From: a virus
Lineage: Duplodnaviria; Heunggongvirae; Uroviricota; Caudoviricetes
DNA length: 64,000 bases
Direction: 5' to 3' (one strand)
Virus record (IMG/VR): IMGVR_UViG_3300028992_000036
The notes under the pieces were generated by a model, which was given only the letters and a program-made list of their open reading frames with translations, did not search any database and was not told the DNA's origin. The translations under genes and the position numbers were made by a program. Shown one piece after another: positions 1 through 64,000 of this stretch (positions are counted from its first letter, which is position 1; the number at the start of each line of letters is the position of its first letter).

Positions 1-79
1 CGAATAAGATATCGCTTAAATGCTTTCTGGCTGTTGTTGAGTCTATTCCCCGCACGTTTGAACTGATGCGCATCGTATT

Positions 80-424
80 TCAGACCCATATATTCGCCCC
101 TACTTCAAGATGCCCAGGTCTTCCTCGTAGCCCCCAGCGGCGATGAACACTGGACACCTTTAATTTTTGACCTTCAAGGATCAGTACATCATCAAGTTGT
201 ACAGCCGCTTCTAAAGGGACAACTAACACAGCATCAAACAGCTCCAGACTCGCCTTACCACGACTACCAGAGCTATCAGCACGAACTGACGATTTCTCAT
301 TACTCTGTTCGAACTTAACCACGCCGACATTCGTCTTCCTGACGAATTGTAATTGCGCCTCACCGTAAACGTTCTTTGCGCCAAAGCGGTAGATCGCAAT
401 TTCTGTTTGCCATGAAATATTCAT
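80..424 (-). CDS. hypothetical virion-module protein (start curated to internal ATG with GAGAGAG Shine-Dalgarno; ORF-track start is TTG at 520)
   Basis: Open frame; ATG at 422-424 preceded by AGGGAGAGAGC; sits at distal end of the head/packaging gene string. Confidence 0.45.
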   Translation of the reverse strand: MNISWQTEIAIYRFGAKNVYGEAQLQFVRKTNVGVVKFEQSNEKSSVRADSSGSRGKASLELFDAVLVVPLEAAVQLDDVLILEGQKLKVSSVHRRWGLRGRPGHLEVGANIWV

Positions 425-503
425 GCTCTCTCCCTGTTGTTGTCGGTCGCTCTCATTACTGGCCAAAAAACCTTTCGACCAAAAGTAAATAATGCGACTG
501 GCG

Positions 504-1337
504 TTACGCACGGCGAACAATCATACGGTTGTTGATGTAACTGACCAGCAAGCGCCAGGTACTACGAGCCACATGCACGTTTGCAGCTTTACCGGTACGG
601 TACATGTTGGTTGTTTCACCGATGGACTCTGACAAAATGCCATCCTCTCGTGCTGCGGCTACATCATTGCCATTTGCGATCTCACACGCTTCGTTGACAA
701 CGGCAAGCATCAACGCTTCTTTGAAGTAGTCAGGGAACTCTTCAAACTTCTCCTGCGTCATCTTTTCCCAATCGACTAAATCATGCCGGTACGCTCCATC
801 TGCTTCCCACGGAATGTCATACACATTCAGCATATTTTGAGGGCGATCGTATCGGTCAAAGTCGATACGTAGAATTTTGCGGATTGAGAACGGTAAAGTT
901 TTAATTCGTCTGGTAGCCTCAATGAGACGCTTGCGCATTAAGCCTTCACCATCCGACAGCAAAGTGTCCCCATTCAGCATATCGATCGCCTGCATTTGAG
1001 CATCAGCGACAGTTGCAAACGACTGTTCTGGTATCGACAGTTCAAAACTATTCAGCAGAACATACATTTGCCGCTCTTCATGCGTCAGACCCGATGCAAC
1101 AGCCTTCACAATGACGTACCGCAGATCTCGCTCTTTCTCAGAGAGCTGGTTATATTCAGCCGACACGACAACCGGAATCGACATTTGACCGCTGGTAATT
1201 TCTAGCGGCTCGCCATCAACGAGAATAGCCCCGGTGCTGTCCTTTACTGTGTAGGTGGCAGATTCGATATCCAGCACGTTGAAGGCAAATGAAAGAGAAA
1301 CAGCTTCACCGCTACGATACGAGTCGATCTGCGCCAT
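504..1337 (-). CDS. hypothetical protein, virion module (possible head-completion/connector)
   Basis: 277-aa ORF; ATG preceded by AAGGCGGTGAG; start overlaps upstream stop (TAATG coupling); downstream of capsid genes. Confidence 0.5.
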   Translation of the reverse strand: MAQIDSYRSGEAVSLSFAFNVLDIESATYTVKDSTGAILVDGEPLEITSGQMSIPVVVSAEYNQLSEKERDLRYVIVKAVASGLTHEERQMYVLLNSFELSIPEQSFATVADAQMQAIDMLNGDTLLSDGEGLMRKRLIEATRRIKTLPFSIRKILRIDFDRYDRPQNMLNVYDIPWEADGAYRHDLVDWEKMTQEKFEEFPDYFKEALMLAVVNEACEIANGNDVAAAREDGILSESIGETTNMYRTGKAANVHVARSTWRLLVSYINNRMIVRRA

Positions 1338-1771
1338 TACTCACCGCCTTGTGCTTTCAGGATGCCGTCAATCATTTCGACAATTCCTTTCGCTTTGACA
1401 CCAACCTGATTACCAATAACTCGTAGACCGGCAATACCTTCGTTGTCTGCAATTGACTCCAGCTCTTCTCGTGTGAAAGTCTGGATCTGTTTGGCCGGTT
1501 CATCTGGTGTCCCACGTTTCATTGGCACAATGTCAGGCGCTGCTGGCTCGGTAATCAGGTCTGCTGTCAATTCACCACGATCACTGTATGCGGCAGACGG
1601 AGAAACATTTTTGCCCTCTACTGTTGACGCTCGCATTGAAGCACAAATCCTCTGCTGATCGATAAAAGGCAACTCCGCTACGGATACCCCGTTCTCGAAC
1701 TGAACGCCACACAGCATTCCCGAATAACCGGAAAATTGCGGTTCTAATAAAACAATTTTTGCTGGTTTCAT
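1337..1771 (-). CDS. hypothetical protein, virion module
   Basis: 144-aa ORF translationally coupled to the next gene; position in structural operon. Confidence 0.5.
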   Translation of the reverse strand: MKPAKIVLLEPQFSGYSGMLCGVQFENGVSVAELPFIDQQRICASMRASTVEGKNVSPSAAYSDRGELTADLITEPAAPDIVPMKRGTPDEPAKQIQTFTREELESIADNEGIAGLRVIGNQVGVKAKGIVEMIDGILKAQGGE

Positions 1772-1815
1772 AACGCTTTCTCTCCACTTGGGCGGCGAAA
1801 GCCGCCCAATATCGG

Positions 1816-2736
1816 TTATTCCTGTGCGGCAGTAACTTCTACAGTTGCTGTCGCTTTGTGGCTACCATCTTGGGTAGTAACCTCGATTGTGGCAGTACCA
1901 GCCGCAACACCAGTTACAACACCGGTTTCGCTGTCAACCGTTGCAAACTCGGTATTTTTGGATTCCCAAGTAACGGTTTTATTTGTGGCTCCTGCCGGCT
2001 CGACATTTGCTGTCAGCTGAACAGTTTTGTTTGCCTCAACGGTTGTGCTATTTGGGTCGATTTCGACGCCGGTAACAGCCACAACAGGCGCAGTTACTTC
2101 CACCGTTGCAGTTGCCTTTTTGCTGCCATCTTGGGAAACGATCTCAATCGTCGCAGTGCCAACTTCTACACCAGTAACGTTCCCGCTCTGGTCTACCGTT
2201 GCCTTATCTTCATTTTTGGAAGACCAGGTAACAGCCTTATTCGTCGCATTTGACGGCTGAACATTCGCTTTCAGACTGACTGATTTCCCTTTCTCAACAG
2301 ACGTTGATTCTGGCGTTACCGTTACGGATTGAACGGCTACCGGATTTACGGTGACTTCCACTGAAGCGGAAAGCTGGGTTTCCTGATCAGTTGCAGTAAT
2401 TTTTACTTTGCCTGGTGCTACGCCAGTTACTAATCCAGTGCCGTTAACGGTTGCAATTTGGTCATTGGCTGACTTCCAGGTGAATGAACTGGCACTCTTA
2501 CCCATACTAATACCTGCACTAAGTTGAACAGTTTTCCCAACCAAAACTGACGGTGAAGCCGGGGTTATGTTTACGGATTGGGAGAGGGGAACCGCCTGCA
2601 AACAAGCAGATAGCTGACTTTGTTGCCGCTCGGTTAAAGGTTCATCGGAGATAGAATTGGTAAATCCGGCACGGCACATATGCCCCGTAAAATCCGAAAA
2701 TGCCTCTTCCGTAATCTTCATCTTTTGTTCTGGCAT
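1816..2736 (-). CDS. Ig-like (Big_2-type) repeat protein, putative capsid decoration protein
   Basis: Three tandem ~85-aa repeats with the pattern ATVDxxGxVTGVxxGTATIxV typical of bacterial Ig-like group 2 domains; immediately downstream of major capsid gene. Confidence 0.6.
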   Translation of the reverse strand: MPEQKMKITEEAFSDFTGHMCRAGFTNSISDEPLTERQQSQLSACLQAVPLSQSVNITPASPSVLVGKTVQLSAGISMGKSASSFTWKSANDQIATVNGTGLVTGVAPGKVKITATDQETQLSASVEVTVNPVAVQSVTVTPESTSVEKGKSVSLKANVQPSNATNKAVTWSSKNEDKATVDQSGNVTGVEVGTATIEIVSQDGSKKATATVEVTAPVVAVTGVEIDPNSTTVEANKTVQLTANVEPAGATNKTVTWESKNTEFATVDSETGVVTGVAAGTATIEVTTQDGSHKATATVEVTAAQE

Positions 2737-2749
2737 TTCTCGCTCCTAC

Positions 2750-2777
2750 AAAAAGGGTGGGCGTATAGCCCACCCTT
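2750..2777 (-). terminator. stem-loop AAAGGGTGGGC-GTATA-GCCCACCCTTT after the capsid gene (possible bidirectional terminator/attenuator)
   Basis: Perfect 11-bp GC-rich inverted repeat flanked by A/T runs, between capsid stop and decoration gene start. Confidence 0.45.
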
Positions 2778-2809
2778 TAACATAGATAACTACTTATCTA
2801 CTACACTGA

Positions 2810-3685
2810 TTAAATTTTTACATTGGTCAGTGCAGCGATAGCCTTATCGTGCTTATTCGCCAGAGAGCAGTACCACTTCACACGGGTACGTACTGCGTCT
2901 TTGTTCTGTACAGTACCAATGTTTTCAACAACGATACCTGCGTTATCGCCGCCATACAGACCAGTAACGCCGTTCTCTTCTGACAGATGCAAGCAGTAGA
3001 TGCTTGCTTTGCCAGAATCAGTCGGGATGAAGTCGTTGATGATGAACGGAACGCCGTTATGACACAGCATCGGACGACCGAAGTTCTCCATCATGATTTC
3101 AGACGGACCTACGTTTACTGTACGCAGCAGCGCACGGTAAGCACGAAGGTGCTCTGAACGCATCATGATGCAGTCAGCACCAAGATCTTTCACCGCATCG
3201 ACCAGTTCGTCGAACATAGAGAAAGTCATAGATGCACCGGCGATATCGATCTTCTGATCTGCGTGCATCAGGCGTGGAATGCCGTCAAACGCTTTGTTGT
3301 TGGTGCTGGAGTCACCCAAAATCAGATTGCGACGGAACGCACGAGCCAGACCTTTAACTTTCTGACGAACCTGAATAGCCAACTGGTTATTGGTGTCGGC
3401 CATAGTGGTTGCCAGGAATTTATCAACGTCTACGTCACCAGCCAGAATACGCAGTTTCGCAACGCATTCTTCGAAGGTTGCTGCACCTTCCGGGATGGTG
3501 TCGTTAACGTCGATGAAGGTAGCCTCACTCAGCGTTTTTTCACGGTTGTACAGATATGCCTTTGAAGTAATTTTCATAAAAGGCAGGATGGCAAACAGGT
3601 CATCGCGATCGATGATGGTTTCAATCACGCCCTGTTCAAGTTCGTTGTTAGACAGCTTTTCAGCTTCTTCACGCAGTAATGGCAT
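2810..3685 (-). CDS. major capsid protein (putative)
   Basis: 291-aa ORF directly downstream of scaffold and portal genes, followed by strong hairpin; canonical order portal-scaffold-capsid. Confidence 0.6.
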   Translation of the reverse strand: MPLLREEAEKLSNNELEQGVIETIIDRDDLFAILPFMKITSKAYLYNREKTLSEATFIDVNDTIPEGAATFEECVAKLRILAGDVDVDKFLATTMADTNNQLAIQVRQKVKGLARAFRRNLILGDSSTNNKAFDGIPRLMHADQKIDIAGASMTFSMFDELVDAVKDLGADCIMMRSEHLRAYRALLRTVNVGPSEIMMENFGRPMLCHNGVPFIINDFIPTDSGKASIYCLHLSEENGVTGLYGGDNAGIVVENIGTVQNKDAVRTRVKWYCSLANKHDKAIAALTNVKI

Positions 3686-3710
3686 CTATCAATTCCCTTT
3701 GATTTAGATG

Positions 3711-4598
3711 TTACTTAAGTCCAATTTTCCCCAGACCGGAGGCCAACTTATCCATAGTCGACTTGTTCTTCGGTTGGGATATTGTGTAGGTCGATTTGGA
3801 ATGTGAGCCTACACCCTGCTTGGCTTCGCTACGCATCAATGCGTCAGCTTCCGGATCTGCCCGCACAATGCGTTCAATCGCGGATTCAAACGGCAACGGC
3901 TTACCTTCACCGTCAACCAGAACAGCTCGTTCTTTATGACCTGCCGGTTTGTCATAACCCACTACGCTACCGTCTTCACCCACTTCAAAATGAGAACCGT
4001 AGATCACGCGGGCTTTTGCCGGAGTCATCAGAACTTTGTCACGTAGGAAGAGAGAGTTACTGAAGGAAGCGCCCACGGTCATCTCGACTAATTGAGATTT
4101 CAGTGATGCGTTTTCACTTTCCAGTGCTGCATAACGTTCGTCACGCTGTGCCAGCTCTGCCTGGTGTGCTTCGATCATCTGTTTTTTAACAGCATCGAAC
4201 TCACCACGACGCTCCAGTTCAGCTTGCTCCGCCTCACGACGTGCGTTTTCTGCGGCCTGTTCAGCTTCTAAAAGCTGGCGAGCACGCGCCGGGTCGATTT
4301 CACCGTACTGAGCAAGCTGATCGGCCAATGTGCGCTCTTTCTCTTTGCGCTTCATGTTCTCTTTCAGCAGTTCAGCACCAGCTTTCTTGATTTTGCGAAG
4401 TTCGGCCAGTAACTCTTCATGAGTCATGCCAGCGTATTCGTCATCACCCTTCGGCTGCTCTTTTTGTTCACCCTGCTTGTCAGGATCTTGTGTACTCTGC
4501 TCATTATCAGCAGCTACACCGCCAGCGCCCCCACGCTCATGCGCTTCAGCAACATCCATCAGACCACGACGGGCCAAAAGCATTTGCCACAGTTTCAT
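3711..4598 (-). CDS. head scaffolding protein (putative)
   Basis: 295 aa, highly charged with long predicted coiled-coil (AELLKENMKRKEKERTLADQLAQ..., REAEQAELERRGEF...); located between portal and capsid. Confidence 0.55.
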   Translation of the reverse strand: MKLWQMLLARRGLMDVAEAHERGGAGGVAADNEQSTQDPDKQGEQKEQPKGDDEYAGMTHEELLAELRKIKKAGAELLKENMKRKEKERTLADQLAQYGEIDPARARQLLEAEQAAENARREAEQAELERRGEFDAVKKQMIEAHQAELAQRDERYAALESENASLKSQLVEMTVGASFSNSLFLRDKVLMTPAKARVIYGSHFEVGEDGSVVGYDKPAGHKERAVLVDGEGKPLPFESAIERIVRADPEADALMRSEAKQGVGSHSKSTYTISQPKNKSTMDKLASGLGKIGLK

Positions 4599-4619
4599 AA
4601 AAATTCCCTTTGTTACTTA

Positions 4620-6194
4620 TCACTCGTTCTCTTGAGTAGATGAGTCCCCATTCCCTCGGGGTTGATCTTGCCCGCTTTCTTGGGCTGCACCACGATCATA
4701 AGTAAGTACTGACTTATTTTCAAGGGTATTTAGATCATTTTTTGGCGGAAAATTCAAGAGATCTTTATCAAATTCCTTTTTCATCGCCTCAGTAATGTTC
4801 GGGAAAATCTTCTCAATAAGCATTTCCATCTGGTGACGACGTACAGAGTCCGGTGCCTGAAGTAATGACAGTTTCTCGGCAACAGAAAATTCATCTGTAA
4901 GGCCACGAATATCGAAACTTTCTGGATACGCAATTAAAGAGTGGTCTTCGTCCAGATCTACCCCCATCCATTTCGCAACCAGTAGCATGATTTGGCGTTC
5001 AGCCCTTTCCAGACGCTCTGCTTTTGTGACAAGCAAGCTATTTACACGCTGGAAGTCATACATTTTTGCGGCACCAGATGAGTTATCAATTCCCTGTGCG
5101 TTGTCCTGCTTCGTTCGCTCACCAGCGACACCAACTGAATGGTAGATTTCGTTAATCACCGTCTTAATCGTAGTGATGATCATCTGAGCTTGTTTCGGGT
5201 CTGGTGACAAATAAAACGGCTGGTTTCCACCTTCAGAATCGTAGGTGAAGACTCGCTTTGTGCCCATTTCAAGCACTTTAGTGTGGTTTTCATCACCAGG
5301 TAAAAGCGACTGTACCGGTATAGCCAACTGGCTAAATGTCTGATCCTGAATAATGGCATCAAGGTTTGACAGATAGTTTGCAACCGCACGATCAAGATAA
5401 GCGATATCATCGATCAACGATGGGCTGAAATACGGTGATTCACTTTCTCCAATACAATCAACAGGAAACACAGGAACTACGCTGAGATTATGCTCACCGC
5501 TATCCTCTAAAATAACTTTTGCCTGACGGCGACCTGCTCCACCAGCGCCCTTCTTCACTTCCTCACGGAACAGATACCACTCGTTTTGTGTCCACAGACG
5601 ATAACGTTGGTATTCCTGACCTGTAGAAGTAAAAGGATCTGCGTCATCACGAGCGACTTCCACAATTAACGCCCACAACATATTCCCGTCGTCGTCCCAT
5701 GCCACATCCAGCATTTGCTGAGGTGAAATCCAGTAGGCGTAGGCGCGAGCATCTTTCTTTTTCTCGTCAGCTACTGACTCAACATCACCACTCATCGTGC
5801 TATCGACAACAACCCATATGCGACCGTAAATAGACGACTGCAAATCAATAGCGGCCATAAATGAGTCAATAGAGGCATTCTGGCGAGTCGCACGTTTCCA
5901 GAAATTGCGGATCTGCTCTGGTGCCTCTTCGATATTTCTATGAATGTCTTCTTTAAAGAGATATTTGTTGATGAGGTTTACCACCTCACGAGTGTGGTTG
6001 AAGCGATAAGCACGCTCAACTCGCTCCTTAAACTCCTGATCTCCCTCTTTAAAGTAACGAAAGATATTGTCTGTAAACCAACCACGCCCGCCAGCGTAAG
6101 TGCTGGCGAGGAAGTCCCAATGTTCTTTTTTCTTTTCGTATTCCGGGTGGCGTCGCGCCACCAGATCCTTAATTTGTTTGTCGTTCAATTCCAT
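4620..6194 (-). CDS. portal protein (putative)
   Basis: 524-aa ORF immediately downstream of terminase large subunit; size and position typical of portal. Confidence 0.65.
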   Translation of the reverse strand: MELNDKQIKDLVARRHPEYEKKKEHWDFLASTYAGGRGWFTDNIFRYFKEGDQEFKERVERAYRFNHTREVVNLINKYLFKEDIHRNIEEAPEQIRNFWKRATRQNASIDSFMAAIDLQSSIYGRIWVVVDSTMSGDVESVADEKKKDARAYAYWISPQQMLDVAWDDDGNMLWALIVEVARDDADPFTSTGQEYQRYRLWTQNEWYLFREEVKKGAGGAGRRQAKVILEDSGEHNLSVVPVFPVDCIGESESPYFSPSLIDDIAYLDRAVANYLSNLDAIIQDQTFSQLAIPVQSLLPGDENHTKVLEMGTKRVFTYDSEGGNQPFYLSPDPKQAQMIITTIKTVINEIYHSVGVAGERTKQDNAQGIDNSSGAAKMYDFQRVNSLLVTKAERLERAERQIMLLVAKWMGVDLDEDHSLIAYPESFDIRGLTDEFSVAEKLSLLQAPDSVRRHQMEMLIEKIFPNITEAMKKEFDKDLLNFPPKNDLNTLENKSVLTYDRGAAQESGQDQPRGNGDSSTQENE

Positions 6195-6220
6195 TTGAAT
6201 AACCTTAGATAATTACCTAC

Positions 6221-7477
6221 CTATCGAGAACCACCAAGAATAACACGGTTTTTGACTGGATACCTACGATGTACTGGATAGCCCAATGCGTCTGCACTAT
6301 GCTCAATGCCACCTGTCTTATCCATATCTCGTGTTCCAGGCTTGTAGATGACTTTTTCCAGTGAATCAATCAAATGCTTGCACTTCGGATCGATATACAA
6401 CCGGATATCTCCAGATGCGGTCATCAGCATTCGGTTAACAGCATTAACACGATCCGCAATTGGCGGGTGCTTTTTCGAATAATCGACACGTAAGAATCCC
6501 TTCTCTTTGAATATGTCGACGTCAGACTCCCCGCGAGCATGTTGGCGATAAGCACCTGCCGGATCTGGAAATACCGTTATCTGTGATTTCCAGCGCCAGA
6601 AGCGTCTCTCAAGCTCATCACAAACCTCTGCCGTGTTAGAGGAAAAGAGCACCAATTCATCAATTGCCCATAGCTCACCATTTGGCTGAGGTTGCAAAAT
6701 TACTGAAGACATCGGGTCAATGTTGAAGTCCTGCCCTACCCATATAGGCAACCGAGGGTTGAACTGAAGCGGTTTTACATGCACGTTACGATCGAACGGG
6801 TAGTAAACGCGCCCGGACATGTTCTCAAAGCTCGCCAGGTACTCCTGAGCGAACGATTTCGGGTCCATATCGTTCTTAGCAGCTTCAATTTCCGCCGTAG
6901 GCACAAACGGAGAATCGGCAGTTACAAACTGCCAGCTCTTCCACTGTCCCTTTCTTTGCAGCTCTACGTTCTGGCCTATAGTCCACAGTTTGTGAAATTC
7001 CGAGAAACCTTTTGGCGTACCAATGATAAGTGCACCGCCGCGTGTCGATGAAAGAGTAGGTCGTAACACCTTGTACCAGGTGTCAGCCTTCATATCCTGA
7101 AATTCATCAAGCACTACAAAATGCAACGCTACGCCGCGCAGAGTGTCAGGCTTATCAGCACCTTTGAGGGCGATCTCCGAACCGTTCTTCAACACGATTG
7201 TCATCGTGGTGTCGTTCTTTTTCCTAACCCACTTACGAGGCAGAACTTCCTGTAGATCGTCCCACAAAATCTGGCGAGCCATCTGGTAAGTAGGAGCGAC
7301 ATACCAGACCCTTTGCTTTTTTTCCTTTGCCGCCGCACGAATAATAGTGGAGATCGACAACCGGGATTTTCCCCAGCGTCGACCAGCACAAACAACTTTA
7401 AATCGATGCGGAGACTGGAAGACTTTCATCTGTCCAGAATGCAGTTGCACAAGACTGAGCGAGGACGGGATTGCCAT
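6221..7477 (-). CDS. terminase large subunit
   Basis: Walker A VVCAGRRWGKS, Walker B LHFVVLDEFQD, C-terminal nuclease-like acidic motifs; start overlaps small-subunit stop. Confidence 0.8.
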   Translation of the reverse strand: MAIPSSLSLVQLHSGQMKVFQSPHRFKVVCAGRRWGKSRLSISTIIRAAAKEKKQRVWYVAPTYQMARQILWDDLQEVLPRKWVRKKNDTTMTIVLKNGSEIALKGADKPDTLRGVALHFVVLDEFQDMKADTWYKVLRPTLSSTRGGALIIGTPKGFSEFHKLWTIGQNVELQRKGQWKSWQFVTADSPFVPTAEIEAAKNDMDPKSFAQEYLASFENMSGRVYYPFDRNVHVKPLQFNPRLPIWVGQDFNIDPMSSVILQPQPNGELWAIDELVLFSSNTAEVCDELERRFWRWKSQITVFPDPAGAYRQHARGESDVDIFKEKGFLRVDYSKKHPPIADRVNAVNRMLMTASGDIRLYIDPKCKHLIDSLEKVIYKPGTRDMDKTGGIEHSADALGYPVHRRYPVKNRVILGGSR

Positions 7478-8109
7478 TATTCGTCCTCCCCTTCACTTCC
7501 ATCATCTGTCGCATCAAATTCGCTTAGAGCTTCTTCTTCCAACGTCTCAAGCAATTCGTCATCGATGATTTCAGGCTCGTCGTCTTCCTGACGTAATTTC
7601 GCCACCTGGGAAGGCGTAAGCTCACCAAATACCAGATTCGGAATTTCTTCCTCGTCATTTTCCGCATGATCCATGCCCAATGCTTTGGACGAAACTTCAA
7701 AGCATTTTGCAAGGGTATTACTGGCTCTCTGTAAGCTCTTGAGAGAATCCTCAATCGCCCCTAAAGGCTTACCCTCACGTTTGGCCGTAGTGACTTCGAC
7801 CATCACCATCTGCCCCAACGCATACGCCCAGCCGTCATAACGTGTACGACGTTCTTCTATCTTTTCCGCACGGGCTTTAGCGCGAAGCTCTGCGTCAGAT
7901 TTAAGAGACTCACGAACCATCTTCCCAACAGAGTCCGCGCCTTTCTCTAATCCTCGCTTTTTGAAATGTCTGGAGAGTGTTTCACGACGAATGCCGTACT
8001 CTTCCTCCAGCTTTGAGAGTGTATATTCGCCTGACGTCCATTTGGCTTCAGCTTCGGCCCACTCCGCTGGTGTCAGGCGAGTTTTTACCTCGTCTTTTTC
8101 GACCGTCAT
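7477..8109 (-). CDS. terminase small subunit (putative)
   Basis: 210 aa, N-terminal HTH-like region (RRETLSRHFKKRGL), very acidic C-terminus, immediately upstream of and coupled to terminase large subunit. Confidence 0.5.
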   Translation of the reverse strand: MTVEKDEVKTRLTPAEWAEAEAKWTSGEYTLSKLEEEYGIRRETLSRHFKKRGLEKGADSVGKMVRESLKSDAELRAKARAEKIEERRTRYDGWAYALGQMVMVEVTTAKREGKPLGAIEDSLKSLQRASNTLAKCFEVSSKALGMDHAENDEEEIPNLVFGELTPSQVAKLRQEDDEPEIIDDELLETLEEEALSEFDATDDGSEGEDE

Positions 8110-8226
8110 AGATCCCTCTAAAACACACAGAGCGCGTCCATGCGCTCTAAAACAACTTGTTTACTGCATTTTCTAACCAACTTGTTTTCTGGGTTGTTTA
8201 ATTAGGTCTGGGCATGTCTTATTAAG

Positions 8227-8281
8227 CCTGCTTCCGTATATATTTAATAAGTTACTTATTATTTATATATACAGAAGCAGG
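8227..8281. repeat. 55-bp palindrome CCTGCTTCCGTATATA...TATATACAGAAGCAGG, copy 1 of 2
   Basis: 16-bp arms with 1 mismatch around an AT-rich loop; near-identical copy at 33724-33780; embedded in a longer imperfect inverted repeat (about 8205-8310). Confidence 0.55.
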
Positions 8282-8305
8282 TCTTTAAATAAGCTCCCAG
8301 ACCGA

Positions 8306-8572
8306 TTACATCACCAGTAACTTCGCTTTGGCTCGACCTAAAGTGGTTAACCCAAGAGTTCGGCGGTGATAGCGATTGTCACTGCGTTGGCGCGTATGCC
8401 CTTTCTCCACAAGCCCCTTTTTTATCAGAGCGCGAATTGAGAACTGGATACTTTGCTTGGTTGTCTTGTACGGCAAAACTTCAAGCAATTCGTCCAGATC
8501 AAGTAGATAACCTCGCTCATAACCGAGATTGAGCGTTTTGATGATGTCCTTTTGTTTATCGGTTAACGTCAT
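8306..8572 (-). CDS. small basic protein, possible winged-helix DNA-binding regulator
   Basis: 88-aa ORF; basic helix-rich sequence; first gene of the block upstream of the terminase operon. Confidence 0.4.
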   Translation of the reverse strand: MTLTDKQKDIIKTLNLGYERGYLLDLDELLEVLPYKTTKQSIQFSIRALIKKGLVEKGHTRQRSDNRYHRRTLGLTTLGRAKAKLLVM

Positions 8573-8581
8573 GGCAAATCC

Positions 8582-9472
8582 TTATGCCGGTAAAGCAATT
8601 TCTAACGGTTTATCCAAAGGTTGTTTGTCGAATGCCAGCAGTGGCAGCGTGTCAGGCAGTCGACGACCAAAGTCAGGGTTTCGATACACCCCATACAACG
8701 GAGACGTAAAGCTCAGGTTGTGAATGTCCTTGAGCAACTTCACAATGCTGGCCTCGTCCACCAGACTGTCGGCAATGTCCTGAATCGTCGTGCCACGATT
8801 CCGCCCAGCTTTTGCCAGGGAACTGTTCTTGTGGTAGTCCGCCACCAGATCACGCAGTGCACGGCGACGACGAGACTCGCTCATTGCGAACAACTCTTTG
8901 ACGATCGCCTCGTTATCACCCGGGTCGGAACGGAAATGGCGCTGGAATACACGCAGTGCACTTTCATAGCTCTTCGGTCGCTCAGGGCGGATGAACTTAA
9001 ACCCTGCTTTCATGGCGAAGGGATTGTATTTGCTCATCGAGGACTGGATCTCAATGATTGGCCGGTCATGCATCCTGCTAACCAGGTTAATCATTCGATA
9101 AGAGACGCCTACGCCACGATACTGAGTATCCACAACTGAGCGACTGATCACCGCAAAGTTGTTATTCACGTACCGACCCCAGTACTGGTTAGCCACGGTG
9201 GTATTAGTGGTTGGTTTCAACTTAGGAAACATGCGGTGGCGAGGTGCCAACAGTAGTTTCGGGTAAGCCATAACCACGACGCCCACCAGACGGTCATCAA
9301 GTTCGCAGCGATAGTAAGTTGGCGCGAAAGGTTTGCCGTCTGTTTTGTAGTGAAGCGACTTAAGAGCGTGCCAGTCCTCTACAGTTCCCTTTGTAACAGT
9401 CATTCGCTCCAGAAAGTCCAGATGACGCGGAAACTCTTCAGGGCGGTAGCGTTTAATGATGATGTCCGTCAT
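8582..9472 (-). CDS. hypothetical protein with GNAT-like motif (QYRGVGVSYRMINLV)
   Basis: 296-aa ORF; motif resembles acetyltransferase acetyl-CoA binding motif A; stop overlaps start of downstream ATPase. Confidence 0.4.
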   Translation of the reverse strand: MTDIIIKRYRPEEFPRHLDFLERMTVTKGTVEDWHALKSLHYKTDGKPFAPTYYRCELDDRLVGVVVMAYPKLLLAPRHRMFPKLKPTTNTTVANQYWGRYVNNNFAVISRSVVDTQYRGVGVSYRMINLVSRMHDRPIIEIQSSMSKYNPFAMKAGFKFIRPERPKSYESALRVFQRHFRSDPGDNEAIVKELFAMSESRRRRALRDLVADYHKNSSLAKAGRNRGTTIQDIADSLVDEASIVKLLKDIHNLSFTSPLYGVYRNPDFGRRLPDTLPLLAFDKQPLDKPLEIALPA

Positions 9473-10134
9473 GAATGGACCTCATCGTGACTACCATTGT
9501 GATATTCCACCTTCACGCGTTCTTTGTAGTGCTTGGTGATCTGCATATCCGGGCGCAGCGCGTTCTTCAGGTCTTCGTGAGTCGTCGCCACCATTACCGT
9601 CGCACCAACCTTTCGAGCGGCACGCTGGAGGTTAGACGCCACAACCTGAGCGGTTACACGGTCGAGAACAGCGCCGAACTCGTCAGCAGCCCACACTTTA
9701 GCGCCTGACTCAATCAGTTTGGCAATCTTGAGACGATATTTCTGGCCGTCTGACATTTCAGAAGGCTTGCGAACAAACAGATATGCATCGTTCAGACCAG
9801 CCATAGATAACAACCCAAGCGCATCACTGGTCGTTTTGCCCAACTGATCGATGACGTTAACCTCATTATCGAAGGTAAAATCATCGATGGAGGCTACAGA
9901 CAGCCCTTCATCCTTCATCTGTCGTTGCAACTCGCGCAGCACAACGGATTTGCCGGAACCGGATTGGCCGGTGATGTACACCACATCGCCCTGCTTCACT
10001 TCCAGCTCCAGATTGTCGTAAAGCGTCCACTCTTTTTCGTCCAGGCCAAGCCCGAACGACTCAGCGATTTCCAACGTGCGCGTGGTTTTATTTACGCGTG
10101 TCTGAAACGATACGTTGATGATGTATTTGCTCAT
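9469..10134 (-). CDS. stand-alone ABC-type ATPase domain protein
   Basis: Walker A GQSGSGKS, signature-like SDGQKYRL, Walker B VWAADEF, H-loop VATTHE; 221 aa with no transmembrane partner nearby. Confidence 0.65.
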   Translation of the reverse strand: MSKYIINVSFQTRVNKTTRTLEIAESFGLGLDEKEWTLYDNLELEVKQGDVVYITGQSGSGKSVVLRELQRQMKDEGLSVASIDDFTFDNEVNVIDQLGKTTSDALGLLSMAGLNDAYLFVRKPSEMSDGQKYRLKIAKLIESGAKVWAADEFGAVLDRVTAQVVASNLQRAARKVGATVMVATTHEDLKNALRPDMQITKHYKERVKVEYHNGSHDEVHS

Positions 10135-10799
10135 GCAGCCATCTCCCCGGAAGAGATCTTCTCCGCATATGCCACAAATGCGTCTACCCCGCTTTCTCCC
10201 GTCATTTCTTCCATGTGGGCAAGCAAATCACCAACAACAATGGCAGAGCCAGCAGGGAGCGTTTTAAAGCCCAATACGTCGACAACACGTACTTCTTCCG
10301 CTGCAACTTCACGACTGATCTCGGTGTGTTCATCCTTCTGTCGTTTAGTTTCTTCGCCAAGATCGATAACTAGCGAGTCGGTGTCCATTTCTTCTGTCAT
10401 ACTGCCAACGAGAACATTCAACTCACGCTCTTCAAAGCCGAAAACCTCGATATCGTCCAGAACAAGCGACTCAAGCTCTTTCTGTAGCTTAATTGCATCG
10501 TAATCAATGCTGGCAAGTCGGTTATCTTCAAGGCGCTTCGCACGAACCTCGTCATCACTGAGATCATCGCGAACAATAACCGGTACGCGCTCAAGTCCAG
10601 CAAAAATTGCAGCCTCACGGCGGCCGTGGCCAGTAATAATTACGTCGTTCTTATCGACCGTAATTGGCTGGTCAAATCCGCGCTTTTTAATGGCTGCGGC
10701 TAGATCTCGGATCTGCTGTTCATCATGCTTTTTGGCATTCATCTCATAGGGAATAAGATCTGCCGGGTCGCGATATACGATTTCAAACTTTTTGGTCAT
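10131..10799 (-). CDS. ParB-like nuclease domain protein (paralog 1); start curated to MTKKFEIVY
   Basis: ParB/Srx-type N-terminal motif IITGHGRREAA; TAATG overlap with upstream paralog. Confidence 0.65.
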   Translation of the reverse strand: MTKKFEIVYRDPADLIPYEMNAKKHDEQQIRDLAAAIKKRGFDQPITVDKNDVIITGHGRREAAIFAGLERVPVIVRDDLSDDEVRAKRLEDNRLASIDYDAIKLQKELESLVLDDIEVFGFEERELNVLVGSMTEEMDTDSLVIDLGEETKRQKDEHTEISREVAAEEVRVVDVLGFKTLPAGSAIVVGDLLAHMEEMTGESGVDAFVAYAEKISSGEMAA

Positions 10800-11497
10800 T
10801 ACATACGCTCCTTGTAGTAGTCGACCAGCCACACCAGAGCCTCACCAGCGTTCTCCATTTCATTACCGGTGTTAATAGCCTGCTCTTTGATGATGTTTTT
10901 TATGGTTTCTGCAACACGATCTGACGCATCGAAAGTTACTTTGAAGCGCATGGTCTGATGTTCCGCACCCACACGTTCGGTTTTCTCTCGTTTGTCGGTA
11001 TCGACAGGCTCATCACTACCACGAGACAACGCCTCCAGTGCTTCAAGGTCGATTGCCGCCTCTTTTGCTAAAACCATCGAGATTTCGTCGTCATACGGGG
11101 CGATTTCAGACAGTTGATAGTCAAGTTCTGACTGAATTTCTTCAATGAAGCGTTGCAATGCGATTTGGTCGTCTTCACCGTATCGCTCGTTGTCCACCAG
11201 TGACATCTGTTTAGCTACGACATCGCTAATTTTGCCCACAGAAAGCACCGGAACCGTTGAAATTCCTTGCTCAATAGCAGCACGCCAGCGATGTTCGCCG
11301 CCGAGGATTTCAAAAAATCCATCTTCAAGTTCACGAGCCAAAATTGGCTTAAAAAAGCCCAATTTTTCGATAGAACCTTTCAGTTTTTCAAAATTCTGCG
11401 CACCAACCGAATTGGTGTTCCAGGTATTCGGGCGAAGGTTGGCAACATCAACCTGCAAAATCGTGATTTTTACATCCATTTTATTGCTACAATCCAC
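10799..11497 (-). CDS. ParB-like nuclease domain protein (paralog 2)
   Basis: ParB box-like ILGGEHRWRAA; 232 aa; no ParA-type partner in window. Confidence 0.65.
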   Translation of the reverse strand: MDCSNKMDVKITILQVDVANLRPNTWNTNSVGAQNFEKLKGSIEKLGFFKPILARELEDGFFEILGGEHRWRAAIEQGISTVPVLSVGKISDVVAKQMSLVDNERYGEDDQIALQRFIEEIQSELDYQLSEIAPYDDEISMVLAKEAAIDLEALEALSRGSDEPVDTDKREKTERVGAEHQTMRFKVTFDASDRVAETIKNIIKEQAINTGNEMENAGEALVWLVDYYKERM

Positions 11498-11561
11498 TAA
11501 GTAATCACTTACTTATTATAATAGCCAAATAACATACAAAAGGCACTAAGGAAAGAGGTTT

Positions 11562-13121
11562 ATGACTGTTCGGATTGTATCTAACGCAGTAAATGCGCTT
11601 ATTTCTGGCGCAGATGACAAGGTAAAGCAACTGGTGCAGCAAATGTTGAGCTACGAAGTCGAGACTGGCGACTGGAAGGGCACAAGCACGATGTTCAACT
11701 GGAGTAAAAACTCGTTCCCTGCTGGCTTTGCCAAGCCTGTAGCGGCGAACTTGAACAAGGCGGGCATCAAATGTGTTCATATCCGCAAAGACAAAGCCCC
11801 GGCGCTTGGTAAACCAAATCCGGCGGTTAACCCATTCCCATACAATCCTGATTATGCGTATCAGGATCAGACTGTGGAAACACTGGTTCGAGAGGGAATG
11901 ATGATTGCGCAGATCGCTACTGGTGGCGGGAAATCTAACGTTGCCTGCAAAGCAGCTGCACGTATCGGTCGAATGACATTATTTTTAACAACCCGCTCTG
12001 TTCTGATGTTTCAAATGGCCGAAAACTTCCAGAGATCCATCGACTACCGCGCCGAAAATGGCGAACCGTGGTTAAAAGACCAAAAGGTTGGAGTCATTGG
12101 CTCGGGTGAGTTCCAGGTATCACGACATATCAACGTCGCTACAGTTCAAACTCTTGCAAGTTTCCTCGAAGAACCACCACGCGATGCAACACCAGATAAG
12201 AAAAGCTACCACCTCAAACGTCGGGAGTTGGTGAAACGCTTCCTTTCAAGTGTCTCTCTTCTTATTCTGGAAGAGGCGCATGAGTCTTCAGGCTCAAATT
12301 TCTATGACATCGCCAGATTATGTGTGAACGCAGACTATCGTCTGGCGCTTACAGCCACGCCGTTCATGAAGGATTCGACGGAAGCCAACATGCGCCTGAT
12401 GGCGGTGGCCGGGCGAATTGAAATTAAAGTCACAGAAAAGTACCTGATTGATCGAGGCATTCTGGCAAAGCCGTACTTCCTTTATCATAAAGTTGCCTAC
12501 AAGCCAGACGAGGCCAGAATCAAGGCCGAACTTGCCAACAAACACCTCAATTTTAGAGTTGGTATGAGCACCGCCTACCAAAAGGCTTATCAGTTGGGGA
12601 TCGTGTATAATTTGGGACGTAACGAGGCCATTGTTCGCGAAGCATTGCTCTATAAGCAACATTCTCTCAATTGTATGACTCTGGTTCGTCTTAAACGCCA
12701 CGGGCAAATCCTGATGGAAATGATGAAAGAGTCCGGCCTTAGAGTTGACTTCATCTATGGGGAATCTAACCAGGCGACAAGGCAAGCAAAGCTGAACAGT
12801 TTAGCGTCTGGAGAAATAGATGTTTTAATAGGCTCGACTATTCTGGATGTCGGTGTTGATGTGCCAAGCGTTGGTGCGGTCATTCTTGCTGGTGGTGGGA
12901 AAGCAGAAGTTGAAATGAGGCAGCGTGTCGGTCGTGGCTTACGAGCCAAAAAAAATCAGGCAAACGTGTGTTTTATCACTGATTTCATTGACATTAGCAA
13001 CAAATACCTGTTGTCTCACTCTTATGAGCGAAAACACATCATCGACACCACACCTGGCTTTGCAGAAGGTGTATTGCCTATTGATGGAGCATTCGATTTT
13101 GGAGTTCTGAAACGAGATTAG
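11562..13121 (+). CDS. superfamily 2 helicase (DEAD/DEAH-type)
   Basis: Motif I IATGGGKSN, motif II LILEEAHE, motif VI QRVGRGLR; AAGGAAAGAGG Shine-Dalgarno; divergent from the ParB/ATPase block. Confidence 0.75.
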   Translation: MTVRIVSNAVNALISGADDKVKQLVQQMLSYEVETGDWKGTSTMFNWSKNSFPAGFAKPVAANLNKAGIKCVHIRKDKAPALGKPNPAVNPFPYNPDYAYQDQTVETLVREGMMIAQIATGGGKSNVACKAAARIGRMTLFLTTRSVLMFQMAENFQRSIDYRAENGEPWLKDQKVGVIGSGEFQVSRHINVATVQTLASFLEEPPRDATPDKKSYHLKRRELVKRFLSSVSLLILEEAHESSGSNFYDIARLCVNADYRLALTATPFMKDSTEANMRLMAVAGRIEIKVTEKYLIDRGILAKPYFLYHKVAYKPDEARIKAELANKHLNFRVGMSTAYQKAYQLGIVYNLGRNEAIVREALLYKQHSLNCMTLVRLKRHGQILMEMMKESGLRVDFIYGESNQATRQAKLNSLASGEIDVLIGSTILDVGVDVPSVGAVILAGGGKAEVEMRQRVGRGLRAKKNQANVCFITDFIDISNKYLLSHSYERKHIIDTTPGFAEGVLPIDGAFDFGVLKRD

Positions 13122-13123
13122 TT

Positions 13124-13402
13124 ATGAGCGAAAAGAAAACAACTTATTGTCAGGTAGCATTGTCTGATAAGGCCAATGACAAACTTGGAAAGTTTCAAGT
13201 GAAACTAAAAGAAAAAAATATCAAAATGTCTAAGGCTGAAGTCATAAATACCATTCTGGAACAATTGACAATGGCCGACTTTGACAAGGTTATATCTTCT
13301 GTCGGGGCTTCCGCTAAGACTCGTGAGAAAATCATGCGTATCTATGAGAACTCTAATATGACAAAGGAAGATCTCGAAACGCTATTAAGCAGATTAAAAT
13401 AA
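13124..13402 (+). CDS. hypothetical protein
   Basis: 92-aa ORF 3 bp after the helicase stop. Confidence 0.4.
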   Translation: MSEKKTTYCQVALSDKANDKLGKFQVKLKEKNIKMSKAEVINTILEQLTMADFDKVISSVGASAKTREKIMRIYENSNMTKEDLETLLSRLK

Positions 13403-13428
13403 TCACGCTATCAATTAGGGAGACAAAG

Positions 13429-13893
13429 ATGAAGTCTCCCATACTGTTCACTTTCTGTTCTAAAACTATCATGAAATACTCGCTTCTCCCTCTACTAACG
13501 TTACCAGTGTTGATGCTTACCGCGTGCCAATCACGCCCAATATCAATCCATGACGCCAAACCAGCACCGCAGGCCAAAGTGTTCAAGTATCAAAGCGCAG
13601 CGCCAGCTACGTTGGTGGTAATGAGAGACACAGGTTTTGTAGGAGCTGGATGTGATGCTTCCATTTTCATCAACGGCGAAACTGTCGCAAAACTGGCTAC
13701 AGGCGAAAAAGCGACTTTCCATTTAAATGCCGGAGAATTAATTGTGGGTGCATCTCTTGAAGGTGCAGGTTTATGTGCTCTAAACCCCGCTCGTCAAGAG
13801 CGAGAAACGACTCTGAAGAATGGAGACACAAAAGCGTTCAGGGTGTTCACCAGCAATTCTGGTGACATCGACATTCTGCCAACAACTCTGTGA
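13429..13893 (+). CDS. putative lipoprotein
   Basis: Signal peptide ending in lipobox LTAC; AGGGAGACAAAG Shine-Dalgarno (alternative start at 13471). Confidence 0.5.
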   Translation: MKSPILFTFCSKTIMKYSLLPLLTLPVLMLTACQSRPISIHDAKPAPQAKVFKYQSAAPATLVVMRDTGFVGAGCDASIFINGETVAKLATGEKATFHLNAGELIVGASLEGAGLCALNPARQERETTLKNGDTKAFRVFTSNSGDIDILPTTL

Positions 13894-13897
13894 TGAC

Positions 13898-14422
13898 ATG
13901 ACAACCAAAGATATTACCTACGGTATCCAAGCTGAACTCTGGCCGCGAGATTACACTAACGTTGAAAAACTACTGATGTTCTGGCGCAGAGAACAAATTC
14001 CTGTAAGGGTCACTCTCGAAGATGGCCAGGCGTTTTGCATGTACGTTTATGGCCTCATGCCATCTCGTAACAAAGTTGACCTTTGCCCAGCCCCTTTTGA
14101 CAAAGAAAATCGTATAAGGCTCCCACTTGAACGCATTAGTACAATTGAATCAGGTGTGGTTGACAGTATCGCTCACGATTTCAAAGGTCGACTAACAGTT
14201 CACCCTGATTATGTCGATAATCGGCCATCACGCCGCGATTTTTTTGCAATTTGCAACCAAGCCTACAAAGCAAACAAATCTATAAGGGTGTACATGGCGG
14301 ATGGCCGTGAAATTGAGGGGGTGTCAGCAGGCGCAGATGCTTGTCAGGTTACACTACGTGTCGAGAACGGTAGAAAAATAGTTGTTTTGTTCGATTGGGT
14401 TGAACGAATTTTGCCTTTTTGA
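13898..14422 (+). CDS. hypothetical protein (start curated to MTTKDITY)
   Basis: ATG 4 nt after the lipoprotein stop; ORF-track start at 13820 overlaps the upstream gene. Confidence 0.45.
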   Translation: MTTKDITYGIQAELWPRDYTNVEKLLMFWRREQIPVRVTLEDGQAFCMYVYGLMPSRNKVDLCPAPFDKENRIRLPLERISTIESGVVDSIAHDFKGRLTVHPDYVDNRPSRRDFFAICNQAYKANKSIRVYMADGREIEGVSAGADACQVTLRVENGRKIVVLFDWVERILPF

Positions 14423-14425
14423 GTT

Positions 14426-14734
14426 ATGAAATCGATATTGTTACCACCATTATTTTTACTTTGCTCAGTTACGGCAAATGCAATGGACTATAAGCCTGTC
14501 ATTCAGTCGCTGATGAATGACGTGTGCTCAACGTCTCAGAATGTATCAGTTTGCATGTATCAATTTTCGGCAGCCGTAAAAGCAGGAAAAGCGATAGGTG
14601 AGAATGTGGAACTGTGTAAGAAAGTGGCAAATGAAGAAAGGGCAATGTTGGATTGCGAATCTAGCGAGTCATCGGCACAGTTCGTTGATGCGCTATTTGA
14701 CACCAATCGTAAGGCTGTAGAGTCTGTTCAATAA
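14426..14734 (+). CDS. small secreted/periplasmic protein
   Basis: N-terminal signal peptide MKSILLPPLFLLCSVTANA; 102 aa. Confidence 0.5.
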   Translation: MKSILLPPLFLLCSVTANAMDYKPVIQSLMNDVCSTSQNVSVCMYQFSAAVKAGKAIGENVELCKKVANEERAMLDCESSESSAQFVDALFDTNRKAVESVQ

Positions 14735-14920
14735 ATCTATAAGGTTAATAACCGGCTAAGTCCGGCTATTATTTTTCACATCACTTCTTTATATCTACAA
14801 ATCAAATAACCTAAATATATATAAGGTCTAAAGCCGCAATCGATTATTTATTTAGGGAACACCTTCGACGATCTCGCTTTTATTTCTAGGACTTTCATCC
14901 CTGCAAAAAATTTTAAAAAA

Positions 14921-14948
14921 ACACTTGCAATCTATTTTCGCGTATCGA
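14921..14948 (+). promoter_or_regulatory. putative sigma70-type promoter TTGCAA-16 bp-GATAAT upstream of AT-rich cassette
   Basis: Hexamer match and spacing in an AT-rich intergenic region about 70 bp upstream of the 15018 start. Confidence 0.3.
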
Positions 14949-15017
14949 TAATTGAACTCGTCGAAAGCGAAGACGCTAACGACAATAAATTTTAAATTTA
15001 CATAAGGAAAAATTATC

Positions 15018-15668
15018 ATGGCTAACATTATCATTTCTAAAAAATCCATCATTGAAGCTGCTTCCATTGTATCCGATGAACTGCGCGAAAAAGCAGATCT
15101 GGCAACTCAAACATATAACGAACATTATAAAAATGGTACGCACACTAAAGCAGACAAAGCAAATATGCAAGCTGCGACCACTAAACTTGCTTACTTCATC
15201 AACAACGTCGTAAACGCAGTAGAAGACGAAAAATTATGCTCTGTTTTCTACTATGCGATTAAAGCAAGCAAACAAGCGCCAGAAGTATTTTTCCGTGATG
15301 CAATGACTAATAGTTATTCTCTGGAAAAACTGGTTTATCTGGTTAAATCAATTAAATCTGGTAAATGCGTTTATTCCATCGCTGATATGTCAGGATCTCG
15401 TGTATTCGCTTTAATCGATATGATTAACGACGAGATCGACACGTTCACCAATGGCGCTGTTTTCGATTTAATGAATGAAGCTAAAAAAGCGTGCGAAATT
15501 AAATTGGACGCTGGCTATACTCAAGCCAACCAGTTGATCAATCTTTGCGAACGTCTTGGACTTGTTGAGAAAGTCAAAGGAATGGGAAGCGCAAAAGCTG
15601 GTACACAGCAATATCGCTTTATCAAGAATGATTTCTACAATTATTTAGCTGATGCTTTTAAAGCGTAA
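15018..15668 (+). CDS. hypothetical protein of AT-rich cassette
   Basis: 216-aa ORF with Shine-Dalgarno AAGGAAAAA; markedly AT-rich codon usage versus neighbours; followed by hairpin terminator. Confidence 0.5.
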   Translation: MANIIISKKSIIEAASIVSDELREKADLATQTYNEHYKNGTHTKADKANMQAATTKLAYFINNVVNAVEDEKLCSVFYYAIKASKQAPEVFFRDAMTNSYSLEKLVYLVKSIKSGKCVYSIADMSGSRVFALIDMINDEIDTFTNGAVFDLMNEAKKACEIKLDAGYTQANQLINLCERLGLVEKVKGMGSAKAGTQQYRFIKNDFYNYLADAFKA

Positions 15669-15682
15669 TTAATGGAATCAAG

Positions 15683-15705
15683 CGCCCACTATGGGCGCTT
15701 TAAAG
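15683..15705 (+). terminator. hairpin GCGCCCACTATGGGCGC + T-tract
   Basis: Perfect inverted repeat; identical element repeated at 16179-16205. Confidence 0.5.
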
Positions 15706-15718
15706 GAGCTTTAAAAAA

Positions 15719-15922
15719 ATGGTCAGCTATGACAAGATCCGCGCAAAGTATCGCGCAAAGTATCGCGCTTATAAACTGGAATTAATCGATGATTTGATCG
15801 CGCAACGCGACCAATTAAATTTTACGTTTTCTGATTTGCTTAACAGCAAGCGAGATTGCAAGCGCAAACGTGAATACTTACGTTTAAGCGCATTAATCGG
15901 AAAACTTCAAAATTCTATTTAA
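15719..15922 (+). CDS. small basic protein (YRAKYRAKYRA repeat)
   Basis: 67-aa ORF with AAGGAGC Shine-Dalgarno. Confidence 0.4.
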   Translation: MVSYDKIRAKYRAKYRAYKLELIDDLIAQRDQLNFTFSDLLNSKRDCKRKREYLRLSALIGKLQNSI

Positions 15923-15943
15923 TTTTTTTTAAGGAGCTTAATC

Positions 15944-16174
15944 ATGTTTGTTCTTATCGCTGGCGTTAACGTCCATAATGAATATTATGTTAATCGCATC
16001 GCTGGGATCGCTGGTTACGCTGGGCGCGCAGTCGAGCTTATAGATGAAACGACGCGCAAAATTGACTTATTGAGCGACCAGGAGCGAAAAAAAGCAGACG
16101 TGAACGACGCTGATATATTTTTAATGTTAAAAGCGTTTGTAGAAATGGGATTTAAAATCAGTTTACACAAATAA
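15944..16174 (+). CDS. small hypothetical protein
   Basis: 76-aa ORF with AAGGAGC Shine-Dalgarno; followed by hairpin + T7 terminator. Confidence 0.4.
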   Translation: MFVLIAGVNVHNEYYVNRIAGIAGYAGRAVELIDETTRKIDLLSDQERKKADVNDADIFLMLKAFVEMGFKISLHK

Positions 16175-16178
16175 AATC

Positions 16179-16205
16179 GAGCGCCCACTATGGGCGCTTT
16201 TTTTC
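16179..16205 (+). terminator. rho-independent terminator GCGCCCACTATGGGCGC + TTTTTTT
   Basis: Perfect stem followed by 7 T; second similar hairpin GCGCCAtcaTTGGCGC + T-run near 16228-16252. Confidence 0.55.
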
Positions 16206-16659
16206 GTTTCCAATACACCTACCATAACGCGCCATCATTGGCGCGTTTTTATTGTCTTTAACTCACTCCAACAACATAAAAATAAGCGCCAAAATAACGC
16301 CATAGACGCGCTTTTATATCCTTACCAGTACATGCCCATTACTTAACACATTAACGCGCTTAAAACGCATTATATTGCGCTATAGAGTATGGTTAATCAT
16401 TGGCTTTTAGTCTTGCTATGTGATCCGCGTTTATTTGTCGGTGCGGATCGGCATTTTGTTTTGTTCTGTATCCGCTCGCGTATTATGTGCGCGTGATTTT
16501 TCACATAATCACACCACTTAATCACGTATGTGATTATGCTACGAAAGAAATCTGGATGTCTCAGGCGACGAAAGTCATCATAATTTCCCCCGCTCACCTG
16601 TCCGACAACCGCTGGTTGGATTCCACCAGCTTCCCGATGTTTTTTCTACACAAAGGCGA

Positions 16660-16785
16660 ATGCAGCCGTTTCCCGAAAAAATCCTGGCCGTTCCCCGTCG
16701 GCTCATGAATACGTTCCTCGCCGTTTCTGAAAATTTCCCTGCGGCAGCTGGTGGCTATAGAGAAAGGGCCGTTTCTGGCCCTCTT
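16660..16785. repeat. iteron-like array, about 5 copies of GCCGTTTCCC(TGAAAA) at about 22-bp spacing
   Basis: Repeats at about 16666, 16688, 16712, 16721, 16769; same motif family as the array at 19790-19950. Confidence 0.5.
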
Positions 16786-16790
16786 CTCAG

Positions 16791-17273
16791 TTACACGCCA
16801 TCAAGGATGTGGATGCGGTTGCTTGCGTATACATTCAGCATAAAGTTAGCGCAAAACAGTTTCCATGTATCAACGCCAGCGGTATACGTAATGTTTTTGC
16901 ATTTAATTGCATTGTTGGCGATCCGCATCCCCTGCGATACTGCTTCATCGTCGGAAAATTTGAACGACGATTGAGTTTTAATCCAGACAGAAATCTGCGT
17001 AGCGAACTCAATCAGCTTGGACTGGCAGAATCGCCCGGAGCGCACCGGAAAGACGAACGTTCCGAATCCAGAATTTACCACATATGCTTTCTCAAATACC
17101 CGCGAGTAACGACGATTGCCAATGATGTCGCGTGCAATAATGCATTTTTCTTGTGCTGACAGTTCTACCGTCTCATTGTCGCGCCATGCACCAAGTACTC
17201 GTTTTTCAATGTCAGAGAACGTTACAGCGATATTGCCATGTGCGGGTGCGTTTACAGTAGCGATAAAATTCAT
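16791..17273 (-). CDS. hypothetical protein
   Basis: 160-aa ORF; TAAGGAATTAATC Shine-Dalgarno; upstream AACAAATTGTTTTCT palindrome. Confidence 0.5.
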   Translation of the reverse strand: MNFIATVNAPAHGNIAVTFSDIEKRVLGAWRDNETVELSAQEKCIIARDIIGNRRYSRVFEKAYVVNSGFGTFVFPVRSGRFCQSKLIEFATQISVWIKTQSSFKFSDDEAVSQGMRIANNAIKCKNITYTAGVDTWKLFCANFMLNVYASNRIHILDGV

Positions 17274-17623
17274 GATTAATTCCTTATCGTAAATAACAAA
17301 TTGTTTTCTTGTTGGTGTTAATTATCGTTGTACGAATAAGGCGTCAAAGTGGAAAGTTGCGGTAGCCGGACGGGAACAGGTGGGTTTGTCGGTTGCCTGG
17401 AGGTAAGAGGTTGGTGTTATTAGCCTGAGGGAAACAGGATGGTCATTTAAGACCACCAATGCTGGTGGCCTTAATAATTATCGCCCGATTACGCTAAGGA
17501 TCTTTTCCTCAACTGATTTGTTGTTGCGACTAAACTGCCTTGCGTATCTGATGACAGAAGAGGCGTTTTGCTTTCTGACCATCTCGGCTCTTTCCTTCAG
17601 GCGTTTCTTGAAATCGCCCATAT

Positions 17624-17998
17624 TTACCACCAGGCGCAGAAGGTCAGTCTGTTATTGTGAAAGTCGTGGTTCTTAATCAGATCTTCCACAAGCTCTTTCA
17701 ACTGCCCCACATCATGCCAGTAACCTTCGTCGTACTCCTGACTGCCGAAGAAAAAACCTTCCCGAGTAGGCAAGTACTCTTCGCAATTGCTTTCGTTTAT
17801 GTGCATCAAATGAGCTTTCAGAAGACAAATGTCATTCATCGTTAATTCTAAAAGCTCACAATTTTCGACTTCACCTACGTTGCGCTCCATCCACCCAACG
17901 AGCGCATTGAACTTACGGAAGTAAGCAACCTGCTTTCTGGATGCCTCGTTATTCAGATCGTTTTTAGGCTGTGTCTCGATATAGATATCAAGTCCCAT
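17624..17998 (-). CDS. hypothetical protein (start curated to MGLDIYIE)
   Basis: Internal ATG preceded by AAGGAAACC; the ORF-track ATG at 18040 lacks a ribosome-binding site. Confidence 0.5.
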   Translation of the reverse strand: MGLDIYIETQPKNDLNNEASRKQVAYFRKFNALVGWMERNVGEVENCELLELTMNDICLLKAHLMHINESNCEEYLPTREGFFFGSQEYDEGYWHDVGQLKELVEDLIKNHDFHNNRLTFCAWW

Positions 17999-18115
17999 GA
18001 TGGTTTCCTTATTAACTTGCTTCAGTAAAATCATTTTCACAAATCAGATAAGGCAGAAAACAAATTGTTATCGGGCTTAATAAAATGGCGCGGTTTACGC
18101 GCCATTTAAAGAGGA

Positions 18116-18511
18116 TTAAGCGAATACGCTTTCAGGGATTAAGGTGTCGGCAGGAATGCCAGAGGTAATGCGCAGGCCGTACTGACCAATCCAGGTAGTG
18201 TTGGTATTCAGGCTGGAGGCGAATACGGTGTTAACCATATTCATCATGGTTTCAAACACCTCTTCATCAACCTGGCGGAAGTAGTTCTCGATTTTCAGCA
18301 GCAGCGGGTCAGTTGCATCGAGAATGGACTGGTATTGAGTCGCGTACTCGCCGCCGGAGGCATCACCTTTACGCACGATCGTACTGGCCTGGACTTCGGC
18401 ACCAGTTTCGGTGTTGTACGTAACAACGGTAATTTTTGCCACATTCTTACCTTCGGCGGTTTCAGAGGCATAGTAAACATCAACTGTCAGTTTTTCGCGT
18501 TTAACGGTCAT
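18116..18511 (-). CDS. hypothetical protein
   Basis: 131-aa ORF with CTACGGAGAG Shine-Dalgarno. Confidence 0.5.
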   Translation of the reverse strand: MTVKREKLTVDVYYASETAEGKNVAKITVVTYNTETGAEVQASTIVRKGDASGGEYATQYQSILDATDPLLLKIENYFRQVDEEVFETMMNMVNTVFASSLNTNTTWIGQYGLRITSGIPADTLIPESVFA

Positions 18512-18574
18512 TTCACTCTCCGTAGTGTCTTGATTATTTTTCTATTTTATAATCGTAGGTATGTACTTACAATA

Positions 18575-18605
18575 CAAAAAAGCCCCGTAAGGATGGCGGG
18601 GCTGT
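18575..18605 (-). terminator. rho-independent terminator AGCCCCGCCATCCTTACGGGGCT + TTTTTT
   Basis: 7-bp GC stem followed by T6 on the minus strand, downstream of the 18638 gene. Confidence 0.6.
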
Positions 18606-18637
18606 CGTACGGTCGACTAATTACCACTTGCACATTA

Positions 18638-18949
18638 TCAGGCTATTGCCATCACTGATGCTCTCTGAATTTCTTGCTGGGCCACGCGGTTAACTTCCAT
18701 CAAAGCCAGTTCGAGCTGATGTTCCGGCCACATTCTTTGAAATGCCATCCAGCCTTTTCCACGCTGGCGACGAACATTCATTACATAACGAGTAAAGGTG
18801 TTTTTATCGAAAGACACCGCTGTTTCACGGAACAGACGAATAGAGGTTCCATTGGCAACGATGTCCAGCAAAGTTAATTGAGCAACCAGCGCAGGCTTCT
18901 CTTTTCTCTTCTGGTCTTTGTCCAGACCAAGAACCAATGATTTTTTCAT
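18638..18949 (-). CDS. hypothetical protein (start curated to MKKSLVLG)
   Basis: Internal ATG with ACGGAG Shine-Dalgarno; the ORF-track start is TTG inside the palindromic motif. Confidence 0.45.
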   Translation of the reverse strand: MKKSLVLGLDKDQKRKEKPALVAQLTLLDIVANGTSIRLFRETAVSFDKNTFTRYVMNVRRQRGKGWMAFQRMWPEHQLELALMEVNRVAQQEIQRASVMAIA

Positions 18950-19103
18950 CACAACTCCGTAAACAACTTGTTTTCTCAATGGCGTAAATAATACCAGTAA
19001 GAAAACGGCTACAAAGCATATTGATCAGGTGTATGAGCGATATGCAGGTTCTTCCCTGCGGCTACAGATGAAGTTAAGCCAGCATTGCTGGCTTTGGTTG
19101 GGT

Positions 19104-19433
19104 TTACTCGAATACTTCAAGAAACTCCTGAACGTCCCAATGCTGGACGAGGTGAAGATAGACCTTAGAAATCACGTCATTTTCGCTATCGCATGTGAAG
19201 TAGTACTTCTGGCTGCGGTTGTATGTGTCCACACAAAATTCGCTCATATCCATAAAGTCAGCATCTTCACCCATGTCGCAAATCATCAAAGCAGGTGCAT
19301 CATCACGAGTCATCAGCTCCAGCACCCATCTTGAATTAATCAGAGTGGAAGACCAACCTTCCAGCTCATAGAACTGGTCAAACTCTTTTTGAGTTAATTT
19401 CTTGATTTGGTTGATGTCGATATTTGCAAACAT
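19104..19433 (-). CDS. hypothetical acidic protein (start curated to MFANIDIN)
   Basis: Internal ATG preceded by TTTAAGGATTG; the first ATG lies inside the upstream palindrome. Confidence 0.45.
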   Translation of the reverse strand: MFANIDINQIKKLTQKEFDQFYELEGWSSTLINSRWVLELMTRDDAPALMICDMGEDADFMDMSEFCVDTYNRSQKYYFTCDSENDVISKVYLHLVQHWDVQEFLEVFE

Positions 19434-19789
19434 AAAGCAATCCTTAAACAACATGTTTTCTTGATGGTGTTATTATCGCAATAACGCACAGGCGAAAAAG
19501 GATTTTATTCCGGTGAATATGGTTTTGGCAGTGAGTTTTCAGGTTCAGTACCGAGTATACTTTTTACATTATTCTGATTTAGTGGCCGAAGGTGGCTGGT
19601 GGGCAGAATAATCCTCTCCCCGAAAACCTACTGAAATCGATTGTGACCCGTTGGCTGTCTGGCACAATTACGCTGTAGCTGGGCATTCAGAGGGAATCCA
19701 GCGGTAAGCAAGTCCGCCTACGTGAGCGCCTCTCTTCTTCCCGCACATTACAGGTGGGTAGCCGCAACTCTCCCTCTCGCTATACCGGT

Positions 19790-19950
19790 ACGCCGCCGTT
19801 CCTGAACCGGCATCGAGCCTTTTCCCGAAATCCACACAGGCAACTCGACCGTTTCCCTGAAAACCTCCAGCCGTTCCCCGAAGGCAACCCAGCCGTTTCT
19901 GTAGCGGGATGCAACCTTTTCCCTGTATGGACCGAAGGCTGACCGTAGGG
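19790..19950. repeat. iteron-like array, 6-7 copies of (A/G)GCCGTTTCCCTGAA at about 22-bp spacing
   Basis: Copies at about 19795, 19818, 19848, 19870, 19892, 19915, 19941; overlapping ORFs have non-protein-like composition. Confidence 0.5.
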
Positions 19951-20995
19951 GTGTTACGGGGGATAAAATCAGGAGTTGAATAAATACGAAAAAGGAGGCG
20001 ACACCCCTCCTTCCCTCCCCACTTATACATACCTGGCTTCTTCGCTATACATGTTGTGTTTTATCTGTCTCAACCTCTCTATAGGCGTTAATGCTCACTC
20101 CTTCCAGAATGTTCTATACGGCAACTATTTCTGTTGGTGAATTGGGTGTGTTGTTCTCTCTGTCGGTGTATGTGGTTTCGTTCGTTTTGCGGTGGTTCTT
20201 CTATGGGGTGTTCTCGTCGTTTTGGTGATTGTTCTTCTCCGTGTATGGAGTAATGGCAGGTGGGCGATTCCTTTCGTTGTTGTGTTTGAGTTGTTTGTCT
20301 GGAGTGTGTGAAAGGCTTTTGCAGTTATTCGTGTATTGGGTAATGGCATTTCCCGTGATTGTTGTGTTTCGTGTCTTTTGGGATTGAGAGAAACCTTGCG
20401 GTTACAGGCTTCGTTGGGGTTTCAGTGATTCTGGTGTTCTTCGCTGTTTGGGGAATGGCGTGTCGTGGGTATCGCGCGTATGAATGTTTTCGGATTGCCT
20501 GTGAAAGTTAGGTTGGTTGTCCGGTAGCCTGGGGAGAAGAGGTGGGTCTTTTCGGTAGCCTGCCATAAAGAGGTTGGTTGTTTTTGGAAATGGCATTTGT
20601 GTTATTTAGTTGTTTTGTTATGCCTGAAAATAAGTTGTTTATATGGTTGTGTAACGCAACGGGAGCGATTTTGAGCGTGTGTTTTTGTTGGTAGTATGTT
20701 GGGTCGTCTGTGGTGAAAATTGGACGCTGTGGCGCTGTCTGCTGCGTAGAGTTACGGGTATAAGCAGTGATGTGTGAAAACGTCAATTTTTTAGACCAAA
20801 TCGGGTGAAAGCGTTGATGTTTCGTTGATCTGTTATTCAGTTGTTTTCTTGATTGTATAAACAACTATAACTTATTGATATTTAAGGATGTGATTGCGGG
20901 TATGGAAGAAGAGTAGTGGCGATCAACGGATTCTTATAGAAAAGAATCAAATTGTGACCGCCATTATCAACTGATTGATTTGTTTACTTGTGTAG

Positions 20996-21394
20996 TCAGT
21001 TCTCGAAATGAATAGGGTCAACGTAATGCCGCTCACCGCTTTTACCATTACACAGCACTGTAACTTTCGCCTTTTCACTCCAGGCTGAGTATAGAAAGTT
21101 CCCATCAGGTTGAACATGGTAACGAGAGAAGTAAACATCGCCGACTGAGGCGTCGAACATGTTCCTATCTTTTTCACTTTGGGCAAGCGAGATGGATATC
21201 ACCGAATTCCCATTTGGGGAAACGATTTTAAATTTATTCCCTATATCCATAACAATATTGTAACCAGGTAATTGCTTGTGTGTTTCCGGATCTATTTTCA
21301 TGCATCGTGGGTACACGATAGTGTTAGGCTCTTCAACTGGCGTGGCATTAGCAGAAAGCACAAAAAATATTAGTGCCAATGGTGCATATTTCAT
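20996..21394 (-). CDS. secreted protein (signal peptide)
   Basis: N-terminal MKYAPLALIFFVLSANA; GTGAGGGAT Shine-Dalgarno; 132 aa. Confidence 0.5.
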   Translation of the reverse strand: MKYAPLALIFFVLSANATPVEEPNTIVYPRCMKIDPETHKQLPGYNIVMDIGNKFKIVSPNGNSVISISLAQSEKDRNMFDASVGDVYFSRYHVQPDGNFLYSAWSEKAKVTVLCNGKSGERHYVDPIHFEN

Positions 21395-21594
21395 TTATCC
21401 CTCACAATTTCCAATTTTCCAGACCATCGTCTATTTCAGCGTCAGGGTGGAATTGTACCGCATCAAATCCTACATCGAGCACCTTTCGAATGTTCTTGAT
21501 GGTTAGACTGGCCCCCTGAATCTCCAGACAACCAGTATCACTTAAATAAGTGATAGTCTTAATACTAGTTTTTAGACTAGTCATTGGAGAACAG

Positions 21595-21960
21595 ATGATT
21601 GATGTCTTAGGGCCGGAGAAACGCAGACGGCGTACCACACAGGAAAAGATCGCAATTGTTCAGCAGAGCTTTGAACCGGGGATGACGGTCTCCCTCGTTG
21701 CCCGGCAACATGGTGTAGCAGCCAGCCAGTTATTTCTCTGGCGTAAGCAATACCAGGAAGGAAGTCTTACTGCTGTCGCCGCCGGAGAACAGGTTGTTCC
21801 TGCCTCTGAACTTGCTGCCGCCATGAAGCAGATTAAAGAACTCCAGCGCCTGCTCGGCAAGAAAACGATGGAAAATGAACTCCTCAAAGAAGCCGTTGAA
21901 TATGGACGGGCAAAAAAGTGGATAGCGCACGCGCCCTTATTGCCCGGGGATGGGGAGTAA
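21595..21960 (+). CDS. insC: IS2 transposase OrfA (InsC-like)
   Basis: Protein begins [56 protein letters not shown], matching recalled IS2 InsC. Confidence 0.8.
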
Positions 21961-22823
21961 GCTTAGTCAGCCGTTGTCTCCGGGTGTCGCGTGCGCAGTT
22001 GCACGTCATTCTCAGACGAACCGATGACTGGATGGATGGCCGCCGCAGTCGTCACACTGATGATACGGATGTGCTTCTCCGTATACACCATGTTATCGGA
22101 GAGCTGCCCACGTATGGTTATCGTCGGGTATGGGCGCTGCTTCGCAGACAGGCAGAACTTGATGGTATGCCTGCGATCAATGCCAAACGTGTTTACCGGA
22201 TCATGCGCCAGAATGCGCTGTTGCTTGAGCGAAAACCTGCTGTACCGCCATCGAAACGGGCACATACAGGCAGAGTGGCCGTGAAAGAAAGCAATCAGCG
22301 ATGGTGCTCTGACGGGTTCGAGTTCTGCTGTGATAACGGAGAGAGACTGCGTGTCACGTTCGCGCTGGACTGCTGTGATCGTGAGGCACTGCACTGGGCG
22401 GTGACTACCGGCGGCTTCAACAGTGAAACAGTACAGGACGTCATGCTGGGAGCGGTGGAACGCCGCTTCGGCAACGATCTTCCGTCGTCTCCAGTGGAAT
22501 GGCTGACGGATAATGGTTCATGCTACCGGGCTAATGAAACACGCCAGTTCGCCCGGATGTTGGGACTTGAACCGAAGAACACGGCGGTGCGGAGTCCGGA
22601 GAGTAACGGAATAGCAGAGAGCTTCGTGAAAACGATAAAGCGTGACTACATCAGTATCATGCCCAAACCAGACGGGTTAACGGCAGCAAAGAACCTTACA
22701 GAGGCGTTCGAGCATTATAACGAATGGCATCCGCATAGTGCGCTGGGTTATCGCTCGCCACGGGAATATCTGCGGCAGCGGGCTTGTAATGGGTTAAGTG
22801 ATAACAGATGTCTGGAAATATAG
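21918..22823 (+). CDS. insD: IS2 transposase OrfB (InsD-like, DDE catalytic domain; normally expressed as OrfAB by -1 frameshift)
   Basis: 301-aa ORF overlapping orfA in -1 frame; integrase-core-like region. Confidence 0.8.
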
Positions 22824-23024
22824 GGGCAAATCCAATGGTTTGCTATGTGACACCGTAATCACGCAGCTTTTCTTCCCTCCCCTGACTCCCCCATACTCCG
22901 TTTCTGTACCCAATTGAGTCCGAGATTGTATGGTGCTCGAAACAGATATTTGGTAGACACTCAGAGTCATGCTGTGTAACGAGGGTAGGGCTACTAACTG
23001 TCGTCTTATACAATTTGGTGAGTT

Positions 23025-23273
23025 TCAGCATTTTACCACCCCGTTCGGAAACAACTCATTCGCCGTAGTTGATATAACCTCCCAATTAACGCCGACATCA
23101 GCGTTATGGCATTGTCTGATTTTTTGCATCACCTGTACGCATTGTTCATCAGTGAGATCTGTCCTTACTTCAGCAATATCTTCTTTGTGCCACATAACCA
23201 TGAGTAAGGGTTCGTCTTCTGGATAGTTTTTCAGTTTCTCGATGATTTCTTTTGCTGTTCCAAACATCTTCAT
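23025..23273 (-). CDS. hypothetical small protein
   Basis: 82-aa ORF with AGGAGATG Shine-Dalgarno and upstream AAACAATTTGTTTTCT motif. Confidence 0.45.
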   Translation of the reverse strand: MKMFGTAKEIIEKLKNYPEDEPLLMVMWHKEDIAEVRTDLTDEQCVQVMQKIRQCHNADVGVNWEVISTTANELFPNGVVKC

Positions 23274-23426
23274 CTCCTAAACAATTTGTTTTCTTATATG
23301 ACTTATTATCTCAATCAACAAAAGGTAGAAAACAAATTGTTTTAGAGTTTGTTAAAGTCAGAAGGGGTTGTGTCTATATGAAAATGCCCGGCGTGTTGCC
23401 GGGCATTGCGAAGAGAGGTTGTTTAA

Positions 23427-25460
23427 TTACTTAACCTGGTGGCCAGGTTTAGCACCAGCATCCGGGCTTAACAGGAAGATATCTTTCCCGCCGGGGCCAG
23501 CAGCCATCACCATGCCTTCAGAGATACCGAAGCGCATTTTACGTGGTGCCAGGTTAGCCACCATAATGGTGTGACGACCAATCAGTGCCTGTGGATCTGG
23601 ATAAGCGGAACGGATGCCTGAGAAGACATTACGCTTTTCACCACCGAGATCCAGCGTCAGGCGAAGCAGTTTGTCAGAACCTTCTACAAACTCTGCGTTT
23701 TCAATCAGCGCCACGCGCAGGTCAACTTTGGCGAAGTCGTCAAAGGTGATAGTTTCCTGAATCGGGTCGTCAGCCAGTGGGCCAGTTACCGGTGCGGCTG
23801 TGGCTTTCACTTCTTCTTTGGATGCTTCCACCAGTGCTTCAACCTGCTTCATATCGATGCGGTTATACAGTGCCTTGAACGGATTCACTTTATGGCCCAG
23901 CAGCGGTTGCTGGATACCATCCCAGGTCAGTTCTGTATTCAGGAATGCTTCTGCACGTTCAGTCAGTTTCGGCAGTACCGGTTTCAGGTACGTCATCAGC
24001 ACGCGGAACAGGTTAATGCCCATAGAGCAAATCGCCTGCAGATCGGCATCGCGTCCTTCCTGCTTTGCCACCACCCACGGAGCCTGTTCATCAACATAGC
24101 GGTTAGCCAGGTCAGCCAGTGCCATGATTTCACGGATAGCTTTGCCAAATTCGCGGCTTTCCCATGCTTCGCCAATCACTTCAGCGGCATCAGTAAAGGT
24201 TTTGTACAGTTGCGGGTCAGCCAGTTCGCTTGCCAGCACGCCGTCAAAACGCTTGTTGATAAAGCCTGCATTACGGGAGGCCAGGTTAACCACTTTGTTA
24301 ACGATATCGGCATTCACACGCTGAACGAAATCTTCCAGGTTGAGATCGATATCATCAATGCGCGAAGAGAGTTTCGCAGTGTAGTAGTAACGCAGGCTGT
24401 CGGCGTCAAAATGATTCAGCCAGGTGCTGGCTTTAATAAAGGTGCCGCGAGACTTGGACATCTTCGCGCCGTTCACCGTCACATAGCCGTGAACAAACAG
24501 GTTGGTCGGCTTGCGGAAGTTGCTGCCTTCCAGCATGGCAGGCCAGAACAGGCTGTGGAAGTAAACGATATCTTTGCCGATGAAGTGGTACAGCTCGGCG
24601 GTGGAGTCTTTCTTCCAGTATTCGTCGAAGCTGGTAGTGTCGCCGCGTTTGTCGCACAGATTCTTGAAGGAACCCATGTAGCCAATCGGCGCGTCCAGCC
24701 AGACGTAGAAGTATTTGCCCGGTGCGTTCGGAATTTCAAAACCGAAGTAAGGTGCGTCACGGGAGATATCCCACTGTTGCAGGCCAGATTCAAACCACTC
24801 CTGCATTTTGTTTGCCACCTGCTCCTGCAACGCACCGCTGCGGGTCCATGCCTGCAACATTTCGCTGAAAGAAGGCAGATCAAAGAAGAAGTGTTCGGAA
24901 TCACGCATTACCGGTGTAGCGCCAGAAACCACTGATTTCGGCTCGATCAGTTCCGTCGGGCTGTATGTCGCGCCGCAGACTTCACAGTTATCGCCGTATT
25001 GATCCGGCGCTTTACATTTCGGGCATGTGCCTTTTACAAAACGGTCCGGCAGGAACATGCCTTTTTCCGGGTCGTACAGCTGAGAGATGGTGCGGTTTTT
25101 AATAAAACCGTTCTCTTTCAGGCGAGTATAGATAAGCTCGGACAACTGACGGTTCTCTTCGCTGTGCGTCGAGTGATAGTTGTCATAGCTGATGTTAAAG
25201 CCTGCGAAATCAGTCTGATGTTCCTGACTCATTTCGCCAATCATCTGTTCCGGTGTGATACCAAGCTGCTGTGCTTTCAGCATGATTGGCGTACCGTGGG
25301 CATCGTCGGCACAGATGAAATTAACCTCGTGGCCGCGCATTCGCTGGTAACGAACCCAGACATCAGCCTGGATGTGCTCCAGCATATGGCCGAGGTGGAT
25401 TGAGCCGTTAGCGTACGGCAGCGCGCACGTCACCAGAATTTTCTTCGCGACTTGGGTCAT
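23427..25460 (-). CDS. metG: methionine--tRNA ligase (start curated to [10 protein letters not shown]; ORF-track N-terminal extension rejected)
   Basis: 677 aa; essentially collinear with E. coli MetG as recalled (class I HLGH motif, KMSKS, C-terminal tRNA-binding domain); hairpin terminator at about 23385-23410. Confidence 0.95.
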
Positions 25461-25617
25461 AGTAGGCATTACTTCTTTGTAGTGAAAAGGGGCTTGATAG
25501 TAACAAAATGGCCTTATGTCTGCCATGTGATAACAGCATTTCTCATAAATGATTAAATGTCGTAGCTGGAGTACACTACAAGGCGACAATTGCGCAAATT
25601 AAAATAAAGGAGACGGG

Positions 25618-26718
25618 ATGAGCGAGTCCAAATCGCCGGATGCCCTGAGAGCAATGGTAGCCGGTACGCTGGCTAATTTTCAGCACCCAACCCTGAAACA
25701 CAACCTGACTACGCTTAAAGCGTTACACCATGTTGCGTTGATGGATGACACACTGCATGTCGAACTAATCATGCCTTTCGTGTGGAATAAGCCTTTTGAA
25801 GACCTGAAAGAGCAATGTAGTGGTGATCTGCTCCGTATCACTGGCGCAAAGGCTATTGACTGGAAGCTGTCGTACAACATTGCCACGCTTAAGCGCGTCA
25901 AAAACCAACCAGGCATTAATGGCGTTAAGAACATTATCGCCGTCAGCTCAGGCAAGGGCGGCGTGGGTAAATCCTCCACGGCGGTAAACCTGGCACTGGC
26001 GTTGGCTGCTGAAGGTGCGAAAGTTGGTATTTTGGATGCCGATATCTATGGTCCATCAATTCCAACCATGCTGGGCGCGGAAAACCAACGTCCAACCTCA
26101 CCGGACGGTACTCACATGGCACCTATCATGTCTCATGGCCTGGCAACCAACTCTATTGGTTATCTGGTCACCGACGACAATGCAATGGTGTGGCGTGGAC
26201 CGATGGCCAGCAAGGCGCTGATGCAGATGTTGCAGGAAACACTGTGGCCTGATCTGGACTATCTCGTTCTCGATATGCCACCGGGCACTGGTGATATTCA
26301 ATTGACGCTGGCGCAGAACATTCCTGTAACTGGTGCGGTTGTGGTAACTACGCCGCAAGACATCGCGCTGATCGATGCGAAGAAAGGCATTGTGATGTTC
26401 GAAAAAGTCGAAGTGCCGGTACTGGGTATCGTTGAAAACATGAGTGTGCATATTTGCAGTAACTGCGGTCATCACGAGCCAATTTTTGGCACCGGTGGCG
26501 CACAGAAACTGGCCGAGAAATACAACACGCAGTTGTTAGGCCAAATGCCACTTCATATCTCTCTTCGTGAAGATCTGGATAACGGAACACCAACCGTTAT
26601 TAGTCGTCCAGATAGTGAATTTACGGCTATTTATCGTGACCTCGCAGATCGCGTTGCTGCCCAAATGTATTGGCAAGGTGAAGTAATACCTGGCGAAATC
26701 GCATTCCGCGCAGTGTGA
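25618..26718 (+). CDS. mrp: Fe-S cluster carrier ATPase Mrp/ApbC
   Basis: P-loop [11 protein letters not shown], Mrp signature and CxxC motif; near-identical to E. coli Mrp as recalled; divergent from metG as in the E. coli chromosome. Confidence 0.9.
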
Positions 26719-27016
26719 TAAAAAGGTGGTGCTTTTGCCGTTACGCACCACCCCGTCAGTAGCTGAACAGGAGGGACAGCTGATAGAAACAGAAGCCACT
26801 GGAGCACCTCAAAAACACCATCATACACTAAATCAGTAAGTTGGCAGCATCACCGAGCGCCAGCGGCGAACATATGAGCTTCGGAAATACTAGACATTCT
26901 TAACTCCGTTGTTTTCTAGTTGTGGTTATTTTCACAAATAAGAAAAGATAGAAAACAATTTATTTAAGGCCACAACTTATGGCCTTTATTTATTCATGCC
27001 GAAGGATTTGTAGCGT

Positions 27017-27397
27017 CTAATTGCCGGATAAAATGGGGTGAGGTGCTTGCCAGTAGGCTCCACCGTTCCATGTGAACCCCATGCGAATAAGAGTGTTTAT
27101 TGCGGCTTTGGTAGACTCCGATTCGACACTGGCTTTACGAAACTCTTGAACCTCTTTCGCCAACTTGTATGTAATTGTGCAGGGGACGATTGCAGCCCAG
27201 CCTTTCTCATGACTGTTAATGACCATCTGGATGTGACCATCCAGAATAGGTTGATTAGGCATGTTATTGAAAATGTCTGCCTGTTTTTGAATGTGAAGAA
27301 AAAGCCTTGCCAGCGCCATTTGCTCACTACGAGACAAGGGATTATCAAGAGGGCTTTTTGCAAAAGCTGCTATACGCTGTGCATCAATGCCAAACAT
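27017..27397 (-). CDS. hypothetical protein
   Basis: 126-aa ORF, start overlaps upstream stop. Confidence 0.45.
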   Translation of the reverse strand: MFGIDAQRIAAFAKSPLDNPLSRSEQMALARLFLHIQKQADIFNNMPNQPILDGHIQMVINSHEKGWAAIVPCTITYKLAKEVQEFRKASVESESTKAAINTLIRMGFTWNGGAYWQAPHPILSGN

Positions 27398-28101
27398 CAG
27401 CGCACCTCACCATCTTTATGGCTGGAGTTAACTTCCGTCATTAAATGTCTGACGTAATCGACAAGAGAGCCGCCTGGTGGAATCTGGCATTCCTCAACTA
27501 ACTGGAAGTAGATATCCGCTGCATTACGTGTATTGCTACCCGCGCATATTCTTTCTTCCCGAAGTGCATGAAGCTCGTTGATCAAACGGTCACACTCTCC
27601 GTTACGCTGATCCACAACGGCCTCAAGCTCTGCGACGCGTTCACCTGGCGTCTTACCTTCTTTGCGTTGGATGGTAACGACGAAATCGCCAATTGCAGGG
27701 ACGTTGTAATCCAGCTCAAGGTAGTTTTTGGCACCGCTGCGGACGAACTCACCCGCGAACATGGTGGCGAACATCGCAGAGGCCACTTCTCCGTTGAAAA
27801 GTGACTCCAGATCTAACGGAGTCCCGGCAGCAAGAGCCTCTTTTGCTGTATCCATTGCATCCATGAACCGATCAAACTCACTAGCGCGCTTTTCCAGGTC
27901 TTTCCATTGCTCGCTCCAACGTTTGGCAACGAAGTCTATGAATGTTTTCGCGGATTCATCAAAATTCCCCTCAAACTTAACGATGCCTTTATCAATAATG
28001 ATCTGGCCTACCGCATCCTCTGCATAACCTTTCAATGTAAACTTGAAAGGAAAATCGGAATGGCCTGTGACGTTAAAATGCTCTAACTGGAGGTTGCTCA
28101 T
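27397..28101 (-). CDS. hypothetical protein
   Basis: 234-aa ORF in operon with downstream gene. Confidence 0.45.
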   Translation of the reverse strand: MSNLQLEHFNVTGHSDFPFKFTLKGYAEDAVGQIIIDKGIVKFEGNFDESAKTFIDFVAKRWSEQWKDLEKRASEFDRFMDAMDTAKEALAAGTPLDLESLFNGEVASAMFATMFAGEFVRSGAKNYLELDYNVPAIGDFVVTIQRKEGKTPGERVAELEAVVDQRNGECDRLINELHALREERICAGSNTRNAADIYFQLVEECQIPPGGSLVDYVRHLMTEVNSSHKDGEVR

Positions 28102-28162
28102 GTGTTTTTCTCTTATCGTTTAGTAACTACATTCTTACATAAATTAAGTAAGCATTTACCTA

Positions 28163-29848
28163 TCATTTAACGCGTTTGAAAACGTATACGCTGACTGTGA
28201 TCCCTGTGTCTTCAAACTCGTTGGTAAACGACTTCCCTCTGGCATAAACGTAATTATCCATCGTCATCCAGTCCAGTATTGGCGCAGTGCCCGGCAATAC
28301 TGCTACAAGACGCCCGCCGACTTTCAGATGCCCCAGCGCAGCCAGCGTGTGCTCTCTATGACGACCAAGCGAGTACGGCGGGTTCATAACGATTTTGTCG
28401 AACTGATAACCTGCGTTGTCCTCAGACCACTTTATGAAGTCGCAGCAAATCGTGTTCGTATACCCTTTTCCACGCAGGATATCAGCGAAGAGAGGTGCGA
28501 TTTCTATGCAGGTAACATCTTCCAGATCGGCGTCAATATAGGCCAGAAGATCCCCACGTCCGGCTTGAGGCTCCAACAGCTTCTCACCAGGCTTCAATTC
28601 AGTGGCTCTTGCAACGTACTCAGCAATCAAGCGTGGGGTAGGGTAGAACTGGTGTGATTTTGTATCCGGTATTAAACCGGTAGCCACAATCGTATTTAGC
28701 GTATGGCCGATGTCATACGGGAACTGCCAGTGCTTTTTCTCCTGCACGCCGCCAATGAAGCTCAGTGTGCGCTCAAGCTCTTCCACCTGCGACTTCTGGA
28801 GAGCTGAATCAGAGAAGTACCATACACCTTTGTCTTTGCTCAATCGCCCGTCACGAAGCGCAGTGCGAACCGGCACGGAGATCGTCTTCTGGATTAAACC
28901 GAACTGCTTTGGTGCCCGTGTTTTTGGCGCAGTTCGGCATGGCGCGGGGATTGCAGCAGGCATACTGTAAGCCAGCACCTCATTCAACTTCCAGGCCACG
29001 TCAGGATGTATTTCAAAGTGAACGTTGCCGTTCTTGAACATCTTCACGCGCATCAGATTTCCATCGACGTTCATCCAGTCACCGGTCTGGCAGTCGTTTG
29101 CCCGATACGCAGCTGATAGCACCTCAGCAGTGCGGTTGATGGTAATAAATTCTTTGTGCGCGAAGAAATGAAGCAAGACACGCAGATCGTCGATGTAGTC
29201 CTCTTTGCGATAGTTCACGCTAACGCTGTCCCGCCAGAAATCAGAAATGCAGTCAGCGATTATCAGCCGCTCGCTGAAACCATTTGTCTTATTTGTCTTG
29301 TGCACAGGACTCAGCGCCTTAAACAAGCCATACACGCGCTCAGAGAGATATTTGTGCCTGTCATTCAGCAAATTAAGCATCGTGGGTATGACCGTTTCTG
29401 CTTTGAACTCCGGTACACCAACGAACTCTTTAACCTTCATCTGGTAGCCGGTTCTGTCAGTTTTGATGACTTCCTGTTTGCCCTCTATAAACTGCTCGCG
29501 CCACTCATCTCGACGGGAAGCTGGCATGATCAGCAAAACGTTAGTCATGTCCGTGACCTTCCTCCAGTACTCGGCCCAAATATTCTGTTTCACCCATTCC
29601 AGATCGACTTTATCCAACCAACCTCGATTTAAACGCGAGCGATCTTCATCTGGTCGATGGTTTAGTTTCAGCAGGCGATTAATCATGTTGTGGCGTTCGT
29701 CGCCATAAACGAAGTTGTGAACCTGATACATGAAGGCGATCTCTTTCTCGCACTCGGCCACAATTTCGTGGATAACGTTCATTTCCTGACGATAATCGAT
29801 AGCAGTGTTTGAGCTGGCATCGTCGATGATGGAAAGGGCTGTATTCAT
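28163..29848 (-). CDS. putative N6-adenine DNA methyltransferase with large N-terminal domain of unknown function
   Basis: C-terminal 170 aa carry FYPTP, motif I LLEPQAGRGDL and motif IV NPPYS; N-terminal about 390 aa has no recognisable motifs. Confidence 0.6.
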   Translation of the reverse strand: MNTALSIIDDASSNTAIDYRQEMNVIHEIVAECEKEIAFMYQVHNFVYGDERHNMINRLLKLNHRPDEDRSRLNRGWLDKVDLEWVKQNIWAEYWRKVTDMTNVLLIMPASRRDEWREQFIEGKQEVIKTDRTGYQMKVKEFVGVPEFKAETVIPTMLNLLNDRHKYLSERVYGLFKALSPVHKTNKTNGFSERLIIADCISDFWRDSVSVNYRKEDYIDDLRVLLHFFAHKEFITINRTAEVLSAAYRANDCQTGDWMNVDGNLMRVKMFKNGNVHFEIHPDVAWKLNEVLAYSMPAAIPAPCRTAPKTRAPKQFGLIQKTISVPVRTALRDGRLSKDKGVWYFSDSALQKSQVEELERTLSFIGGVQEKKHWQFPYDIGHTLNTIVATGLIPDTKSHQFYPTPRLIAEYVARATELKPGEKLLEPQAGRGDLLAYIDADLEDVTCIEIAPLFADILRGKGYTNTICCDFIKWSEDNAGYQFDKIVMNPPYSLGRHREHTLAALGHLKVGGRLVAVLPGTAPILDWMTMDNYVYARGKSFTNEFEDTGITVSVYVFKRVK

Positions 29849-29989
29849 AATTACACCATTAAATAATTTGTTTTCTGATTGGTGTAATTATCGCAAACTT
29901 GAAAAGGCATAAAAGCTGCATTCATAGGCGTTACAGCAGATTTAAGGCGTAAAAATGGGGGCTGTCGCCCCCTGTCGACTGGTGCTGTA

Positions 29990-30556
29990 TTAGAGTGCGT
30001 ATTGCGTTTTGTGCGGCTGCTTATTCAAGTCATGGCGATGCGTGAGCTCCCGCATCATGTCTTCAAGGCGACTCTTTGTGTCGTCGAGCTGGTCGGCCAT
30101 TGCACCTAAAAGCTGGCGAACGGCCATCGGATCGTCGCTGTTTAGTGATGGCATTTTAGAACCTGCTTTAGAAGACATAAGGTTGATTGCAGACATCAAC
30201 ATCGTTAGAGAGGATTTAAGCCCGGCAATTTCACGATCTTTGCTGGCAATAATCGTCTCACTTTTGTTACCGTCATCAGTTTCTTGAGTCTCGCTCACCA
30301 TATCCAAAGTCGCTTGCAACTTATCAGCTCTCTCTTTTTCAGCAAGGTAATGAACACCGAAATGGTGTGCCAAAGCTACAATCTGAGTTGGCTCTTCAAA
30401 GGTGGAATTAAAATTAAGTATTGTAAACAGTCTCTCAAATATGGAAACGTCTTCTATTCCTCGAAGAATGGCTAACATTTTGACCAGTTCATTAGCATCC
30501 ATTTCTTCGAATAAGGCGTTTTGTTCATCAGCTATCGCTTTGCATTTCTTGCACAT
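29990..30556 (-). CDS. hypothetical protein
   Basis: 188-aa ORF with AGGAAAAACAC Shine-Dalgarno and upstream AAACAAGTTGTTTTCT motif. Confidence 0.45.
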   Translation of the reverse strand: MCKKCKAIADEQNALFEEMDANELVKMLAILRGIEDVSIFERLFTILNFNSTFEEPTQIVALAHHFGVHYLAEKERADKLQATLDMVSETQETDDGNKSETIIASKDREIAGLKSSLTMLMSAINLMSSKAGSKMPSLNSDDPMAVRQLLGAMADQLDDTKSRLEDMMRELTHRHDLNKQPHKTQYAL

Positions 30557-30853
30557 GTGTTTTTCCTAATGCTTAAACAAGTTGTTTTCTTATTGTCTTT
30601 ATTGTGATGTGGCATAAAAGGGGAGCAAGCTAAACGTAAAGGTGCAAACTCTCTATTTCGGTCAACGAAACACAAGGGCCATTTGGCCCTTGTCATTAAC
30701 ACTTTGCTTTACGAACTAACGGATAAGCGAAGTAGATCGCCAAACCAATGAGGACGCCATCAGAAATGACAGACATCATCTTTCCCGTAAAATCCACCAA
30801 CACCGCCATCACCAGAAGAGCAATGACGATCACAAGCCGGAATCTCTCAAGCA

Positions 30854-31279
30854 TTAGAGATAAGCATCCAGTGACAACTGAAGCGCCTGGGCGATCTTTT
30901 TCAGTGCCTGCTCTTCTTGTTCACCAATGCCGTCCTGATCGGCAATATCAAGGCACAGACACAGAACATCGACCGCCTCTGGAGTACCCGCAATATCAGA
31001 CAGCTCACGAATAGCCTGTGCATTAGCAGAACGAGGGGACGCTTCGTAACGAGCACGGATATTGGCGCTCATTTGGGCAATTTCACCAGCAAACGGAGAA
31101 AACGCAGGCAGAGCTGCAATTGTCTTCTCAAGAATGGCAATTTCTTTTGCGTCACATGTGCCGTCGGCATAGGAGATCATGTACGCGCCCCACACGGTGG
31201 CCTCAACCGCATCACGGTTCTCCATTTTTTTGACTTCGATAACAGCTTTACGAGTTTTCTTTTTGAAGAAACCTAACAT
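30854..31279 (-). CDS. TerB-like (tellurite-resistance TerB fold) protein
   Basis: 141 aa; paired ADG-x-x-D-x-x-E and DIADQDGIGEQEEQALKKIAQAL motifs typical of TerB family; AAAAGGAAAG Shine-Dalgarno. Confidence 0.5.
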   Translation of the reverse strand: MLGFFKKKTRKAVIEVKKMENRDAVEATVWGAYMISYADGTCDAKEIAILEKTIAALPAFSPFAGEIAQMSANIRARYEASPRSANAQAIRELSDIAGTPEAVDVLCLCLDIADQDGIGEQEEQALKKIAQALQLSLDAYL

Positions 31280-31372
31280 GTGCTTTCCTTTTATTATTTG
31301 TCAAAACAAGTTGTTTTCTAATTACATAAATTGCTTACGCAGAGATGGTCAATGCATATGCACTAACAGCCG

Positions 31373-31561
31373 TCAGAAATAACCAAGTACCGAACCAACT
31401 GGAAAAACAAAAATCCCAACTACACGAGCCAAGGTCATGCCAGCCTGAAACTGGAGATCGCCAGAGCAAACAAGTTTTATAATGTTCGATACCCAACCGG
31501 CGGCCATAAGGGCAAGAATTGCCAGCCAAATTTTTCCAAAGTGATTTGAAAACCAGTTCAT
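31373..31561 (-). CDS. small membrane protein
   Basis: 62 aa, two hydrophobic helices; ATG overlaps the stop of the upstream ORF (ATGA coupling). Confidence 0.4.
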   Translation of the reverse strand: MNWFSNHFGKIWLAILALMAAGWVSNIIKLVCSGDLQFQAGMTLARVVGIFVFPVGSVLGYF

Positions 31562-31809
31562 ACAACCGCCTTAGTCACAGCATGATCCTGAGTAACTGGA
31601 TGAACTTGAGGTATCGCATCCACCGCCATCCCATCCAGAGTGACAGGACGCTCCACTGGAGTGGTGGTAATTGTCGTCGACGAAGGTGTGGTGATGGATG
31701 AATCCGGCATCAAAAGGCTCTGACCGGCTGGAACGGCTACCGTCGCCAGTGAAACTATAATGAGAACGTAGGCCATTGGTTTCAGCCTCTTTCTTTGAAA
31801 ATTTTCCAT
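31558..31809 (-). CDS. small Thr/Pro-rich secreted or membrane protein (overlaps alternative frame of 31571-32065)
   Basis: AAGGACAG Shine-Dalgarno before ATG; hydrophobic N-terminal segment; stop coupled to downstream start. Confidence 0.35.
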   Translation of the reverse strand: MENFQRKRLKPMAYVLIIVSLATVAVPAGQSLLMPDSSITTPSSTTITTTPVERPVTLDGMAVDAIPQVHPVTQDHAVTKAVV

Positions 31810-32065
31810 TCGAACTGTCCTTGTTGTTTTTCTCCTTCACTAAAGGCCGTGCATTTTTCGCTTCGCGTGAAGAACCAGAGGCAACAATCGCCCCCACGTT
31901 CGCAACAACTGACGCTTGATTATCTAAACGTTCATTCAGCAACCGAACGGTAGTCTCTAGTTCATCAAGGCGTGACATAACACGACCGCTAAATAATTCG
32001 GCCAAAATTTGACGTAAAGAACGAGGACGTTTAGTTACAGAAGTGAAATAGGTTTGACGTGCCAT
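31571..32065 (-). CDS. hypothetical protein; N-terminal coiled-coil-like half, C-terminal Gly/Ser/His/Cys-rich tail in the frame overlapping 31558-31809
   Basis: GGATGGAG Shine-Dalgarno before ATG at 32065; N-terminal 85 aa protein-like; 3' half is dual-coding. Confidence 0.35.
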   Translation of the reverse strand: MARQTYFTSVTKRPRSLRQILAELFSGRVMSRLDELETTVRLLNERLDNQASVVANVGAIVASGSSREAKNARPLVKEKNNKDSSNGKFSKKEAETNGLRSHYSFTGDGSRSSRSEPFDAGFIHHHTFVDDNYHHSSGASCHSGWDGGGCDTSSSSSYSGSCCD

Positions 32066-32213
32066 GTGGACTCCATCCAGTGTCAGAAAGAGTTGCGGCT
32101 GGCGATTGCCAGCCGCCTTTCTCGTTCCATCCTGGAACTGTGTCTTACCGACACATTGTCATCCTGACGCCGATAAGATACATGATTTAAAATGATAGGT
32201 AAACACTTACTTA

Positions 32214-32804
32214 CTATTTATTATAAACAAAACCAATATCTTTCTTGTGAGGCATATCTGCTGCTGAAAAAGCTGCGATCTTCGCGAGTCGATCACATAT
32301 TTCATTTTCACGATGCCCGGCGTGACCTTTAACCCACTTCCAGCGAACATTATGTCGACTTGCGGCCTCATCCAGACGCTTCCACAGATCAACATTCTTT
32401 ACCGGTTTTTTGTCAGAAGTCATCCATCCATTGCGTTTCCACCATTTCATCCACTGTGTCATGCCGTTTTTCAGATACTGGCTATCAGAGTGCAAAATAA
32501 CGTTGCATGGATATTTCAAACGCTCCAGCCCGATAAGTGCCCCCATCATCTCCATGCGGTTATTGGTGGTGCTATGAAAACCATCTGAGAACTCGCGTTC
32601 CTCACCACGATACTGGAGAACGATACCGTAACCGCCCGGGCCACCCGGATTTTTAAGGCAAGAGCCATCACTAAAGATTTTCACGGTTTTAAGCTGGGGA
32701 TTGAACTCTACGACAGGCGTTGTGGGATTGGTGCGGGGGGAATTTTTGTTTTTGGCTTTTTTGCGAGTTTTTGCTTGCGATCGGGCTGGTGTCTTCGTCG
32801 TCAT
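32214..32804 (-). CDS. rnhA: ribonuclease HI with about 40-aa basic N-terminal extension (start curated to MTTKTPARS)
   Basis: Core [24 protein letters not shown]...[11 protein letters not shown]...HSDSQY...[10 protein letters not shown]...[15 protein letters not shown] closely parallels E. coli RNase HI; CAGGAG Shine-Dalgarno. Confidence 0.85.
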
Positions 32805-33386
32805 ATAAACTCCTGAATCAAGCGCCGCGCCGATTTTTCCTCGCGCGTGCGCACACGCGTGCGTGTTAATAATTATTAAAATAAACAAATTACTTCCCAG
32901 AACAGGTTTTTATAAACCTGAACTGAACGAACGAAGTGAGTGAAGTTCACCTCGAACGAAGTGAGAGGTTGTCTTTTCAGGTAATACTCTCCCAGGGAGG
33001 TGAGTATAAAAATCTCTCACCAACCTGGTCGTTTCATAACCTGAAAAGTTATGGTCTAAGTCTACTGCCAGCTTAGACTTGGGAAGTTATGGATGACAGC
33101 ACCCCAGAACCGAGATCTTCCCACACTTTATGAAGGGGAGTACTGGATTCAACCTCTCGAAACACCCCAGACTCGACAATCATAAAGTGACCCTTGTCTC
33201 TGCTCACTTTGGTTCCCCCTTCCCCGACACCTAAACGGCACCAGTTCTACGCTGGTAGTGAGCTTTTTTAAACCTGACGCCAGTGACGCTTACCCCCACC
33301 CATCAGGTCGAGTCTCCAGTCTACGACTGGAAACTATCAGATCTTAGCACTTACAATTCACTTTATGAATAGTTTGTACTTATCTA

Positions 33387-33641
33387 TCATTGTGATTGAT
33401 TATTTTCTCTACCATGTAGTTGAACATTCAAGGCAAACACCTCATTGATCAACTCACCTAAAAGCTGTTCAACAAGTTCGCGATGCTCGCCAAGATGCAA
33501 GCACTTAATTGCCCATTCGTACAAGTTGAAAGCCTGCTCACGATCTTTCATCATTTCACGAGCCTGGGCCAGAAAATCGCTCTCTACGAGCGCAACGACA
33601 TTAGTCGGGTATGACATGTTGGTTTCCTTAAAGTGGTTCAT
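33387..33641 (-). CDS. hypothetical small protein
   Basis: 84-aa ORF. Confidence 0.4.
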   Translation of the reverse strand: MNHFKETNMSYPTNVVALVESDFLAQAREMMKDREQAFNLYEWAIKCLHLGEHRELVEQLLGELINEVFALNVQLHGRENNQSQ

Positions 33642-33723
33642 AAAATCGATTTTAAAGCGTCTGGGAAGGGGTTCTAGTGGATTCTGTTGTGATGTTCAGG
33701 TCTGGAGTCTCTGATACAAAACA

Positions 33724-33780
33724 GCCTGCTTCCGTATATTAATAATTAATATGTAGTTATTTATATATACAGAAGCAGGC
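33724..33780. repeat. 55-bp palindrome GCCTGCTTCCGTATAT...ATATATACAGAAGCAGGC, copy 2 of 2
   Basis: Same arms as the 8227-8281 element; lies just upstream of the Dam-like methyltransferase gene. Confidence 0.55.
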
Positions 33781-33802
33781 TAATTACAGACGCCAGAACA
33801 AA

Positions 33803-34396
33803 CTAAGCAGCCTTCTTTGATGGTCTTTTTTTCCTGATCACATTCGCAGGATCATACCCTCCCAGACTTTTCATGACGTCCAAAGGGATCTTGCTTATAG
33901 AGTGCCCAGCGTCCTGACAGAATCCTCGAAAAACAACGAGCATACTGCCACCTGGGTTGATGTTTACTTCTACCTGACCCAGATTTACGTCAGGCTCGAC
34001 AAACGCTACGCGGCCACCAGACAGAATAATCGTCTCATTCGCACACTCTGTTGCACGCTCATACCACTTTGTATCTAGGGATTGAGGAATTAGCATCACT
34101 GTTGTAACTCCGCGAGCCTGCTCACGTATAGCCGCATCAATCCAGGGGTAGATTTTGGAGTAGGGTGGATTGAGGAAGGCAATTGTACCTGGCTGTCCCC
34201 ATTCAGATTTCAAAGCATCACGCTCAACGCCTATGAAATTAGGCAGCTTTGCATTGTCCTTGTTGCAGGCAACGTCAACATCAAATGTCACTCCAAGATA
34301 ACGTTGAATGGCAGAAAACAGCCAGTCAGGTGTTCTCCAGAGGTCACGAAGAGAGTTGTCACGCTTTCGCTGTTTGATTTTTTCGGCTGCAATCAT
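33803..34396 (-). CDS. phage-type DNA N6-adenine methyltransferase (Dam-like)
   Basis: FLNPPYS catalytic motif in a compact 197-aa protein. Confidence 0.7.
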   Translation of the reverse strand: MIAAEKIKQRKRDNSLRDLWRTPDWLFSAIQRYLGVTFDVDVACNKDNAKLPNFIGVERDALKSEWGQPGTIAFLNPPYSKIYPWIDAAIREQARGVTTVMLIPQSLDTKWYERATECANETIILSGGRVAFVEPDVNLGQVEVNINPGGSMLVVFRGFCQDAGHSISKIPLDVMKSLGGYDPANVIRKKRPSKKAA

Positions 34397-34579
34397 CTTC
34401 TTTCTCGATAGGTAAGTAAATACCTATTTTTGCATTTGATTTTATGTCTGGCAATCAAATAAAACGCGCCAGAAATGCAAACGAGAAGCTCTCTGGCGCG
34501 TTTTTGTGGTGCTGGGTATGTGATTGGCTTACCCAGTACTATAAAGCTCTCTATGGGCTTTATTTTAAGTAGGGGAACG

Positions 34580-35389
34580 TCATCCAATAGTGTACTCCGC
34601 GACAAACTTCTTAACGATCGGTGATTCTTCGTTCAATGTTAGATTTCCACCGTCTCTAACGGCAATTCCTGTCGCTGGAAATACAGCCATCATTTGCCCA
34701 GCCTGAGTTGACGCAGTGTTAAGCGGATACGGTTTTTCTGGATTGCTCATTAAAGCAATCTTAATACTATTACTTGTAGCCTTCTTTTCTGTGAGAAGGT
34801 GTCTCATGGAAATTACCGTGTAAACACTAATATCTGGACCTCCGCTAAACCAATTAAGAAGGTTTAATATCTTATCCTTTGCTTTGACAGGCGCGTTATC
34901 GTAAGCGTCTAAGAAAATATCTTTTTCTAAGCCCGCTTTATTGAAAAACGAATCATCTTTATCACTTAAAGTAAAACGAGGACCTCTTGCAGTACGAGCT
35001 TTTTTATTTGTATTGCTATCATTTGACTGTTGAACTTTTAATTCATCATTAACCTCAACACACTCTTCAACCTCAATAAATCCCAATTGTTCTGGCTCGT
35101 TTTCGGCAGCTTCAACACTTTCAGCGTTAATTACGTTTATAGGCTCATGCGCTAACTCCAACTCATTTAAAGCAGAGCTGAAATCACCTGCTTTTTCTTC
35201 ATTGAAAAGTTCTTCGGCAACATCATCAGAACTCATGGCTACGCCAGCATCTAGGCCGAGCAGCAGATCGTCAATATCATCAGTATTTTCAACCTGTGCA
35301 GCTTTTTTTACTGGTTCATCAAGTGATTGCAACATGGCTGTCAGCTCGTCCAGATCATCATTTGTCATTACATTTTCAACCGAACTCAT
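34580..35389 (-). CDS. hypothetical acidic protein
   Basis: 269 aa, extremely acidic N-terminal 120 aa; followed by bidirectional hairpin terminator at about 34455-34505. Confidence 0.45.
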   Translation of the reverse strand: MSSVENVMTNDDLDELTAMLQSLDEPVKKAAQVENTDDIDDLLLGLDAGVAMSSDDVAEELFNEEKAGDFSSALNELELAHEPINVINAESVEAAENEPEQLGFIEVEECVEVNDELKVQQSNDSNTNKKARTARGPRFTLSDKDDSFFNKAGLEKDIFLDAYDNAPVKAKDKILNLLNWFSGGPDISVYTVISMRHLLTEKKATSNSIKIALMSNPEKPYPLNTASTQAGQMMAVFPATGIAVRDGGNLTLNEESPIVKKFVAEYTIG

Positions 35390-35547
35390 GTAAGTCTCCT
35401 TCTGTTTGGTTACATTTGCGTTTCGATGGCTGCATTTTGACTAAACCTATCAGGCGGAAAAGTATTAAATACAGGCAGAAAATGATTGAAAGGCGACTGT
35501 TCTTTAAAAAAAAGCCTACTTTAAACTTTTTAAAGTAGGCTTTTGTT

Positions 35548-36105
35548 TTACACAATTTCAGAGGGTAATTTAAAAAATCCGTACTTATTACGTGCCTTAA
35601 AGAAGCATTGCATCATTAAGTTTGTGTCATATAAGGCACTATGTGCTTTGGCATGATCGTATATAAAGCCAAGAGAGAAGGCCAACTCTTCAAGGCGGGG
35701 ACGTTTACCGTCTTCTGTGGCCCACAATCCCGATAACATAGTATCTATAACAGGAACTTCTGGCAGTCTTACTCCATACCCTGAAAACTCGTGTCGAATA
35801 AATGGTATATCAAATGCTTCGCCGTTATGAGCAACCCACACACTACATGCCCCCATATAAGCGCCAATTTCGCTGGCATGATTTGACAACAAAGGTTCAG
35901 CTGCGAGCTGTTCCAATGAAATGCCATGAACGGCTTGAGCTTTCGGATCTATGTTTCTGCGAGGGTTAAAACGCATCTCCAGACTATCAATATGTCTCTG
36001 TGTCTCCAGTTCATAGCGGGTAATTGCGATTTCAATAATTTTATGACCAGCAAGGAAATCCAGTCCCGTAGACTCGATATCGATGCCTGCAACAATCGTT
36101 GTCAT
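35548..36105 (-). CDS. DnaQ-like 3'-5' exonuclease (DEDDh family)
   Basis: Exo I AGIDIESTG, Exo II VAHNGEAFD, Exo III HSALYD motifs. Confidence 0.7.
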   Translation of the reverse strand: MTTIVAGIDIESTGLDFLAGHKIIEIAITRYELETQRHIDSLEMRFNPRRNIDPKAQAVHGISLEQLAAEPLLSNHASEIGAYMGACSVWVAHNGEAFDIPFIRHEFSGYGVRLPEVPVIDTMLSGLWATEDGKRPRLEELAFSLGFIYDHAKAHSALYDTNLMMQCFFKARNKYGFFKLPSEIV

Positions 36106-36114
36106 CAGAACTCC

Positions 36115-36534
36115 TTACAACTTCTTAGCGCCCTTAAGTAGTGCGCTACGTACAAATTGAGCCGCTTTTTTCAAAGTTTCTTCACTGGTTTCACAGACAA
36201 TCGGATCTTTCCACTTACCTGACACAGTGTTGAGAATATTGATTTGGTTGCTATCCAGACAAACAGAGATATAAAGCACTGTGCCACCAGCCAGCATCAA
36301 ATGCATAGGAAACAGAGGCTTTTTACTGCCTTCACTGAACTGAGACATGGCGATGTTAATGGCTTCACCCACTTGTGTACCAACAAGCCCCTGCGCAGTT
36401 TCGAATATGGCACGAATAGCCAGACGAGCCTCTCGATCGCTCATAAGCGACCGGGAATGTTCGTCCGCTACACGAATCAAAGCCTCTGTTGTTTTCCGAT
36501 CCAGTTCATCTTCAAGCAACATTTCACTAAACAT
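36115..36534 (-). CDS. hypothetical protein
   Basis: 139-aa ORF in operon. Confidence 0.4.
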   Translation of the reverse strand: MFSEMLLEDELDRKTTEALIRVADEHSRSLMSDREARLAIRAIFETAQGLVGTQVGEAINIAMSQFSEGSKKPLFPMHLMLAGGTVLYISVCLDSNQINILNTVSGKWKDPIVCETSEETLKKAAQFVRSALLKGAKKL

Positions 36535-36595
36535 TTTTTATCCTTAACCCATTTTGAGAGTTTTATTGTCGCAATGTCGAAGAGGCGAACAATTT

Positions 36596-37240
36596 CTAAT
36601 GAACGGTCACTCGGCCACAGAACCGGTTTTCTATCTTTTCTACAGCGTTATCTAGCATTCTCATCACTGATCTGGCTCTTGCTTCAACCGTGCGATATCG
36701 GTTGGAAACGACGAAGGTTTGCAGATCTCCCCTTTGCGGATGCAGGTGAATTTTTGTCAGTTCCCCGCACATCAACGCATCAATACGAGCGACATACAGA
36801 CGGTCTAATGATGCTCGTTGTGATCGCAAGTAATCTCGCTCTGAGAGAGCGACTCCCGGGCGTAAGCCAGCAATGGCGTTAAAGTTTGAAATAGCAGTTT
36901 TGTGGCAAAACTTTTCGATATCGAGGGCTAACTCAATACACCGATCTTCATTTGTATGGCCGACCAAATCCAACGTGTAGGCCATAACATCAGCAGGTGT
37001 GCGATCGATAACAAAGCCTTCAACACCACGCGTAAGTAGCTCTATATGCTTTGCTATTTCCATTTGAATCTGAAGCCGCTCATATAGAGGCATAGAATCA
37101 CCTACTCGAACACCGAGGCGGCTCATCAAACTTCCGACACCAGCATCCACGTAAGGGATTCCGTAATGTTTGTCGATATATTTAGCCAGGGTTGTTTTCC
37201 CACTGCCCTGAGCACCAGTGATCCCAATCCGGTAATCCAT
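36596..37240 (-). CDS. P-loop NTPase, putative (deoxy)nucleotide kinase
   Basis: N-terminal GITGAQGSGKTTLAKYI Walker A typical of small nucleotide kinases; sits in the nucleotide-metabolism operon. Confidence 0.5.
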   Translation of the reverse strand: MDYRIGITGAQGSGKTTLAKYIDKHYGIPYVDAGVGSLMSRLGVRVGDSMPLYERLQIQMEIAKHIELLTRGVEGFVIDRTPADVMAYTLDLVGHTNEDRCIELALDIEKFCHKTAISNFNAIAGLRPGVALSERDYLRSQRASLDRLYVARIDALMCGELTKIHLHPQRGDLQTFVVSNRYRTVEARARSVMRMLDNAVEKIENRFCGRVTVH

Positions 37241-37716
37241 TACGACCTTCTGTATACGATCTGCGAAAAGCCAGGCTCTTCCTCGCTGGCTCGTTGGGTA
37301 TAAGCTGTTTCAACAGGCACAAAGCCTAAGTTACGCATCATGCTTGCCGGGAAGAATGCATCGGCGTTTGGTACATCAATGCCGATGTGGGAGAGCCAAA
37401 TCTCTTCAACATGCGGCATGAATAGCGAGTAAATTTGTTCCCCGCCAATCACCCACACAGGCTCTGGTAATCGCAACACATCATCCACACCAGCAGGGTA
37501 GAATCCATTTGGTACAAAGCCATGAGAGCGCGTCAAAACGAGGTTATGACGCTCTGGAAGAGGGCGTTTGAGACTTTCCATCGTTTTACGCCCCATAACG
37601 ACAGTGGCGTTTTTGGTGAGTCTCTTAAATAGCTTCAGATCGGTAGAACAACGCCAGGGGAGTTCATTCGCTATGCCGATCTCATAGTTACGGCCAACAG
37701 CAGCGATCATCTTCAT
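37240..37716 (-). CDS. dihydrofolate reductase
   Basis: MKMIAAVGRNYEIGIANELPWRCSTDLKLFKRLTKNATVVMGRKTMES parallels the DHFR N-terminus (IGxxxxxPW ... VMGRKT). Confidence 0.8.
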   Translation of the reverse strand: MKMIAAVGRNYEIGIANELPWRCSTDLKLFKRLTKNATVVMGRKTMESLKRPLPERHNLVLTRSHGFVPNGFYPAGVDDVLRLPEPVWVIGGEQIYSLFMPHVEEIWLSHIGIDVPNADAFFPASMMRNLGFVPVETAYTQRASEEEPGFSQIVYRRS

Positions 37717-38126
37717 TTGCTCACCTCATAGATGACCGGTCGATGGTGAGAGTCGGCTAAAGCGGCACGGAGTCGAGGATCGTGCACCAGCGCAGCGATA
37801 AGCAGATCGCCTTTATGCTCCGCTAATGTGCGCTTAATATGCTTCTCATAACTGGTGCCATTCGGTACGAGATGAAGCCAGTCATAATCAACGCCAAAAT
37901 CTTTCAGCCATCGTTTAGTTGGCGCTTCAAGAGTTTCAGAGCGGCTACTGATAAGCACCACTTCAGCCCCTGAGCGAGCAAAACCACGCAACATACGGCT
38001 GGTGGGGAAAATGAGTTCATCACCGGCAATGAATTGGCCTGCATCCGAGTCAGATACAGATTTACGATGGCTGGTATTTGCCAGCACACCTTCAATTTCG
38101 CATAAGACATACATACCTCTTGCCAT
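37713..38126 (-). CDS. hypothetical protein, possible HAD-like nucleotidase (start curated to MARGMYVLC)
   Basis: Weak HAD motif I-like CEIEGVL; operon context between thymidylate synthase and DHFR. Confidence 0.3.
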   Translation of the reverse strand: MARGMYVLCEIEGVLANTSHRKSVSDSDAGQFIAGDELIFPTSRMLRGFARSGAEVVLISSRSETLEAPTKRWLKDFGVDYDWLHLVPNGTSYEKHIKRTLAEHKGDLLIAALVHDPRLRAALADSHHRPVIYEVSK

Positions 38127-38127
38127 A

Positions 38128-39231
38128 TCACACCGCCACTGGAACCTTGATCCACGGTAGAGGGGCATAGCCAAGAATAAGAATCTCGTCCCATTTGAAA
38201 TCATCCAGCTCAGACCATTCATTAGGGAATATAACGACCGGATCTGAATGCTCTGGAGCCTGTCGTTGCATTAGCTCACACACACCTTCCATGTGGTTGT
38301 TGTACAAATGCACGTCAAAGCCAAAATGCACAAATGCACCGGCCATGTGACCCGTAATCTTCGCGAGAAAATGAGTGAGAATGCCATAGCCAGCAATATT
38401 GAATGGCATACCAACAAAAGTGTCTACGCTACGCTGTACGAGGCAGGAGTTGAGGATGCGTTTGGGGATTCCAAGTTCATCCAGTTCAGTTTCAGTAACA
38501 CTGCCGTCCATCTCCAGATCGTATAGCATCTTGGTGTAGATAGACTCATAACCGAGGCGACTGTGTTGAAGACCAATGTCAGTTGCCATCGTTAAACGGG
38601 TTTCAAAATCCAGTTCACGACTCCACAAAGAGAAGACAAAGTGGCAAGGTGGCAGTTTCATATCCTCAAGCTCGCCTACGTTCCATGCGTTAAGCATGAT
38701 GCGACGATCGGTAGGGTTCGTGCGCAGTGTATCGACAATACGCTGTAGCTGATCGATTTCACGGGACAGCACTACGCGATCTTCACTGATACCCAGGTAT
38801 CCCTCGACTTTGTACCCGCGTTCACGGAAAGTAGCGATCTTGCTCAGATATTCACTATGGCTCACGATGCGGGTATCTTCCCATCGACGCCACTGCTTAC
38901 CGTAAACCGGCCCCAAATCGCCATTCTCATCGGCCCATGCATCCCAAATCTTAACGCCGTTATCCTTGAGAAATTGGATGTTGCCCGTGCCTTTCAGATA
39001 CCACTCAAGTTCGACAAGCAGTGGCTTAAGATTTACCGCCTTTCCAGAAATAAGCGGCACAGTCCCACCAGTAAGCATGTAGTAAGAGGGAACGTAGCAG
39101 GTGCTTAAAGTACCAGTGCCTGTGCGATCATCAGCCTGCACGCCGCTTTTAAGCACCGTCTCAATAACTTTTGCATACGATGCGTTTGTTACCTGACCGT
39201 TCGTATGCTCACGATTCAAAAGGAGTGACAC
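38128..39231 (-). CDS. thyA: thymidylate synthase (ThyA-type) with about 70-aa internal insertion; GTG start curated
   Basis: DRTGTGTLS, ENGDLGPVYGKQWRRW, catalytic LPPCH, DTFVGMPFNIA and C-terminal GYAPLPWIKVPVAV motifs; GAGGT Shine-Dalgarno 6 nt before GTG. Confidence 0.85.
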   Translation of the reverse strand: MSLLLNREHTNGQVTNASYAKVIETVLKSGVQADDRTGTGTLSTCYVPSYYMLTGGTVPLISGKAVNLKPLLVELEWYLKGTGNIQFLKDNGVKIWDAWADENGDLGPVYGKQWRRWEDTRIVSHSEYLSKIATFRERGYKVEGYLGISEDRVVLSREIDQLQRIVDTLRTNPTDRRIMLNAWNVGELEDMKLPPCHFVFSLWSRELDFETRLTMATDIGLQHSRLGYESIYTKMLYDLEMDGSVTETELDELGIPKRILNSCLVQRSVDTFVGMPFNIAGYGILTHFLAKITGHMAGAFVHFGFDVHLYNNHMEGVCELMQRQAPEHSDPVVIFPNEWSELDDFKWDEILILGYAPLPWIKVPVAV

Positions 39232-39302
39232 AAAAACCTCACAAAGATAAGTGACCACTTATTCATTAAGTGAGTTTACATTTATTGAGGGAACAAGGCC
39301 AG

Positions 39303-39333
39303 ATAGATAAAAAAATGGTGGCCATAGGCCACC
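39303..39333 (-). terminator. bidirectional hairpin TGGTGGCCATAGGCCACCA flanked by A7/T7
   Basis: Perfect GC-rich stem with flanking homopolymer runs, downstream of the 39403 gene. Confidence 0.5.
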
Positions 39334-39402
39334 AAAAACGAATAGTTGTTTCAGAAATTTAACGCGCCAGCGCAATATACACAGATAGATAACTACCTAC
39401 AA

Positions 39403-40272
39403 TTATTTTTTGATCATTCCGTACATTGCTGAGGCTTTAGCTTGCTCAACAAAGGAGGATAAATCGACATCACTATAGGTTGGAGACTTCAGAATCTTTC
39501 CATCGGAAATTCGAAAACCGATCATCTTATCGGTGCCATCAGCATGGCGAAATCCCAGGTCAGAAGAGTCGTATTTGCAGTTGGCCACAGCATGGCGACG
39601 CTCTTCGGCATCTGCAGGCCATAATTTTGTCATGTTGGACCGATGAATTTCGCCAACCAGCTCGACGACATTGATACCGAGAAAATCAGCCAGTCGATAA
39701 GTCATCATGCACGCCACATAGATTTTGTTCATTACACGGCGCAGTTCCTGAATCAGCTCAGAATCCTTAACAGTCTTCTTCTCAAGTTTATCTGCCAGCT
39801 CTTCGAGCATACATGACGCCTCACGAGCTTCCTGAAATGGCATTGCCATATCATCGAAAACAGTGTTACCAGGCACAAAAATTGTCTGCATAAAGCGATC
39901 AATGCTCTGTTCCTGCGTGTAATAAGTCATGCCGGTAGAAATACCACCTTTGATGGCGACCATCGTACCAACACCAACGTATAAAAAGTCGGCCATTGCA
40001 TCCAGCAGTTGCTCAATATCCCCATTCATTGCGGCTGGAATACCTTCCACTACAGCTTCTTCATGAATCAGGCTTGCACGGAGACGAAGCAGCTCTGGTG
40101 TCGGCATAACGCGTCTCGGATGCTGGAAGAGTTCATGAAACTGATCGACCATCTTGTAAATACTTTCAGTGGCTACACCATGGCCTTCATGCAATTCATA
40201 TGGTTCTGGCTTAAATCCAATGAGTCGATCGGTGGCAAGTTTCAGGTGGTCAGTCAGTTTGGTAAAGTTCAT
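39403..40272 (-). CDS. hypothetical protein, possible MazG-like all-alpha NTP pyrophosphohydrolase
   Basis: EEAVVE (E-E-x-x-E) and DAMADFLYV motifs reminiscent of MazG/dimeric dUTPase family; nucleotide-metabolism operon context. Confidence 0.4.
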   Translation of the reverse strand: MNFTKLTDHLKLATDRLIGFKPEPYELHEGHGVATESIYKMVDQFHELFQHPRRVMPTPELLRLRASLIHEEAVVEGIPAAMNGDIEQLLDAMADFLYVGVGTMVAIKGGISTGMTYYTQEQSIDRFMQTIFVPGNTVFDDMAMPFQEAREASCMLEELADKLEKKTVKDSELIQELRRVMNKIYVACMMTYRLADFLGINVVELVGEIHRSNMTKLWPADAEERRHAVANCKYDSSDLGFRHADGTDKMIGFRISDGKILKSPTYSDVDLSSFVEQAKASAMYGMIKK

Positions 40273-40349
40273 GCTAGTTTTGTTCCTTCTTAATTCTTGT
40301 GATCCATTGTGGCCCAGCGTTGCCAGGCCACATAATGCTTTGTATCGGT

Positions 40350-41492
40350 TTACAGGTCTGCAAACTGGCTTAGAGAAGCCTTATCCACGGTAGAATCGAT
40401 CTGACCTACCAGATATGTGCTTTGCTCTGCCTCTTGTGGTGCAATTTGCAGTGTGTCGGTTAACAACCACTTGTTCATCCAGACCAGCGGGTCAGTGGTA
40501 ACTTCTGGAAATAAAGCCTTCAGGCCAAGACGATTCATAGCCAGATTGGTGCGGTATTTTACATAGGTTTTGAGAATATCCGCGTTTAAACCAATCATCG
40601 AACCGTCTTTGAAGAGATAGTCTGCCCAGTTCATTTCTTGTTCGGCGACTGATTTCATGGTGTCGTAAATGACGTTTTCTTCATCAGCAGCAATCTCTTT
40701 CCACAATAAACCTTCGCGACCGGTACGCATGAAGCGGATCATGCGTTCAGTTCCTTCGCAATGCAGAGCTTCATCACGGGCAATAAAGCGCATAATTTTG
40801 GTGTTACCCTCAAGCAACTTCCGTTCACCAAAGGCAAACGTACATGCAAAACTTACGTAGAAACGGATCGCCTCAAGCGCATTAATGGACACCAACGTGC
40901 GGAAAAGCTGACGATGCAAAGGGTATGGCTCCCAGCCATATTCATTTACGTACAGACGCTCAAATTCCTTCTCACCTAACGACTGGCGCTCGCAGGTCAT
41001 CCCATAAAGCCTGTCATATTCAGCAGAGATACTGATCGCTCGGTTGATGATTTCTTCATCCGTAACAATACCGTCAAAAACAATGCTCGGATCGTCCACC
41101 ATGCCACGAATAATGTGGGTGTAGCTGCGGCTATGGATAGTCTCAGAGAAAGACCACGTTTCAACCCACGTTTCCAGTTCAGGAATAGAGATAAGCGGCA
41201 GCAGCGTTGCATTTGGGCTACGTCCCTGAACTGAATCGAGTAACGTTTGATAACGGAGATTGCTCAGAAAAATGTGACGTTCGTGGTCCCGCAGCTTCGT
41301 GTTGAAGTCGATACGATCGCTCGAAATATCAACTTCTTCCGGCCGCCAGAAGAAAGACAATTGACGTTCAATCAACTTTTCAAAATCACGGTATTTTTGC
41401 TGATCGTAACGTGCCACGTTGACAGATTGTCCGAGGAACATAGGCTCTTTGGTTGCATCATTAGCACCCAAACGGAACGTTGAATATGACAT
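40350..41492 (-). CDS. nrdB: ribonucleotide reductase class Ia beta subunit (start curated to MSYSTFRL)
   Basis: Collinear with E. coli NrdB as recalled ([20 protein letters not shown]..., di-iron ligands, radical-tyrosine region). Confidence 0.95.
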
Positions 41493-41597
41493 GTGTTTTT
41501 CCTTTTTCTTTTTTATGTGTTTAAACAAGTTGTTATCTTATTTGTTTAAACAAGGCTTACAAATCAAAGAGAAGGTGGGGATACACCCCACCATATG

Positions 41598-43913
41598 TCA
41601 GATTTTGCAGGCTCCGTCGCACTCATCTTCTGGCTCGACGGCTACAGCTTGCGTCAGTGGATTCTGCGGTTCGTCGTCATCACGCTTTCCTGCCCCATCT
41701 CTGGTGTTGTGGTAGTAAAGCGTTTTAACTCCCATCTTGTAGGCGAGAAGCACATCTGACAGTAGCGTCATCATTGGGACTTTATCGCCTTCAAAGCGAG
41801 AAGGGTCATAGTTGGTATTGGCTGAAATAGCCTGGTCAAAGAACTTCTGGATGATCGCCACCTTTGTCAGATAGCCGCGGTTGTCCGGCATATCCCACAG
41901 GTATTCATACTGTTCCTTCAGTTTTTCAAACTCAGGCACGACCATCTTGACGATGCCGTCCTTAGAAGATTTCACTGACACCGGGCCACGAGGCGGTTCG
42001 ATGCCGTTGGTGGAATTAGTGATCTGGCTGGAAGTCTCGCATGGCATTTGTGCCGTCAGTGTGGAGTTGCGAAGGCCGTATTTTGCAATACGTTCACGCA
42101 GTTCTTCCCACGGCATCTTTAACTCAAAGTTGGTTTCGCCACTTTCGTCTAATGAAGAACGGTAATGGTCGATCGGCAACTGACCAATTGCGTACTTGGT
42201 CTGCTCAAACCAGTCACACTCACCTTTTGCTTCAGCAAGTCGGCAGCTGGCATCAAGAAGGTAATACTGGATAGCTTCGAACGTTTCATGCACCAGTTTA
42301 TTGCCAGCGGTATCAGAATAACGAACGCCATTTTTTGCCAGGTAATAAGCAAAGTTGGTTACACCAATTCCCAAGCTACGACGAGCTTTGGCAGGCACTT
42401 CGGCTGCCTCCATCGGATAGTCTTGATAATCCAGTAACGAATCCAGTGCAGCAACGGCATAGAACGCCACCTCTTTAAGAGACTCCAGTGAACGGATGGC
42501 TCCGAGGTTAAAAGCGGATAAAGTGCATAGCGCGATCTCACCGTTCGGGTCGTCGGTAAATGCCAGTGGACGGGTGGGTAGGGTGATCTCCATACACAGG
42601 TTTGACTGGCGGACAGGTGCAAGAGCAGGAATGAAAGCGCCATGCTCATTAATATGATCGACGTTCGCAATATAAATTCGGCCCGTGGACGCTCGTTCCT
42701 GCATCAGAGATGAGAACAGCTCAATGGCAGGTACTGACTTCTTGCGAATTGAATCATCGGCTTCGTATTTATGGTACAGCTTTTCAAACAGATCCTGGTC
42801 TGTGAAGAAGGCTTCGTACATATCAGGCACATCATGCGGGCTGAACAGAGTGATGTTCTCGCTTCTGACGAGTCGACGGTACATCAGACGGTTACTCATG
42901 ACACCGTAATCAAGATGGCGAACGCGGTTTTCATCGATACCACGGTTATTTTTCACCACCAGCAGACTTTCAACTTCAAGATGCCAAATCGGGTAAAACG
43001 CTGTTGCTGCGCCACCACGGACACCACCTTGCGAGCAAGATTTAACAGCAGTCTGGAAATGCTTCAGGAATGGAATAACTCCGGTATGGGTGGCTTCACC
43101 ATTGCGGATCTCGCTGCCCAGCGCACGGATACGGCCAAAACCAATACCAATTCCAGCACGACGTGAAACGTAGTCGATAATTGCGGCTGAAGCTGCACTA
43201 ATCCCTTTCAGACTATCGCCAGACTCAATCAGCACACAACTGGAGAACTGACGGGTTGGAGTACGGACGCCGGCCATGATTGGTGTGGGCAGAGACAGTT
43301 TGAACGTACTTGTAACGTCATAGAAACCTTTGACCATCTCCATACGTGTTTTGCCAGCGCAGTCGTCTTCCCAATTCTGGAACAGACACATGCCCACCAG
43401 CATATAGATATGTTGCGGCCCCTCATGAATCTCACCAGTAACACGGTTTTGAACGAGGTATTTGCTTTGCAATTGCACCGTAGCCGCATAGCCAAAAAGA
43501 TCGTCACGTTTAGGCTTAATGTAATTGCCGAGTTCTTCGATCTCTTCAAATGAATAATGTGTCAGCAAATCCTTGTCATAAACGCCCTTGCTAACGTTCT
43601 TGATAATGTGTTGGTAGAAGTTCGGATAGTCGTAACGACCGAAGGCATCTTTGCGGATTTTAAAAATGTTCAGGCGGGCAGCCACCTGCGAGTAATTTGG
43701 TGCATCTGGTGAGATCAAATCAGCGGCAGATTTAACCAAAGCCTCATGCAACTGGCTGGTGGTAATCCCATCAAAAATGCTGGCCGCAGCTCCCATTGCT
43801 ACAGCGGATGCGCTTACACCACGAATGCCTTCTACGCCATACATTACGACGCGGTTGTATTTTTCTTCGGATAACGGCTCTGTTTGGCCGTTACGTTTTA
43901 CGATGCTTATCAT
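41598..43913 (-). CDS. nrdA: ribonucleotide reductase class Ia alpha subunit
   Basis: 771 aa, collinear with E. coli NrdA as recalled (ATP-cone, PTRQFSSCVLIE, NLCMEI, C-terminal CxxC tail). Confidence 0.95.
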   Translation of the reverse strand: MISIVKRNGQTEPLSEEKYNRVVMYGVEGIRGVSASAVAMGAAASIFDGITTSQLHEALVKSAADLISPDAPNYSQVAARLNIFKIRKDAFGRYDYPNFYQHIIKNVSKGVYDKDLLTHYSFEEIEELGNYIKPKRDDLFGYAATVQLQSKYLVQNRVTGEIHEGPQHIYMLVGMCLFQNWEDDCAGKTRMEMVKGFYDVTSTFKLSLPTPIMAGVRTPTRQFSSCVLIESGDSLKGISAASAAIIDYVSRRAGIGIGFGRIRALGSEIRNGEATHTGVIPFLKHFQTAVKSCSQGGVRGGAATAFYPIWHLEVESLLVVKNNRGIDENRVRHLDYGVMSNRLMYRRLVRSENITLFSPHDVPDMYEAFFTDQDLFEKLYHKYEADDSIRKKSVPAIELFSSLMQERASTGRIYIANVDHINEHGAFIPALAPVRQSNLCMEITLPTRPLAFTDDPNGEIALCTLSAFNLGAIRSLESLKEVAFYAVAALDSLLDYQDYPMEAAEVPAKARRSLGIGVTNFAYYLAKNGVRYSDTAGNKLVHETFEAIQYYLLDASCRLAEAKGECDWFEQTKYAIGQLPIDHYRSSLDESGETNFELKMPWEELRERIAKYGLRNSTLTAQMPCETSSQITNSTNGIEPPRGPVSVKSSKDGIVKMVVPEFEKLKEQYEYLWDMPDNRGYLTKVAIIQKFFDQAISANTNYDPSRFEGDKVPMMTLLSDVLLAYKMGVKTLYYHNTRDGAGKRDDDEPQNPLTQAVAVEPEDECDGACKI

Positions 43914-43986
43914 GTATCACCAAATAAAGAGGGCCACTATATTTAGTGGCCCATGTTAATAGATAAGCACTTACCTATCAATGAGA

Positions 43987-44556
43987 TCAAATGAGAGACT
44001 TGAGAACATCGCGCACCTGGCGAAACTGATCTGTTTGCATACCGGTATGGATGGCAGCCACCGCATCAGCCAAATGTTCGTTTTTGTTCACGAGAACATC
44101 CTGTCCAGATTGCTTACGACGCAGCCACGGTGCTTTAGGGTGTTTTTTCGTAGCCCACTGGATAATCTCTTCTTTCGATGTAGTAAGTTTATTGCCAACA
44201 AAATGCTTGATTTCGTTTGGAGTGACCTGGATCAATGGCTTATCCACACACGCAAGTACACCGATACAAATACCGTAAGACGTCTGCGAACGAGAGTTTT
44301 GGCTCCCAACCGGTAGTTCACAAAAAACCATATTCGCCTTATCAATGATTGGCTTCGCAACACGCCATATTTCACTGGCACGGCGCAGATCGTCACTGTT
44401 CACACGAACGGTCTTTTTGTTACTCCCCGCTTTAGTCTCAACAAGAGTAAGGCCGTGAATCTCAAGTTCGTCCGTTTCAAGGTCTAAAGTGCCCACAGCA
44501 AGCCCAAAGTTGCTCATAGAGGGATCAACACCAACTACGCTGATTTTTTTACTCAT
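43987..44556 (-). CDS. RuvC-like Holliday junction resolvase (putative)
   Basis: N-terminal VVGVDPSMSNFGLAV and C-terminal EHLADAVAAIHTG resemble RuvC catalytic acidic motifs. Confidence 0.55.
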   Translation of the reverse strand: MSKKISVVGVDPSMSNFGLAVGTLDLETDELEIHGLTLVETKAGSNKKTVRVNSDDLRRASEIWRVAKPIIDKANMVFCELPVGSQNSRSQTSYGICIGVLACVDKPLIQVTPNEIKHFVGNKLTTSKEEIIQWATKKHPKAPWLRRKQSGQDVLVNKNEHLADAVAAIHTGMQTDQFRQVRDVLKSLI

Positions 44557-44565
44557 ATAGTCTCC

Positions 44566-45309
44566 TTACCATGTTCCCCATAGAGGGTTTTCCAATAATC
44601 TCGCCTCCAACGAATTGGCTACTATTGCCGTTTGCAACGTTGGTTGGGGATAGTTTGCAAAGTCTGAATACTCATTTTCCTGCGTGACACGTTTATCTAC
44701 GGCATGTTTAACGCCACTTGCTATGAAATGACGCATGATGCCCAACAGCCTCCGACTGTCTGCACTATCGTTTGCTAAAACATGAGGGAGCTGAAGTTCG
44801 ATTTCTACCATTTCTCCATACTTACCAACAAACTGTAGTTTGTCCGCACTGTACTTTTTATCCCTCCTTTGGATAAGGAAACCAGTAAAAGCATCACCTG
44901 GCGATGCCAAACTATCCACCCGCTTATTGGCAAGTCGAATAAGGTTCGTGAAAGCCATACAGTGATGCGCACCCATTCCCCCAAAGAACCCTTCGCTATT
45001 AATGTTAAGATCTTCAGTTTCATGGGATGCAATAAACCCAGGCCCGACGTTGGGAAGATATCCCCCCTCAACAAAAGGATTAATCAGGATCGGCGCAATA
45101 CATCCAGGTGGTAGTGATTTCAAACTTTGCATCAATGGTGTCTCGGATATTAGACCAAGCAACGCGGCGAATTGTACTCCGTCAATATTGTTGCTGCCCC
45201 ATAGAATACGTGGAGCCGCACCATTGGAAGTATGCCCATTGATCAGTTTTATCGACTGCATCACTGCAAATACCTGCAAAAACTGCGAGCGGCTTAATTT
45301 AAACGACAT
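44566..45309 (-). CDS. hypothetical protein
   Basis: 247-aa ORF between the SbcC-like and RuvC-like genes. Confidence 0.4.
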   Translation of the reverse strand: MSFKLSRSQFLQVFAVMQSIKLINGHTSNGAAPRILWGSNNIDGVQFAALLGLISETPLMQSLKSLPPGCIAPILINPFVEGGYLPNVGPGFIASHETEDLNINSEGFFGGMGAHHCMAFTNLIRLANKRVDSLASPGDAFTGFLIQRRDKKYSADKLQFVGKYGEMVEIELQLPHVLANDSADSRRLLGIMRHFIASGVKHAVDKRVTQENEYSDFANYPQPTLQTAIVANSLEARLLENPLWGTW

Positions 45310-47215
45310 AGCTGCGCCCCTCTTTAACTTCCAGCGTAATAGTTTCCCGGAACCATGACTTCATCTCTTTATGGGAGATAATCAGCACAGTACCTCGCTC
45401 GCGAGCTTTGGACTCCAGAATACCCATGAGGCGTTCAAGACCGGCTGTATCGAGTGCATCGTCAATTTCGTCGCCGATAAACAAATCGATGTTTTTACTC
45501 GCCCGGTTACTAACCAGATCCTGCAATGCCAAAGAACACGCAATGCGAACCTTCCGCTTCTCACCACCAGAGAGGGTTTGGAACGACTTACTTGAACCTT
45601 TCTTCTGCACACTAATGTTGAATTTGTCGCGATACTCACCTTTTTTAGTGACATCCATCGTCGACCACTCAGCAGTAATATTCCCGTCAGACAACGTATT
45701 GAGATACTCGGCAGTGCGTGTATTCAGGAAAGGCGTAACAGACGTCAAAATATGAGAACGCACCCCGGCAGGAGAGTAGACCTGACGAGCTTTTTCCAAT
45801 AGCAACGTTTGTTCCTGAATAGCCTTCAACTCATCTTTTAAGGACTTGAAGGTAGACTTACTGGATACCAGGTTATCTTCGTGTCTGGCGATAAGAGCAA
45901 TAAACGGATTAATCTCTTTTGATATACGATCGACCTCAGTACGAGCACGAGTCACAAGAGACTCAATAGCAACAACCTCCTTCTCACGATGACGCAAAGA
46001 TGAGAGTTGTTTCGTAAGCTCTTCAATCCGGGCAATGATAGCCGTTACATCAGGTGTCGTTTTAACAAGGGCAGACTCAATGCTTAACGCTTTCTCAAGA
46101 TTCGTTTTGTGTTTAGCCATTGCCTCTGCAAGTGTCTTCGCCTGACCAATTTCCTGACGTGCTTGTTCAATGAAATTCTCCTTCACCGTTGATAGATCTT
46201 CTTCGCAGTAGGCTTTGCCACAAGTAGGGCATGGTGATCCCACTTTAGTACCAACCTCTTCTGCTTTGGTCTTAAAATTACGCGCGCGGCTCATTGCATC
46301 AGCCTGACTATTTTCTGTAGCTTTGATGCTTGCCCGAATATCAGTTATCGCACCACGAACTTTGAGCAACTTGGCGTCATGTTCTTCTTTTGAGGCTAAC
46401 TTTTTGCGCTCACTTTCGATTGCCTTCTCGGTATCACGGATCTGTTCGGGAAGAGTGCGGATCTCAAGTTCAACTTCCGTTAACTCAACTTCGGCACTGG
46501 CCAGCCCAGCCAGGGCATCGTCATAACGTTTAGAACGCTCTTGCTCCCATGATTCAGAGGAGGCTTTCGCTGACTCAATTTCTGACTGTGTTGCCTCAAT
46601 GGTCGAGATTGTCGACTCCAATTTGGTTTTAACCACATCCATACGTGCGGCAGCTGCATTAGCTCGCTCACGAGCAATAGCGTAGGCGCGTGTCAGTCTG
46701 TCAACGCCAGCGGCTTCTTCTACGATGGTTTTGAGGTTTTTGTCGGACATTCCAGGTAAATCTGGCATAGCTTCTTGGCTCGCATAGATGGAAGCCATGA
46801 AAACCTCTTTAGATGCACCGATCAGACGCTCGACGAACTCTTGCGTCAGCGCATCTTTGCCTTTCGTCATATCGCCGTCTTCACCACGAACGATAAGCCG
46901 ATTTTTGAACTCTTTGTGTTTACGGTGACGAATGATCGCATATCTCTTGCCTTCATCCTCGATGGTTACTGCAACACGACAGTTCTTTTCATGGTCGGTA
47001 GACAACACATCGTCCCCCTTCACACCATGAGCTGTTTCGCCATAAAGACACCACATCAGGCTATTCATTAGCGTTGACTTTCCAGAGCCATTACTTGATG
47101 CGGAACTATCATCACTATTAACACCCTGAATGAGCACTAAACCACGCTGATCTAACTCGACCTCCGCGCTGGCGATAGCCATAAAATTCTCAACCTGGAG
47201 CTTTAAAAACTTCAT
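45299..47215 (-). CDS. SbcC/Rad50-like ATPase
   Basis: Walker A GSGKST, long coiled coil with CPTCG zinc hook, signature LSGGEKRK, Walker B LFIGDEIDDALD. Confidence 0.8.
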   Translation of the reverse strand: MKFLKLQVENFMAIASAEVELDQRGLVLIQGVNSDDSSASSNGSGKSTLMNSLMWCLYGETAHGVKGDDVLSTDHEKNCRVAVTIEDEGKRYAIIRHRKHKEFKNRLIVRGEDGDMTKGKDALTQEFVERLIGASKEVFMASIYASQEAMPDLPGMSDKNLKTIVEEAAGVDRLTRAYAIARERANAAAARMDVVKTKLESTISTIEATQSEIESAKASSESWEQERSKRYDDALAGLASAEVELTEVELEIRTLPEQIRDTEKAIESERKKLASKEEHDAKLLKVRGAITDIRASIKATENSQADAMSRARNFKTKAEEVGTKVGSPCPTCGKAYCEEDLSTVKENFIEQARQEIGQAKTLAEAMAKHKTNLEKALSIESALVKTTPDVTAIIARIEELTKQLSSLRHREKEVVAIESLVTRARTEVDRISKEINPFIALIARHEDNLVSSKSTFKSLKDELKAIQEQTLLLEKARQVYSPAGVRSHILTSVTPFLNTRTAEYLNTLSDGNITAEWSTMDVTKKGEYRDKFNISVQKKGSSKSFQTLSGGEKRKVRIACSLALQDLVSNRASKNIDLFIGDEIDDALDTAGLERLMGILESKARERGTVLIISHKEMKSWFRETITLEVKEGRSYVV

Positions 47216-47444
47216 ATAACACCTTTGATACCGTGTGTTAGCTTTTGACCTTCTTTCAATCTGAACTCCGTATGCGCCGGGAAGGATCTGCGCCTCAATA
47301 CGCCTTTTCTGGTTAACCTTCCAAGATAAAACGCTACGGGATTTCCTTGTGGCGGGTAGGGCTTGTGAAACATCACCGTCTGGCCTCGTTCAAGTCTTTT
47401 CATCGTGATGGCAAAGTCTCGAAAGCTCCCATAACGACTTTGCC

Positions 47445-48530
47445 TCACACAGCCTCCGAACTCTCCGCTTCGGTGAGGATTTCCTGACACAAAATATCCA
47501 ACTTGCTCAGATCAAATCCGCCGTCAGTATCGTGGACAATCTTGCAATAAGCAGATACCGACTCTCCCAGGCTATCGATTTTGCTGGTTTCCGTTGTGCT
47601 TGCTGTCCCTTCCATCATTGATGACTTACGGATGAAGTTGCACACGACACCTTTTGCACCCATTGTTTTGAGGATGTTCTGGTACTTAATGCCTTCTTCA
47701 TCGTTCTCAATTACGGCGCGGAAACGCACGTAGTTGCCGCGAATTTGGTCATCGGCAACATAATCTTCCAGGTTAATGAATTTAGGCGCACTGGTTTCGT
47801 AGTGACTGAAACTGCCGTCCGGGTTTACGATCATGTAACCAGCCAGAGATCCAACATCTCCCCAATTTTGATGGGTCAGCGCACCGACACTGATAACTCC
47901 AGGAATGACCTCTTTGTGGTTGTGGTAATGCCCACTAAGCACGAGACGAAAGCCGATATCCTTTAACTCCTGCGCATCGATACCGACGTCAGGCATTGTT
48001 GGAATGGCTTTGTTAATGGATGTATGGATAACAACGTCATGGTTATCACCTTCTACGCTCTTACGTAATGCTTTCAGATCGCTGATAAGCTCCGCATGAT
48101 TGTTACGCCAGCTAATCAGGTGGACAGTCACATCACCAATTTTTATTGAGTGTGGGCGCTTGCCACATACGATTACCACGCCGATAGAACTCAGCGATGC
48201 TGCTGCGTTGGCGCTATATACTGAATCGTTGGTTTCAAGATCGTGATTACCGGCCAGCATTACTACTGTCAGATCAAGCTCGTTGATAATCCACTTGTAC
48301 GTTTCAGTTACGTAATGCAAAACAGAAGGGGACACAGTTCCTCGGACGTGAAATGTATCACCGGCAACCAACATGTACTTACAACCGGCCTTCTTCATGG
48401 CGATGGCTGCTTCTTTCGTTGCTTCCAACTGTATTTCAAGTCTGGAGTTAAGCCCCTCTGCGTTCGTCGTGGAGAACGCATCCCATTTGTGGTAGTGGCA
48501 GTCAGAAATGACGCCGTATGGCAAAGTCAT
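47445..48530 (-). CDS. SbcD/Mre11-like nuclease
   Basis: Calcineurin-like phosphoesterase motifs DCHYH, AGDTFH, GNHD. Confidence 0.8.
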   Translation of the reverse strand: MTLPYGVISDCHYHKWDAFSTTNAEGLNSRLEIQLEATKEAAIAMKKAGCKYMLVAGDTFHVRGTVSPSVLHYVTETYKWIINELDLTVVMLAGNHDLETNDSVYSANAAASLSSIGVVIVCGKRPHSIKIGDVTVHLISWRNNHAELISDLKALRKSVEGDNHDVVIHTSINKAIPTMPDVGIDAQELKDIGFRLVLSGHYHNHKEVIPGVISVGALTHQNWGDVGSLAGYMIVNPDGSFSHYETSAPKFINLEDYVADDQIRGNYVRFRAVIENDEEGIKYQNILKTMGAKGVVCNFIRKSSMMEGTASTTETSKIDSLGESVSAYCKIVHDTDGGFDLSKLDILCQEILTEAESSEAV

Positions 48531-48784
48531 GTGTTTTTCCTTTGTGGTTATTTTGATACAAATTTTAAGAGCAATGAGAAGGTAAACAACTATGCATAAC
48601 GGTATGTTAGGAATGAAACGAGCGTCTTAATATACAAAACTTATAAGTAAGTATATACCTATTTATTGTGGCGCAACTTTGCTTGTCTGTATGACTAAAA
48701 ATAAGACAGGATCACTGTAGAACGCTATGAGAGCTATTTTGAGGAGGCGTAGATTCTATCTACGCCAATATACGATCTGGAGGG

Positions 48785-49429
48785 TTACAGCGCGTCAGTG
48801 GGCTTTTTACGCGCTGCGTTTATGCTTATGACGCCAGCTTTTGGACGTGGGTCAACAAGGTTAAGCTCTTCTTCGCTGTGGTATTCGAGGTCGAACTCAC
48901 GTTTTACATGTCTGATGTAGATTGCGGTGAGCAGGCTATCTTTGGTCAGAAAGTGTCCGTAGGATTTGCGGATCACTTCTTCTACCTTCTCGATTTTCTC
49001 ACCACCCATACAGAGATGATTAAACCGGCTGTGTTTCCGCAACATTTCGTCTACTGGGCCTGAGTAAACCTTGTCTACTTTCCCAAAACGGATGATTTTC
49101 CCTGTGTCTGCGGATACGAGGCAAATCAGCTTGTCTGGTGATAAACGATCTCGCCACGTCACACCTGAACGGAGTGTGTTGAAGTAGGGAGCATCCAATC
49201 CGATGATCGGTTTACGAAATGCGAGTAATGGAACGTACCTGATGCAACTGTTTAAATGAAAATTCACACCAGCCTTATCAAGTTTAATTCTGGTTTCGTA
49301 GATCGGGCACTTCGCCGCTATACCGCAGATGTCACAAAGCAACTTCTGCTTATTCAGGTTGGAATTTGATTCGATAGTGTAGGAGCCGTCTTCAAGACGA
49401 CGAACCCAGCGCGTGCGTTTTAGATCCAT
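48785..49429 (-). CDS. hypothetical protein (CxxC-containing)
   Basis: 214-aa ORF adjacent to the origin region. Confidence 0.4.
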   Translation of the reverse strand: MDLKRTRWVRRLEDGSYTIESNSNLNKQKLLCDICGIAAKCPIYETRIKLDKAGVNFHLNSCIRYVPLLAFRKPIIGLDAPYFNTLRSGVTWRDRLSPDKLICLVSADTGKIIRFGKVDKVYSGPVDEMLRKHSRFNHLCMGGEKIEKVEEVIRKSYGHFLTKDSLLTAIYIRHVKREFDLEYHSEEELNLVDPRPKAGVISINAARKKPTDAL

Positions 49430-49513
49430 ATGTCATTTTTCTGTGATTGTTAGCCGAGGCAACGATAACCCACCAGGTGCGCCGAAGGTAGTAAATGCCT
49501 GTTTTAATTATTC

Positions 49514-49605
49514 ACATATCCACAGGATAGATCCTAATAAAGAGATCCATAGATAGATCCTTATATAGATCAAATAAGATCCCCGATCGCTGTAAGCCGC
49601 GCCAC
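49514..49605 (+). promoter_or_regulatory. origin-proximal region: DnaA-box-like ATATCCACA followed by cluster of 6 GATC sites
   Basis: Resembles organisation of P1-type oriR (DnaA box + GATC-rich AT-rich stretch) immediately upstream of iterons. Confidence 0.4.
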
Positions 49606-49628
49606 GACTGGTCTGAAGTCATGTTCAT

Positions 49629-49730
49629 GTATGCTGTCAGCGGTAATTGATAGTCTGTCAGCGGTTCACCGTATGCTGCCAACTGTTTTTGGTATTCTGT
49701 CAGCGGCAAATCAAGTATGCTGTCAGCGGT
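49629..49730 (+). repeat. origin iterons: 5 copies of (G)TATGCTGTCAGCGGT at 22-bp spacing
   Basis: Direct repeats at about 49629, 49651, 49671 (degenerate), 49693, 49715, ending 20 bp before the repA ATG. Confidence 0.75.
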
Positions 49731-49750
49731 TGAATGACAAAGGTGTCCAC

Positions 49751-50845
49751 ATGTCCACAAAAAATAAAAAAGGTAAAAATAACAAAGAAGTAGAAGATAA
49801 CATCGACAACTTTGAAGAAGGTTCCCTTGAATTGTACACAGGGGAACTTGTCCCTAATAGCAACAATACAGTCCAACCAATTGCGTTGATGCGACTGGGG
49901 TTGTTCGTCCCCACGCTTAAGGGAACAAAATACAGTAAACGTAACAAGCCAAATGAGATCGATGCTTCAAAGGAGCTTGTCCAGCTCGAAGTAGCCCGTT
50001 CTGAAGGCTATTCCGATATCAAGATAACCGGTCCTCGTCTCGACATGGATCATGATTTCAAAACGTGGGTGGGCGTTGTGCGTTCGCTGGCAGAATACGG
50101 CGAACCTAACGGTCGTGTCGAGTTAAGCATCACGAAATTTGCGAAGTTTTGTGGCTATCCATCGTCACAGATCCGCAAAACACTCCGCGACCGGCTTACA
50201 AACAGTCTTTTGAAGATCATGCGTACAACTCTGTCTTTCCAGAGAACGTATGAAGAAAAGAACGTCGACGGCTCTAACAAGATCTCGCTTCTGATGGTGC
50301 ACCTCATCAATAGCGTGGACTACAACGAGCAGAAAGATACGGTGGTGTTCTATGCAGAACCGAAGCTGGCCGAACTATATCGCTTTGACCATAAGGTTCT
50401 TTTGCAGTTAAAGGTTATCAATAAGCTACCACGCAAAGAAACAGCACAGGCTCTGTACACCTTCATCGAAAGTCTTCCAACCAAGCCTGCGCCGGTATCG
50501 CTTGCTCGATTGCGTGCGCGACTCAATTTGAGTAGCAGGAATGTCAGCTCGCAGAATCAGACTATACGTAACGGCTTAAAAGCTCTCCAAGATTTGGGCT
50601 ATCTCGAATACAGCGAGATTAAGCGTGGGCGGTCGATCTATATCCAGATTCACAGCCGCAATCCAAAACTCAAAGTCGCACCGCCAAAACCTGAAGACAT
50701 CGAACCCAAAAAACCAGATGAGAAAGCCGGGGAAATTGATGCCAAACAGAACATTATCAATAAGATAACCGAACTTTCGCAGAATTTGACGCCTGAAAAT
50801 ATCAAGATGATTGAGATCCTTTCCAATAGTCTCAAACTGCTTTGA
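49751..50845 (+). CDS. repA: plasmid replication initiator RepA-like (iteron-binding); start curated to MSTKNKKGK
   Basis: 364-aa basic protein flanked on both sides by arrays of the same 16-bp iteron; architecture of P1/F-type theta replicons. Confidence 0.7.
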   Translation: MSTKNKKGKNNKEVEDNIDNFEEGSLELYTGELVPNSNNTVQPIALMRLGLFVPTLKGTKYSKRNKPNEIDASKELVQLEVARSEGYSDIKITGPRLDMDHDFKTWVGVVRSLAEYGEPNGRVELSITKFAKFCGYPSSQIRKTLRDRLTNSLLKIMRTTLSFQRTYEEKNVDGSNKISLLMVHLINSVDYNEQKDTVVFYAEPKLAELYRFDHKVLLQLKVINKLPRKETAQALYTFIESLPTKPAPVSLARLRARLNLSSRNVSSQNQTIRNGLKALQDLGYLEYSEIKRGRSIYIQIHSRNPKLKVAPPKPEDIEPKKPDEKAGEIDAKQNIINKITELSQNLTPENIKMIEILSNSLKLL

Positions 50846-51377
50846 TATGCTGTCAGCGGTGAAATGTATGCTATCAGCGGCTATTTTTCTGAAAAGTATG
50901 CTGTGAACGGTTAAAGATATGCTACCAGCGGTATAGTGAGATGAACGTATGCTGTGAGCGGTAAATCATCTATCACCACTCAATGCTCTGCCATACCTCC
51001 CCAGTGGTTACTAACCTCGAAGAGTGCATTCCATATAGGTTTGCGCTCACTAACATTCTATTGCTATTGCGCTGATTGCTTGTAGTGAAAGGCATTTGTT
51101 GCCTGCTACTCCCTGATAGAATGTATGCTGTCAGCGGTGTTTTATTGAGGAATTTTTGTTTGGATATGCTATCAGCGGTAATTAATGGTATATGTCAGAC
51201 CTTCGTATGCTGCCAGCGGTAATTTTGTTCTGGTTATACCCATACCGGGACACATTATTCATGCAATGTCTTAAGTATGCTGTCAGCGGTAAAAAATCGA
51301 GTAAAGTATGCTGTGAGCGGTGAGATAGACTCTCGATATGCTATCAGCGGTAGTTGATTGTGTATGCTGTCAGCGGT
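50846..51377 (+). repeat. downstream iteron arrays (incA-like copy-control region): about 12 copies of GTATGCTGTCAGCGGT in two clusters
   Basis: Copies at about 50846, 50866, 50896, 50917, 50947 and 51123, 51164, 51204, 51274, 51305, 51335, 51362. Confidence 0.75.
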
Positions 51378-51424
51378 GACGACTATGAAATATGACTGCG
51401 GAACGTGCCGCAGTCAGTTTGCAT

Positions 51425-51637
51425 TTAGTGTATTTTCTTTAACAGACCCCAAAGTGTTCCGGCTTTTGTAGTCAGTTTTCCTGTTTCTGGATCGTACATA
51501 CGCCATTCACGCCGCTGGTGGACGATATACCCATCTTCACGTTCCAGACGCTCAAGAATGCCAGGCTGCTTGAAACCCTTAGCACGCCAGTAGCCGCTTG
51601 TTTTCTCGATTTCCAGACCTGCCAGTGTTAATGCCAT
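51425..51637 (-). CDS. hypothetical small protein
   Basis: 70-aa ORF whose start overlaps upstream stop. Confidence 0.4.
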   Translation of the reverse strand: MALTLAGLEIEKTSGYWRAKGFKQPGILERLEREDGYIVHQRREWRMYDPETGKLTTKAGTLWGLLKKIH

Positions 51638-51972
51638 TACCCAACCTCCTTGCAGTCATCGAAAAGGTAGCTGTCGTTCTTCGCGTGAACGCCGTATACA
51701 TCACCCGATTTGTTGTAAACGAACCTATCTTTACCTACGCCAGATAGTTCGCCGTTACGTTTAGTGAGAAACGGGGAAGACAGGACGCGATCATCGCGTA
51801 CCACATAAAACTGTTCGCCACGGTCCACAACCATCGCGCCGTAATTAGCTTTAACGGCGTTGCGGATCAGGCCGTTTTTCGCTTCGACCACAAACATTTC
51901 GCACTCATAGACATGTGTGTCCGCAAAGACGGGGAGAGTGAGCAGCGCCAGTACCAGGGCTGTTTTCTTCAT
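51637..51972 (-). CDS. secreted protein (signal peptide)
   Basis: MKKTALVLALLTLPVFA signal peptide; 111 aa. Confidence 0.45.
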   Translation of the reverse strand: MKKTALVLALLTLPVFADTHVYECEMFVVEAKNGLIRNAVKANYGAMVVDRGEQFYVVRDDRVLSSPFLTKRNGELSGVGKDRFVYNKSGDVYGVHAKNDSYLFDDCKEVG

Positions 51973-52148
51973 GCCACGACTCCTTTGAAAACGCCTAATG
52001 CTGAGTCGAAGACCAGTACTACGGCCAGCGCATTGATCATCACATCATTAACAGGCGCCAGCGCTTTACGGATTGCCCCTGTGAAGATGCAGTCGAGCAC
52101 AAAGGCTATCGAGATAATAAGTAACGTGATATCTAATAAAATTTTCAC
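51969..52148 (-). CDS. possible small hydrophobic protein (59 aa, GTG start), not in ORF track
   Basis: Translation VKILLDITLLIISIAFVLDCIFTGAIRKALAPVNDVMINALAVVLVFDSALGVFKGVVA; its TGA overlaps the ATG of the downstream secreted-protein gene; weak ribosome-binding site. Confidence 0.25.
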   Translation of the reverse strand: MKILLDITLLIISIAFVLDCIFTGAIRKALAPVNDVMINALAVVLVFDSALGVFKGVVA

Positions 52149-52187
52149 GATAGGTAAATGCTAACTTATATATTTTTGCTGTAAATA

Positions 52188-52463
52188 TCACTCAAAAGTG
52201 CTGATACCCAAAATGCGCTCAAGATGGGCCGCGTCTTCATCGCTTACCAGCATTGTGTCGTCTACGTACCAGCAGCTACCGTTGTGCCAACAAACACCGT
52301 CATCATCGATATAAATAGAATCCGCATCCATTCCTGTGTATTCAACTAGATTGCGTTCAATTGCCGCTTGAATTTCTTCATCGTTCAGCCCGTCGCACTT
52401 GATCATGAACAACGGGTAAACGTCATAGTCGGTACTAGATGAAATGCGAACCAAAGTCTTCAT
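52188..52463 (-). CDS. hypothetical protein (start curated to MKTLVRIS)
   Basis: AAGGAG Shine-Dalgarno before internal ATG; upstream palindromic motif. Confidence 0.45.
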   Translation of the reverse strand: MKTLVRISSSTDYDVYPLFMIKCDGLNDEEIQAAIERNLVEYTGMDADSIYIDDDGVCWHNGSCWYVDDTMLVSDEDAAHLERILGISTFE

Positions 52464-52619
52464 GTGTTTTCTCCTTGTTGGTAAGTACTTATCTATCTTA
52501 ATGGGCGCTATAAGGCGCACAATCATTGTGTTCAGGCTGGTGGAAAGAACTTCTCCAGCGTGTGGTTGATAGCCTTATCAATGTGCATCAGGTGCCAGAC
52601 GACCATATCTTTGCTTCCA

Positions 52620-53339
<720 letters not shown>

Positions 53340-53346
<7 letters not shown>

Positions 53347-56300
53347 CCCACCATTCGTTGCATACTTTGCGTCCACGAGGCTTTAAATGCTGAATCTCCT
53401 GCGAACAACTTGTAGAGCTCAAGTTCATCTTTACGGCGTTGCAGCATGATTTCCTTGAGCATTTTTTCGAAGGCCAAATTTCGATTATGGGGATCTGGGT
53501 TGTTTTTGTATTTCGATTCGAAGTCAGGGTGATTGCGGATACTTTCAGCGATGTTCACGAACTTAACCTTTTGCTCTTCAGGTGTGGCACTCCAGCCCTG
53601 GAACCATCGCTCATTAAATGTGCGAATGATTTCATCCAGCGGGTCAGTTTCTTTTTCACCGCCATGCACCCCACGTGGGTTCGGATTTTGAGGATCAAGC
53701 TCCGCTTCTTGGTCACTAAGTTTAATGCTGTGGTTAAGCTTCACACGTTGCAAACCGTATGAACTCAGATCGACAGAATCGAGAAGCTCATCAATAGCAT
53801 CAGCATCGGGATCTTCCACTTTCAATTTCGGTATTAAAAACTTCAGGAACCAAAACAGTTTTTCCCAGCTGACCATTTCATAAGGCATGATAGAAGCCAT
53901 CTGCCCATAGATTTTAACGAACTGTTTGGCTTTAATCTTAAAGTCCACTTTAGCTTCAGCTTCAAGATCTAGTTCATGGTCAAACCGCGCTGCGGCAATA
54001 TCAATGATTGGACTGAGTGTTTGGGCGTCTTCATTCTTGAAATAACGCGTCACAAAGTCTTCAACTTCATACCACTCGTACACACCGACATCGTCCATTT
54101 CATCTTTCAACTCGTGCAGTACGTTTATATCTGTAGCTTGGGACAATGACGTTGCTGTATAGAAAGGATCGAATGCTGATTGAATATCTTCAACCGAGTT
54201 GAAAAAATCCAGGATAAACAAGTCTTCTGTTTTCTTCCCTAGCTTAGGTGCACTGCGATTGAGCCTAGATAGCGCCTGAACACACAAGACACTGGCGAGC
54301 TTCTTATCTACATACATGGCGCAAAGCTTAGGCTGGTCAAACCCAGTCAGATACTTGTTAGCAACCACTAAAAGTCGATACTCATCGGTATCAAACATAT
54401 CTTTGGTATCTGACTCGGCAAAACCATTAATATCTGCTTCGGTATATTCAATACCATCAACTTCTTTGGTTCCTGAGAAAGCAATGGCAACTTTAAACGG
54501 GTTTCCTTGCTCCTCAAGTATTCGCCTTATCGCTTTGTAGTATCGAATGGCCGCCTCAATATTTTGAGTGACCACCATTCCTTTACCTTTACCTTTGAGC
54601 TTTTTCGTATTCACGACATGCGGAACAAAATGCTCCAGCATAATCTCTGCCTTGATATCAATTGTTTGCTGGCTTCGTTCTACATAAGCTCTGAGTTTTT
54701 TCTGCGCCTTTTTGGTATCAAACTCAGGGTTATCAGCAATTGATTTCTCAATCTCATAATAACTTTTGTACGTCGTATAATTTGCCAGCACATCCAAGAT
54801 GAAGCCTTCTTCAATGGCTTGTTTCATCGAATACAAGTGAAACGGCTTGTAAGAGCCATCTTCTTGGCGTTGACCAAATTTCTCCAAAGTGCTGTTTTTT
54901 GGTGTCGCTGTAAATGCCAGGTACGACGCATTCCCGCGCATCTTACGCGATCTCATCGCCTGAAGGATTTTATCCTGAGCATCTTCTGCCTCTTCGACTT
55001 CAGACTTGCCCATCGCTCGGTTCATATTGTCATGCGCCGAACCAGACTGTGAGCTGTGTGCTTCATCGATGATCACTGCAAAGCGCTTGTCACTAAGATC
55101 GGCGATACCATCAATAATGAACGGGAATTTCTGAATCGTCGTTATAATAATCTTTTTGCCATTCTCCAGCGCCTGCTTAAGCTCAGAAGACTTATTCGCT
55201 GGGGCAATAATGTTCTTTACTTCAGAAAACTCTTTAATGTTATCCCGCAGCTGCTTGTCCAATAGGCGTCTATCGGTGACCACAATCACAGAGTCAAACA
55301 ACGGCTGCTCCAAGCTTTTTCCGCCTGCCACATCAGACGAAGCAGGATAGGTTTCAATTAGCTGATAAGCTGCCCAGGTAATCGAGTTAGACTTACCTGA
55401 ACCGGCTGAGTGTTGAATTAAGTAAGTCTGACCGACACCGTGCTGGGCGGCATGGTCTACTAATTTTCTCACCACATCCAATTGATGGTATCGAGGAAAG
55501 AACAGGGTTCGCTTGGGTAATGGATCTTTGCTTGACCCATCCAGACGCACAAAATGCTGAATAATATTCGCCAAGCTGTCTTTAGTGAATACTTCTTGCC
55601 ATAGGTATGCCGTTTTATGGCCAGATGGATTCGGCGGGTTGCCTTGTCCAAGATTGTGACCTTTATTGAACGGCAAGAAGAATGTACTGCTACCTGATAA
55701 CTTGGTGGTCATATACACTTCGTCGGTATCGACCGCCATATGCACTAGGCAGCGGCCAAAGGTCAGCAATGGCTGAGTTGCATCCCGATCATCTCGATAC
55801 TGCTTTTGGCCGTGATAACGTGCTGTTTGCCCGGTCCATGCGTTCTTCAACTCCAGCGTTATCAAGGGTATTCCGTTGATAAACAATACCATGTCGATTT
55901 CTTGTAGGGGATTTACCATGGAATAGCGCACTTGGCGAGTACAACTAAACACGTTATCTGCAAAGTTTTGCTTTACCTTCTCACTACTACTTGCCAAAGG
56001 GGCTGGATAGAGCAAATTGAAATGAGCATCGTCTACGCTTAGCCCTTTCTTAAGTAAATGAAGAATGCCATGCTTCTTAATCAGTCGGTCAAATCGTTCG
56101 AGTAACTTACGTTGCCAATCTGAGGGGTTGTTCTTTTGCAGTTTGGCCAACTCTACTTCTTGTGTCTTTTGCAGAAATTGCCAGAAAAAACGTTCATCAA
56201 TGGCATATTGCATATTAAAGTCACTAGCAGCACCAATGAAGTATCCAGCACCCAGTGACTGCTGACTCAGCCCCTCTTTGAGCTCTTCAGTACTGATCCC

Positions 56301-56357
56301 AGCCAGACATTTCTCAATGGCCGACTCTAATGCTTGTTCATTGGTTTGACTGACCAT
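53340..56357 (-). CDS. hsdR: Type I restriction enzyme R subunit
   Basis: 1005 aa; N-terminal PD-(D/E)xK ([17 protein letters not shown]), SF2 helicase Walker [10 protein letters not shown] and DEAH (VIIDEAHSS); last gene of M-S-X-R operon. Confidence 0.9.
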
Positions 56358-56371
56358 AATTGTAAGTTCCC

Positions 56372-57535
56372 TTAATCAAAATTCTTCTGTTTCATTGCCT
56401 CAGCCGCTTTTTGCAGCGGTCCTTTTAAGGCTTTTTCTAACTTTGTCATCTGCTCTAAGTGCCACGCAACCGCTTGGGGCCAAGTCTCTTTGTTAAACCC
56501 GTCAGCTTTGGTCGAAAACTGGATACGGCAAGATTTCTTCTCATCCAGCCTCATCCACTCAAGTTCTGCACCAAAAGTATGCTCAATGTCTTGTTTGGAC
56601 TGACTCAACAAATCAAAAAGGTATTTATTCTCTTCGGTAACCCCACGGCTGATCCAAAGCTCTACTCGAAGCTCTTTTTGCAGAAATATCAGGTTATACG
56701 GACATCCACTTAGCCCTGAGCCTGCTGATAACCAATGATCTTTGCTTGGGCTAATGTTGTTATAGAGTTGGCAAGAGCTTTTCTGAAACGCCTCTAAGGC
56801 ACGCTCCCAGTACTCGCGACGCACGGTATGGCGGTTTTTTAGTACCACTTCGGTGGTTTTTTCTTCCGCTTCCTTGGCATTAATGCCGATCATCAACTCT
56901 TTCGCTTCTGGCGTTGGAATGATCTGGTCAATATTAATCAGTAGCTGTTCACCCAGTGAATAAGGCGTGATTTTGAAGCAGGCAATGCTAATGCCTTGAC
57001 CCAATAACCACAGCGCGGTGCTGGTCACTTCTTTGCGAAAGTTTGCCGCAACTAACATAATGCGCTGGCTGTTACCCAGGTTGAGCTTTAACTCATCGAG
57101 ATCGGGCGCATCCAAAAACTCACATATTCTAGCAGAGGCACTTGCAGGGGTATTAAACAAGTCAACCTCTCCTGTTACAGGCTCATAGCGGTCTAAGTAC
57201 TGCTGGTAAATTTCAACGATTTGCGCTTTGGTTAAACTTGCGCAGTAGGAGGCATATTTAAGCGCCTGCCACACCACATCGCGGCCACTGTCGTCCAGCT
57301 TGTTTTCAATAATGACCAAGTTGCCATCTTTATCCAGTGCCAGTAAATCTAAGCGTTCACGGGTGTCATCAAAGCCATCGAACTCTTTTTGAATAATCAG
57401 CAGCTCTTCACCCAGTGCGGAAGGCTCGTGTGCCAACCATTCCTGAAGATTTTTGCGCTCAGTAAAGCCCAACTCACTGAATCTCTTCGTCTTAACCGGA
57501 CTAATCCTGTTGGTCTGATGATTTACCGTGAACAT
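56372..57535 (-). CDS. RM-embedded protein of unknown function; N-terminal PD-(D/E)xK nuclease-like motif (NucS/DUF91-like) plus uncharacterised C-terminal domain
   Basis: 387 aa, tightly packed between hsdS (9-bp gap) and hsdR (14-bp gap); motif ERLDLLALDKDGNLVIIENKLD...VWQALKYASY; no Walker A/B. Confidence 0.6.
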   Translation of the reverse strand: MFTVNHQTNRISPVKTKRFSELGFTERKNLQEWLAHEPSALGEELLIIQKEFDGFDDTRERLDLLALDKDGNLVIIENKLDDSGRDVVWQALKYASYCASLTKAQIVEIYQQYLDRYEPVTGEVDLFNTPASASARICEFLDAPDLDELKLNLGNSQRIMLVAANFRKEVTSTALWLLGQGISIACFKITPYSLGEQLLINIDQIIPTPEAKELMIGINAKEAEEKTTEVVLKNRHTVRREYWERALEAFQKSSCQLYNNISPSKDHWLSAGSGLSGCPYNLIFLQKELRVELWISRGVTEENKYLFDLLSQSKQDIEHTFGAELEWMRLDEKKSCRIQFSTKADGFNKETWPQAVAWHLEQMTKLEKALKGPLQKAAEAMKQKNFD

Positions 57536-57544
57536 ATTCGCTTC

Positions 57545-58873
57545 CTATTGCTCAACCATTTCTGGGGTGATCTTGATTTTTCCTGTCACGGCGCTGTTGA
57601 TCAGGGTGGTTTTATATTCTTTAAGCTTTTCGATTTGTATTTTTTGATACTCTATAGCTCGCTCAACATCACCATTTAATCTGTTAATGTACGTAATAAT
57701 TCCATCTCGTTCATTTTTAGAAGGGGGGAAAGGCACAAAAATGCTATTAAGATTCCCCACTGTAAGCTGATTAATTGTTGATGTAAGAAATGTCCCTGAT
57801 AACATTTTGAAAACATCACTATTTAGAATGCAAAATAAATACTCATTGTGTTTAGATCTGAATACCGTAGTAAAGGCCCCGAAGCTGTTTCCCTCATCAG
57901 CGTCAGATACAAATGCACACTTGCCAATTAGGTCTCGACTTCCATTCCTGGAGCATATCAAAATATCACCTTTTTTAAGCTTTAAGTGCTCAGGAATAAA
58001 GCAATTGACATAAACATTTTCCTTTTCACCATACTTAAACTTCCCTTCGTATAAGTTTGATGATCGCGCAACTAGAGTTCCGCCTTTTTCATCACTTAAA
58101 TCATTTGGCGAATAAGTTAACCCAATGATCGATTTACCAAGATATTTTAACCTCTTAACGTCCCAATGCGCTGGAATCTTACCAATCCAATCCACACCGG
58201 AGTCTTTCATTGGCACATTGGGATCAAGCCCTTGGGTCACCGCCTGTTGGATGATGATCTGCTTACGCTCTTTCAGCAGGCTAATTTGCTGCTCTTTGAT
58301 CGAAATCGCTTCGTCGATTAGAGCGGTTTTCTTGTCGAGGAAGCAGGCAATTAGAAGTTGTTCCTCGGTTGGTGGCAAAAATACCAAGGCTCGTTTTAAT
58401 TGAGGCCAATATAGGTTTCTCTGAATTGTTCCTACACCTTTTGAGCTAACTAAGTAATTAGCCACCATTGCCCCATCTCTGAACAGATAGTTACCAAAGC
58501 GGGGAACTATATCTTCCGATAAAGAAAGAACTAAGTAAGCTGGGCTGACTATTCCTCGGTAATCAGAAACACCGACTGAACCACGCCAAGCTTGCTGATT
58601 ATTTAAAACAAAGTCACCTGGATCTACCAACTGATACTTAGTCAGATCCGAACTGGTTGTATTTGTACGTTTTGCATCAACGTCATCGAATTTTATTACT
58701 CCTTTGTCCAAATAGACTGATAGAAGCTCTTCATTTTCATTATTAGAAATAGATTTTAATTTTGATTTTGCGCACAAAGGAAATGAATTCCAGTGAACTG
58801 GTATGGCCCCTATCCATTCAACACCTGAATCTTTATAAGCCTCATATTTCGGCATTTCAGAAATCTTCATCAT
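57545..58873 (-). CDS. hsdS: Type I restriction-modification specificity subunit
   Basis: 442 aa with two target-recognition halves separated by conserved coiled-coil spacer (EQQISLLKERKQIIIQQAVTQGLD...; C-terminal ...KIQIEKLKEYKTTLINSAVTGKIKI). Confidence 0.85.
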   Translation of the reverse strand: MMKISEMPKYEAYKDSGVEWIGAIPVHWNSFPLCAKSKLKSISNNENEELLSVYLDKGVIKFDDVDAKRTNTTSSDLTKYQLVDPGDFVLNNQQAWRGSVGVSDYRGIVSPAYLVLSLSEDIVPRFGNYLFRDGAMVANYLVSSKGVGTIQRNLYWPQLKRALVFLPPTEEQLLIACFLDKKTALIDEAISIKEQQISLLKERKQIIIQQAVTQGLDPNVPMKDSGVDWIGKIPAHWDVKRLKYLGKSIIGLTYSPNDLSDEKGGTLVARSSNLYEGKFKYGEKENVYVNCFIPEHLKLKKGDILICSRNGSRDLIGKCAFVSDADEGNSFGAFTTVFRSKHNEYLFCILNSDVFKMLSGTFLTSTINQLTVGNLNSIFVPFPPSKNERDGIITYINRLNGDVERAIEYQKIQIEKLKEYKTTLINSAVTGKIKITPEMVEQ

Positions 58874-58879
58874 AACGAC

Positions 58880-61303
58880 TTACCCCTGAACCTTTTTTAC
58901 TTCCGCACCAAGAATCTGCGCAATCAAACCTTCGGCTTTTTGTTCTAGGTTGATGATGTCGGTTGCGACCTCTTCTAAACTACGCAGCGGTTTATGACGG
59001 TAGAAATACTTATTGAAGCTGATTTCATAGCCAATTTTTACCGTATCTAGGTTTATCCATGCTTCATCGACATGAGGCTTCACTTCATCTAGGAAGTACT
59101 GGTAAATGCTTTGCTTTAATGGAACAGATTCTGTATCTCGCAGGTCTGAATTGGTCTCGTAAGTGATATACTCGCCTTTTTTACCGCCTTCTGCTGAAGG
59201 AACGGGGTAATAACCAAAATCTGGCAAGTCAGCGACTTCACACTCATAGCGCTCCAGCAGGTCGTTTAATTTATCACCCGTTAATTTAACTACCTTTTTA
59301 ACCACTTTCTTGGCGGTTTCGTCATACCAGCTCACCGCGTGAAGAATGGCATTTTTCTCAGGTGCTGAAAGCTTAATAGCATGGGCTTTTAGCGATTTAT
59401 CAACTTGGGTTTTAAAGCTATTGAAGTCATCAAATTCAATGCTACCGATGTCAGCCATCAGCGTTTGTGCAGTTTCAAGCAATGCTTTTAGCGCCAGCCA
59501 GTGTTTCACATCAAGCAGTTTGGCCTTAGCCTTAGCATTGAGACTGATGTCGTTATCTTCACACCAAGAAAGAATGTCTTTCTCGATGGATTTTAAGAAG
59601 CTCTTTTTCTGATCTGACCCGTAGCCAGTTTTTTCGTAAACACGTTCGCCGTGCTCTGCGTACACGTACTCCATCACTTCACTAAGTTGCTTATCAAAAC
59701 GCAGTGGGGCTATGGCATCTTGAGTAAACTTGGCTTTGCGGCGATCTGGGCGCTCGATAGTGACTTTGTAGTAGCCAAAATCGTCATTGCTGAATACCTT
59801 ACTGGCGATGCCAACAGGATCATTGTTTGCATCCAGTGCTCTTTCAACATCCTTACACGCGAGGTAAGTATCGGTAATTTCCGTGATGTGCTCAGGCGCA
59901 AATTCGCAGTTTTTGTTACCTAAGTTCTTGCGCAACTTACGGTAGAGCAAGCTGGCATCAATTAATTGCACCTTACCTTTACGCGCCTCAGGTTTATTGT
60001 TGTTCAACACCCAAATGTAAGTGGTAATGCCAGTGTTATAGAACAGGTTATTAGGTAACTGAACGATGGCATCTAGCATGTCGTTTTCAATGATGAAGCG
60101 ACGAATATTACTTTCGCCACCGCCCGCATCACCGGTAAAGAGCGATGAGCCGTTATGAACAGAGGCAATCCGGCTGCCTAATGGACTTACGCTCGGATCT
60201 TTCATCTTGTTGACCATCTCCATTAAGAAAAGCAGCTGGCCATCACTCGAACGTGGCGTGGCATCCACCACTTCGAGATTTCCCCAATAGTCTTTCAGGC
60301 TAACCTTAAAACGCGGGTCAATCACATCGCTGCCGTCTTTAATGTACTTCTGTTCAGACGCCCAACTCTTACCGTATGGCGGGTTAGACAACATAAAGTC
60401 AAAGCGAGAAGCCGCAAACTCGTCGGTAGACAAGGTTGAGCCTACCTTGATGTTCTCAGGGTTGTTACCTTTGATCATCATGTCCGATTTACAAATCGCG
60501 TAGGTCTCGTCATTGATCTCTTTGCCGTAAAGGTAAATATCTCGGCTGTCGTTCGGGTATTTCTCTTCAATGAAGTTTTGAGATTCAGTGAGCATACCAC
60601 CGCTACCACACGCAGGGTCGTAAACGGTCATGGTCAATGGTAGCTGCTCTTTCACTGGGTCAAAAACCAAGTGTGTCATCAGCTCAATCACTTCCCTAGG
60701 TGTAAAGTGCTCACCGGCTTCTTCGTTATTCTCCTCGTTGAACTTACGGATCAACTCTTCGAACACGTACCCCATACCCAGGTTAGTAAGGGCTGGCATC
60801 TTGTTGCCATCTGGGTCTTCGATCGTTTCATGAGTTAAGTTGATGTAAGGGGAAACAAACTTTTCGACGACATCAAGAAGGACTTGCTTTGAGGCCATGT
60901 GACGAATTTGCGACTTGAGGTTAAAGCATTCAATGATTTCTTTAACATTATCGCTAAAGCCAAGCAGGTACTCTTCAAAGTTGGCGAGTAATATCTGTTG
61001 GTTATTCGTTGCGGTGTTGAACAGGGATTTCAGGGTCCATTTAGATGTATTGTAAAAAACATAACCACTAGCCGCCTTCAATGGTTCATCATCAAGCTCC
61101 GTGGCTTGCATCTCTTCTTTTTGGAACTTGACCTCTTCAAGCACGGCTTCTTTGGTGGGTTCAAGTAACGTATCTAAACGTCGTAATACCACCATAGGTA
61201 AAATCACATCGCGGTACTTACCGCGAACGTACACATCACGTAAACAGTCGTCGGCAATGTTCCATATAAATGAGATGAGCTTGTTATGTACACTATGATC
61301 CAT
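58880..61303 (-). CDS. hsdM: Type I restriction-modification methyltransferase subunit with about 280-aa C-terminal extension (start curated to MDHSVHNKLI)
   Basis: HsdM N-terminal domain, motif I DPACGSGGML, motif IV NPPYG; 807 aa versus about 520-540 for classical HsdM. Confidence 0.85.
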   Translation of the reverse strand: MDHSVHNKLISFIWNIADDCLRDVYVRGKYRDVILPMVVLRRLDTLLEPTKEAVLEEVKFQKEEMQATELDDEPLKAASGYVFYNTSKWTLKSLFNTATNNQQILLANFEEYLLGFSDNVKEIIECFNLKSQIRHMASKQVLLDVVEKFVSPYINLTHETIEDPDGNKMPALTNLGMGYVFEELIRKFNEENNEEAGEHFTPREVIELMTHLVFDPVKEQLPLTMTVYDPACGSGGMLTESQNFIEEKYPNDSRDIYLYGKEINDETYAICKSDMMIKGNNPENIKVGSTLSTDEFAASRFDFMLSNPPYGKSWASEQKYIKDGSDVIDPRFKVSLKDYWGNLEVVDATPRSSDGQLLFLMEMVNKMKDPSVSPLGSRIASVHNGSSLFTGDAGGGESNIRRFIIENDMLDAIVQLPNNLFYNTGITTYIWVLNNNKPEARKGKVQLIDASLLYRKLRKNLGNKNCEFAPEHITEITDTYLACKDVERALDANNDPVGIASKVFSNDDFGYYKVTIERPDRRKAKFTQDAIAPLRFDKQLSEVMEYVYAEHGERVYEKTGYGSDQKKSFLKSIEKDILSWCEDNDISLNAKAKAKLLDVKHWLALKALLETAQTLMADIGSIEFDDFNSFKTQVDKSLKAHAIKLSAPEKNAILHAVSWYDETAKKVVKKVVKLTGDKLNDLLERYECEVADLPDFGYYPVPSAEGGKKGEYITYETNSDLRDTESVPLKQSIYQYFLDEVKPHVDEAWINLDTVKIGYEISFNKYFYRHKPLRSLEEVATDIINLEQKAEGLIAQILGAEVKKVQG

Positions 61304-61464
61304 TTTCTTTTCCTGTTCAGTGTTGGTTGCACCCCACAAAGTTGCTGCAACGGCTTCACTATAAATTTAAAATTCTGTTCTTTCTGTAACGCCTAAATGG
61401 CCGCTACATCGTTCGATTAACTTGTTCTACCCGGCGCTAGATTTAAGTTTATGACACCATAAAG

Positions 61465-61512
61465 TGAATCGCCACAGGTTTAATAGACTGAATCGCCACA
61501 GGTTTAACAGAC
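61465..61512. repeat. tandem direct repeat, 2 x about 23 bp (TGAATCGCCACAGGTTTAAYAGAC)
   Basis: Two adjacent near-identical copies 130-170 bp upstream of the hsdM start, at the right edge of the AT-rich RM island. Confidence 0.5.
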
Positions 61513-61535
61513 ACCTCAGAGTCATTTAAGATGAC

Positions 61536-61727
61536 TTAAAGAGAGGTGTACAGCTCGGTATTCAGACCAGTCCACTGACGGCCAACGCCGACAACTTCAC
61601 CGATACCTTTGTCTTCACCCAATTTGTTTACTTTGATGCCAACGTACCCAGGCTCAACACGATCGCAGCCTGTAAGACCCATTGTGCAAACAGCAGCCAC
61701 GATCACTGCCAGTAAACCTTTCTTCAT
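61536..61727 (-). CDS. small lipoprotein
   Basis: MKKGLLAVIVAAVCTMGLTGC with lipobox LTGC; 63 aa. Confidence 0.4.
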   Translation of the reverse strand: MKKGLLAVIVAAVCTMGLTGCDRVEPGYVGIKVNKLGEDKGIGEVVGVGRQWTGLNTELYTSL

Positions 61728-61730
61728 TAC

Positions 61731-61931
61731 TTACTTCCCCTTCGAATTAATTAGTGACTTCAGAAAGTTACGACCAACATTAAAGCCGATAACAGGAGCG
61801 CCAAAAGCAACAATGATTCCAAGCATTACGGCAATATCGCTTTTAGCCGAGATCAGCGACGGAACCAGCAAACAGTAGATGAAAACTACAGATATACCTG
61901 TAGCCACTGCCATCAGATAGAGTTTGATCAT
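61731..61931 (-). CDS. small membrane protein (two predicted TM helices)
   Basis: 66 aa, hydrophobic; immediately upstream of lipoprotein gene. Confidence 0.4.
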   Translation of the reverse strand: MIKLYLMAVATGISVVFIYCLLVPSLISAKSDIAVMLGIIVAFGAPVIGFNVGRNFLKSLINSKGK

Positions 61932-62021
61932 GTGTTTTCCTATGTGGCTATTGTGTGTAGATGGTGAGTAAGTGTTTATATATTTTCAAGGTATAAAGGC
62001 GTCCATTCGGACGCCTGAAAA

Positions 62022-63095
62022 TTAATCTTCTAATTCATCTGTCGGTGATGTCTTCTCGCGCCTGTCATCTATTGCCTGTAACGCAGCAATGATTTCAGCT
62101 AATGGCTTCTCCCGGTACATCTCGACGATCTGTGATTTGGTGTATTTCTTCTCGCCAATTTCCACACGCCCGCTGGCGCTCTTGGGCAGGTATCCTTCCT
62201 CCAGCATGTATTCAACCAGAGACTCGACGACGTCCAGCCCGCGAGTCGGGTCGAAGTAGAATTTCCATGAGCATTTGCCAAACGGAGGCGCGACTTTGTT
62301 TTTAATGCACTCGGCGCCAACGTCCTGTCCGATCTTCTCTTTGCCATCCTTCATGACGGATGCACCCAGACGGATGCGCACCGACGCGTAGAACTTCGGA
62401 GAGTCGCCACCCGGAGACGTAGTCGGATCGCCAAACATCACACCAATTTTGGTACGCACCTGGTTCAAGAAGATGATGCACGCGTTGTACTTACGCGCCC
62501 AAAGCGCCAGAGTAGGGAAGTTCGCACTTGTCGCGCGCGCCAGCGCCGTGTTGTCGTTCATGTTCAGCTGATCTTTGTCTTTCGCAGTGCCTTCTGCCAT
62601 CTTGTCGAACTTCTCAGCCTTCGAGTTCGGAACCATCGACGCCAGAGAGTCGGCTACGATGCAGATAGGGGCTGTTTCCGGAATAAGCTCTTCGTCGCGC
62701 ACCAGCTTGAGGATTGTGCCGATCAGCTCTACGGAGTCTTCGAAGGTATCCGGCTGTTTGTAGACCCACTGACCGTCATCCTCATCTGCGTTCAGGCCAT
62801 TGGCTACAGCCAGGCCAACGTCAAAACTGTTTTCATGATCGAGGAATACCGCCAGACCATCTTGTTTTTGAGCGGAGATCATCGCTGCTGTTGCAAGGAA
62901 CGTTTTCCCTGCACTTGGAGGACCGAATACTTCGACGATACGACCACATGGGAAGCCGCCATCGTAACGACCAGAAATAGCTTTGTTTAACGGTGGAAAG
63001 CCTGTATCAATCCAATGAGTTACTTTCTGAATTTCGTCGTTGCTACCGATTTTCTTTTTCAGAGCAAGTGCCAGTGCGGATTTTCCTTTTGCCAT
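62022..63095 (-). CDS. RecA-like recombinase
   Basis: Walker A GPPSAGKT, and FLNQVRTKIGVMFGDPTTSPGGDSPKFYASVRIRLG closely parallels RecA L2/core region. Confidence 0.85.
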   Translation of the reverse strand: MAKGKSALALALKKKIGSNDEIQKVTHWIDTGFPPLNKAISGRYDGGFPCGRIVEVFGPPSAGKTFLATAAMISAQKQDGLAVFLDHENSFDVGLAVANGLNADEDDGQWVYKQPDTFEDSVELIGTILKLVRDEELIPETAPICIVADSLASMVPNSKAEKFDKMAEGTAKDKDQLNMNDNTALARATSANFPTLALWARKYNACIIFLNQVRTKIGVMFGDPTTSPGGDSPKFYASVRIRLGASVMKDGKEKIGQDVGAECIKNKVAPPFGKCSWKFYFDPTRGLDVVESLVEYMLEEGYLPKSASGRVEIGEKKYTKSQIVEMYREKPLAEIIAALQAIDDRREKTSPTDELED

Positions 63096-63097
63096 GA

Positions 63098-63370
63098 TCA
63101 GGCTCCTTTTGTTTCGTTGATTCGTTTTAAAGCGGCGGATTCGTCGAATACAATCGCATCGTGGTTAAGGAGTCTGGATACACGAGCGAGGATTTTTACG
63201 ACCTGCTCGCTGACTAATCCAAACTCGCGATCTGTCGCTTTCATTCCGGCAGCGCCTAGAATTGACGGCAGTGCGATGACAGCGTACTCACCGTGATAAA
63301 AGACAATCTCTTTTGCCAGTTGGGCAGGGGTGGTTGTAGCGCCATTGATAATCGATTTAAGCATTAGCAA
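63098..63370 (-). CDS. hypothetical small protein
   Basis: 90-aa ORF between the RecA-like and flap nuclease genes. Confidence 0.35.
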   Translation of the reverse strand: MLMLKSIINGATTTPAQLAKEIVFYHGEYAVIALPSILGAAGMKATDREFGLVSEQVVKILARVSRLLNHDAIVFDESAALKRINETKGA

Positions 63371-63924
63371 TACCTTTCGAATGGAAGAACAAACACTTCA
63401 AGGTCTTCAAGGAACGAACGGAAATTCAGCTCGTAGCACAGTTGCTCGAATGCTTTCACGTCACGATTGCCTTTGATTGTTTCGATTTCGGTAGGCGGAA
63501 ACTTCGTCTCAATCAGGTTCATTAGCGTGATGTTTCTCTTGAACGCTTCGAGCATTCGACAGCCTGTTTTCTCGTTGAAGGCATTCTTCGCTAGTTTGTT
63601 GAAGGCGGTCTTATGGCGTCCTTTGTCAACCACGATTGAGCCGTCGTTGATGCCGCGTACCATCGTTGCGACACTTCCCCATTCATGCAGCAGCTCTTTC
63701 GCACCGCCAGCACCAATGCCACCAACACCGCTAATGTTGTCCGATTTATCGCCTTGTAATGCTTTTGCTTCCAAAAATGCGCGAGGAGTAGCGAATCCTG
63801 TCAGCTCCGCAAATTGCTCAAAATTAACCTGCTTGTTTTTGGCGTCTTCGCGCAGGCTTACCCAGCTTACGTTTTCGCGAACTAACTGAAGCCAGTCGCT
63901 ATCGCCTGTTAACAGTGAAGTGGT
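63364..63924 (-). CDS. 5'-3' exonuclease/flap endonuclease, C-terminal part (N-terminal catalytic region missing: in-frame TAA at about 63925-63927 and window edge)
   Basis: LTGDSDWLQLV and H3TH motif GDKSDNISGVGGIGAGGAKELL characteristic of Pol I-type 5' nucleases; ORF-track start is TTG. Confidence 0.55.
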   Translation of the reverse strand, partial: TTSLLTGDSDWLQLVRENVSWVSLREDAKNKQVNFEQFAELTGFATPRAFLEAKALQGDKSDNISGVGGIGAGGAKELLHEWGSVATMVRGINDGSIVVDKGRHKTAFNKLAKNAFNEKTGCRMLEAFKRNITLMNLIETKFPPTEIETIKGNRDVKAFEQLCYELNFRSFLEDLEVFVLPFERYC

Positions 63925-64000
63925 TTACTGAATTTGGCCACCTGAACAGAGGTGATATGCTCACCTCAGAACAACACAGGTGCCATAATGAAAAAAAGAA

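What the first reader, a model, noticed from the sequence alone, without database searches (positions are those of the whole stretch)
8306..13121. Unusual block next to the terminase genes: DNA-binding protein, GNAT-like protein, stand-alone ABC ATPase, two ParB-like nuclease-domain paralogs, divergent SF2 helicase
Five translationally coupled minus-strand genes plus a divergently transcribed DEAD/DEAH-type helicase. ParB/Srx-fold proteins with a P-loop ATPase but without ParA are not a classical partition system. This combination of ATPase, ParB-like nuclease domains and helicase resembles components of DNA-modification or anti-defence modules and of some defence systems, but it does not match any named system I can recall. 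Its position beside the packaging genes also raises the possibility of a packaging-linked DNA-processing function.
Basis: partly seen in the sequence, partly recalled or inferred. Interest (0 to 1): 0.6.

Follow-up and report, generated by a model that had tools for sequence, protein, structure and literature searches.

The report
Phage ParB–ABC–acetyltransferase cassette beside terminase
The block is real, but its conserved core is three parts (a ParB-like protein, an ABC ATPase and a GNAT acyltransferase) found in thousands of tailed viruses of bacteria and archaea, and it most likely chemically marks the virus's DNA just before packaging, a function nobody has tested.

Summary
All the domain calls hold. 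The "GNAT-like" protein is a complete GNAT fold with an intact acyl-CoA motif.

The six genes are not one system. The ABC ATPase and the GNAT protein are a split form of a widespread ABC–GNAT fusion protein (COG2401 type). In viral contigs a ParB-like gene lies directly upstream of this enzyme in 54 of 70 loci. In three archaeal loci ParB is fused to it. A large terminase gene lies within a few genes in about 60% of loci, across several terminase families. The winged-helix gene and the SF2 helicase are neighbours only in the SSU5/nickie lineage.

ParB2 belongs to the ParB clade that phages fuse to N6/N4 DNA methyltransferases or place beside C5 methylases, TET-associated glycosyltransferases and Mom. 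Those ParB–methylase fusions occupy the same slot upstream of terminase. A 2026 paper shows that a phage ParB activates a DNA thymine dioxygenase.

Best reading (about 0.5): a ParB-assisted, ATP-dependent acyl transfer onto phage DNA before packaging. This is inferred, not shown. No named defence or partition system fits. I found no paper describing the cassette.

The parts
10131..10832 (-). ParB2: ParB/Srx N-terminal domain protein (annotated start 10799). It is the orthologue of the ParB partner of ABC–GNAT in other phages.
   Evidence: PF02195 at 35.0 bits and phrog_930. phmmer gives E 1e-26 to Streptococcus phage Javan141 gp25, 8e-23 to Lactococcus P335 Orf23 and 1e-19 to Pasteurella Pmp13 gp47. 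It matches phrog_498 (ParB–methyltransferase) at 5e-32 and PADLOC MTase_II at 3e-17. The GxxRxxA and DN motifs are conserved.
10799..11497 (-). ParB1: a second, more canonical ParB-like paralogue (annotated start 11479). It is specific to the SSU5/nickie lineage.
   Evidence: PF02195 at 49.9 bits and phrog_723. It aligns to Spo0J 1vz0 at E 2.6e-9, with GEHRWRA in place of GERRxRA. Two ParB genes are present in L003-L007.
9469..10134 (-). Stand-alone ABC nucleotide-binding domain. It is the N-terminal half of a split ABC–GNAT enzyme.
   Evidence: PF00005 at 50.1 bits. The sequence shows Walker A G56-S63, signature M127-SDGQ, Walker B D151-E152 and H186. It is homologous to the ABC half of the fused proteins.
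8582..9472 (-). GNAT-fold acyltransferase with an 85-residue helical insertion. It is the C-terminal half of the split ABC–GNAT enzyme.
8306..8572 (-). Small winged-helix-like protein (phrog_900). It is a lineage-specific neighbour and not part of the conserved core.
   Evidence: Only weak wHTH matches. It is conserved in position in L003-L007. It was found in 0 of 80 archaeal cassette loci and 1 of 80 IMG/VR cassette loci.
11562..13121 (+). Divergent SF2 helicase (XPB/UvsW/RecG-like). It is probably a replication/recombination gene at the module boundary and not part of the core.
   Evidence: ResIII, DEAD and Helicase_C are above cut-off. PDB matches: XPBII 2e-12 and T4 UvsW 5.5e-8. It is syntenic only within the lineage. 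Outside the lineage it appears in 1 of 80 and 2 of 80 loci.
8205..8303 (.). Imperfect 39-nt inverted repeat with an AT-rich centre. It is the probable cos site and separates the cassette from terS.
   Evidence: the repeat finder I1/I2. The linear records of both Cyrano and SSU5 end at window 8243|8244. The two SSU5 termini are inverted repeats of each other.
6221..8109 (-). TerS-like (7477-8109) and TerL (6221-7477): the packaging genes that the cassette precedes.
   Evidence: phrog_867; Terminase_6N 3e-9 and phrog_10250/phrog_2.

Best explanation
The functional unit is ParB2 (with the extra paralogue ParB1) + ABC ATPase + GNAT acyltransferase. The ABC and GNAT proteins form one enzyme, which is a single polypeptide in most other viruses. 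The ParB-like protein brings or holds this enzyme on double-stranded phage DNA, as a phage ParB does for a thymine dioxygenase. ATP binding and hydrolysis by the ABC dimer drive access to the target. The GNAT domain then transfers an acyl group (possibly an aminoacyl-type group) from a CoA thioester onto the DNA late in infection, before the terminase packages it. The likely benefit is protection from host nucleases, as with Mom or phage methylases.

Shown here: the domains, the split/fusion relationship, the ParB linkage, the terminase-proximal slot, and the shared ParB clade. Inferred: DNA as the substrate, the chemistry, the timing and the benefit.

The wHTH gene and the helicase are neighbours, not components.
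For: 1. One enzyme. A profile search finds 450-500-aa ABC_tran+GNAT fusions. hhalign gives probability 100%, E 2e-40.

2. ParB belongs to it. A ParB gene lies directly upstream in 54 of 70 IMG/VR loci and in Gordonia, Rhodococcus, Leptospira, Lactococcus, Streptococcus and Pasteurella phages. ParB_N–ABC–GNAT triple fusions occur in three archaeal loci.

3. The ParB2 clade partners DNA-modifying enzymes. Of 37 long ORFs, 30 are ParB_N+N6_N4_Mtase fusions. The genes just downstream of 24 stand-alone ParB2-clade genes include TAGT (5), C5 methylase (4), N6/N4 methylase (4), Mom (1) and PAPS reductase (1).

4. Same slot. In 25 of 29 ParB–methylase loci TerL lies within 6 genes downstream. For ABC–GNAT the figures are 45 of 73 loci and 45 of 80 archaeal loci with TerL immediately adjacent.

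6. Variable tailoring enzymes sit beside the cassette: a formyltransferase in three unrelated phages, a PanD-like decarboxylase, and an amidoligase. In Mu-like phiE255 the cassette follows the tail-fibre genes, which is where mom lies in Mu (from memory, not checked here).

7. DNA-related fusions: PolB–ABC–GNAT in two samples and ABC–GNAT–TFIIB.

8. Experimental precedent. ParB176 is required for 5mYOX176 to act on dsDNA (PMC13229309). ParB–methylase and ParB–DUF4417 fusions are enriched in prophages (PMC12704722).
Against: - No cassette-bearing phage is known to carry an acyl DNA adduct, and I found no paper on the cassette.
- The ABC domain is closest to transporter/ABC-F-type domains, not to Rad50/MutS/UvrA.
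- 13 of 70 cassettes have no ParB within three genes.
- The argument for DNA as the substrate is guilt by association.
- The formyltransferase carries an Fmt-like HPSLLPxxRG motif, and PanD makes beta-alanine. Both could equally point to aminoacyl-tRNA or metabolite chemistry.
- SSU5 already encodes two DNA methyltransferases.
Confidence: 0.5

Rival explanations
1. Packaging accessory. The ParB–ABC–GNAT complex works with the terminase, for example by acetylating and stripping nucleoid or chromatin proteins from DNA ahead of the motor, or by modifying TerS, TerL or the portal. This would be comparable to the HNH proteins that assist HK97-type terminases.
Against: ParB–DNA-methyltransferase fusions, which are not packaging factors, sit in the same slot (25 of 29 loci), so position alone does not discriminate. 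The cassette is far from terminase in Mu-like phiE255, T4-like vB_VmeM-32 and Nonlabens P12024S. Formyltransferase, decarboxylase and amidoligase neighbours are not expected for a packaging factor.
Confidence: 0.15
2. Host takeover or anti-defence by acylating something other than DNA, such as a host protein, a tRNA or aminoacyl-tRNA, or a small signalling molecule. In this reading ParB serves only as a nucleotide-binding regulator.
Against: Linkage and fusion to a ParB clade whose other partners are DNA-modifying enzymes. Fusions to PolB and TFIIB. The terminase-proximal slot shared with DNA methylases.
Confidence: 0.2
3. All six genes, including the helicase and the wHTH protein, form one DNA-processing or defence-like system.
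For: The order of all six genes is conserved at 41-45% protein identity in prophages and phages of Pseudomonas, Rhizobium, Ectothiorhodospira and others. A ResIII helicase lies three genes from ABC–GNAT in Nonlabens phage P12024S.
Against: Outside that lineage the helicase is found in 1 of 80 and 2 of 80 cassette loci, and the wHTH in 0 of 80 and 1 of 80. The helicase is divergently transcribed. PADLOC gives only domain-level hits. The whole lineage is collinear, so synteny within it carries little weight.
Confidence: 0.08
4. Plasmid partition or segregation of the phage-plasmid by an unusual ParB + ABC ATPase pair.
For: There are two ParB-fold proteins. ParB1 aligns with Spo0J/Noc. PGAP names one of them a partition protein.
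Against: There is no adjacent ParA, and SSU5 has a ParA-like gene with a small partner elsewhere. The cassette occurs in integrated prophages, archaeal proviruses, T4-like and Mu-like phages. The ATPase is fused to a GNAT enzyme in most relatives.
Confidence: 0.03

Closest known systems
ParB-dependent phage thymine dioxygenases (5mYOX176/ParB176; O'Toole et al., PNAS 2026, PMC13229309)
   Same: A short phage ParB homologue encoded next to a post-replicative DNA-modifying enzyme. Terminase genes often occur in the same neighbourhoods (19% of contigs in their mining). ParB is needed for activity on dsDNA.
   Different: The catalytic partner here is an ABC ATPase + GNAT acyltransferase, not an Fe/2OG dioxygenase. 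No activity has been measured. The SSU5 lineage carries two ParB paralogues.
Phage ParB_N–N6/N4 DNA methyltransferase fusions (PF02195+PF01555; noted as prophage-enriched in Kaljevic et al. 2025, PMC12704722)
   Same: The ParB domain is of the same clade, with near-identical consensus over about 125 residues. The genomic slot, just upstream of terS/terL, is the same.
   Different: In those proteins ParB is fused to the enzyme and the chemistry is SAM-dependent methylation. Here ParB is a separate protein (fused in only three archaeal loci) and the enzyme needs ATP and, presumably, an acyl-CoA.
Phage Mu Mom (GNAT-fold adenine methylcarbamoylase, PDB 8bv8)
   Different: There is no sequence-level match to the Mom family. 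Mom has no ABC ATPase or ParB partner. This protein has an 85-residue helical insertion.
COG2401 / 'MK0520' ABC-type ATPase fused to a predicted acetyltransferase (uncharacterised)
   Same: Homologous over the full length of both window proteins. This is the family to which the split pair belongs.
   Different: In the window the two halves are separate, translationally coupled genes. The family had no described viral, terminase or ParB context in the papers I could search.
TmcA/NAT10 (helicase-type ATPase + GNAT; ATP-dependent N4-acetylation of cytidine in RNA)
   Same: The logic is the same: an NTPase module coupled to a GNAT that acylates a nucleobase in a polymer. This comparison comes from established knowledge and was not tested here.
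   Different: The ATPase class differs (RecD-like helicase versus ABC). The substrate is RNA. No homology beyond the GNAT fold was observed.
DpdA/DpdB 7-deazaguanine DNA modification
   Same: A ParB-like NTPase (DpdB) assists a DNA base-modifying enzyme (as summarised in PMC12839542).
   Different: There is no tRNA-guanine transglycosylase or preQ0 gene here. PADLOC Dpd models hit only the helicase, weakly.

Membership tests
GNAT acyltransferase superfamily | GNAT alpha/beta fold | tested here: met
GNAT acyltransferase superfamily | Acyl-CoA pyrophosphate-binding motif Q/R-x-x-G-x-G/A after strand b4 | tested here: met
   The motif is Q117-YRGVG-122. R119 and G122 are invariant in 38 homologues. 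The equivalent R and G are invariant in the fused family and the compact family.
GNAT acyltransferase superfamily | Acyl-transfer activity and identity of the acceptor | not testable with these tools
   Needs biochemistry.
ABC ATPase (PF00005) | Walker A, ABC signature, Walker B with catalytic Glu, and H-loop | tested here: met
   PF00005 at 50.1 bits against a cut-off of 25. The sequence contains GQSGSGKS, MSDGQ, AADE and H186.
ABC transporter | Partner membrane permease or substrate-binding protein | tested here: not met
   No membrane protein is encoded in the operon. The partner is a GNAT, to which it is fused in relatives. The database label 'ABC transporter' is a misnomer.
ParB/Srx (ParB-CTPase) fold | PF02195 match with the GxxRxxA and (E/D)N motifs | tested here: met
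   35.0 and 49.9 bits against a cut-off of 26.3. G68/R71/A74 and D103/N104 are conserved in 66 cassette ParBs. ParB1 aligns to Spo0J/ParB/Noc.
ParB/Srx (ParB-CTPase) fold | NTP binding or hydrolysis | not testable with these tools
   Phage ParB folds bind CTP, ATP or GTP (PMC12704722). The specificity here is unknown.
ParABS partition system | Adjacent ParA (Walker-type) ATPase and a full-length ParB (TIGR00180 above cut-off) | tested here: not met
   No ParA is in the block. The ParA-like gene of SSU5 lies about 30 kb away. TIGR00180 scores 43 bits against a cut-off of 58.45 for both ParBs.
ParB-associated phage DNA-modification modules | ParB of the clade that is fused or adjacent to DNA-modifying enzymes, encoded next to the enzyme | tested here: met
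   phrog_498 at 5e-32. 30 of 37 close relatives are ParB+N6_N4_Mtase fusions. Their neighbours include TAGT, C5 and N6 methylases and Mom. ParB lies directly upstream of ABC–GNAT in 54 of 70 loci.
ParB-associated phage DNA-modification modules | The partner enzyme modifies DNA | not testable with these tools
   Inferred only.
Mom family (PF25680) | Sequence match to the family model | tested here: not met
   No Mom hit at E<=0.1. The similarity is at fold level only.
Named anti-phage defence systems (PADLOC), including Dnd, Ssp, Dpd, BREX and MADS | Full-length matches to the system's marker proteins | tested here: not met
   Only P-loop or helicase-domain-level hits were found: mad3 over residues 31-68, PbeA/DpdF on the helicase C-domain, and MTase_II on the ParB domain.
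SF2 helicase (XPB/UvsW/RecG-like) | ResIII/DEAD plus Helicase_C domains | tested here: met
   E 1e-14 and 5e-13. XPBII 2e-12 and UvsW 5.5e-8.

The most novel reading that the evidence does not exclude
ParB–ABC–GNAT is a previously unrecognised, ATP-dependent DNA acylation (or aminoacylation) system. It would write a new covalent base modification onto the genomes of a large fraction of tailed viruses of bacteria and archaea, including the SSU5-type phage-plasmids carried by about 5% of sequenced E. coli. Formyltransferase, decarboxylase or amidoligase neighbours would elaborate the adduct in some lineages.
Probability: 0.3. Interest if true: 0.85.

Novelty: new variant of a known kind. Interest (0 to 1): 0.63.

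Why it matters
- **A new enzyme class for DNA modification.** If the reading is right, an ABC ATPase coupled to a GNAT joins the short list of enzymes that modify DNA after replication. It would also be a second, much more widespread case of a ParB protein repurposed as a partner of a DNA-modifying enzyme. That role was shown experimentally only in 2026.
- **Abundance.** It is present in phage-plasmids of clinical Enterobacteriaceae.
- **Annotation.** It is currently mislabelled as "ABC transporter", "partition protein" or "hypothetical".
- **Practical consequences.** An unknown DNA adduct would affect restriction evasion, phage therapy host range, and sequencing or cloning of these elements.
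- **If the substrate is not DNA.** The data still define a conserved three-part viral enzyme whose function can be tested directly.

Tried and rejected
- **Named defence systems.** PADLOC gave only domain-level hits. NCBIfam gave no family-level assignment.
- **Sequence search of the GNAT protein against PDB.** Nothing significant was found.
- **Literature.** Searches for SSU5/ParB, "ABC-type ATPase"/"predicted acetyltransferase domain", COG2401, nickie, and ParB-like/small terminase/CTP found nothing on the cassette. Two papers could not be read: the ABC ATPase classification (doi 10.1093/nar/gkaa726) and Iyer et al. 2013.
- **First IMG/VR scan with the SSU5-type GNAT alignment.** It returned only near-identical SSU5-like contigs and gave no distant context.
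- **Archaeal neighbour clusters 2 and 4.** Their alignment consensus showed no ParB or winged-helix features and Pfam found nothing significant, so I dropped them. I did not compare them by profile with the window's families.
- **Fetching loci by TerL, to ask what else sits upstream of the same terminases.** This failed. A single protein found only itself, and the alignment was too divergent. I answered the question from the ParB side instead.
- **PolB–ABC–GNAT fusion.** It is real (an identical ORF in two metagenomes) but confined to one virus. Relatives have PolB alone. I treat it as weak evidence only.

Full report
**What the window is.** The 4.8-kb block is 98.9% identical to Escherichia phage Cyrano and 83% identical to Salmonella phage SSU5. 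It is 100% identical to a 113-kb plasmid of E. coli SJC33. It occurs in 248 of 5426 complete E. coli genomes, always on plasmids. The window is therefore an SSU5-type phage-plasmid.

**Checking the observation.** Four junctions on the minus strand are overlaps of 1-4 nt or a 9-nt gap, so translational coupling is plausible.
- Pfam confirms the ABC domain (50.1 bits), both ParB_N domains (35.0 and 49.9 bits) and the SF2 helicase.
- All genes fall in large PHROG families that carry uninformative or misleading names such as "ABC transporter" and "ParB-like partition protein".
- The strand order shows a single GNAT fold with an insertion of about 85 helical residues (169-254) between helix a4 and strand b6.
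- The acyl-CoA motif QYRGVG is invariant, together with H41-Y42, E141 and Y260.

**The ABC and GNAT genes are one split enzyme.** A profile of the GNAT protein, searched against 1.84 billion representative proteins, finds 891 relatives. The distant ones are proteins of 450-500 aa in which the match lies C-terminal to roughly 200 other residues. Pfam shows that N-terminal part to be ABC_tran. Profile-profile comparison of the SSU5-type family with the fused family gives probability 100%, E 2e-40 over 251 columns. A compact phage type of 365-410 aa is also related (probability 95.9%, E 6e-9). This is the uncharacterised COG2401 "ABC-type ATPase fused to a predicted acetyltransferase" architecture, and some deposited records already use that name for the window's GNAT protein.

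**ParB belongs to the enzyme.**
- The same pair is annotated in Gordonia phage BiggityBass (genes 1 and 2), Rhodococcus phage Jace (gp85 and gp86), Leptospira LE4, Lactococcus P335 (Orf23 and Orf24), Streptococcus Javan141 and Pasteurella Pmp13.
- Three Bathyarchaeia loci encode a single ParB_N–ABC–GNAT polypeptide.
- The window's ParB2 is the orthologue of these partners (E 1e-26 to 1e-19). ParB1 is an additional paralogue closer to Spo0J.

**The link to terminase is real but not diagnostic.**
- Within the lineage, the order helicase <> ParB-ParB-ABC-(small inserts)-GNAT-wHTH-gap-TerS-TerL-portal is kept at 41-45% identity. This holds in prophages of Ectothiorhodospira and two metagenome-assembled contigs, in Pseudomonas phage nickie and in Rhizobium phages.
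- Far outside the lineage, the fused gene is the immediate neighbour of a Terminase_6N TerL in 45 of 80 archaeal proviral loci.
- It lies two genes upstream of a T7-type TerL in Firmicutes prophages.
- It has a TerL of one of three families within four genes downstream in 45 of 73 IMG/VR loci.
- A random gene in a 40-110-kb phage would meet this criterion only a few per cent of the time (inference).
- The cassette is not near terminase in Mu-like Burkholderia phiE255, a Porphyromonas phage, Nonlabens P12024S (replication module) or the T4-like Vibrio phage vB_VmeM-32.

**What the ParB clade usually accompanies.** I searched IMG/VR with an alignment of ParB2-type proteins (584 relatives).
- Among the 75 best non-SSU5 loci, 37 carry the domain in a long ORF. 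Of these, 30 are ParB_N+N6_N4 DNA methyltransferase fusions and 6 are ParB+DUF4417.
- In 25 of 29 such loci with enough flank, TerL lies within six genes downstream. This is the same slot as ParB+ABC–GNAT.
- The genes immediately downstream of 24 stand-alone ParB2-clade genes are TET-associated glycosyltransferase (5), C5 DNA methylase (4), N6/N4 methylase (4), Mom (1), PAPS reductase (1), Tad2-like (1) and a few others.
- This ParB clade is therefore a general companion of phage DNA-modifying enzymes, and the pre-terminase position is where such enzymes sit.

**Literature.** O'Toole et al. [quoted passage not shown] They also found ParBs (27%) and terminases (19%) among the most frequent neighbours of phage 5mYOX genes. 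Kaljevic et al. (PNAS 2025, PMC12704722) report that phage ParB folds are often fused to N6/N4 methylases and DUF4417. They found that these folds bind CTP, ATP or GTP, and that one bacterial ParB–acetyltransferase fusion binds GTP. Neither paper mentions ABC–GNAT.

**Other hints.**
- Tailoring-type enzymes vary beside the cassette. BiggityBass gp3 is 42% identical to the phiE255 gp30 formyltransferase, and the Porphyromonas phage has one too.
- A PanD-like aspartate decarboxylase plus a gp88-like protein follows the cassette in Jace and in IMG/VR loci: the PanD-like gene in four, the gp88-like gene in three of them.
- An Amidoligase_2 follows it in two Firmicutes prophages.
- A PolB–ABC–GNAT fusion exists as an identical 1260-aa ORF in two metagenomes, but only in that virus.
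- An ABC–GNAT–TFIIB fusion and an intein-bearing ABC domain also occur.

**What is not part of it.** The wHTH protein and the SF2 helicase (XPB/UvsW-like) are conserved only within the SSU5/nickie lineage. Searches of the other cassette loci find the helicase in 1 of 80 and 2 of 80, and the wHTH in 0 of 80 and 1 of 80. Partition is served elsewhere in SSU5 by a ParA-like gene. PADLOC and NCBIfam give no system-level match.

**Mechanism proposed.** ParB2 (with ParB1 in this lineage) engages phage dsDNA and recruits or activates the ABC/GNAT heteromer. ATP-driven closure of the ABC dimer positions the GNAT active sites. An acyl group is transferred from a CoA thioester to DNA late in infection, and the modified DNA is then cut at cos and packaged.
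- Shown: the domain identities, the split/fusion relation, the ParB linkage, the shared ParB clade and the shared slot.
- Inferred: the substrate, the donor, the timing and the anti-restriction benefit.

My confidence that ParB+ABC+GNAT is one DNA-associated enzyme is about 0.7. My confidence that it covalently modifies DNA is about 0.5. The main rivals are a packaging accessory that acetylates DNA-bound proteins (0.15) and acylation of a non-DNA target (0.2).

**Verdict.** The cassette is a new variant of a known kind, namely ParB-assisted phage DNA modification. It is widespread, misannotated and experimentally untouched.

Noticed in passing
window 8110-8305: The gap between the wHTH gene and terS holds a 39-nt imperfect inverted repeat (8205-8243 / 8265-8303) around an AT-rich 21-nt centre. 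The linear GenBank records of both SSU5 and Cyrano begin and end at window 8243|8244, at the edge of that centre. The two SSU5 termini are inverted repeats of each other. This looks like cosN with a staggered cut of roughly 20 nt. If so, the cassette lies at the extreme right end of the packaged chromosome.
   Followed up: partly
window 8150-8187, and about 14 further sites between 13137 and 41535 (e.g. 17294, 18058, 18961, 19446, 29861, 30575, 31304): The palindromic 13-mer AAACAA-N-TTGTTT gives 31 strand matches with up to 2 mismatches, against 3.9 expected (0 of 100 shuffles reach this). Many of the sites lie in or just upstream (within about 30 nt) of the starts of minus-strand ORFs. Two copies precede terS. 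It is probably the operator or promoter element of a phage regulator.
   Followed up: partly
window 8128-8149: A GC-rich hairpin followed by a T-rich run (terminator-like) lies on the minus strand just 19 nt upstream of the terS start codon, between the 13-mer repeats and terS.
   Followed up: no
L002 1235-1489 (SSU5_128); L007 6043-6898; L004 8961-9999; L005 9262-9736: The junction between the ABC and GNAT genes is a hot spot for small inserted genes in relatives. SSU5 has an 84-aa ORF there. Rhizobium phages have a DUF2829 (Tad2 anti-Thoeris family) gene plus two others. An Ectothiorhodospira prophage has Phage_gp49_66 and RyR-domain genes. The window has none, and its ABC and GNAT genes overlap by 4 nt.
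   Followed up: partly
L096-L167 (Bathyarchaeia genome loci): Many Bathyarchaeia MAGs carry tailed-virus modules in a conserved order (tail tube ... TerL > ABC–GNAT). One MAG (CAYRSV01) has at least seven separate contigs with the gene, which suggests several related proviruses or a very abundant virus binned with the host.
   Followed up: partly
P0165 (847 aa); L261/L262 6001-9783: One ABC–GNAT homologue carries an intein with a LAGLIDADG domain inside the ABC domain. Another is fused to the C-terminus of a family-B DNA polymerase, as an identical 1260-aa ORF in two metagenomes.
   Followed up: partly
window 14001-16000: G+C drops to 0.39 against about 0.47 for the window. The ORFs here (for example 14426-14734 with a signal-peptide-like N-terminus, and 15018-15668) may be a recently acquired accessory region. 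It lies downstream of the helicase operon.
   Followed up: no
L171 7610-8721 (Jace gp87-gp88); L170 1823-2473 (BiggityBass gp3): BiggityBass gp3 is annotated 'tRNA-methyltransferase' but is 42% identical to the phiE255 formyltransferase, so it is probably misannotated. The PanD-like gene that follows ABC–GNAT in Jace recurs in four IMG/VR loci, and the gp88-like gene in three of them.
   Followed up: partly

What the first reader, a model, noticed from the sequence alone, without database searches (positions are those of the whole stretch)
14735..16400. AT-rich three-gene cassette with repeated ribosome-binding-site and terminator modules
The region is markedly more AT-rich than its surroundings and encodes proteins of 216, 67 (YRAKYRAKYRA basic repeat) and 76 aa, none recognisable. 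Two of the genes are preceded by the same TTTAAAGGAGCTT ribosome-binding context, and two are followed by the identical hairpin GCGCCCACTATGGGCGC. Compositional anomaly plus modular small genes is the typical signature of recently acquired morons such as toxin-antitoxin, abortive-infection or anti-defence genes.
Basis: seen in the sequence. Interest (0 to 1): 0.6.

Follow-up and report, generated by a model that had tools for sequence, protein, structure and literature searches.

The report
Core phage-plasmid operon with swappable small genes
The AT-rich three-gene stretch is an old, universally conserved and normally silent operon of SSU5-type phage-plasmids, not a newly acquired defence or toxin cassette; its terminator hairpin serves as a docking point where two families of tiny accessory genes are gained, lost and swapped.

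Summary
In detail: three ORFs (216, 67 and 76 aa), the lowest-GC kilobase of the window, near-identical ribosome-binding modules and an exactly duplicated hairpin. The window is an SSU5-type phage-plasmid of E. coli.

The 216-aa gene (g1) is not a recent arrival. It occurs in 815 PLSDB plasmids, genus by genus as often as the major capsid gene, including Y. pestis pMT1. Its GC deficit is kept in every lineage. It ranks 5th of 76 ORFs for codon adaptation, and its dN/dS is about 0.1.

It forms its own transcription unit: upstream-operon terminator, three invariant non-coding boxes, A-tract, sigma-70 promoter, 5' stem-loop leader, g1, terminators.

A census of 93 loci shows an "empty" state (g1, hairpin A with T-tract) and "occupied" states. 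In the occupied states, SD-ORF-hairpin A modules sit exactly between the stem and the T-tract.

g2 co-diverges with g1. g3 has moved recently between divergent backbones (synonymous divergence 0.09-0.15 against about 0.5 for the adjacent g1).

The g1 model is helical with a C-terminal winged helix. g3 looks ferredoxin/ACT-like. No toxin-antitoxin or defence family matches. In a published lysogen transcriptome, the g1 and g3 homologues are at the detection floor.

Function remains unknown. The best guess is a tightly shut-off DNA-binding regulator with exchangeable small partners.

The parts
14747..14776 (+). Intrinsic terminator of the upstream operon (helicase to FljA-like gene to 102-aa ORF): AATAACCGG / loop / CCGGCTATT followed by a T-run. 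It isolates the g1 unit.
   Evidence: Sequence. Conserved in 7 of 8 relatives aligned and across 80 unique upstream sequences. In Cyrano the upstream operon is expressed while g1 is not.
14817..14826 (+). Invariant upstream box 1, ATATATAAGG
   Evidence: At least 97% identical in 80 unique upstream sequences whose g1 proteins are 39-100% identical. Does not recur elsewhere in the ~108-kb element.
14846..14866 (+). Invariant upstream box 2, ATTTATTTAGGGAACACCTTC
   Evidence: Unique in the window and in the rest of the element.
14880..14895 (+). Invariant upstream box 3, TTATTTCTAGGACTTT (about 32 bp from box 2; boxes 2 and 3 share TTTATTT..AGG)
14905..14952 (+). Promoter: A/T tract (UP-element-like) 14905-14921, -35 TTGCAA 14925-14930, 16-nt spacer, -10 GATAAT 14947-14952 (conserved TCGATAAT)
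   Evidence: Consensus scan. CTTG and TCGATAAT are invariant across lineages. Function as a promoter is inferred, not shown.
14960..14983 (+). Leader element at the predicted 5' end of the mRNA: GUCG-AA-AGCG-AAGA-CGCU-AA-CGAC stem-loop, followed by an unstructured A/U-rich leader and SD AAGGA (15004-15008)
   Evidence: Folds as the MFE structure in three lineages. 93% of cells paired. The closing pair covaries (AU in 14 variants, GC in 4), but 5 of 8 pairs are invariant and one is broken in 8 of 18 variants. Conserved in the 61%-identity lineage.
15018..15668 (+). g1, 216 aa, core gene (phrog_1513). Model: long helical hairpin, helical bundle, then a C-terminal winged-helix-like unit with an invariant helix YTQANQLI
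15681..15699 (+). Hairpin A, copy 1 (AGCGCCC-ACTAT-GGGCGCT). Its T-tract is replaced by the SD of g2, so it is predicted to act as a leaky attenuator or 3' stabiliser of the g1 message.
15699..15922 (+). g2 module: SD context TTTAAAGGAGCTT (15699-15711) plus g2 ORF 15719-15922 (67 aa, pI 9.9, phrog_6145, mis-named 'MIT/CorA transporter')
   Evidence: A distant homologue sits in the slot of the 61%-identity g1 lineage. Co-diverges with g1. dN/dS 0.05-0.14.
15927..16174 (+). g3 module: SD context TTTTAAGGAGCTT (15927-15939) plus g3 ORF 15944-16174 (76 aa, phrog_1585; ferredoxin/ACT-like model)
   Evidence: Laterally exchanged. dN/dS 0.12-0.48.
16179..16204 (+). Hairpin A, copy 2, with a T7 tract: the strong intrinsic terminator of the unit
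   Evidence: (z = -6.2 together with hairpin B).
16226..16252 (+). Hairpin B (AACGCGCC-ATCATT-GGCGCGTT plus T-run): second, back-up terminator, conserved in all lineages with a flipping loop

Best explanation
The region is a self-contained, ancient transcription unit of SSU5/pHCM2/pMT1-type phage-plasmids. It is not foreign DNA that arrived recently. SHOWN: (1) g1 is a core gene, as widespread as the capsid gene. It is under strong purifying selection, and its AT-richness is kept in every lineage together with above-average codon adaptation. (2) The unit is bounded by the terminator of the upstream operon and by two tandem terminators. Its upstream non-coding DNA carries three boxes, a promoter and a leader element that are more conserved than the protein and occur nowhere else in the element. 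(3) The terminator hairpin A directly after g1 is the docking point for small-gene modules of the form SD-ORF-hairpin A. Elements exist with no module (g1, hairpin A, T-tract) and with a g2-type, a g3-type, both, or two g3-type modules. The insertion always falls between the stem and the T-tract, which turns copy 1 into a hairpin without a proper T-tract. (4) g2 has co-diverged with g1, whereas g3 has been exchanged recently between divergent backbones. (5) In the one lysogen transcriptome available, g1 and g3 are at the detection floor while the operon just upstream is expressed. INFERRED: g1 is a sequence-specific DNA-binding protein. It has a C-terminal winged helix with an invariant recognition helix and an N-terminal helical hairpin suited to oligomerisation. 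It is kept off in the plasmid (lysogenic) state and made in a burst, either on induction or infection or on establishment in a new cell. Its most likely DNA target is the set of private boxes at its own promoter (autoregulation), possibly among others. g2 (basic, helical) and g3 (ferredoxin/ACT-like) are small partners made at lower level by read-through of hairpin A copy 1, and they modulate or extend g1's activity. Gain, loss and swapping of the modules occur by recombination or template switching between the identical hairpin modules.
Against: No experiment bears on the function of any of the three proteins. The winged-helix assignment rests on an AlphaFold model, and no structural match was significant (Foldseek found none at E<=1e-3). 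The expression data come from one relative (Cyrano, which lacks g2), with low coverage of the plasmid, and ParB-like maintenance genes are equally low there. 'Silent' therefore does not prove 'lytic only'. No induction or infection time course exists. Autoregulation is a guess from the co-conservation of the recognition helix and the private boxes. Four of the five g3 models were poor. Hairpin-mediated recombination is inferred from junctions and has not been observed.
Confidence: 0.55

Rival explanations
1. One reading: a recently acquired moron cassette encoding a toxin-antitoxin, abortive-infection or superinfection-exclusion function that acts from the resident prophage or plasmid.
For: AT-rich, small unannotated genes, own promoter and terminators. 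g2 and g3 are variably present. Loss of a related Klebsiella plasmid increased uptake of plasmids and phage bursts, though no gene was mapped (PMC8969562).
Against: g1 is universal and old, with conserved low GC. The homologues are at the RNA-seq floor in the lysogen and fall outside the authors' expression-based moron list. No PADLOC, Pfam or NCBIfam toxin, antitoxin or defence hit. g2 and g3 are not an obligate pair.
Confidence: 0.07
2. An early anti-defence or host-takeover operon. It would be silent in the lysogen and fired from a strong promoter immediately after DNA entry or induction, with swappable small modules matching different host defences.
For: Silent in the lysogen but with a consensus-like promoter, A-tract, strong SD and high CAI. 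The accessory small genes vary between lineages, and one is laterally mobile. A g3-like gene (35% identity) lies among small ORFs of an IncX4 conjugative plasmid.
Against: g1 looks like a sequence-specific DNA binder with an invariant recognition helix, not a mimic or sponge (pI 7.6). Extreme conservation of g1 (dN/dS about 0.1) is unlike arms-race genes. No match to any known anti-defence fold was seen in PDB searches.
Confidence: 0.15
3. A plasmid-maintenance accessory: a tightly autorepressed DNA-binding protein, in the manner of KfrA/KorA-type operons, that acts in replication, partition or copy-number control of the plasmid form. Its low RNA level would reflect autorepression rather than a lytic role.
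For: It lies in the maintenance neighbourhood: two ParB_N genes, a helicase, and iteron-like GCCGTTTCC arrays at 16665-16776 and 19795-19900. ParB-like genes are equally low in the transcriptome. The weak structural hits include the Orc1/Cdc6 WHD and RTP. The gene is retained in Y. pestis pMT1.
Against: No Rep, Par or KfrA family signal. The GCCGTTTCC repeats are not adjacent to any recognisable initiator gene. High codon adaptation is unusual for a low-copy autoregulator.
Confidence: 0.18
4. H-NS-silenced conditional cargo. The conserved AT-richness exists because the unit is regulated by xenogeneic silencing and is only switched on in particular host environments.
For: It is the lowest-GC segment, with an A-tract and AT-rich upstream DNA. 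The conserved TCGATAAT at -10 resembles the H-NS nucleation motif TCGATAAATT (recalled from memory, a lead only). The Cyrano homologue rises from the floor to log2 of about 5.6 in macrophages at 6 h.
Against: Many silent Cyrano genes rise similarly in that sample. High CAI explains part of the AT-rich codon choice. There are no H-NS binding data.
Confidence: 0.1

Closest known systems
PeSL (promoter-early stem-loop) regulatory cassettes of T4-type phages (PMC2839356, PMC4122927)
   Same: A short conserved regulatory motif containing a terminator stem-loop and a Shine-Dalgarno sequence brackets small ORFans. Insertions and deletions between close relatives fall exactly at the motif. Recombination between motif copies is the proposed vehicle. 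Transcriptional insulation is preserved.
   Different: The repeat here has no promoter, so the small genes depend on read-through from the g1 promoter. It occurs at a single locus downstream of one core gene rather than throughout hyperplastic regions. The element is a temperate phage-plasmid. The insertion splits the stem from the T-tract of a terminator. Mini-circles were not tested.
Morons of temperate phages (Hendrix/Juhala concept, as summarised in PMC9928086 and PMC2839356)
   Same: Extra genes of atypical composition with their own regulatory punctuation. g2 and g3 are present in some relatives and absent from others.
   Different: g1 is core. g2 and g3 lack their own promoters. The unit is not expressed from the repressed prophage. 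The flanking repeats appear to mediate the mobility, which the moron model does not assume.
Integron gene cassettes (attC hairpins)
   Same: Promoterless ORFs, each followed by a hairpin-forming site, stacked downstream of a fixed promoter-bearing platform.
   Different: No integrase gene nearby. The hairpin is a perfect 17-19-nt terminator stem-loop rather than a 57-141-nt imperfect attC with extrahelical bases. There are at most two or three modules, from only two protein families.
Winged-helix DNA-binding regulators (ArsR/MarR/PadR type) and WHD-containing initiators (Orc1/Cdc6, RTP)
   Same: The predicted beta-alpha-alpha-beta-beta unit at g1 residues 142-201, with a conserved polar recognition helix and a Gly/Lys-rich wing.

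Membership tests
Moron (phage accessory gene expressed from the prophage) | Present in some but absent from otherwise closely related genomes | tested here: inconclusive
   Not met for g1 (universal). Met for g2 and g3.
Moron (phage accessory gene expressed from the prophage) | Own promoter and terminator, forming an autonomous transcription unit | tested here: inconclusive
   The whole unit has a predicted promoter and terminators. g2 and g3 individually have no promoter-like site. No transcript mapping is available.
Moron (phage accessory gene expressed from the prophage) | Transcribed in the lysogen, independent of the lytic programme | tested here: not met
   The Cyrano homologues CYRAN_113 and CYRAN_112 are at 5.9 and 5.0 against a prophage median of 9.8 and a cut-off of 49, and are not in the authors' moron list.
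Type II toxin-antitoxin module | Two adjacent small genes that always occur as a pair | tested here: not met
   g2 only in 27, g3 only in 19, both in 14, and neither in about 9 unique loci.
Type II toxin-antitoxin module | Similarity of at least one partner to a known toxin or antitoxin family | tested here: not met
   No Pfam, NCBIfam or PADLOC hit. The g3 fold hits are ACT/ferredoxin-like, not toxin folds.
Known anti-phage defence systems (PADLOC-DB) | Match to a defence-system protein model | tested here: not met
   0 families for all three proteins at E<=1.
PeSL-type modular shuffling cassettes | Conserved composite motif flanking small ORFs on both sides | tested here: met
   The hairpin A module (31 nt, 90%) lies on both sides of the small genes in every occupied locus, and each gene is individually bracketed in L034 and L036.
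PeSL-type modular shuffling cassettes | Motif contains a strong sigma-70 early promoter | tested here: not met
   No promoter-like site lies between 15669 and 15944. The repeat is hairpin plus SD only.
PeSL-type modular shuffling cassettes | Indels between relatives have their end-points in the motif | tested here: met
   The empty state equals a single hairpin A plus T-tract. Occupied states have the insertion between the stem and the T-tract.
PeSL-type modular shuffling cassettes | Excised mini-circles formed by motif-motif recombination | not testable with these tools
   Needs inverse PCR on induced cultures or virion DNA.
Integron cassette array | Adjacent tyrosine-recombinase integrase and attC-type imperfect palindromes | tested here: not met
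   Neighbouring genes are ParB_N, a helicase, an FljA-like gene, small ORFs of unknown function and an IS3 transposase 5 kb away. The hairpin is a perfect 6-7-bp GC stem with a 5-nt loop.
Winged-helix DNA-binding proteins (for g1) | wHTH fold with a recognition helix and beta-hairpin wing | tested here: inconclusive
   The AF2 model shows it. The only structural matches are weak ones to wHTH proteins. No Pfam HTH or WH model is matched. DNA binding cannot be tested here.
ACT/RAM-like small-molecule-binding domains (for g3) | beta-alpha-beta-beta-alpha-beta ferredoxin-like fold forming dimers that bind ligands | tested here: inconclusive

The most novel reading that the evidence does not exclude
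g1 is the so far unrecognised developmental-switch or establishment regulator of the SSU5/pHCM2/pMT1 phage-plasmid group. This group is widespread in clinical Klebsiella, E. coli, Salmonella Typhi and Yersinia pestis. In this reading the terminator hairpin behind g1 acts as an integrase-free, promoterless 'mini-integron': template switching or recombination at one 17-nt hairpin lets elements trade alternative small modulators (g2-type, g3-type) that retune the switch.
Probability: 0.15. Interest if true: 0.7.

Novelty: new variant of a known kind. Interest (0 to 1): 0.42.

Why it matters
SSU5-type phage-plasmids are among the commonest large non-conjugative plasmids of clinical Enterobacteriaceae. 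They carry resistance genes and include pMT1 of Y. pestis and pHCM2 of S. Typhi, yet how they choose between plasmid life and lytic growth is essentially unknown.

This unit is one of their few universal non-structural genes. It has unusually well conserved private cis-elements and is tightly off in the lysogen, which makes it a concrete candidate for a control gene that can be tested by simple deletions and reporter fusions.

The hairpin-docked modules also give a clean natural example of how a terminator can serve as a portable junction for gene gain and loss in a temperate element. That extends the PeSL idea beyond T4-type phages.

There is a practical annotation lesson too. Low GC in a phage-plasmid gene need not mean recent acquisition.

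Tried and rejected
- **Rfam:** nothing in the whole window at gathering threshold, and nothing credible in 14700-16900 at E<=5.
- **Protein family libraries:** PADLOC, NCBIfam and Pfam gave no usable hit for any of the three proteins. A PDB sequence-profile search with the g1 family found nothing.
- **FljA-like link:** I tested the idea that the neighbouring FljA-like protein, from a family of post-transcriptional repressors (PMC2652032), acts on the g1 leader. The E. coli fliC 5'-UTR shows no convincing similarity to the leader, so this remains an untested speculation.
- **Regulon idea:** the upstream boxes, the leader element and hairpin A do not recur in the window or in the remaining 45 kb of the closest complete relative.
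- **Replication-origin idea:** the GCCGTTTCC arrays have no Rep-family gene nearby; the neighbouring ORFs have no Pfam family or belong to an IS3 element.
- **Alternative sigma factors:** sigma-28, sigma-54, sigma-E and sigma-32 promoter readings of the upstream DNA were considered by eye and did not fit. This is inference only.
- **'MIT/CorA transporter' label:** the label on g2 homologues (SSU5_119, phrog_6145) was rejected. g2 is a 67-aa soluble basic protein with no such domain.
- **Literature:** no further expression data exist for SSU5-like elements. One 2026 preprint could not be opened.
Full report
**What the window is.** The stretch 14400-16500 matches 'Escherichia phage CMS-2020a' at 97.9% over its full length. 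It also matches PhiR41_1, Cyrano (pLF82), Salmonella phage SSU5 and several Klebsiella phage-plasmids. The window is therefore an SSU5-type phage-plasmid of E. coli. It holds the major head, portal and terminase genes at 2.8-7.5 kb. It holds two ParB_N genes, a UvsW-like helicase, a lipoprotein and an FljA-like (Flag1_repress) gene just upstream of the finding.

**Checking the observation.** The three ORFs are 216 aa at 15018-15668, 67 aa at 15719-15922 and 76 aa at 15944-16174.
- GC of 14735-16400 is 0.374 against 0.462 for the window, and 15001-16000 is the lowest 1-kb bin.
- GCGCCCACTATGGGCGC occurs exactly twice, against none in 100 shuffles. The duplicated module is 31 nt at 90% identity.
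- The two ribosome-binding contexts differ by one base. As a motif alone they are not beyond chance, but relatives show they belong to a conserved module (below).
- Only the second hairpin is followed by a T-tract. The first runs straight into the Shine-Dalgarno sequence of the 67-aa gene.
- No Pfam, NCBIfam or PADLOC family is matched. PHROGs places the proteins in phrog_1513, phrog_6145 and phrog_1585, all without a real function. The 'MIT transporter' name of phrog_6145 is inherited from a mis-annotation of SSU5_119.

**g1 is a core gene and its composition is an old trait.** tblastn finds g1 in all 12 SSU5-like phage records and in 815 PLSDB plasmids.
- Per genus, the g1 numbers equal those of the major capsid protein of the same window: Enterobacter 91/91, Yersinia 62/62, Salmonella 49/49, Citrobacter 25/25, Shigella 6/6, Klebsiella 346/340, Escherichia 217/200.
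- The carriers include Y. pestis pMT1 and extend to a Pectobacterium plasmid at 39% identity with the same gene order.
- Outside this group the family does not exist. An exhaustive profile search of 1.8 billion representatives found 23 clusters, all fragments or members of the same family.
- In seven relatives, g1 is 4-11 GC points below the rest of its own locus: SSU5 0.395 against 0.507, pMT1 0.395 against 0.503, Pectobacterium 0.317 against 0.385. The low GC is therefore inherited and is not a mark of recent arrival.
- g1 ranks 5th of 76 ORFs for E. coli codon adaptation (CAI 0.431; the capsid gene is first), although it is 3rd lowest in GC.
- dN/dS against distant relatives is 0.05-0.11.

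**A self-contained transcription unit with private cis-elements.** Alignment of eight relatives, and then of 80 unique upstream sequences whose g1 proteins span 39-100% identity, shows the following features:
- a conserved terminator for the upstream operon (14747-14776);
- three boxes that are at least 97% invariant: ATATATAAGG at 14817, ATTTATTTAGG-AACACCTTC at 14846 and TTATTTCTA-GA at 14880;
- an A/T tract, a -35 TTGCAA and a -10 GATAAT embedded in a conserved TCGATAAT;
- a leader element, GUCG-AA-AGCG-loop-CGCU-AA-CGAC, at the predicted 5' end of the message.

The leader element is the minimum-energy fold in three lineages, followed by an unstructured A/U-rich leader and a strong SD. Formal counting on 18 variants gives 93% paired cells and a covarying closing pair (A-U in 14, G-C in 4). 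However, five of eight pairs never vary and one is broken in 8 of 18 variants, so the support for an RNA structure is modest. One divergent leader keeps a stem with a different sequence, and one E. coli subtype has lost the element.

None of the boxes, the leader or hairpin A recurs elsewhere in the window or in the remaining 45 kb of the closest complete relative. These non-coding elements are better conserved than the protein, so they are functional sites. What binds them is unknown.

**The hairpin is a docking point for small-gene modules.** I collected 93 loci: annotated phages and plasmids, 5 GTDB genomes and 80 IMG/VR contigs. I then scored what follows g1. By unique downstream sequence:
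- g2 only: 27
- g3 only: 19
- g2 and g3: 14
- a divergent g3 allele (g3b, 51% identical; the pMT1/pHCM2 type) alone: 3
- g3b with g2: 3
- no tblastn hit to either: 16

Of those 16, nine are truly empty. In them the g1 stop codon is followed 14-16 nt later by one hairpin A with its full T-tract (TTTTTTCGTT), and then by hairpin B.

In every occupied locus, hairpin A copy 1 has lost the T-tract to the SD of the first small gene (TTTAAAGGAG, TTTTAAGGAG or TAGTTTTAAGGA). A second hairpin A carrying the T-tract closes the array.

Two loci (L034, L036) carry g3b and g3 in tandem. Each gene is preceded by TTTWAAGGAGCTTAATCATG and followed by its own hairpin A, giving three copies.

The 61%-identity g1 lineage (L089-L093) has in the slot a 67-aa protein that is a distant g2 homologue (38% over 50 residues, pairwise E 1e-8). 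The 50%-identity Klebsiella element has three tandem hairpin-plus-T-tract modules and no gene. The Pectobacterium element has a single unrelated terminator.

The unit of variation is thus SD-ORF-hairpin A, inserted between the stem and the T-tract of the g1 terminator. Deletion between the direct hairpin repeats would regenerate exactly the empty allele that is observed.

**Different histories for the two small genes.** All three ORFs are under purifying selection: g2 dN/dS 0.05-0.14 and g3 0.12-0.48. In backbones whose g1 differs from the window's g1 at 49-54% of synonymous sites (L009, L046, L051, L052, L055-L057, L060), the adjacent g3 differs at only 8.5-14.7%. g2 differs at 53-74% and so tracks g1. 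g2 is therefore an old, vertically inherited partner of g1. The g3 module has moved recently between divergent backbones, which is direct evidence that the hairpin-bounded module is mobile. A g3-like gene (35% identity) also lies among small ORFs of an IncX4 conjugative plasmid. Both families are otherwise confined to about 100-115-kb enterobacterial contigs.

**What the proteins look like.**
- *g2.* It is basic (pI 9.9) and predicted to be helical.

**Expression.** The only data are the LF82/Cyrano transcriptomes re-analysed in PMC9928086. Values are log2(FPKM+5), so 2.32 means zero.
- CYRAN_113 (g1) is 2.78 and 2.32, and CYRAN_112 (g3) is 2.32 and 2.32, in LB overnight. They stay at or below 3.6 in two other in-vitro conditions and rise to about 5.6 and 4.6 in macrophages at 6 h.
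- Their normalised counts (5.9, 5.0) are below the prophage median (9.8) and far below the authors' moron cut-off (49). Neither is in the moron list.
- The operon immediately upstream (CYRAN_118 to 114) is at 18-114 in the same samples. The upstream terminator therefore works, and the g1 promoter is off in the lysogen.
- Caveats: one strain, no g2, low coverage, ParB-like genes equally low, and no induction time course.

**Interpretation.** The architecture and evolutionary history are well supported. For function I commit to the following, at about even odds.
- g1 is a DNA-binding regulator that is kept off in the plasmid state and made in a burst, either on induction or infection or on establishment. 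Promoter strength, SD, leader and codon usage all point to high output when it is on.
- The private, co-conserved boxes at its own promoter are the most likely binding sites, either for g1 itself (autoregulation) or for a dedicated repressor or activator.
- g2 and g3 are made at lower level by read-through of the T-tract-less hairpin A copy 1 and act as small partners.

**Comparison with known systems.** The closest described mechanism is PeSL-mediated modular shuffling in T4-type phages. There, a conserved promoter plus stem-loop plus SD motif brackets ORFans, and recombination between motif copies inserts or deletes them (PMC2839356; PMC4122927). The present case shares the stem-loop, the SD, the bracketing and the indel end-points. 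It lacks the promoter, is confined to one locus behind one core gene, and occurs in a temperate phage-plasmid. It fails the expression criterion for morons and the integrase and attC criteria for integrons. I therefore rate it a new variant of a known kind. The three protein families themselves are uncharacterised.

**Side observations.**
- The loops of both terminator hairpins flip to their reverse complement between even very close relatives. Hairpin A has ACTAT 124 times against ATAGT 19. Hairpin B has ATTGTT/AACAAT 21/9 and AATGAT/ATCATT 13/7. This is the signature of template-switch loop inversion described for RNA hairpins (PMC8794818).
- A candidate 85-nt minus-strand small RNA lies at about 16275-16362 inside the finding's coordinates.
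- GCGCCGTTTCC-type iteron-like arrays lie at 16665-16776 and 19795-19930.
- A strongly G/T-skewed stretch lies at 20.1-20.5 kb.

Noticed in passing
window 15682-15698, 16181-16197, 16226-16247 and the same sites in L001-L093: The loops of both terminator hairpins are found in either orientation (reverse complement) while the stems stay invariant, even between elements whose g1 is 99-100% identical. Hairpin A: ACTAT 124 against ATAGT 19. Hairpin B: ATTGTT/AACAAT 21/9, AATGAT/ATCATT 13/7, ATTGAT/ATCAAT 3/1. This is recurrent loop inversion, as expected from replication template switching (PMC8794818).
   Followed up: partly
window 16275-16396, minus strand: Candidate small RNA of about 85 nt, convergent with the cassette. 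It has a promoter-like TTAACC-16-TATAAT (16396-16369, 10 of 12 matches) and a terminator-like hairpin plus T-run (16301-16285). Its central hairpin has an invariant loop, AUGGGUAUG, and its stem changes compensatorily in three clades (GGUA/UACC, AGUA/UACU, GCUA/UAGC). G-U pairs favour the minus strand. No Rfam match.
   Followed up: partly
window 16665-16776 and 19795-19930: Two arrays of five to six copies of a GCCGTTTCC(C)GAA-like motif. The second array has about 22-bp spacing and looks like iterons. The motif is over-represented (45 against 25.9 +/- 5.2) and is conserved next to the cassette as far as the Klebsiella 50% and Pectobacterium elements. No Rep-family gene was found nearby.
   Followed up: partly
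window 20100-20520: A strongly strand-skewed, G+T-rich stretch on the + strand (GC skew +0.31 and AT skew -0.35 for 20001-21000), overlapping small minus-strand ORFs. Cause unknown.
   Followed up: no
window 13820-14422: An FljA-like protein (Pfam Flag1_repress, E 2.5e-84, plus a weak Hfq-like signal) is encoded just upstream of the g1 unit in every relative and is expressed in the Cyrano lysogen. FljA-type proteins block translation of flagellin mRNA (PMC2652032), so the element may silence host flagellin. A link to the g1 leader was tested by comparison with the K-12 fliC 5'-UTR and found no support.
   Followed up: partly
window 15719-15922; SSU5_119; phrog_6145: g2 homologues are annotated 'MIT family metal ion transporter CorA' in SSU5 and in PHROGs. 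The protein is a 67-aa basic soluble protein with no such domain, so the name is a propagated annotation error.
   Followed up: yes
window 14426-14734: The 102-aa signal-peptide-bearing ORF between the FljA-like gene and the g1 unit is itself variably present. It is absent in Cyrano, PhiR41_1, SSU5 and pMT1, and a 99-aa ORF sits at the same place in pJN2-26. This is a second variable slot in the neighbourhood.
   Followed up: no
window 21550-22823: An IS3-family insertion sequence (HTH_Tnp_1 orfA plus rve orfB) at higher GC (0.51-0.55) than its surroundings.
   Followed up: no
window 18116-18511 and 23427-25589, minus strand: Two genes of unknown function (phrog_2473, phrog_8598) have CAI 0.51. 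They are second only to the capsid gene and above g1, which suggests further highly expressed unknowns in this element.
   Followed up: no

What the first reader, a model, noticed from the sequence alone, without database searches (positions are those of the whole stretch)
16660..16785. Iteron-like array A (about 5 copies of GCCGTTTCCC at about 22-bp phasing)
Tandem degenerate repeats of GCCGTT(T)CCC(TGAAAA) with two-helical-turn spacing, in a region whose overlapping ORFs look non-coding. The same motif recurs about 3 kb away at 19790-19950, and the two arrays bracket a cluster of four small minus-strand genes (16791-19433). Helically phased arrays are typical of centromere-like partition sites, secondary origins or cooperative operator arrays. 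The two ParB-like proteins at 10.1-11.5 kb are candidate binders.
Basis: seen in the sequence. Interest (0 to 1): 0.5.

Follow-up and report, generated by a model that had tools for sequence, protein, structure and literature searches.

The report
Paired phased repeat arrays, SSU5-like phage-plasmid
Two clusters of a 12-base motif (GCCGTTTCCCTG), mostly spaced two DNA turns apart, are real and conserved across the SSU5/pHCM2/pMT1 family of phage-plasmids; they look like docking sites for a plasmid-encoded DNA-binding protein, they are not the known plasmid replication repeats, and their job is still unknown.

Summary
The window is an SSU5-like phage-plasmid. Array A has three clear copies of GCCGTTTCCC(TG) at 16665, 16687 and 16720, plus a match inside a terminator hairpin at 16768. 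Array B has six copies between 19795 and 19914, spaced 22, 31, 22, 22 and 22 bp. The ten best motif scores in the window are exactly these sites, and a close relative shows no third cluster in the part of it examined. Both arrays occur throughout the family (about 770 plasmids). The 12-bp core is more conserved than the spacer, 22-bp spacing dominates, and whole 22-bp units are gained or lost. They are non-coding and show no conserved RNA fold. Each lies just past a minus-strand terminator, at either end of a variable block of small genes. RepA has different iterons (TATGCTGTCAGCGG), so RepA is excluded as the binder. The ParB-like proteins have only the N-terminal domain and acidic tails, so they are poor candidates. 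The best candidate binder is the neighbouring 216-aa protein. It has a predicted winged-helix domain with an invariant recognition helix, and its distant homologues are also followed by TTTCCC-type repeats, a second cluster and a G+T-rich stretch. Function is unresolved: lytic-origin organiser, centromere-like site or looping operator.

The parts
16665..16741 (+). Array A: three units, GCCGTTTCCCGAAAAAATCCTG (16665), GCCGTTCCCCGTCGGC... (16687) and GCCGTTTCTGAAAATTTCCCTG (16720), plus a degenerate copy at about 16710
   Evidence: The core is 94% conserved against 79% for spacers across 11 non-redundant relatives.
16757..16785 (-). Terminator-type hairpin of the 160-aa gene (GAGAAGAGGGCC AGAAAC GGCCCTTTCTC followed by a T-rich tail). 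Its + strand holds a fourth motif match at 16768-16777.
   Evidence: RNAalifold keeps this hairpin on the minus strand
19795..19935 (+). Array B: six units starting at 19795, 19817, 19848, 19870, 19892 and 19914; spacing 22, 31, 22, 22, 22
   Evidence: Relatives gain or lose whole 22-bp units and a 9-bp spacer piece.
19941..19985 (.). Strongly conserved block GACCGTAGGGGTGTTACGGGGGATAAAATCAGGAGTTGAATAAATACG between array B and the terminator
19989..20015 (-). Minus-strand intrinsic terminator (GGGAAGGAGGGGTGTCGCCTCCTTTTT), immediately upstream of array B in the minus sense
20040..20900 (+). A stretch of about 850 bp that is G+T-rich on the + strand and looks non-coding (GC skew up to +0.57, AT skew down to -0.63). 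It is physically linked to array B in all relatives that keep array B.
   Evidence: The ORFs there have no family match.
15018..15668 (+). 216-aa protein: N-terminal helical bundle plus C-terminal winged-helix domain. Best candidate binder of the arrays.
16179..16316 (+). Cluster of three to four tandem GCGC-stem terminator hairpins that shield the array A region from the + strand operon
   Evidence: Five such hairpins occur in CP027615.1.
16791..19454 (-). Bracketed block of small minus-strand genes (160, 138, 131, 113 and 116 aa, plus mini-ORFs). Its gene content and length vary among relatives.
   Evidence: (distance between arrays 1.5-4.5 kb)
16623..16630 (-). Chi site on the minus strand, left of array A
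16747..16754 (+). Chi site on the + strand, right of array A. Together with 16623-16634 it forms a 12-nt inverted repeat around the array.

Best explanation
**What the arrays are.** Arrays A and B are arrays of binding sites for one sequence-specific DNA-binding protein encoded by the element. The best candidate is the neighbouring 216-aa winged-helix protein (15018-15668).

**How binding would work.** Each 22-bp unit carries an asymmetric 12-bp core (GCCGTTTCCCTG, invariant part CCGTTTC) and a free spacer. Successive proteins therefore sit on the same face of the helix and can bind cooperatively. This would build one nucleoprotein complex just past each of two minus-strand terminators, at the two ends of a variable accessory-gene block. 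Because both arrays carry the same motif in the same orientation, the two complexes can pair and loop out the roughly 3-kb block.

**Function I commit to.** This is a second, phage-mode DNA-maintenance locus, distinct from the RepA plasmid origin. Array B, together with the adjoining strongly G+T-skewed 850-bp stretch, would act as an origin or priming zone. Array A would act as a distal helper site, in the manner of phage P4 ori/crr.

**Shown versus inferred.**
- Shown: the arrays, their phasing, their conservation, their non-coding nature, their distinctness from the RepA iterons, and their synteny with the winged-helix gene.
- Inferred: which protein binds, that the arrays pair, and that they serve replication.

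**Layered confidence.** About 0.8 that these are protein-binding DNA arrays. About 0.45 that the winged-helix protein is the binder. About 0.3 that the function is origin-related. The single figure given is for the statement as a whole.
For: **Arrays are real and unique.** Motif enrichment is 7 hits against 0.9 expected. The ten best matrix scores are the array sites, and ~50 kb of a close relative holds no other cluster.

**Constraint typical of DNA binding sites.**
- The core is more conserved than the spacer: 0.94 against 0.79 in A, 0.75 against 0.63 in B.
- 214 of about 260 neighbour spacings across 88 loci are exactly 22 bp. The rest are mostly 44, 53 (22+31) or 31-34 bp. Many of these loci are near-identical, so the counts are not independent.
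- Whole 22-bp units are gained or lost.
- The region matches about 770 PLSDB plasmids, including pMT1 and pHCM2-like ones.

**Not RNA, not coding.** RNAalifold finds no conserved structure on either strand apart from the terminators. Rfam gives no match. Relatives carry frame-breaking indels.

**Placement.** Both arrays lie 15-45 bp beyond a minus-strand terminator. Array A is also shielded by three to five tandem + strand terminators. This fits a DNA site that must stay free of transcription.

**Binder candidate.**
- The recognition-helix segment YTQANQLI is the most invariant part of the protein.
- The family is tiny: 23 proteins among 1.84 billion representatives.
- In relatives sharing only 31-33% identity, the winged-helix gene is again followed by TTTCCC-type repeats. 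In two of these three, a variable gene block, a second cluster and a G+T-rich stretch follow as well. The 160-aa gene is absent from these contigs.
- The most distant homologue has a changed helix and is followed by a different repeat.

**Origin-like reading.**
- The element carries its own replisome: DnaE, DnaB-like helicase, primase and ligase, and a UvsW-type helicase about 3.5 kb from array A. No lytic origin has been assigned.
- The extreme GC skew beside array B is conserved with it.
- Three + strand Chi sites lie just left of array B.
Against: - The ABC ATPase, the two ParB_N genes and the helicase are equally syntenic with the arrays, so synteny does not single out the winged-helix protein.
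- No AT-rich unwinding element, conserved DnaA box or helicase-loader gene lies next to either array.
- No promoter was predicted that would transcribe the G+T-rich stretch.
- In the divergent relative CP027615.1 the same core occurs at spacings of 37, 34 and 28 bp. In L334 the copies are densely packed. Strict two-turn phasing is therefore not universal.
- An AT-rich palindromic region beside the helicase/primase module (L011 23600-23740) is an alternative candidate for the lytic origin.
- Cumulative GC skew shows no origin-type inflection here apart from the G+T block itself.
Confidence: 0.35

Rival explanations
1. Dispersed centromere (parS/parC-like) for the element's small type Ib ParA and its 117-aa partner protein. 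These are encoded about 40 kb away, outside the window (CP056250.1 33596-34623). The small protein would coat the arrays and ParA would segregate the plasmid copies.
For: - The ParA-like ATPase (MipZ/CbiA hits) is followed by a small protein whose sequence pattern looks ribbon-helix-helix by eye.
- No repeat array lies next to that operon, only one palindrome, GAAAACAAGTTGTTTC. No other phased array was found in the element apart from the RepA iterons.
- The N-terminal arm and strand of the 117-aa protein (RPQGRPTRGK..IKSRTMS.EDE) are invariant between 48%-identical variants, and the array core is also the same in those two elements.
- The par palindrome shares GTTTC/GAAAAC with the array unit.
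- Precedents for dispersed or doubled centromeres, from my own knowledge: pSM19035, N15, pB171 parC1/parC2.
Against: - The centromere would be about 40 kb from its par genes.
- The motif matrix gives no significant hit in the par promoter (maximum 5 bits).
- The ribbon-helix-helix assignment has no Pfam or PDB support.
- Yersinia pMT1 plasmids lack this protein yet keep an intact array A.
- The shared pentamer could easily be chance.
Confidence: 0.2
2. Cooperative operator arrays that control or insulate the bracketed accessory-gene block. A regulator, possibly the same winged-helix protein, binds both ends and loops the DNA, as lambda CI does between OL and OR, to repress or activate the minus-strand genes.
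For: - The arrays sit exactly at the 5' end (B) and the 3' end (A) of a co-oriented gene block in all relatives, even where the genes differ.
- A regulator-type winged-helix gene lies next door.
- Some genes in or next to the block are expressed in the Cyrano lysogen (CYRAN_109, CYRAN_102; PMC9928086).
Against: - Units are asymmetric direct repeats, not palindromic operators.
- No predicted sigma-70 promoter overlaps either array. The nearest one is about 265 bp from array B, and array A faces no protein-coding gene.
- The model does not explain the linked G+T-rich stretch or the heavy terminator shielding.
Confidence: 0.22
3. Loading sites for the two ParB-like proteins at 10131-11497, perhaps acting as a heterodimer that reads an asymmetric site.
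For: - Both proteins carry the ParB N-terminal (CTPase-type) domain, with a GGEHRWRAA motif in the second.
- They are syntenic with the arrays in every relative examined.
- The array core CGTTTCCC is a hybrid of the parS half-site TGTTTCAC and the Noc NBS half-site TATTTCCC (sequences confirmed in PMC7383237).
Against: - Scores fall below the partition-family cut-offs: 43 bits against 58.
- No helix-turn-helix was detected. The region that aligns to the Spo0J helix-turn-helix is acidic (PYDDEISMVLAKE), and both C-terminal halves are rich in Asp and Glu.
- Sites are not palindromic.
- A match of 6 out of 8 positions to a half-site is weak evidence.
Confidence: 0.08
4. The repeats act at the RNA level. 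One version is a CsrB/RsmZ-like sponge, since the minus-strand reading CAGGGAAACGG contains GGA. Another is a + strand RNA with multiple UUUCCC anti-Shine-Dalgarno loops.
For: - Seven of the nine units contain GGA on the minus strand, and unit 19914 reads AUACAGGGAAAA, close to the CsrA SELEX consensus (from my own knowledge).
- The 22-nt spacing suits CsrA dimers.
- Several units have short GCCG...CGGC stems.
Against: - No conserved secondary structure on either strand: consensus energies are -2.5 and -4.6 kcal/mol for array B.
- The invariant part of the motif is CCGTTTC, not the GGA-forming bases. The TTTCTG variants lack GGA.
- Both arrays lie downstream of terminators on the minus strand, and no promoter was predicted.
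- Rfam gives no match.
- Spacings fall in multiples of about 11 bp, and copies are lost in whole units. That is a DNA-geometry constraint.
Confidence: 0.03
5. The arrays are additional iterons of the plasmid initiator RepA, serving copy-number control by handcuffing or a secondary RepA origin.
For: The 22-bp phasing, and two clusters flanking genes, recall P1 incC/incA.
Against: - The RepA (Rep_3) iterons are TATGCTGTCAGCGG at 49609-49750 and 50846-51397. They have no similarity to GCCGTTTCCC.
- Relatives with different Rep types (IncFIB, rep_cluster_488, 763, 2469) keep the same array motif.
Confidence: 0.01

Closest known systems
Iteron arrays of theta-replicating plasmids and plasmid prophages (P1 incC/incA, F ori2/incC, R6K, RK2)
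   Same: Asymmetric direct repeats with a conserved core and a free spacer, at about 22-bp (two-turn) phasing. There are two clusters in the same orientation separated by genes, and copy number varies by whole units.
   Different: No Rep-type initiator gene lies beside them. The element's real RepA iterons are elsewhere and have a different sequence. No AT-rich unwinding element or DnaA boxes are adjacent.
Phage P4 ori/crr (also SPP1 oriL/oriR): a bipartite origin with two clusters of initiator-binding repeats kilobases apart
   Same: Two clusters of the same short motif 1.5-4.5 kb apart, with a variable distance between them, in a phage-plasmid-type element that also needs a lytic origin.
   Different: P4 alpha is a large primase-helicase, whereas here the candidate binder is a 216-aa winged-helix protein. 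Replication from this locus has not been shown.
Centromeres bound by winged-helix or small adaptor proteins: TubR-tubC (pBtoxis, C. botulinum phage c-st), pSK1 Par, R388 StbA-stbDR, R1 ParR-parC, pB171 parC1/parC2
   Different: No TubZ, ParM or ParA motor gene lies next to the arrays. The only ParA-type operon is about 40 kb away. The fold match is weak and generic.
Lambda OL/OR operator triplets with long-range CI looping
   Same: Three to six sites at a spacing of about two turns, in two clusters 2-4 kb apart, flanking genes that are partly expressed in the lysogen.
   Different: Lambda operators are palindromic, overlap divergent promoters and face each other. Here the units are asymmetric, co-oriented and not at recognisable promoters.
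ParB/Noc sites (parS TGTTTCACGTGAAACA, NBS TATTTCCCGGGAAATA)
   Same: The core CGTTTCCC resembles one half-site of both. ParB_N-domain genes lie about 5 kb away.
   Different: The units are not palindromic, the second half is degenerate, and the ParB-like proteins lack a detectable DNA-binding helix-turn-helix.

Membership tests
Iteron-regulated plasmid origin (Rep-iteron) | Tandem direct repeats of 17-22 bp at about 22-bp phasing | tested here: met
   Spacings are 22, 33 in A and 22, 31, 22, 22, 22 in B. 22 bp dominates across 88 loci.
Iteron-regulated plasmid origin (Rep-iteron) | Adjacent gene for the Rep initiator that binds the repeats | tested here: not met
   Neighbouring genes have no Rep domain. 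The Rep_3 gene lies 33 kb away and has different iterons.
Iteron-regulated plasmid origin (Rep-iteron) | AT-rich unwinding element and DnaA/IHF sites next to the repeats | tested here: not met
   Flanks are 38-48% GC with no AT-rich 13-mer repeats. The only DnaA-box-like string (AAATCCACA in unit B2) is not conserved in relatives.
Iteron-regulated plasmid origin (Rep-iteron) | Supports autonomous replication or exerts incompatibility | not testable with these tools
   Needs cloning and replication or incompatibility assays.
Plasmid partition centromere (type I/II parS, parC) | Cluster of repeated binding sites for a centromere-binding protein | tested here: met
   Repeat architecture as above. 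Binding itself was not tested.
Plasmid partition centromere (type I/II parS, parC) | Located beside, or within, the par operon (NTPase plus adaptor) | tested here: not met
   The ParA-like operon is about 40 kb away in CP056250.1 and has no such repeats.
Plasmid partition centromere (type I/II parS, parC) | Stabilises a plasmid in cis and causes incompatibility in trans | not testable with these tools
   Requires experiment.
ParB-parS (type Ia, CTP clamp) | 16-bp palindromic parS | tested here: not met
   Units are asymmetric. Only a half-site resemblance exists.
ParB-parS (type Ia, CTP clamp) | ParB with N-terminal CTPase domain plus a helix-turn-helix DNA-binding domain | tested here: inconclusive
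   The N-domain is present. No helix-turn-helix was detected and the C-terminal halves are acidic. No structure model was made.
TubZRC type III partition | Winged-helix TubR-like adaptor next to iterated tubC repeats | tested here: inconclusive
TubZRC type III partition | Adjacent tubulin-like GTPase TubZ | tested here: not met
   No such domain was found in the neighbouring proteins that were scanned.
CsrB/RsmZ-type protein-sponge RNA | GGA motifs presented in conserved hairpin loops of a discrete transcript with its own promoter and terminator | tested here: not met
   No conserved hairpins. GGA is not the invariant part of the motif. The arrays lie downstream of terminators. Rfam has no match.
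Lambda-type operator arrays | Palindromic operators overlapping divergent promoters | tested here: not met
   Units are asymmetric and no overlapping promoter was predicted.

The most novel reading that the evidence does not exclude
The arrays, the conserved block and the 850-bp G+T-skewed stretch together form the unidentified lytic origin of the whole SSU5/pHCM2/pMT1/pKPHS1 supergroup. A new, very narrowly distributed family of winged-helix initiators (23 members among 1.84 billion representative proteins) would bind two iteron clusters. It would trigger initiation in a strongly GC-skewed, R-loop-prone zone. A UvsW-type helicase encoded about 3.5 kb away would then play the R-loop-resolving role known from phage T4.
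Probability: 0.25. Interest if true: 0.65.

Novelty: new variant of a known kind. Interest (0 to 1): 0.45.

Why it matters
SSU5-like phage-plasmids are among the commonest phage-plasmids of Enterobacteriaceae. About 770 plasmids in PLSDB carry this locus, including Yersinia pestis pMT1, Salmonella Typhi pHCM2-like plasmids and Klebsiella IncpKPHS1 plasmids, and members of the family spread resistance genes.

Only their RepA replicon has been described. No lytic origin, centromere or switch operator has been mapped, and my literature searches found no description of these repeats.

These are the only two clusters of this motif found in the window or in the ~50 kb of a close relative that was scanned. 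They are conserved down to relatives whose neighbouring proteins share about 30% identity, which makes them a prime candidate for one of the missing cis-acting sites. They also give a concrete handle for experiments: incompatibility-based curing, copy-number control and typing.

If the winged-helix protein is the binder, it defines a new small family of DNA-binding proteins with a known target motif.

Tried and rejected
1. **Collection-wide pattern scans.** I searched for three phased copies of the motif in viral contigs and genome contigs. The hits I inspected were dominated by unrelated microsatellite-like (CCGTTT)n and Gly/Asn-type coding repeats.
2. **Literature lead on IncpKPHS1 iterons.** PMC6735626 describes 'four iterons downstream of repA'. 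These are the RepA iterons of the Rep_3 gene, not these arrays.
4. **RNA hypotheses (CsrA sponge, anti-Shine-Dalgarno RNA).** Rejected on the RNAalifold and Rfam results and on the position behind terminators.
5. **Ribbon-helix-helix assignments.** My reading of the 117-aa par protein and of the ParB-like C-termini as ribbon-helix-helix has no Pfam or PDB support. Both are kept only as by-eye leads.
6. **Promoters beside the arrays.** I looked for sigma-70 and sigma-54 promoters flanking the arrays. Nothing convincing emerged. A TGGCAC...GC element at 19661 has the wrong spacing.
7. **Cumulative GC skew.** It gives no origin signal beyond the G+T block itself.
8. **AFDB fold search.** The library was unavailable. 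A BFVD search gave only weak small helix-turn-helix hits.
9. **Identity of the window.** I first assumed the window was plasmid CP056250.1. It is a close relative, not the same molecule.

Full report
**Identity of the window.** The 5.5 kb around the finding is 94-98% identical to Escherichia phages CMS-2020a, Cyrano and PhiR41_1. It is more distantly related to Salmonella phage SSU5 and to Klebsiella phage-plasmids. A 741-bp piece is 100% identical to E. coli plasmid CP056250.1, but the window is a close relative of that plasmid, not the same molecule. The element is therefore an SSU5-like phage-plasmid of about 110 kb.

**The observation.** Reading the sequence gives the following copies.

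| Array | Unit starts | Spacing (bp) | Notes |
|---|---|---|---|
| A | 16665, 16687, 16720 | 22, 33 | Degenerate copy near 16710; a match at 16768 lies in the stem-loop of the minus-strand terminator of the 160-aa gene (16757-16785) |
| B | 19795, 19817, 19848, 19870, 19892, 19914 | 22, 31, 22, 22, 22 | The better array |

- GCCGTTYCYS occurs 7 times in 64 kb, always on the + strand and only in the two arrays. Chance expectation is 0.9, and no shuffle out of 100 reached 7.
- A weight matrix built from the nine units ranks the ten array sites as the ten best + strand scores in the window.
- That matrix finds nothing comparable in the 50 kb examined of CP056250.1.
- The consensus unit is a 12-bp asymmetric core, GCCGTTTCCCTG, followed by about 10 variable bases. 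The bases after the core are often A-rich (GAAAA).

**Conservation.**
- Both arrays are present in SSU5, five Klebsiella elements, and Enterobacter and Cronobacter plasmids.
- Yersinia pestis pMT keeps array A. It has lost array B and the adjoining DNA next to an IS1541 insertion.
- In PLSDB, 769 plasmids match the array A region.
- Across 88 fetched loci, 214 of about 260 neighbour spacings are exactly 22 bp. Most of the others are 44, 53 (22+31) or 31-34 bp. Many of these loci are near-identical, so the counts are not independent.
- In alignments of non-redundant representatives, whole 22-bp units, and in one place a 9-bp spacer piece, are gained or lost.
- Core columns are more conserved than spacer columns: 0.94 against 0.79 in A and 0.75 against 0.63 in B.
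- The distance between the two arrays ranges from 1.5 to 4.5 kb, because the genes between them differ.
- In the divergent relative CP027615.1 the same core recurs, but at spacings of 37, 34 and 28 bp. The strict two-turn phasing therefore holds for the main group, not for every relative.

**Not coding, not RNA.** The frame-breaking indels exclude the overlapping ORFs. RNAalifold on both strands finds no conserved structure other than the two minus-strand terminator hairpins. Rfam gives nothing. On the minus strand the units read CAGGGAAACGG, which recalls CsrA sites. However, the invariant bases are CCGTTTC rather than the GGA-forming ones, and both arrays lie just downstream of terminators on that strand. 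I therefore treat the repeats as DNA sites.

**Placement.**
- Array A lies in a convergent gap. To its left are three to four tandem GCGC-stem terminators of the + strand operon; CP027615.1 has five. To its right is the terminator of the 160-aa gene.
- Array B lies between the minus-strand terminator at 19989-20015 and the next minus-strand gene, which starts at 19454.
- The arrays therefore mark the 3' end and the 5' end of a co-oriented block of small genes of unknown function (PHROG families only).
- No sigma-70-like promoter overlaps either array.

**What the arrays are not.** The plasmid initiator is a Rep_3 protein at 49631-50845. It has five iterons upstream and at least eleven downstream, all of the form TATGCTGTCAGCGG, a layout like P1 incC/incA. 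The 'iterons downstream of repA' reported for IncpKPHS1 plasmids (PMC6735626) are these, because repA of p11219-CTXM is the Rep_3 homologue. Relatives with different replicon types keep the GCCGTTTCCC arrays. RepA is excluded as the binder.

**Candidate binders.**

*The two ParB-like proteins (10131-11497).*
- They match only the ParB N-terminal domain.
- Their scores fall below the partition-family cut-offs.
- Their C-terminal halves are very acidic, with no detectable helix-turn-helix.
- The core CGTTTCCC does resemble a hybrid of the parS half-site TGTTTCAC and the Noc half-site TATTTCCC (PMC7383237). But the units are not palindromic, and I rate this as probably coincidental.

*The small ParA-like ATPase and its 117-aa partner.*
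- They lie about 40 kb away in CP056250.1.
- No repeat array lies beside that operon, only a palindrome GAAAACAAGTTGTTTC.
- The N-terminal arm of the 117-aa protein is invariant between 48%-identical variants.
- The protein is absent from Yersinia pMT1, which keeps array A.
- Its ribbon-helix-helix character has no support from Pfam or PDB searches.

*The 216-aa protein (15018-15668), about 1 kb left of array A.*
- It models as an N-terminal helical bundle plus a C-terminal winged helix (pLDDT 84).
- Its recognition-helix segment YTQANQLI is the most invariant stretch of the protein.

**Distant relatives.** A profile search of 1.84 billion representative proteins finds only 23 members of the 216-aa family. 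I examined three contigs whose family members share 31-33% identity with the window protein: L334, L337 and L332.
- All three keep the gene order ParB_N (a pair in L334 and L332), helicase, ..., winged-helix gene, with the ABC ATPase also visible in L334 and L332.
- In each, TTTCCC-type repeats follow immediately after the winged-helix gene. L334 has densely packed CCGTTTCCCG copies. L337 has CCTTTTCCC copies. L332 has two palindromic GGGAAAAC(G/T)TTCCCTTTC sites.
- A variable minus-strand block follows, without the 160-aa gene.
- In L334 and L337 a second cluster follows, and then a G+T-rich stretch.
- The Thr-Gln...Gln residues of the recognition helix are conserved in all of them.
- The most distant member, P0174, shares 21% identity and has the helix TQTGKIF. 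It is followed by a different direct repeat, CCCTTATA..GCGCATTGG.

This co-conservation, with one hint of co-variation, makes the winged-helix protein the best candidate binder. The ParB_N genes and the helicase (and, where visible, the ABC ATPase) are equally syntenic, so it is not proof.

**The linked G+T-rich stretch.**
- Directly right of array B, 20040-20900 is extremely G+T-rich on the + strand (GC skew up to +0.57, AT skew down to -0.63).
- Its ORFs have odd low-complexity translations and no family match.
- The skew is conserved at the same position in every relative that has array B, including L334 and L337.
- Chi sites are enriched in the window: 13 against 1.4 expected. Four of them lie within 16.6-19.6 kb. 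Two oppositely oriented ones bracket array A as part of a 12-nt inverted repeat.

**Mechanism.**
- Well supported: the arrays are cooperative binding sites for an element-encoded DNA-binding protein. They are placed on one helical face and kept free of transcription.
- Inferred: the binder is the 216-aa winged-helix protein, and the two arrays pair.
- Function: I lean towards a second, phage-mode maintenance locus, an origin organiser in the manner of P4 ori/crr. The reasons are as follows.
  - The element has its own replisome but no assigned lytic origin.
  - A UvsW-type helicase gene lies nearby.
  - The model also accounts for the GC-skewed stretch, the terminator shielding and the Chi cluster.
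- This reading lacks an AT-rich unwinding element and a mapped promoter. An AT-rich palindromic region beside the helicase/primase genes is a competing origin candidate.
- A dispersed centromere for the ParA system, or looping operators for the accessory block, remain nearly as likely.

**Comparison with known systems.** The architecture is that of iterons and centromere repeats, a known kind of element. It fails the defining adjacency tests:
- no Rep gene beside it, as a Rep-iteron origin would have;
- no par operon beside it, as a type I or II centromere would have;
- no palindrome, as a ParB-parS site would have;
- no TubZ gene, as a TubZRC system would have;
- no palindromic operators overlapping promoters, as lambda-type operators would have.

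It is best described as a new variant: paired, co-oriented arrays bracketing a variable gene block, coupled to a strongly skewed non-coding stretch and to a narrowly distributed winged-helix family. My searches of the held literature found no description of these repeats.

Noticed in passing
window 20040-20900: A stretch of about 850 bp with extreme strand asymmetry (G+T-rich on the + strand; GC skew up to +0.57, AT skew down to -0.63). It looks non-coding and carries dispersed GGNAATGGCA repeats at 20251, 20341, 20454 and 20588. It is conserved next to array B in all relatives that have array B, including contigs whose proteins share about 30% identity. Its function is unknown; possibilities include an R-loop or priming zone, or a Rho-loading CA-rich transcript.
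   Followed up: partly
window 16623-16630(-), 16747-16754(+), 17461(+), 19595(+), and nine others: Chi (GCTGGTGG) is enriched about tenfold: 13 sites against 1.4 expected. Four sites lie within 3 kb around the arrays. Two oppositely oriented sites bracket array A within a 12-nt inverted repeat (CCACCAGCTTCC / GGCAGCTGGTGG).
   Followed up: partly
window 49518-49750 and 50846-51397: The plasmid replicon has a P1/F-like layout. GATC-rich GATAGATCC repeats and five TATGCTGTCAGCGG iterons at 21-bp spacing lie upstream of the Rep_3 repA gene. At least eleven more iterons lie downstream, in an incA-like arrangement.
   Followed up: yes
window 16179-16316 (also L089 10520-10800): An unusual run of three to five tandem terminator-like hairpins with GCGC stems and T-runs, after the + strand operon and ahead of array A. 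These could be strong insulation or a set of small RNA 3' ends.
   Followed up: no
window 16495-16540: Operator-like repeats ATAATCACA / TGTGATTAT, including a perfect 10-nt inverted repeat (16504-16513 and 16529-16538), with weak minus-strand promoter matches at 16604-16533. This may be a small regulatory unit left of array A.
   Followed up: no
window 20929-20948; L089 about 15737-15768: A hairpin whose stem differs between relatives while the loop is kept: GATTCTT-ATAGAA-AAGAATC here, against CAACCTCT-CCTTATAGAAACTGC-AGAGGTTG in CP027615.1. The stem changes are compensatory. It sits at the far end of the G+T-rich stretch.
   Followed up: no
window 8582-11497 (minus strand): An operon of a 296-aa protein, a short ABC-type ATPase and two paralogous ParB N-domain proteins with very acidic C-terminal halves. 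Its synteny is kept in all relatives. It is not a canonical partition system, and its function is unknown.
   Followed up: partly
window 13820-14422: A full-length homologue of FljA, the 'repressor of phase-1 flagellin' (Pfam PF03614, E 2.5e-84). It is conserved in the family and duplicated in L338. It may let the phage-plasmid modulate host flagellin expression.
   Followed up: no
window 21504-22834: An IS3-family insertion (rve integrase core domain at 21918-22823). It is present at another position in CP056250.1, so the window is not collinear with that plasmid.
   Followed up: partly
L011 24597-25624 (CP056250.1 33596-34623; outside the window): A small ParA-like ATPase (222 aa) plus a 117-aa protein with a ribbon-helix-helix-like sequence pattern. 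There is no adjacent repeat array, only the palindrome GAAAACAAGTTGTTTC in the promoter. This partition system has no identified centromere.
   Followed up: partly
L335 2740-2815: The most distant homologue of the 216-aa winged-helix protein (P0174) is followed by a different direct repeat, CCCTTATA(A/G)C...GCGCATTGG, in two copies. This may be co-variation between the recognition helix and the repeat motif.
   Followed up: no
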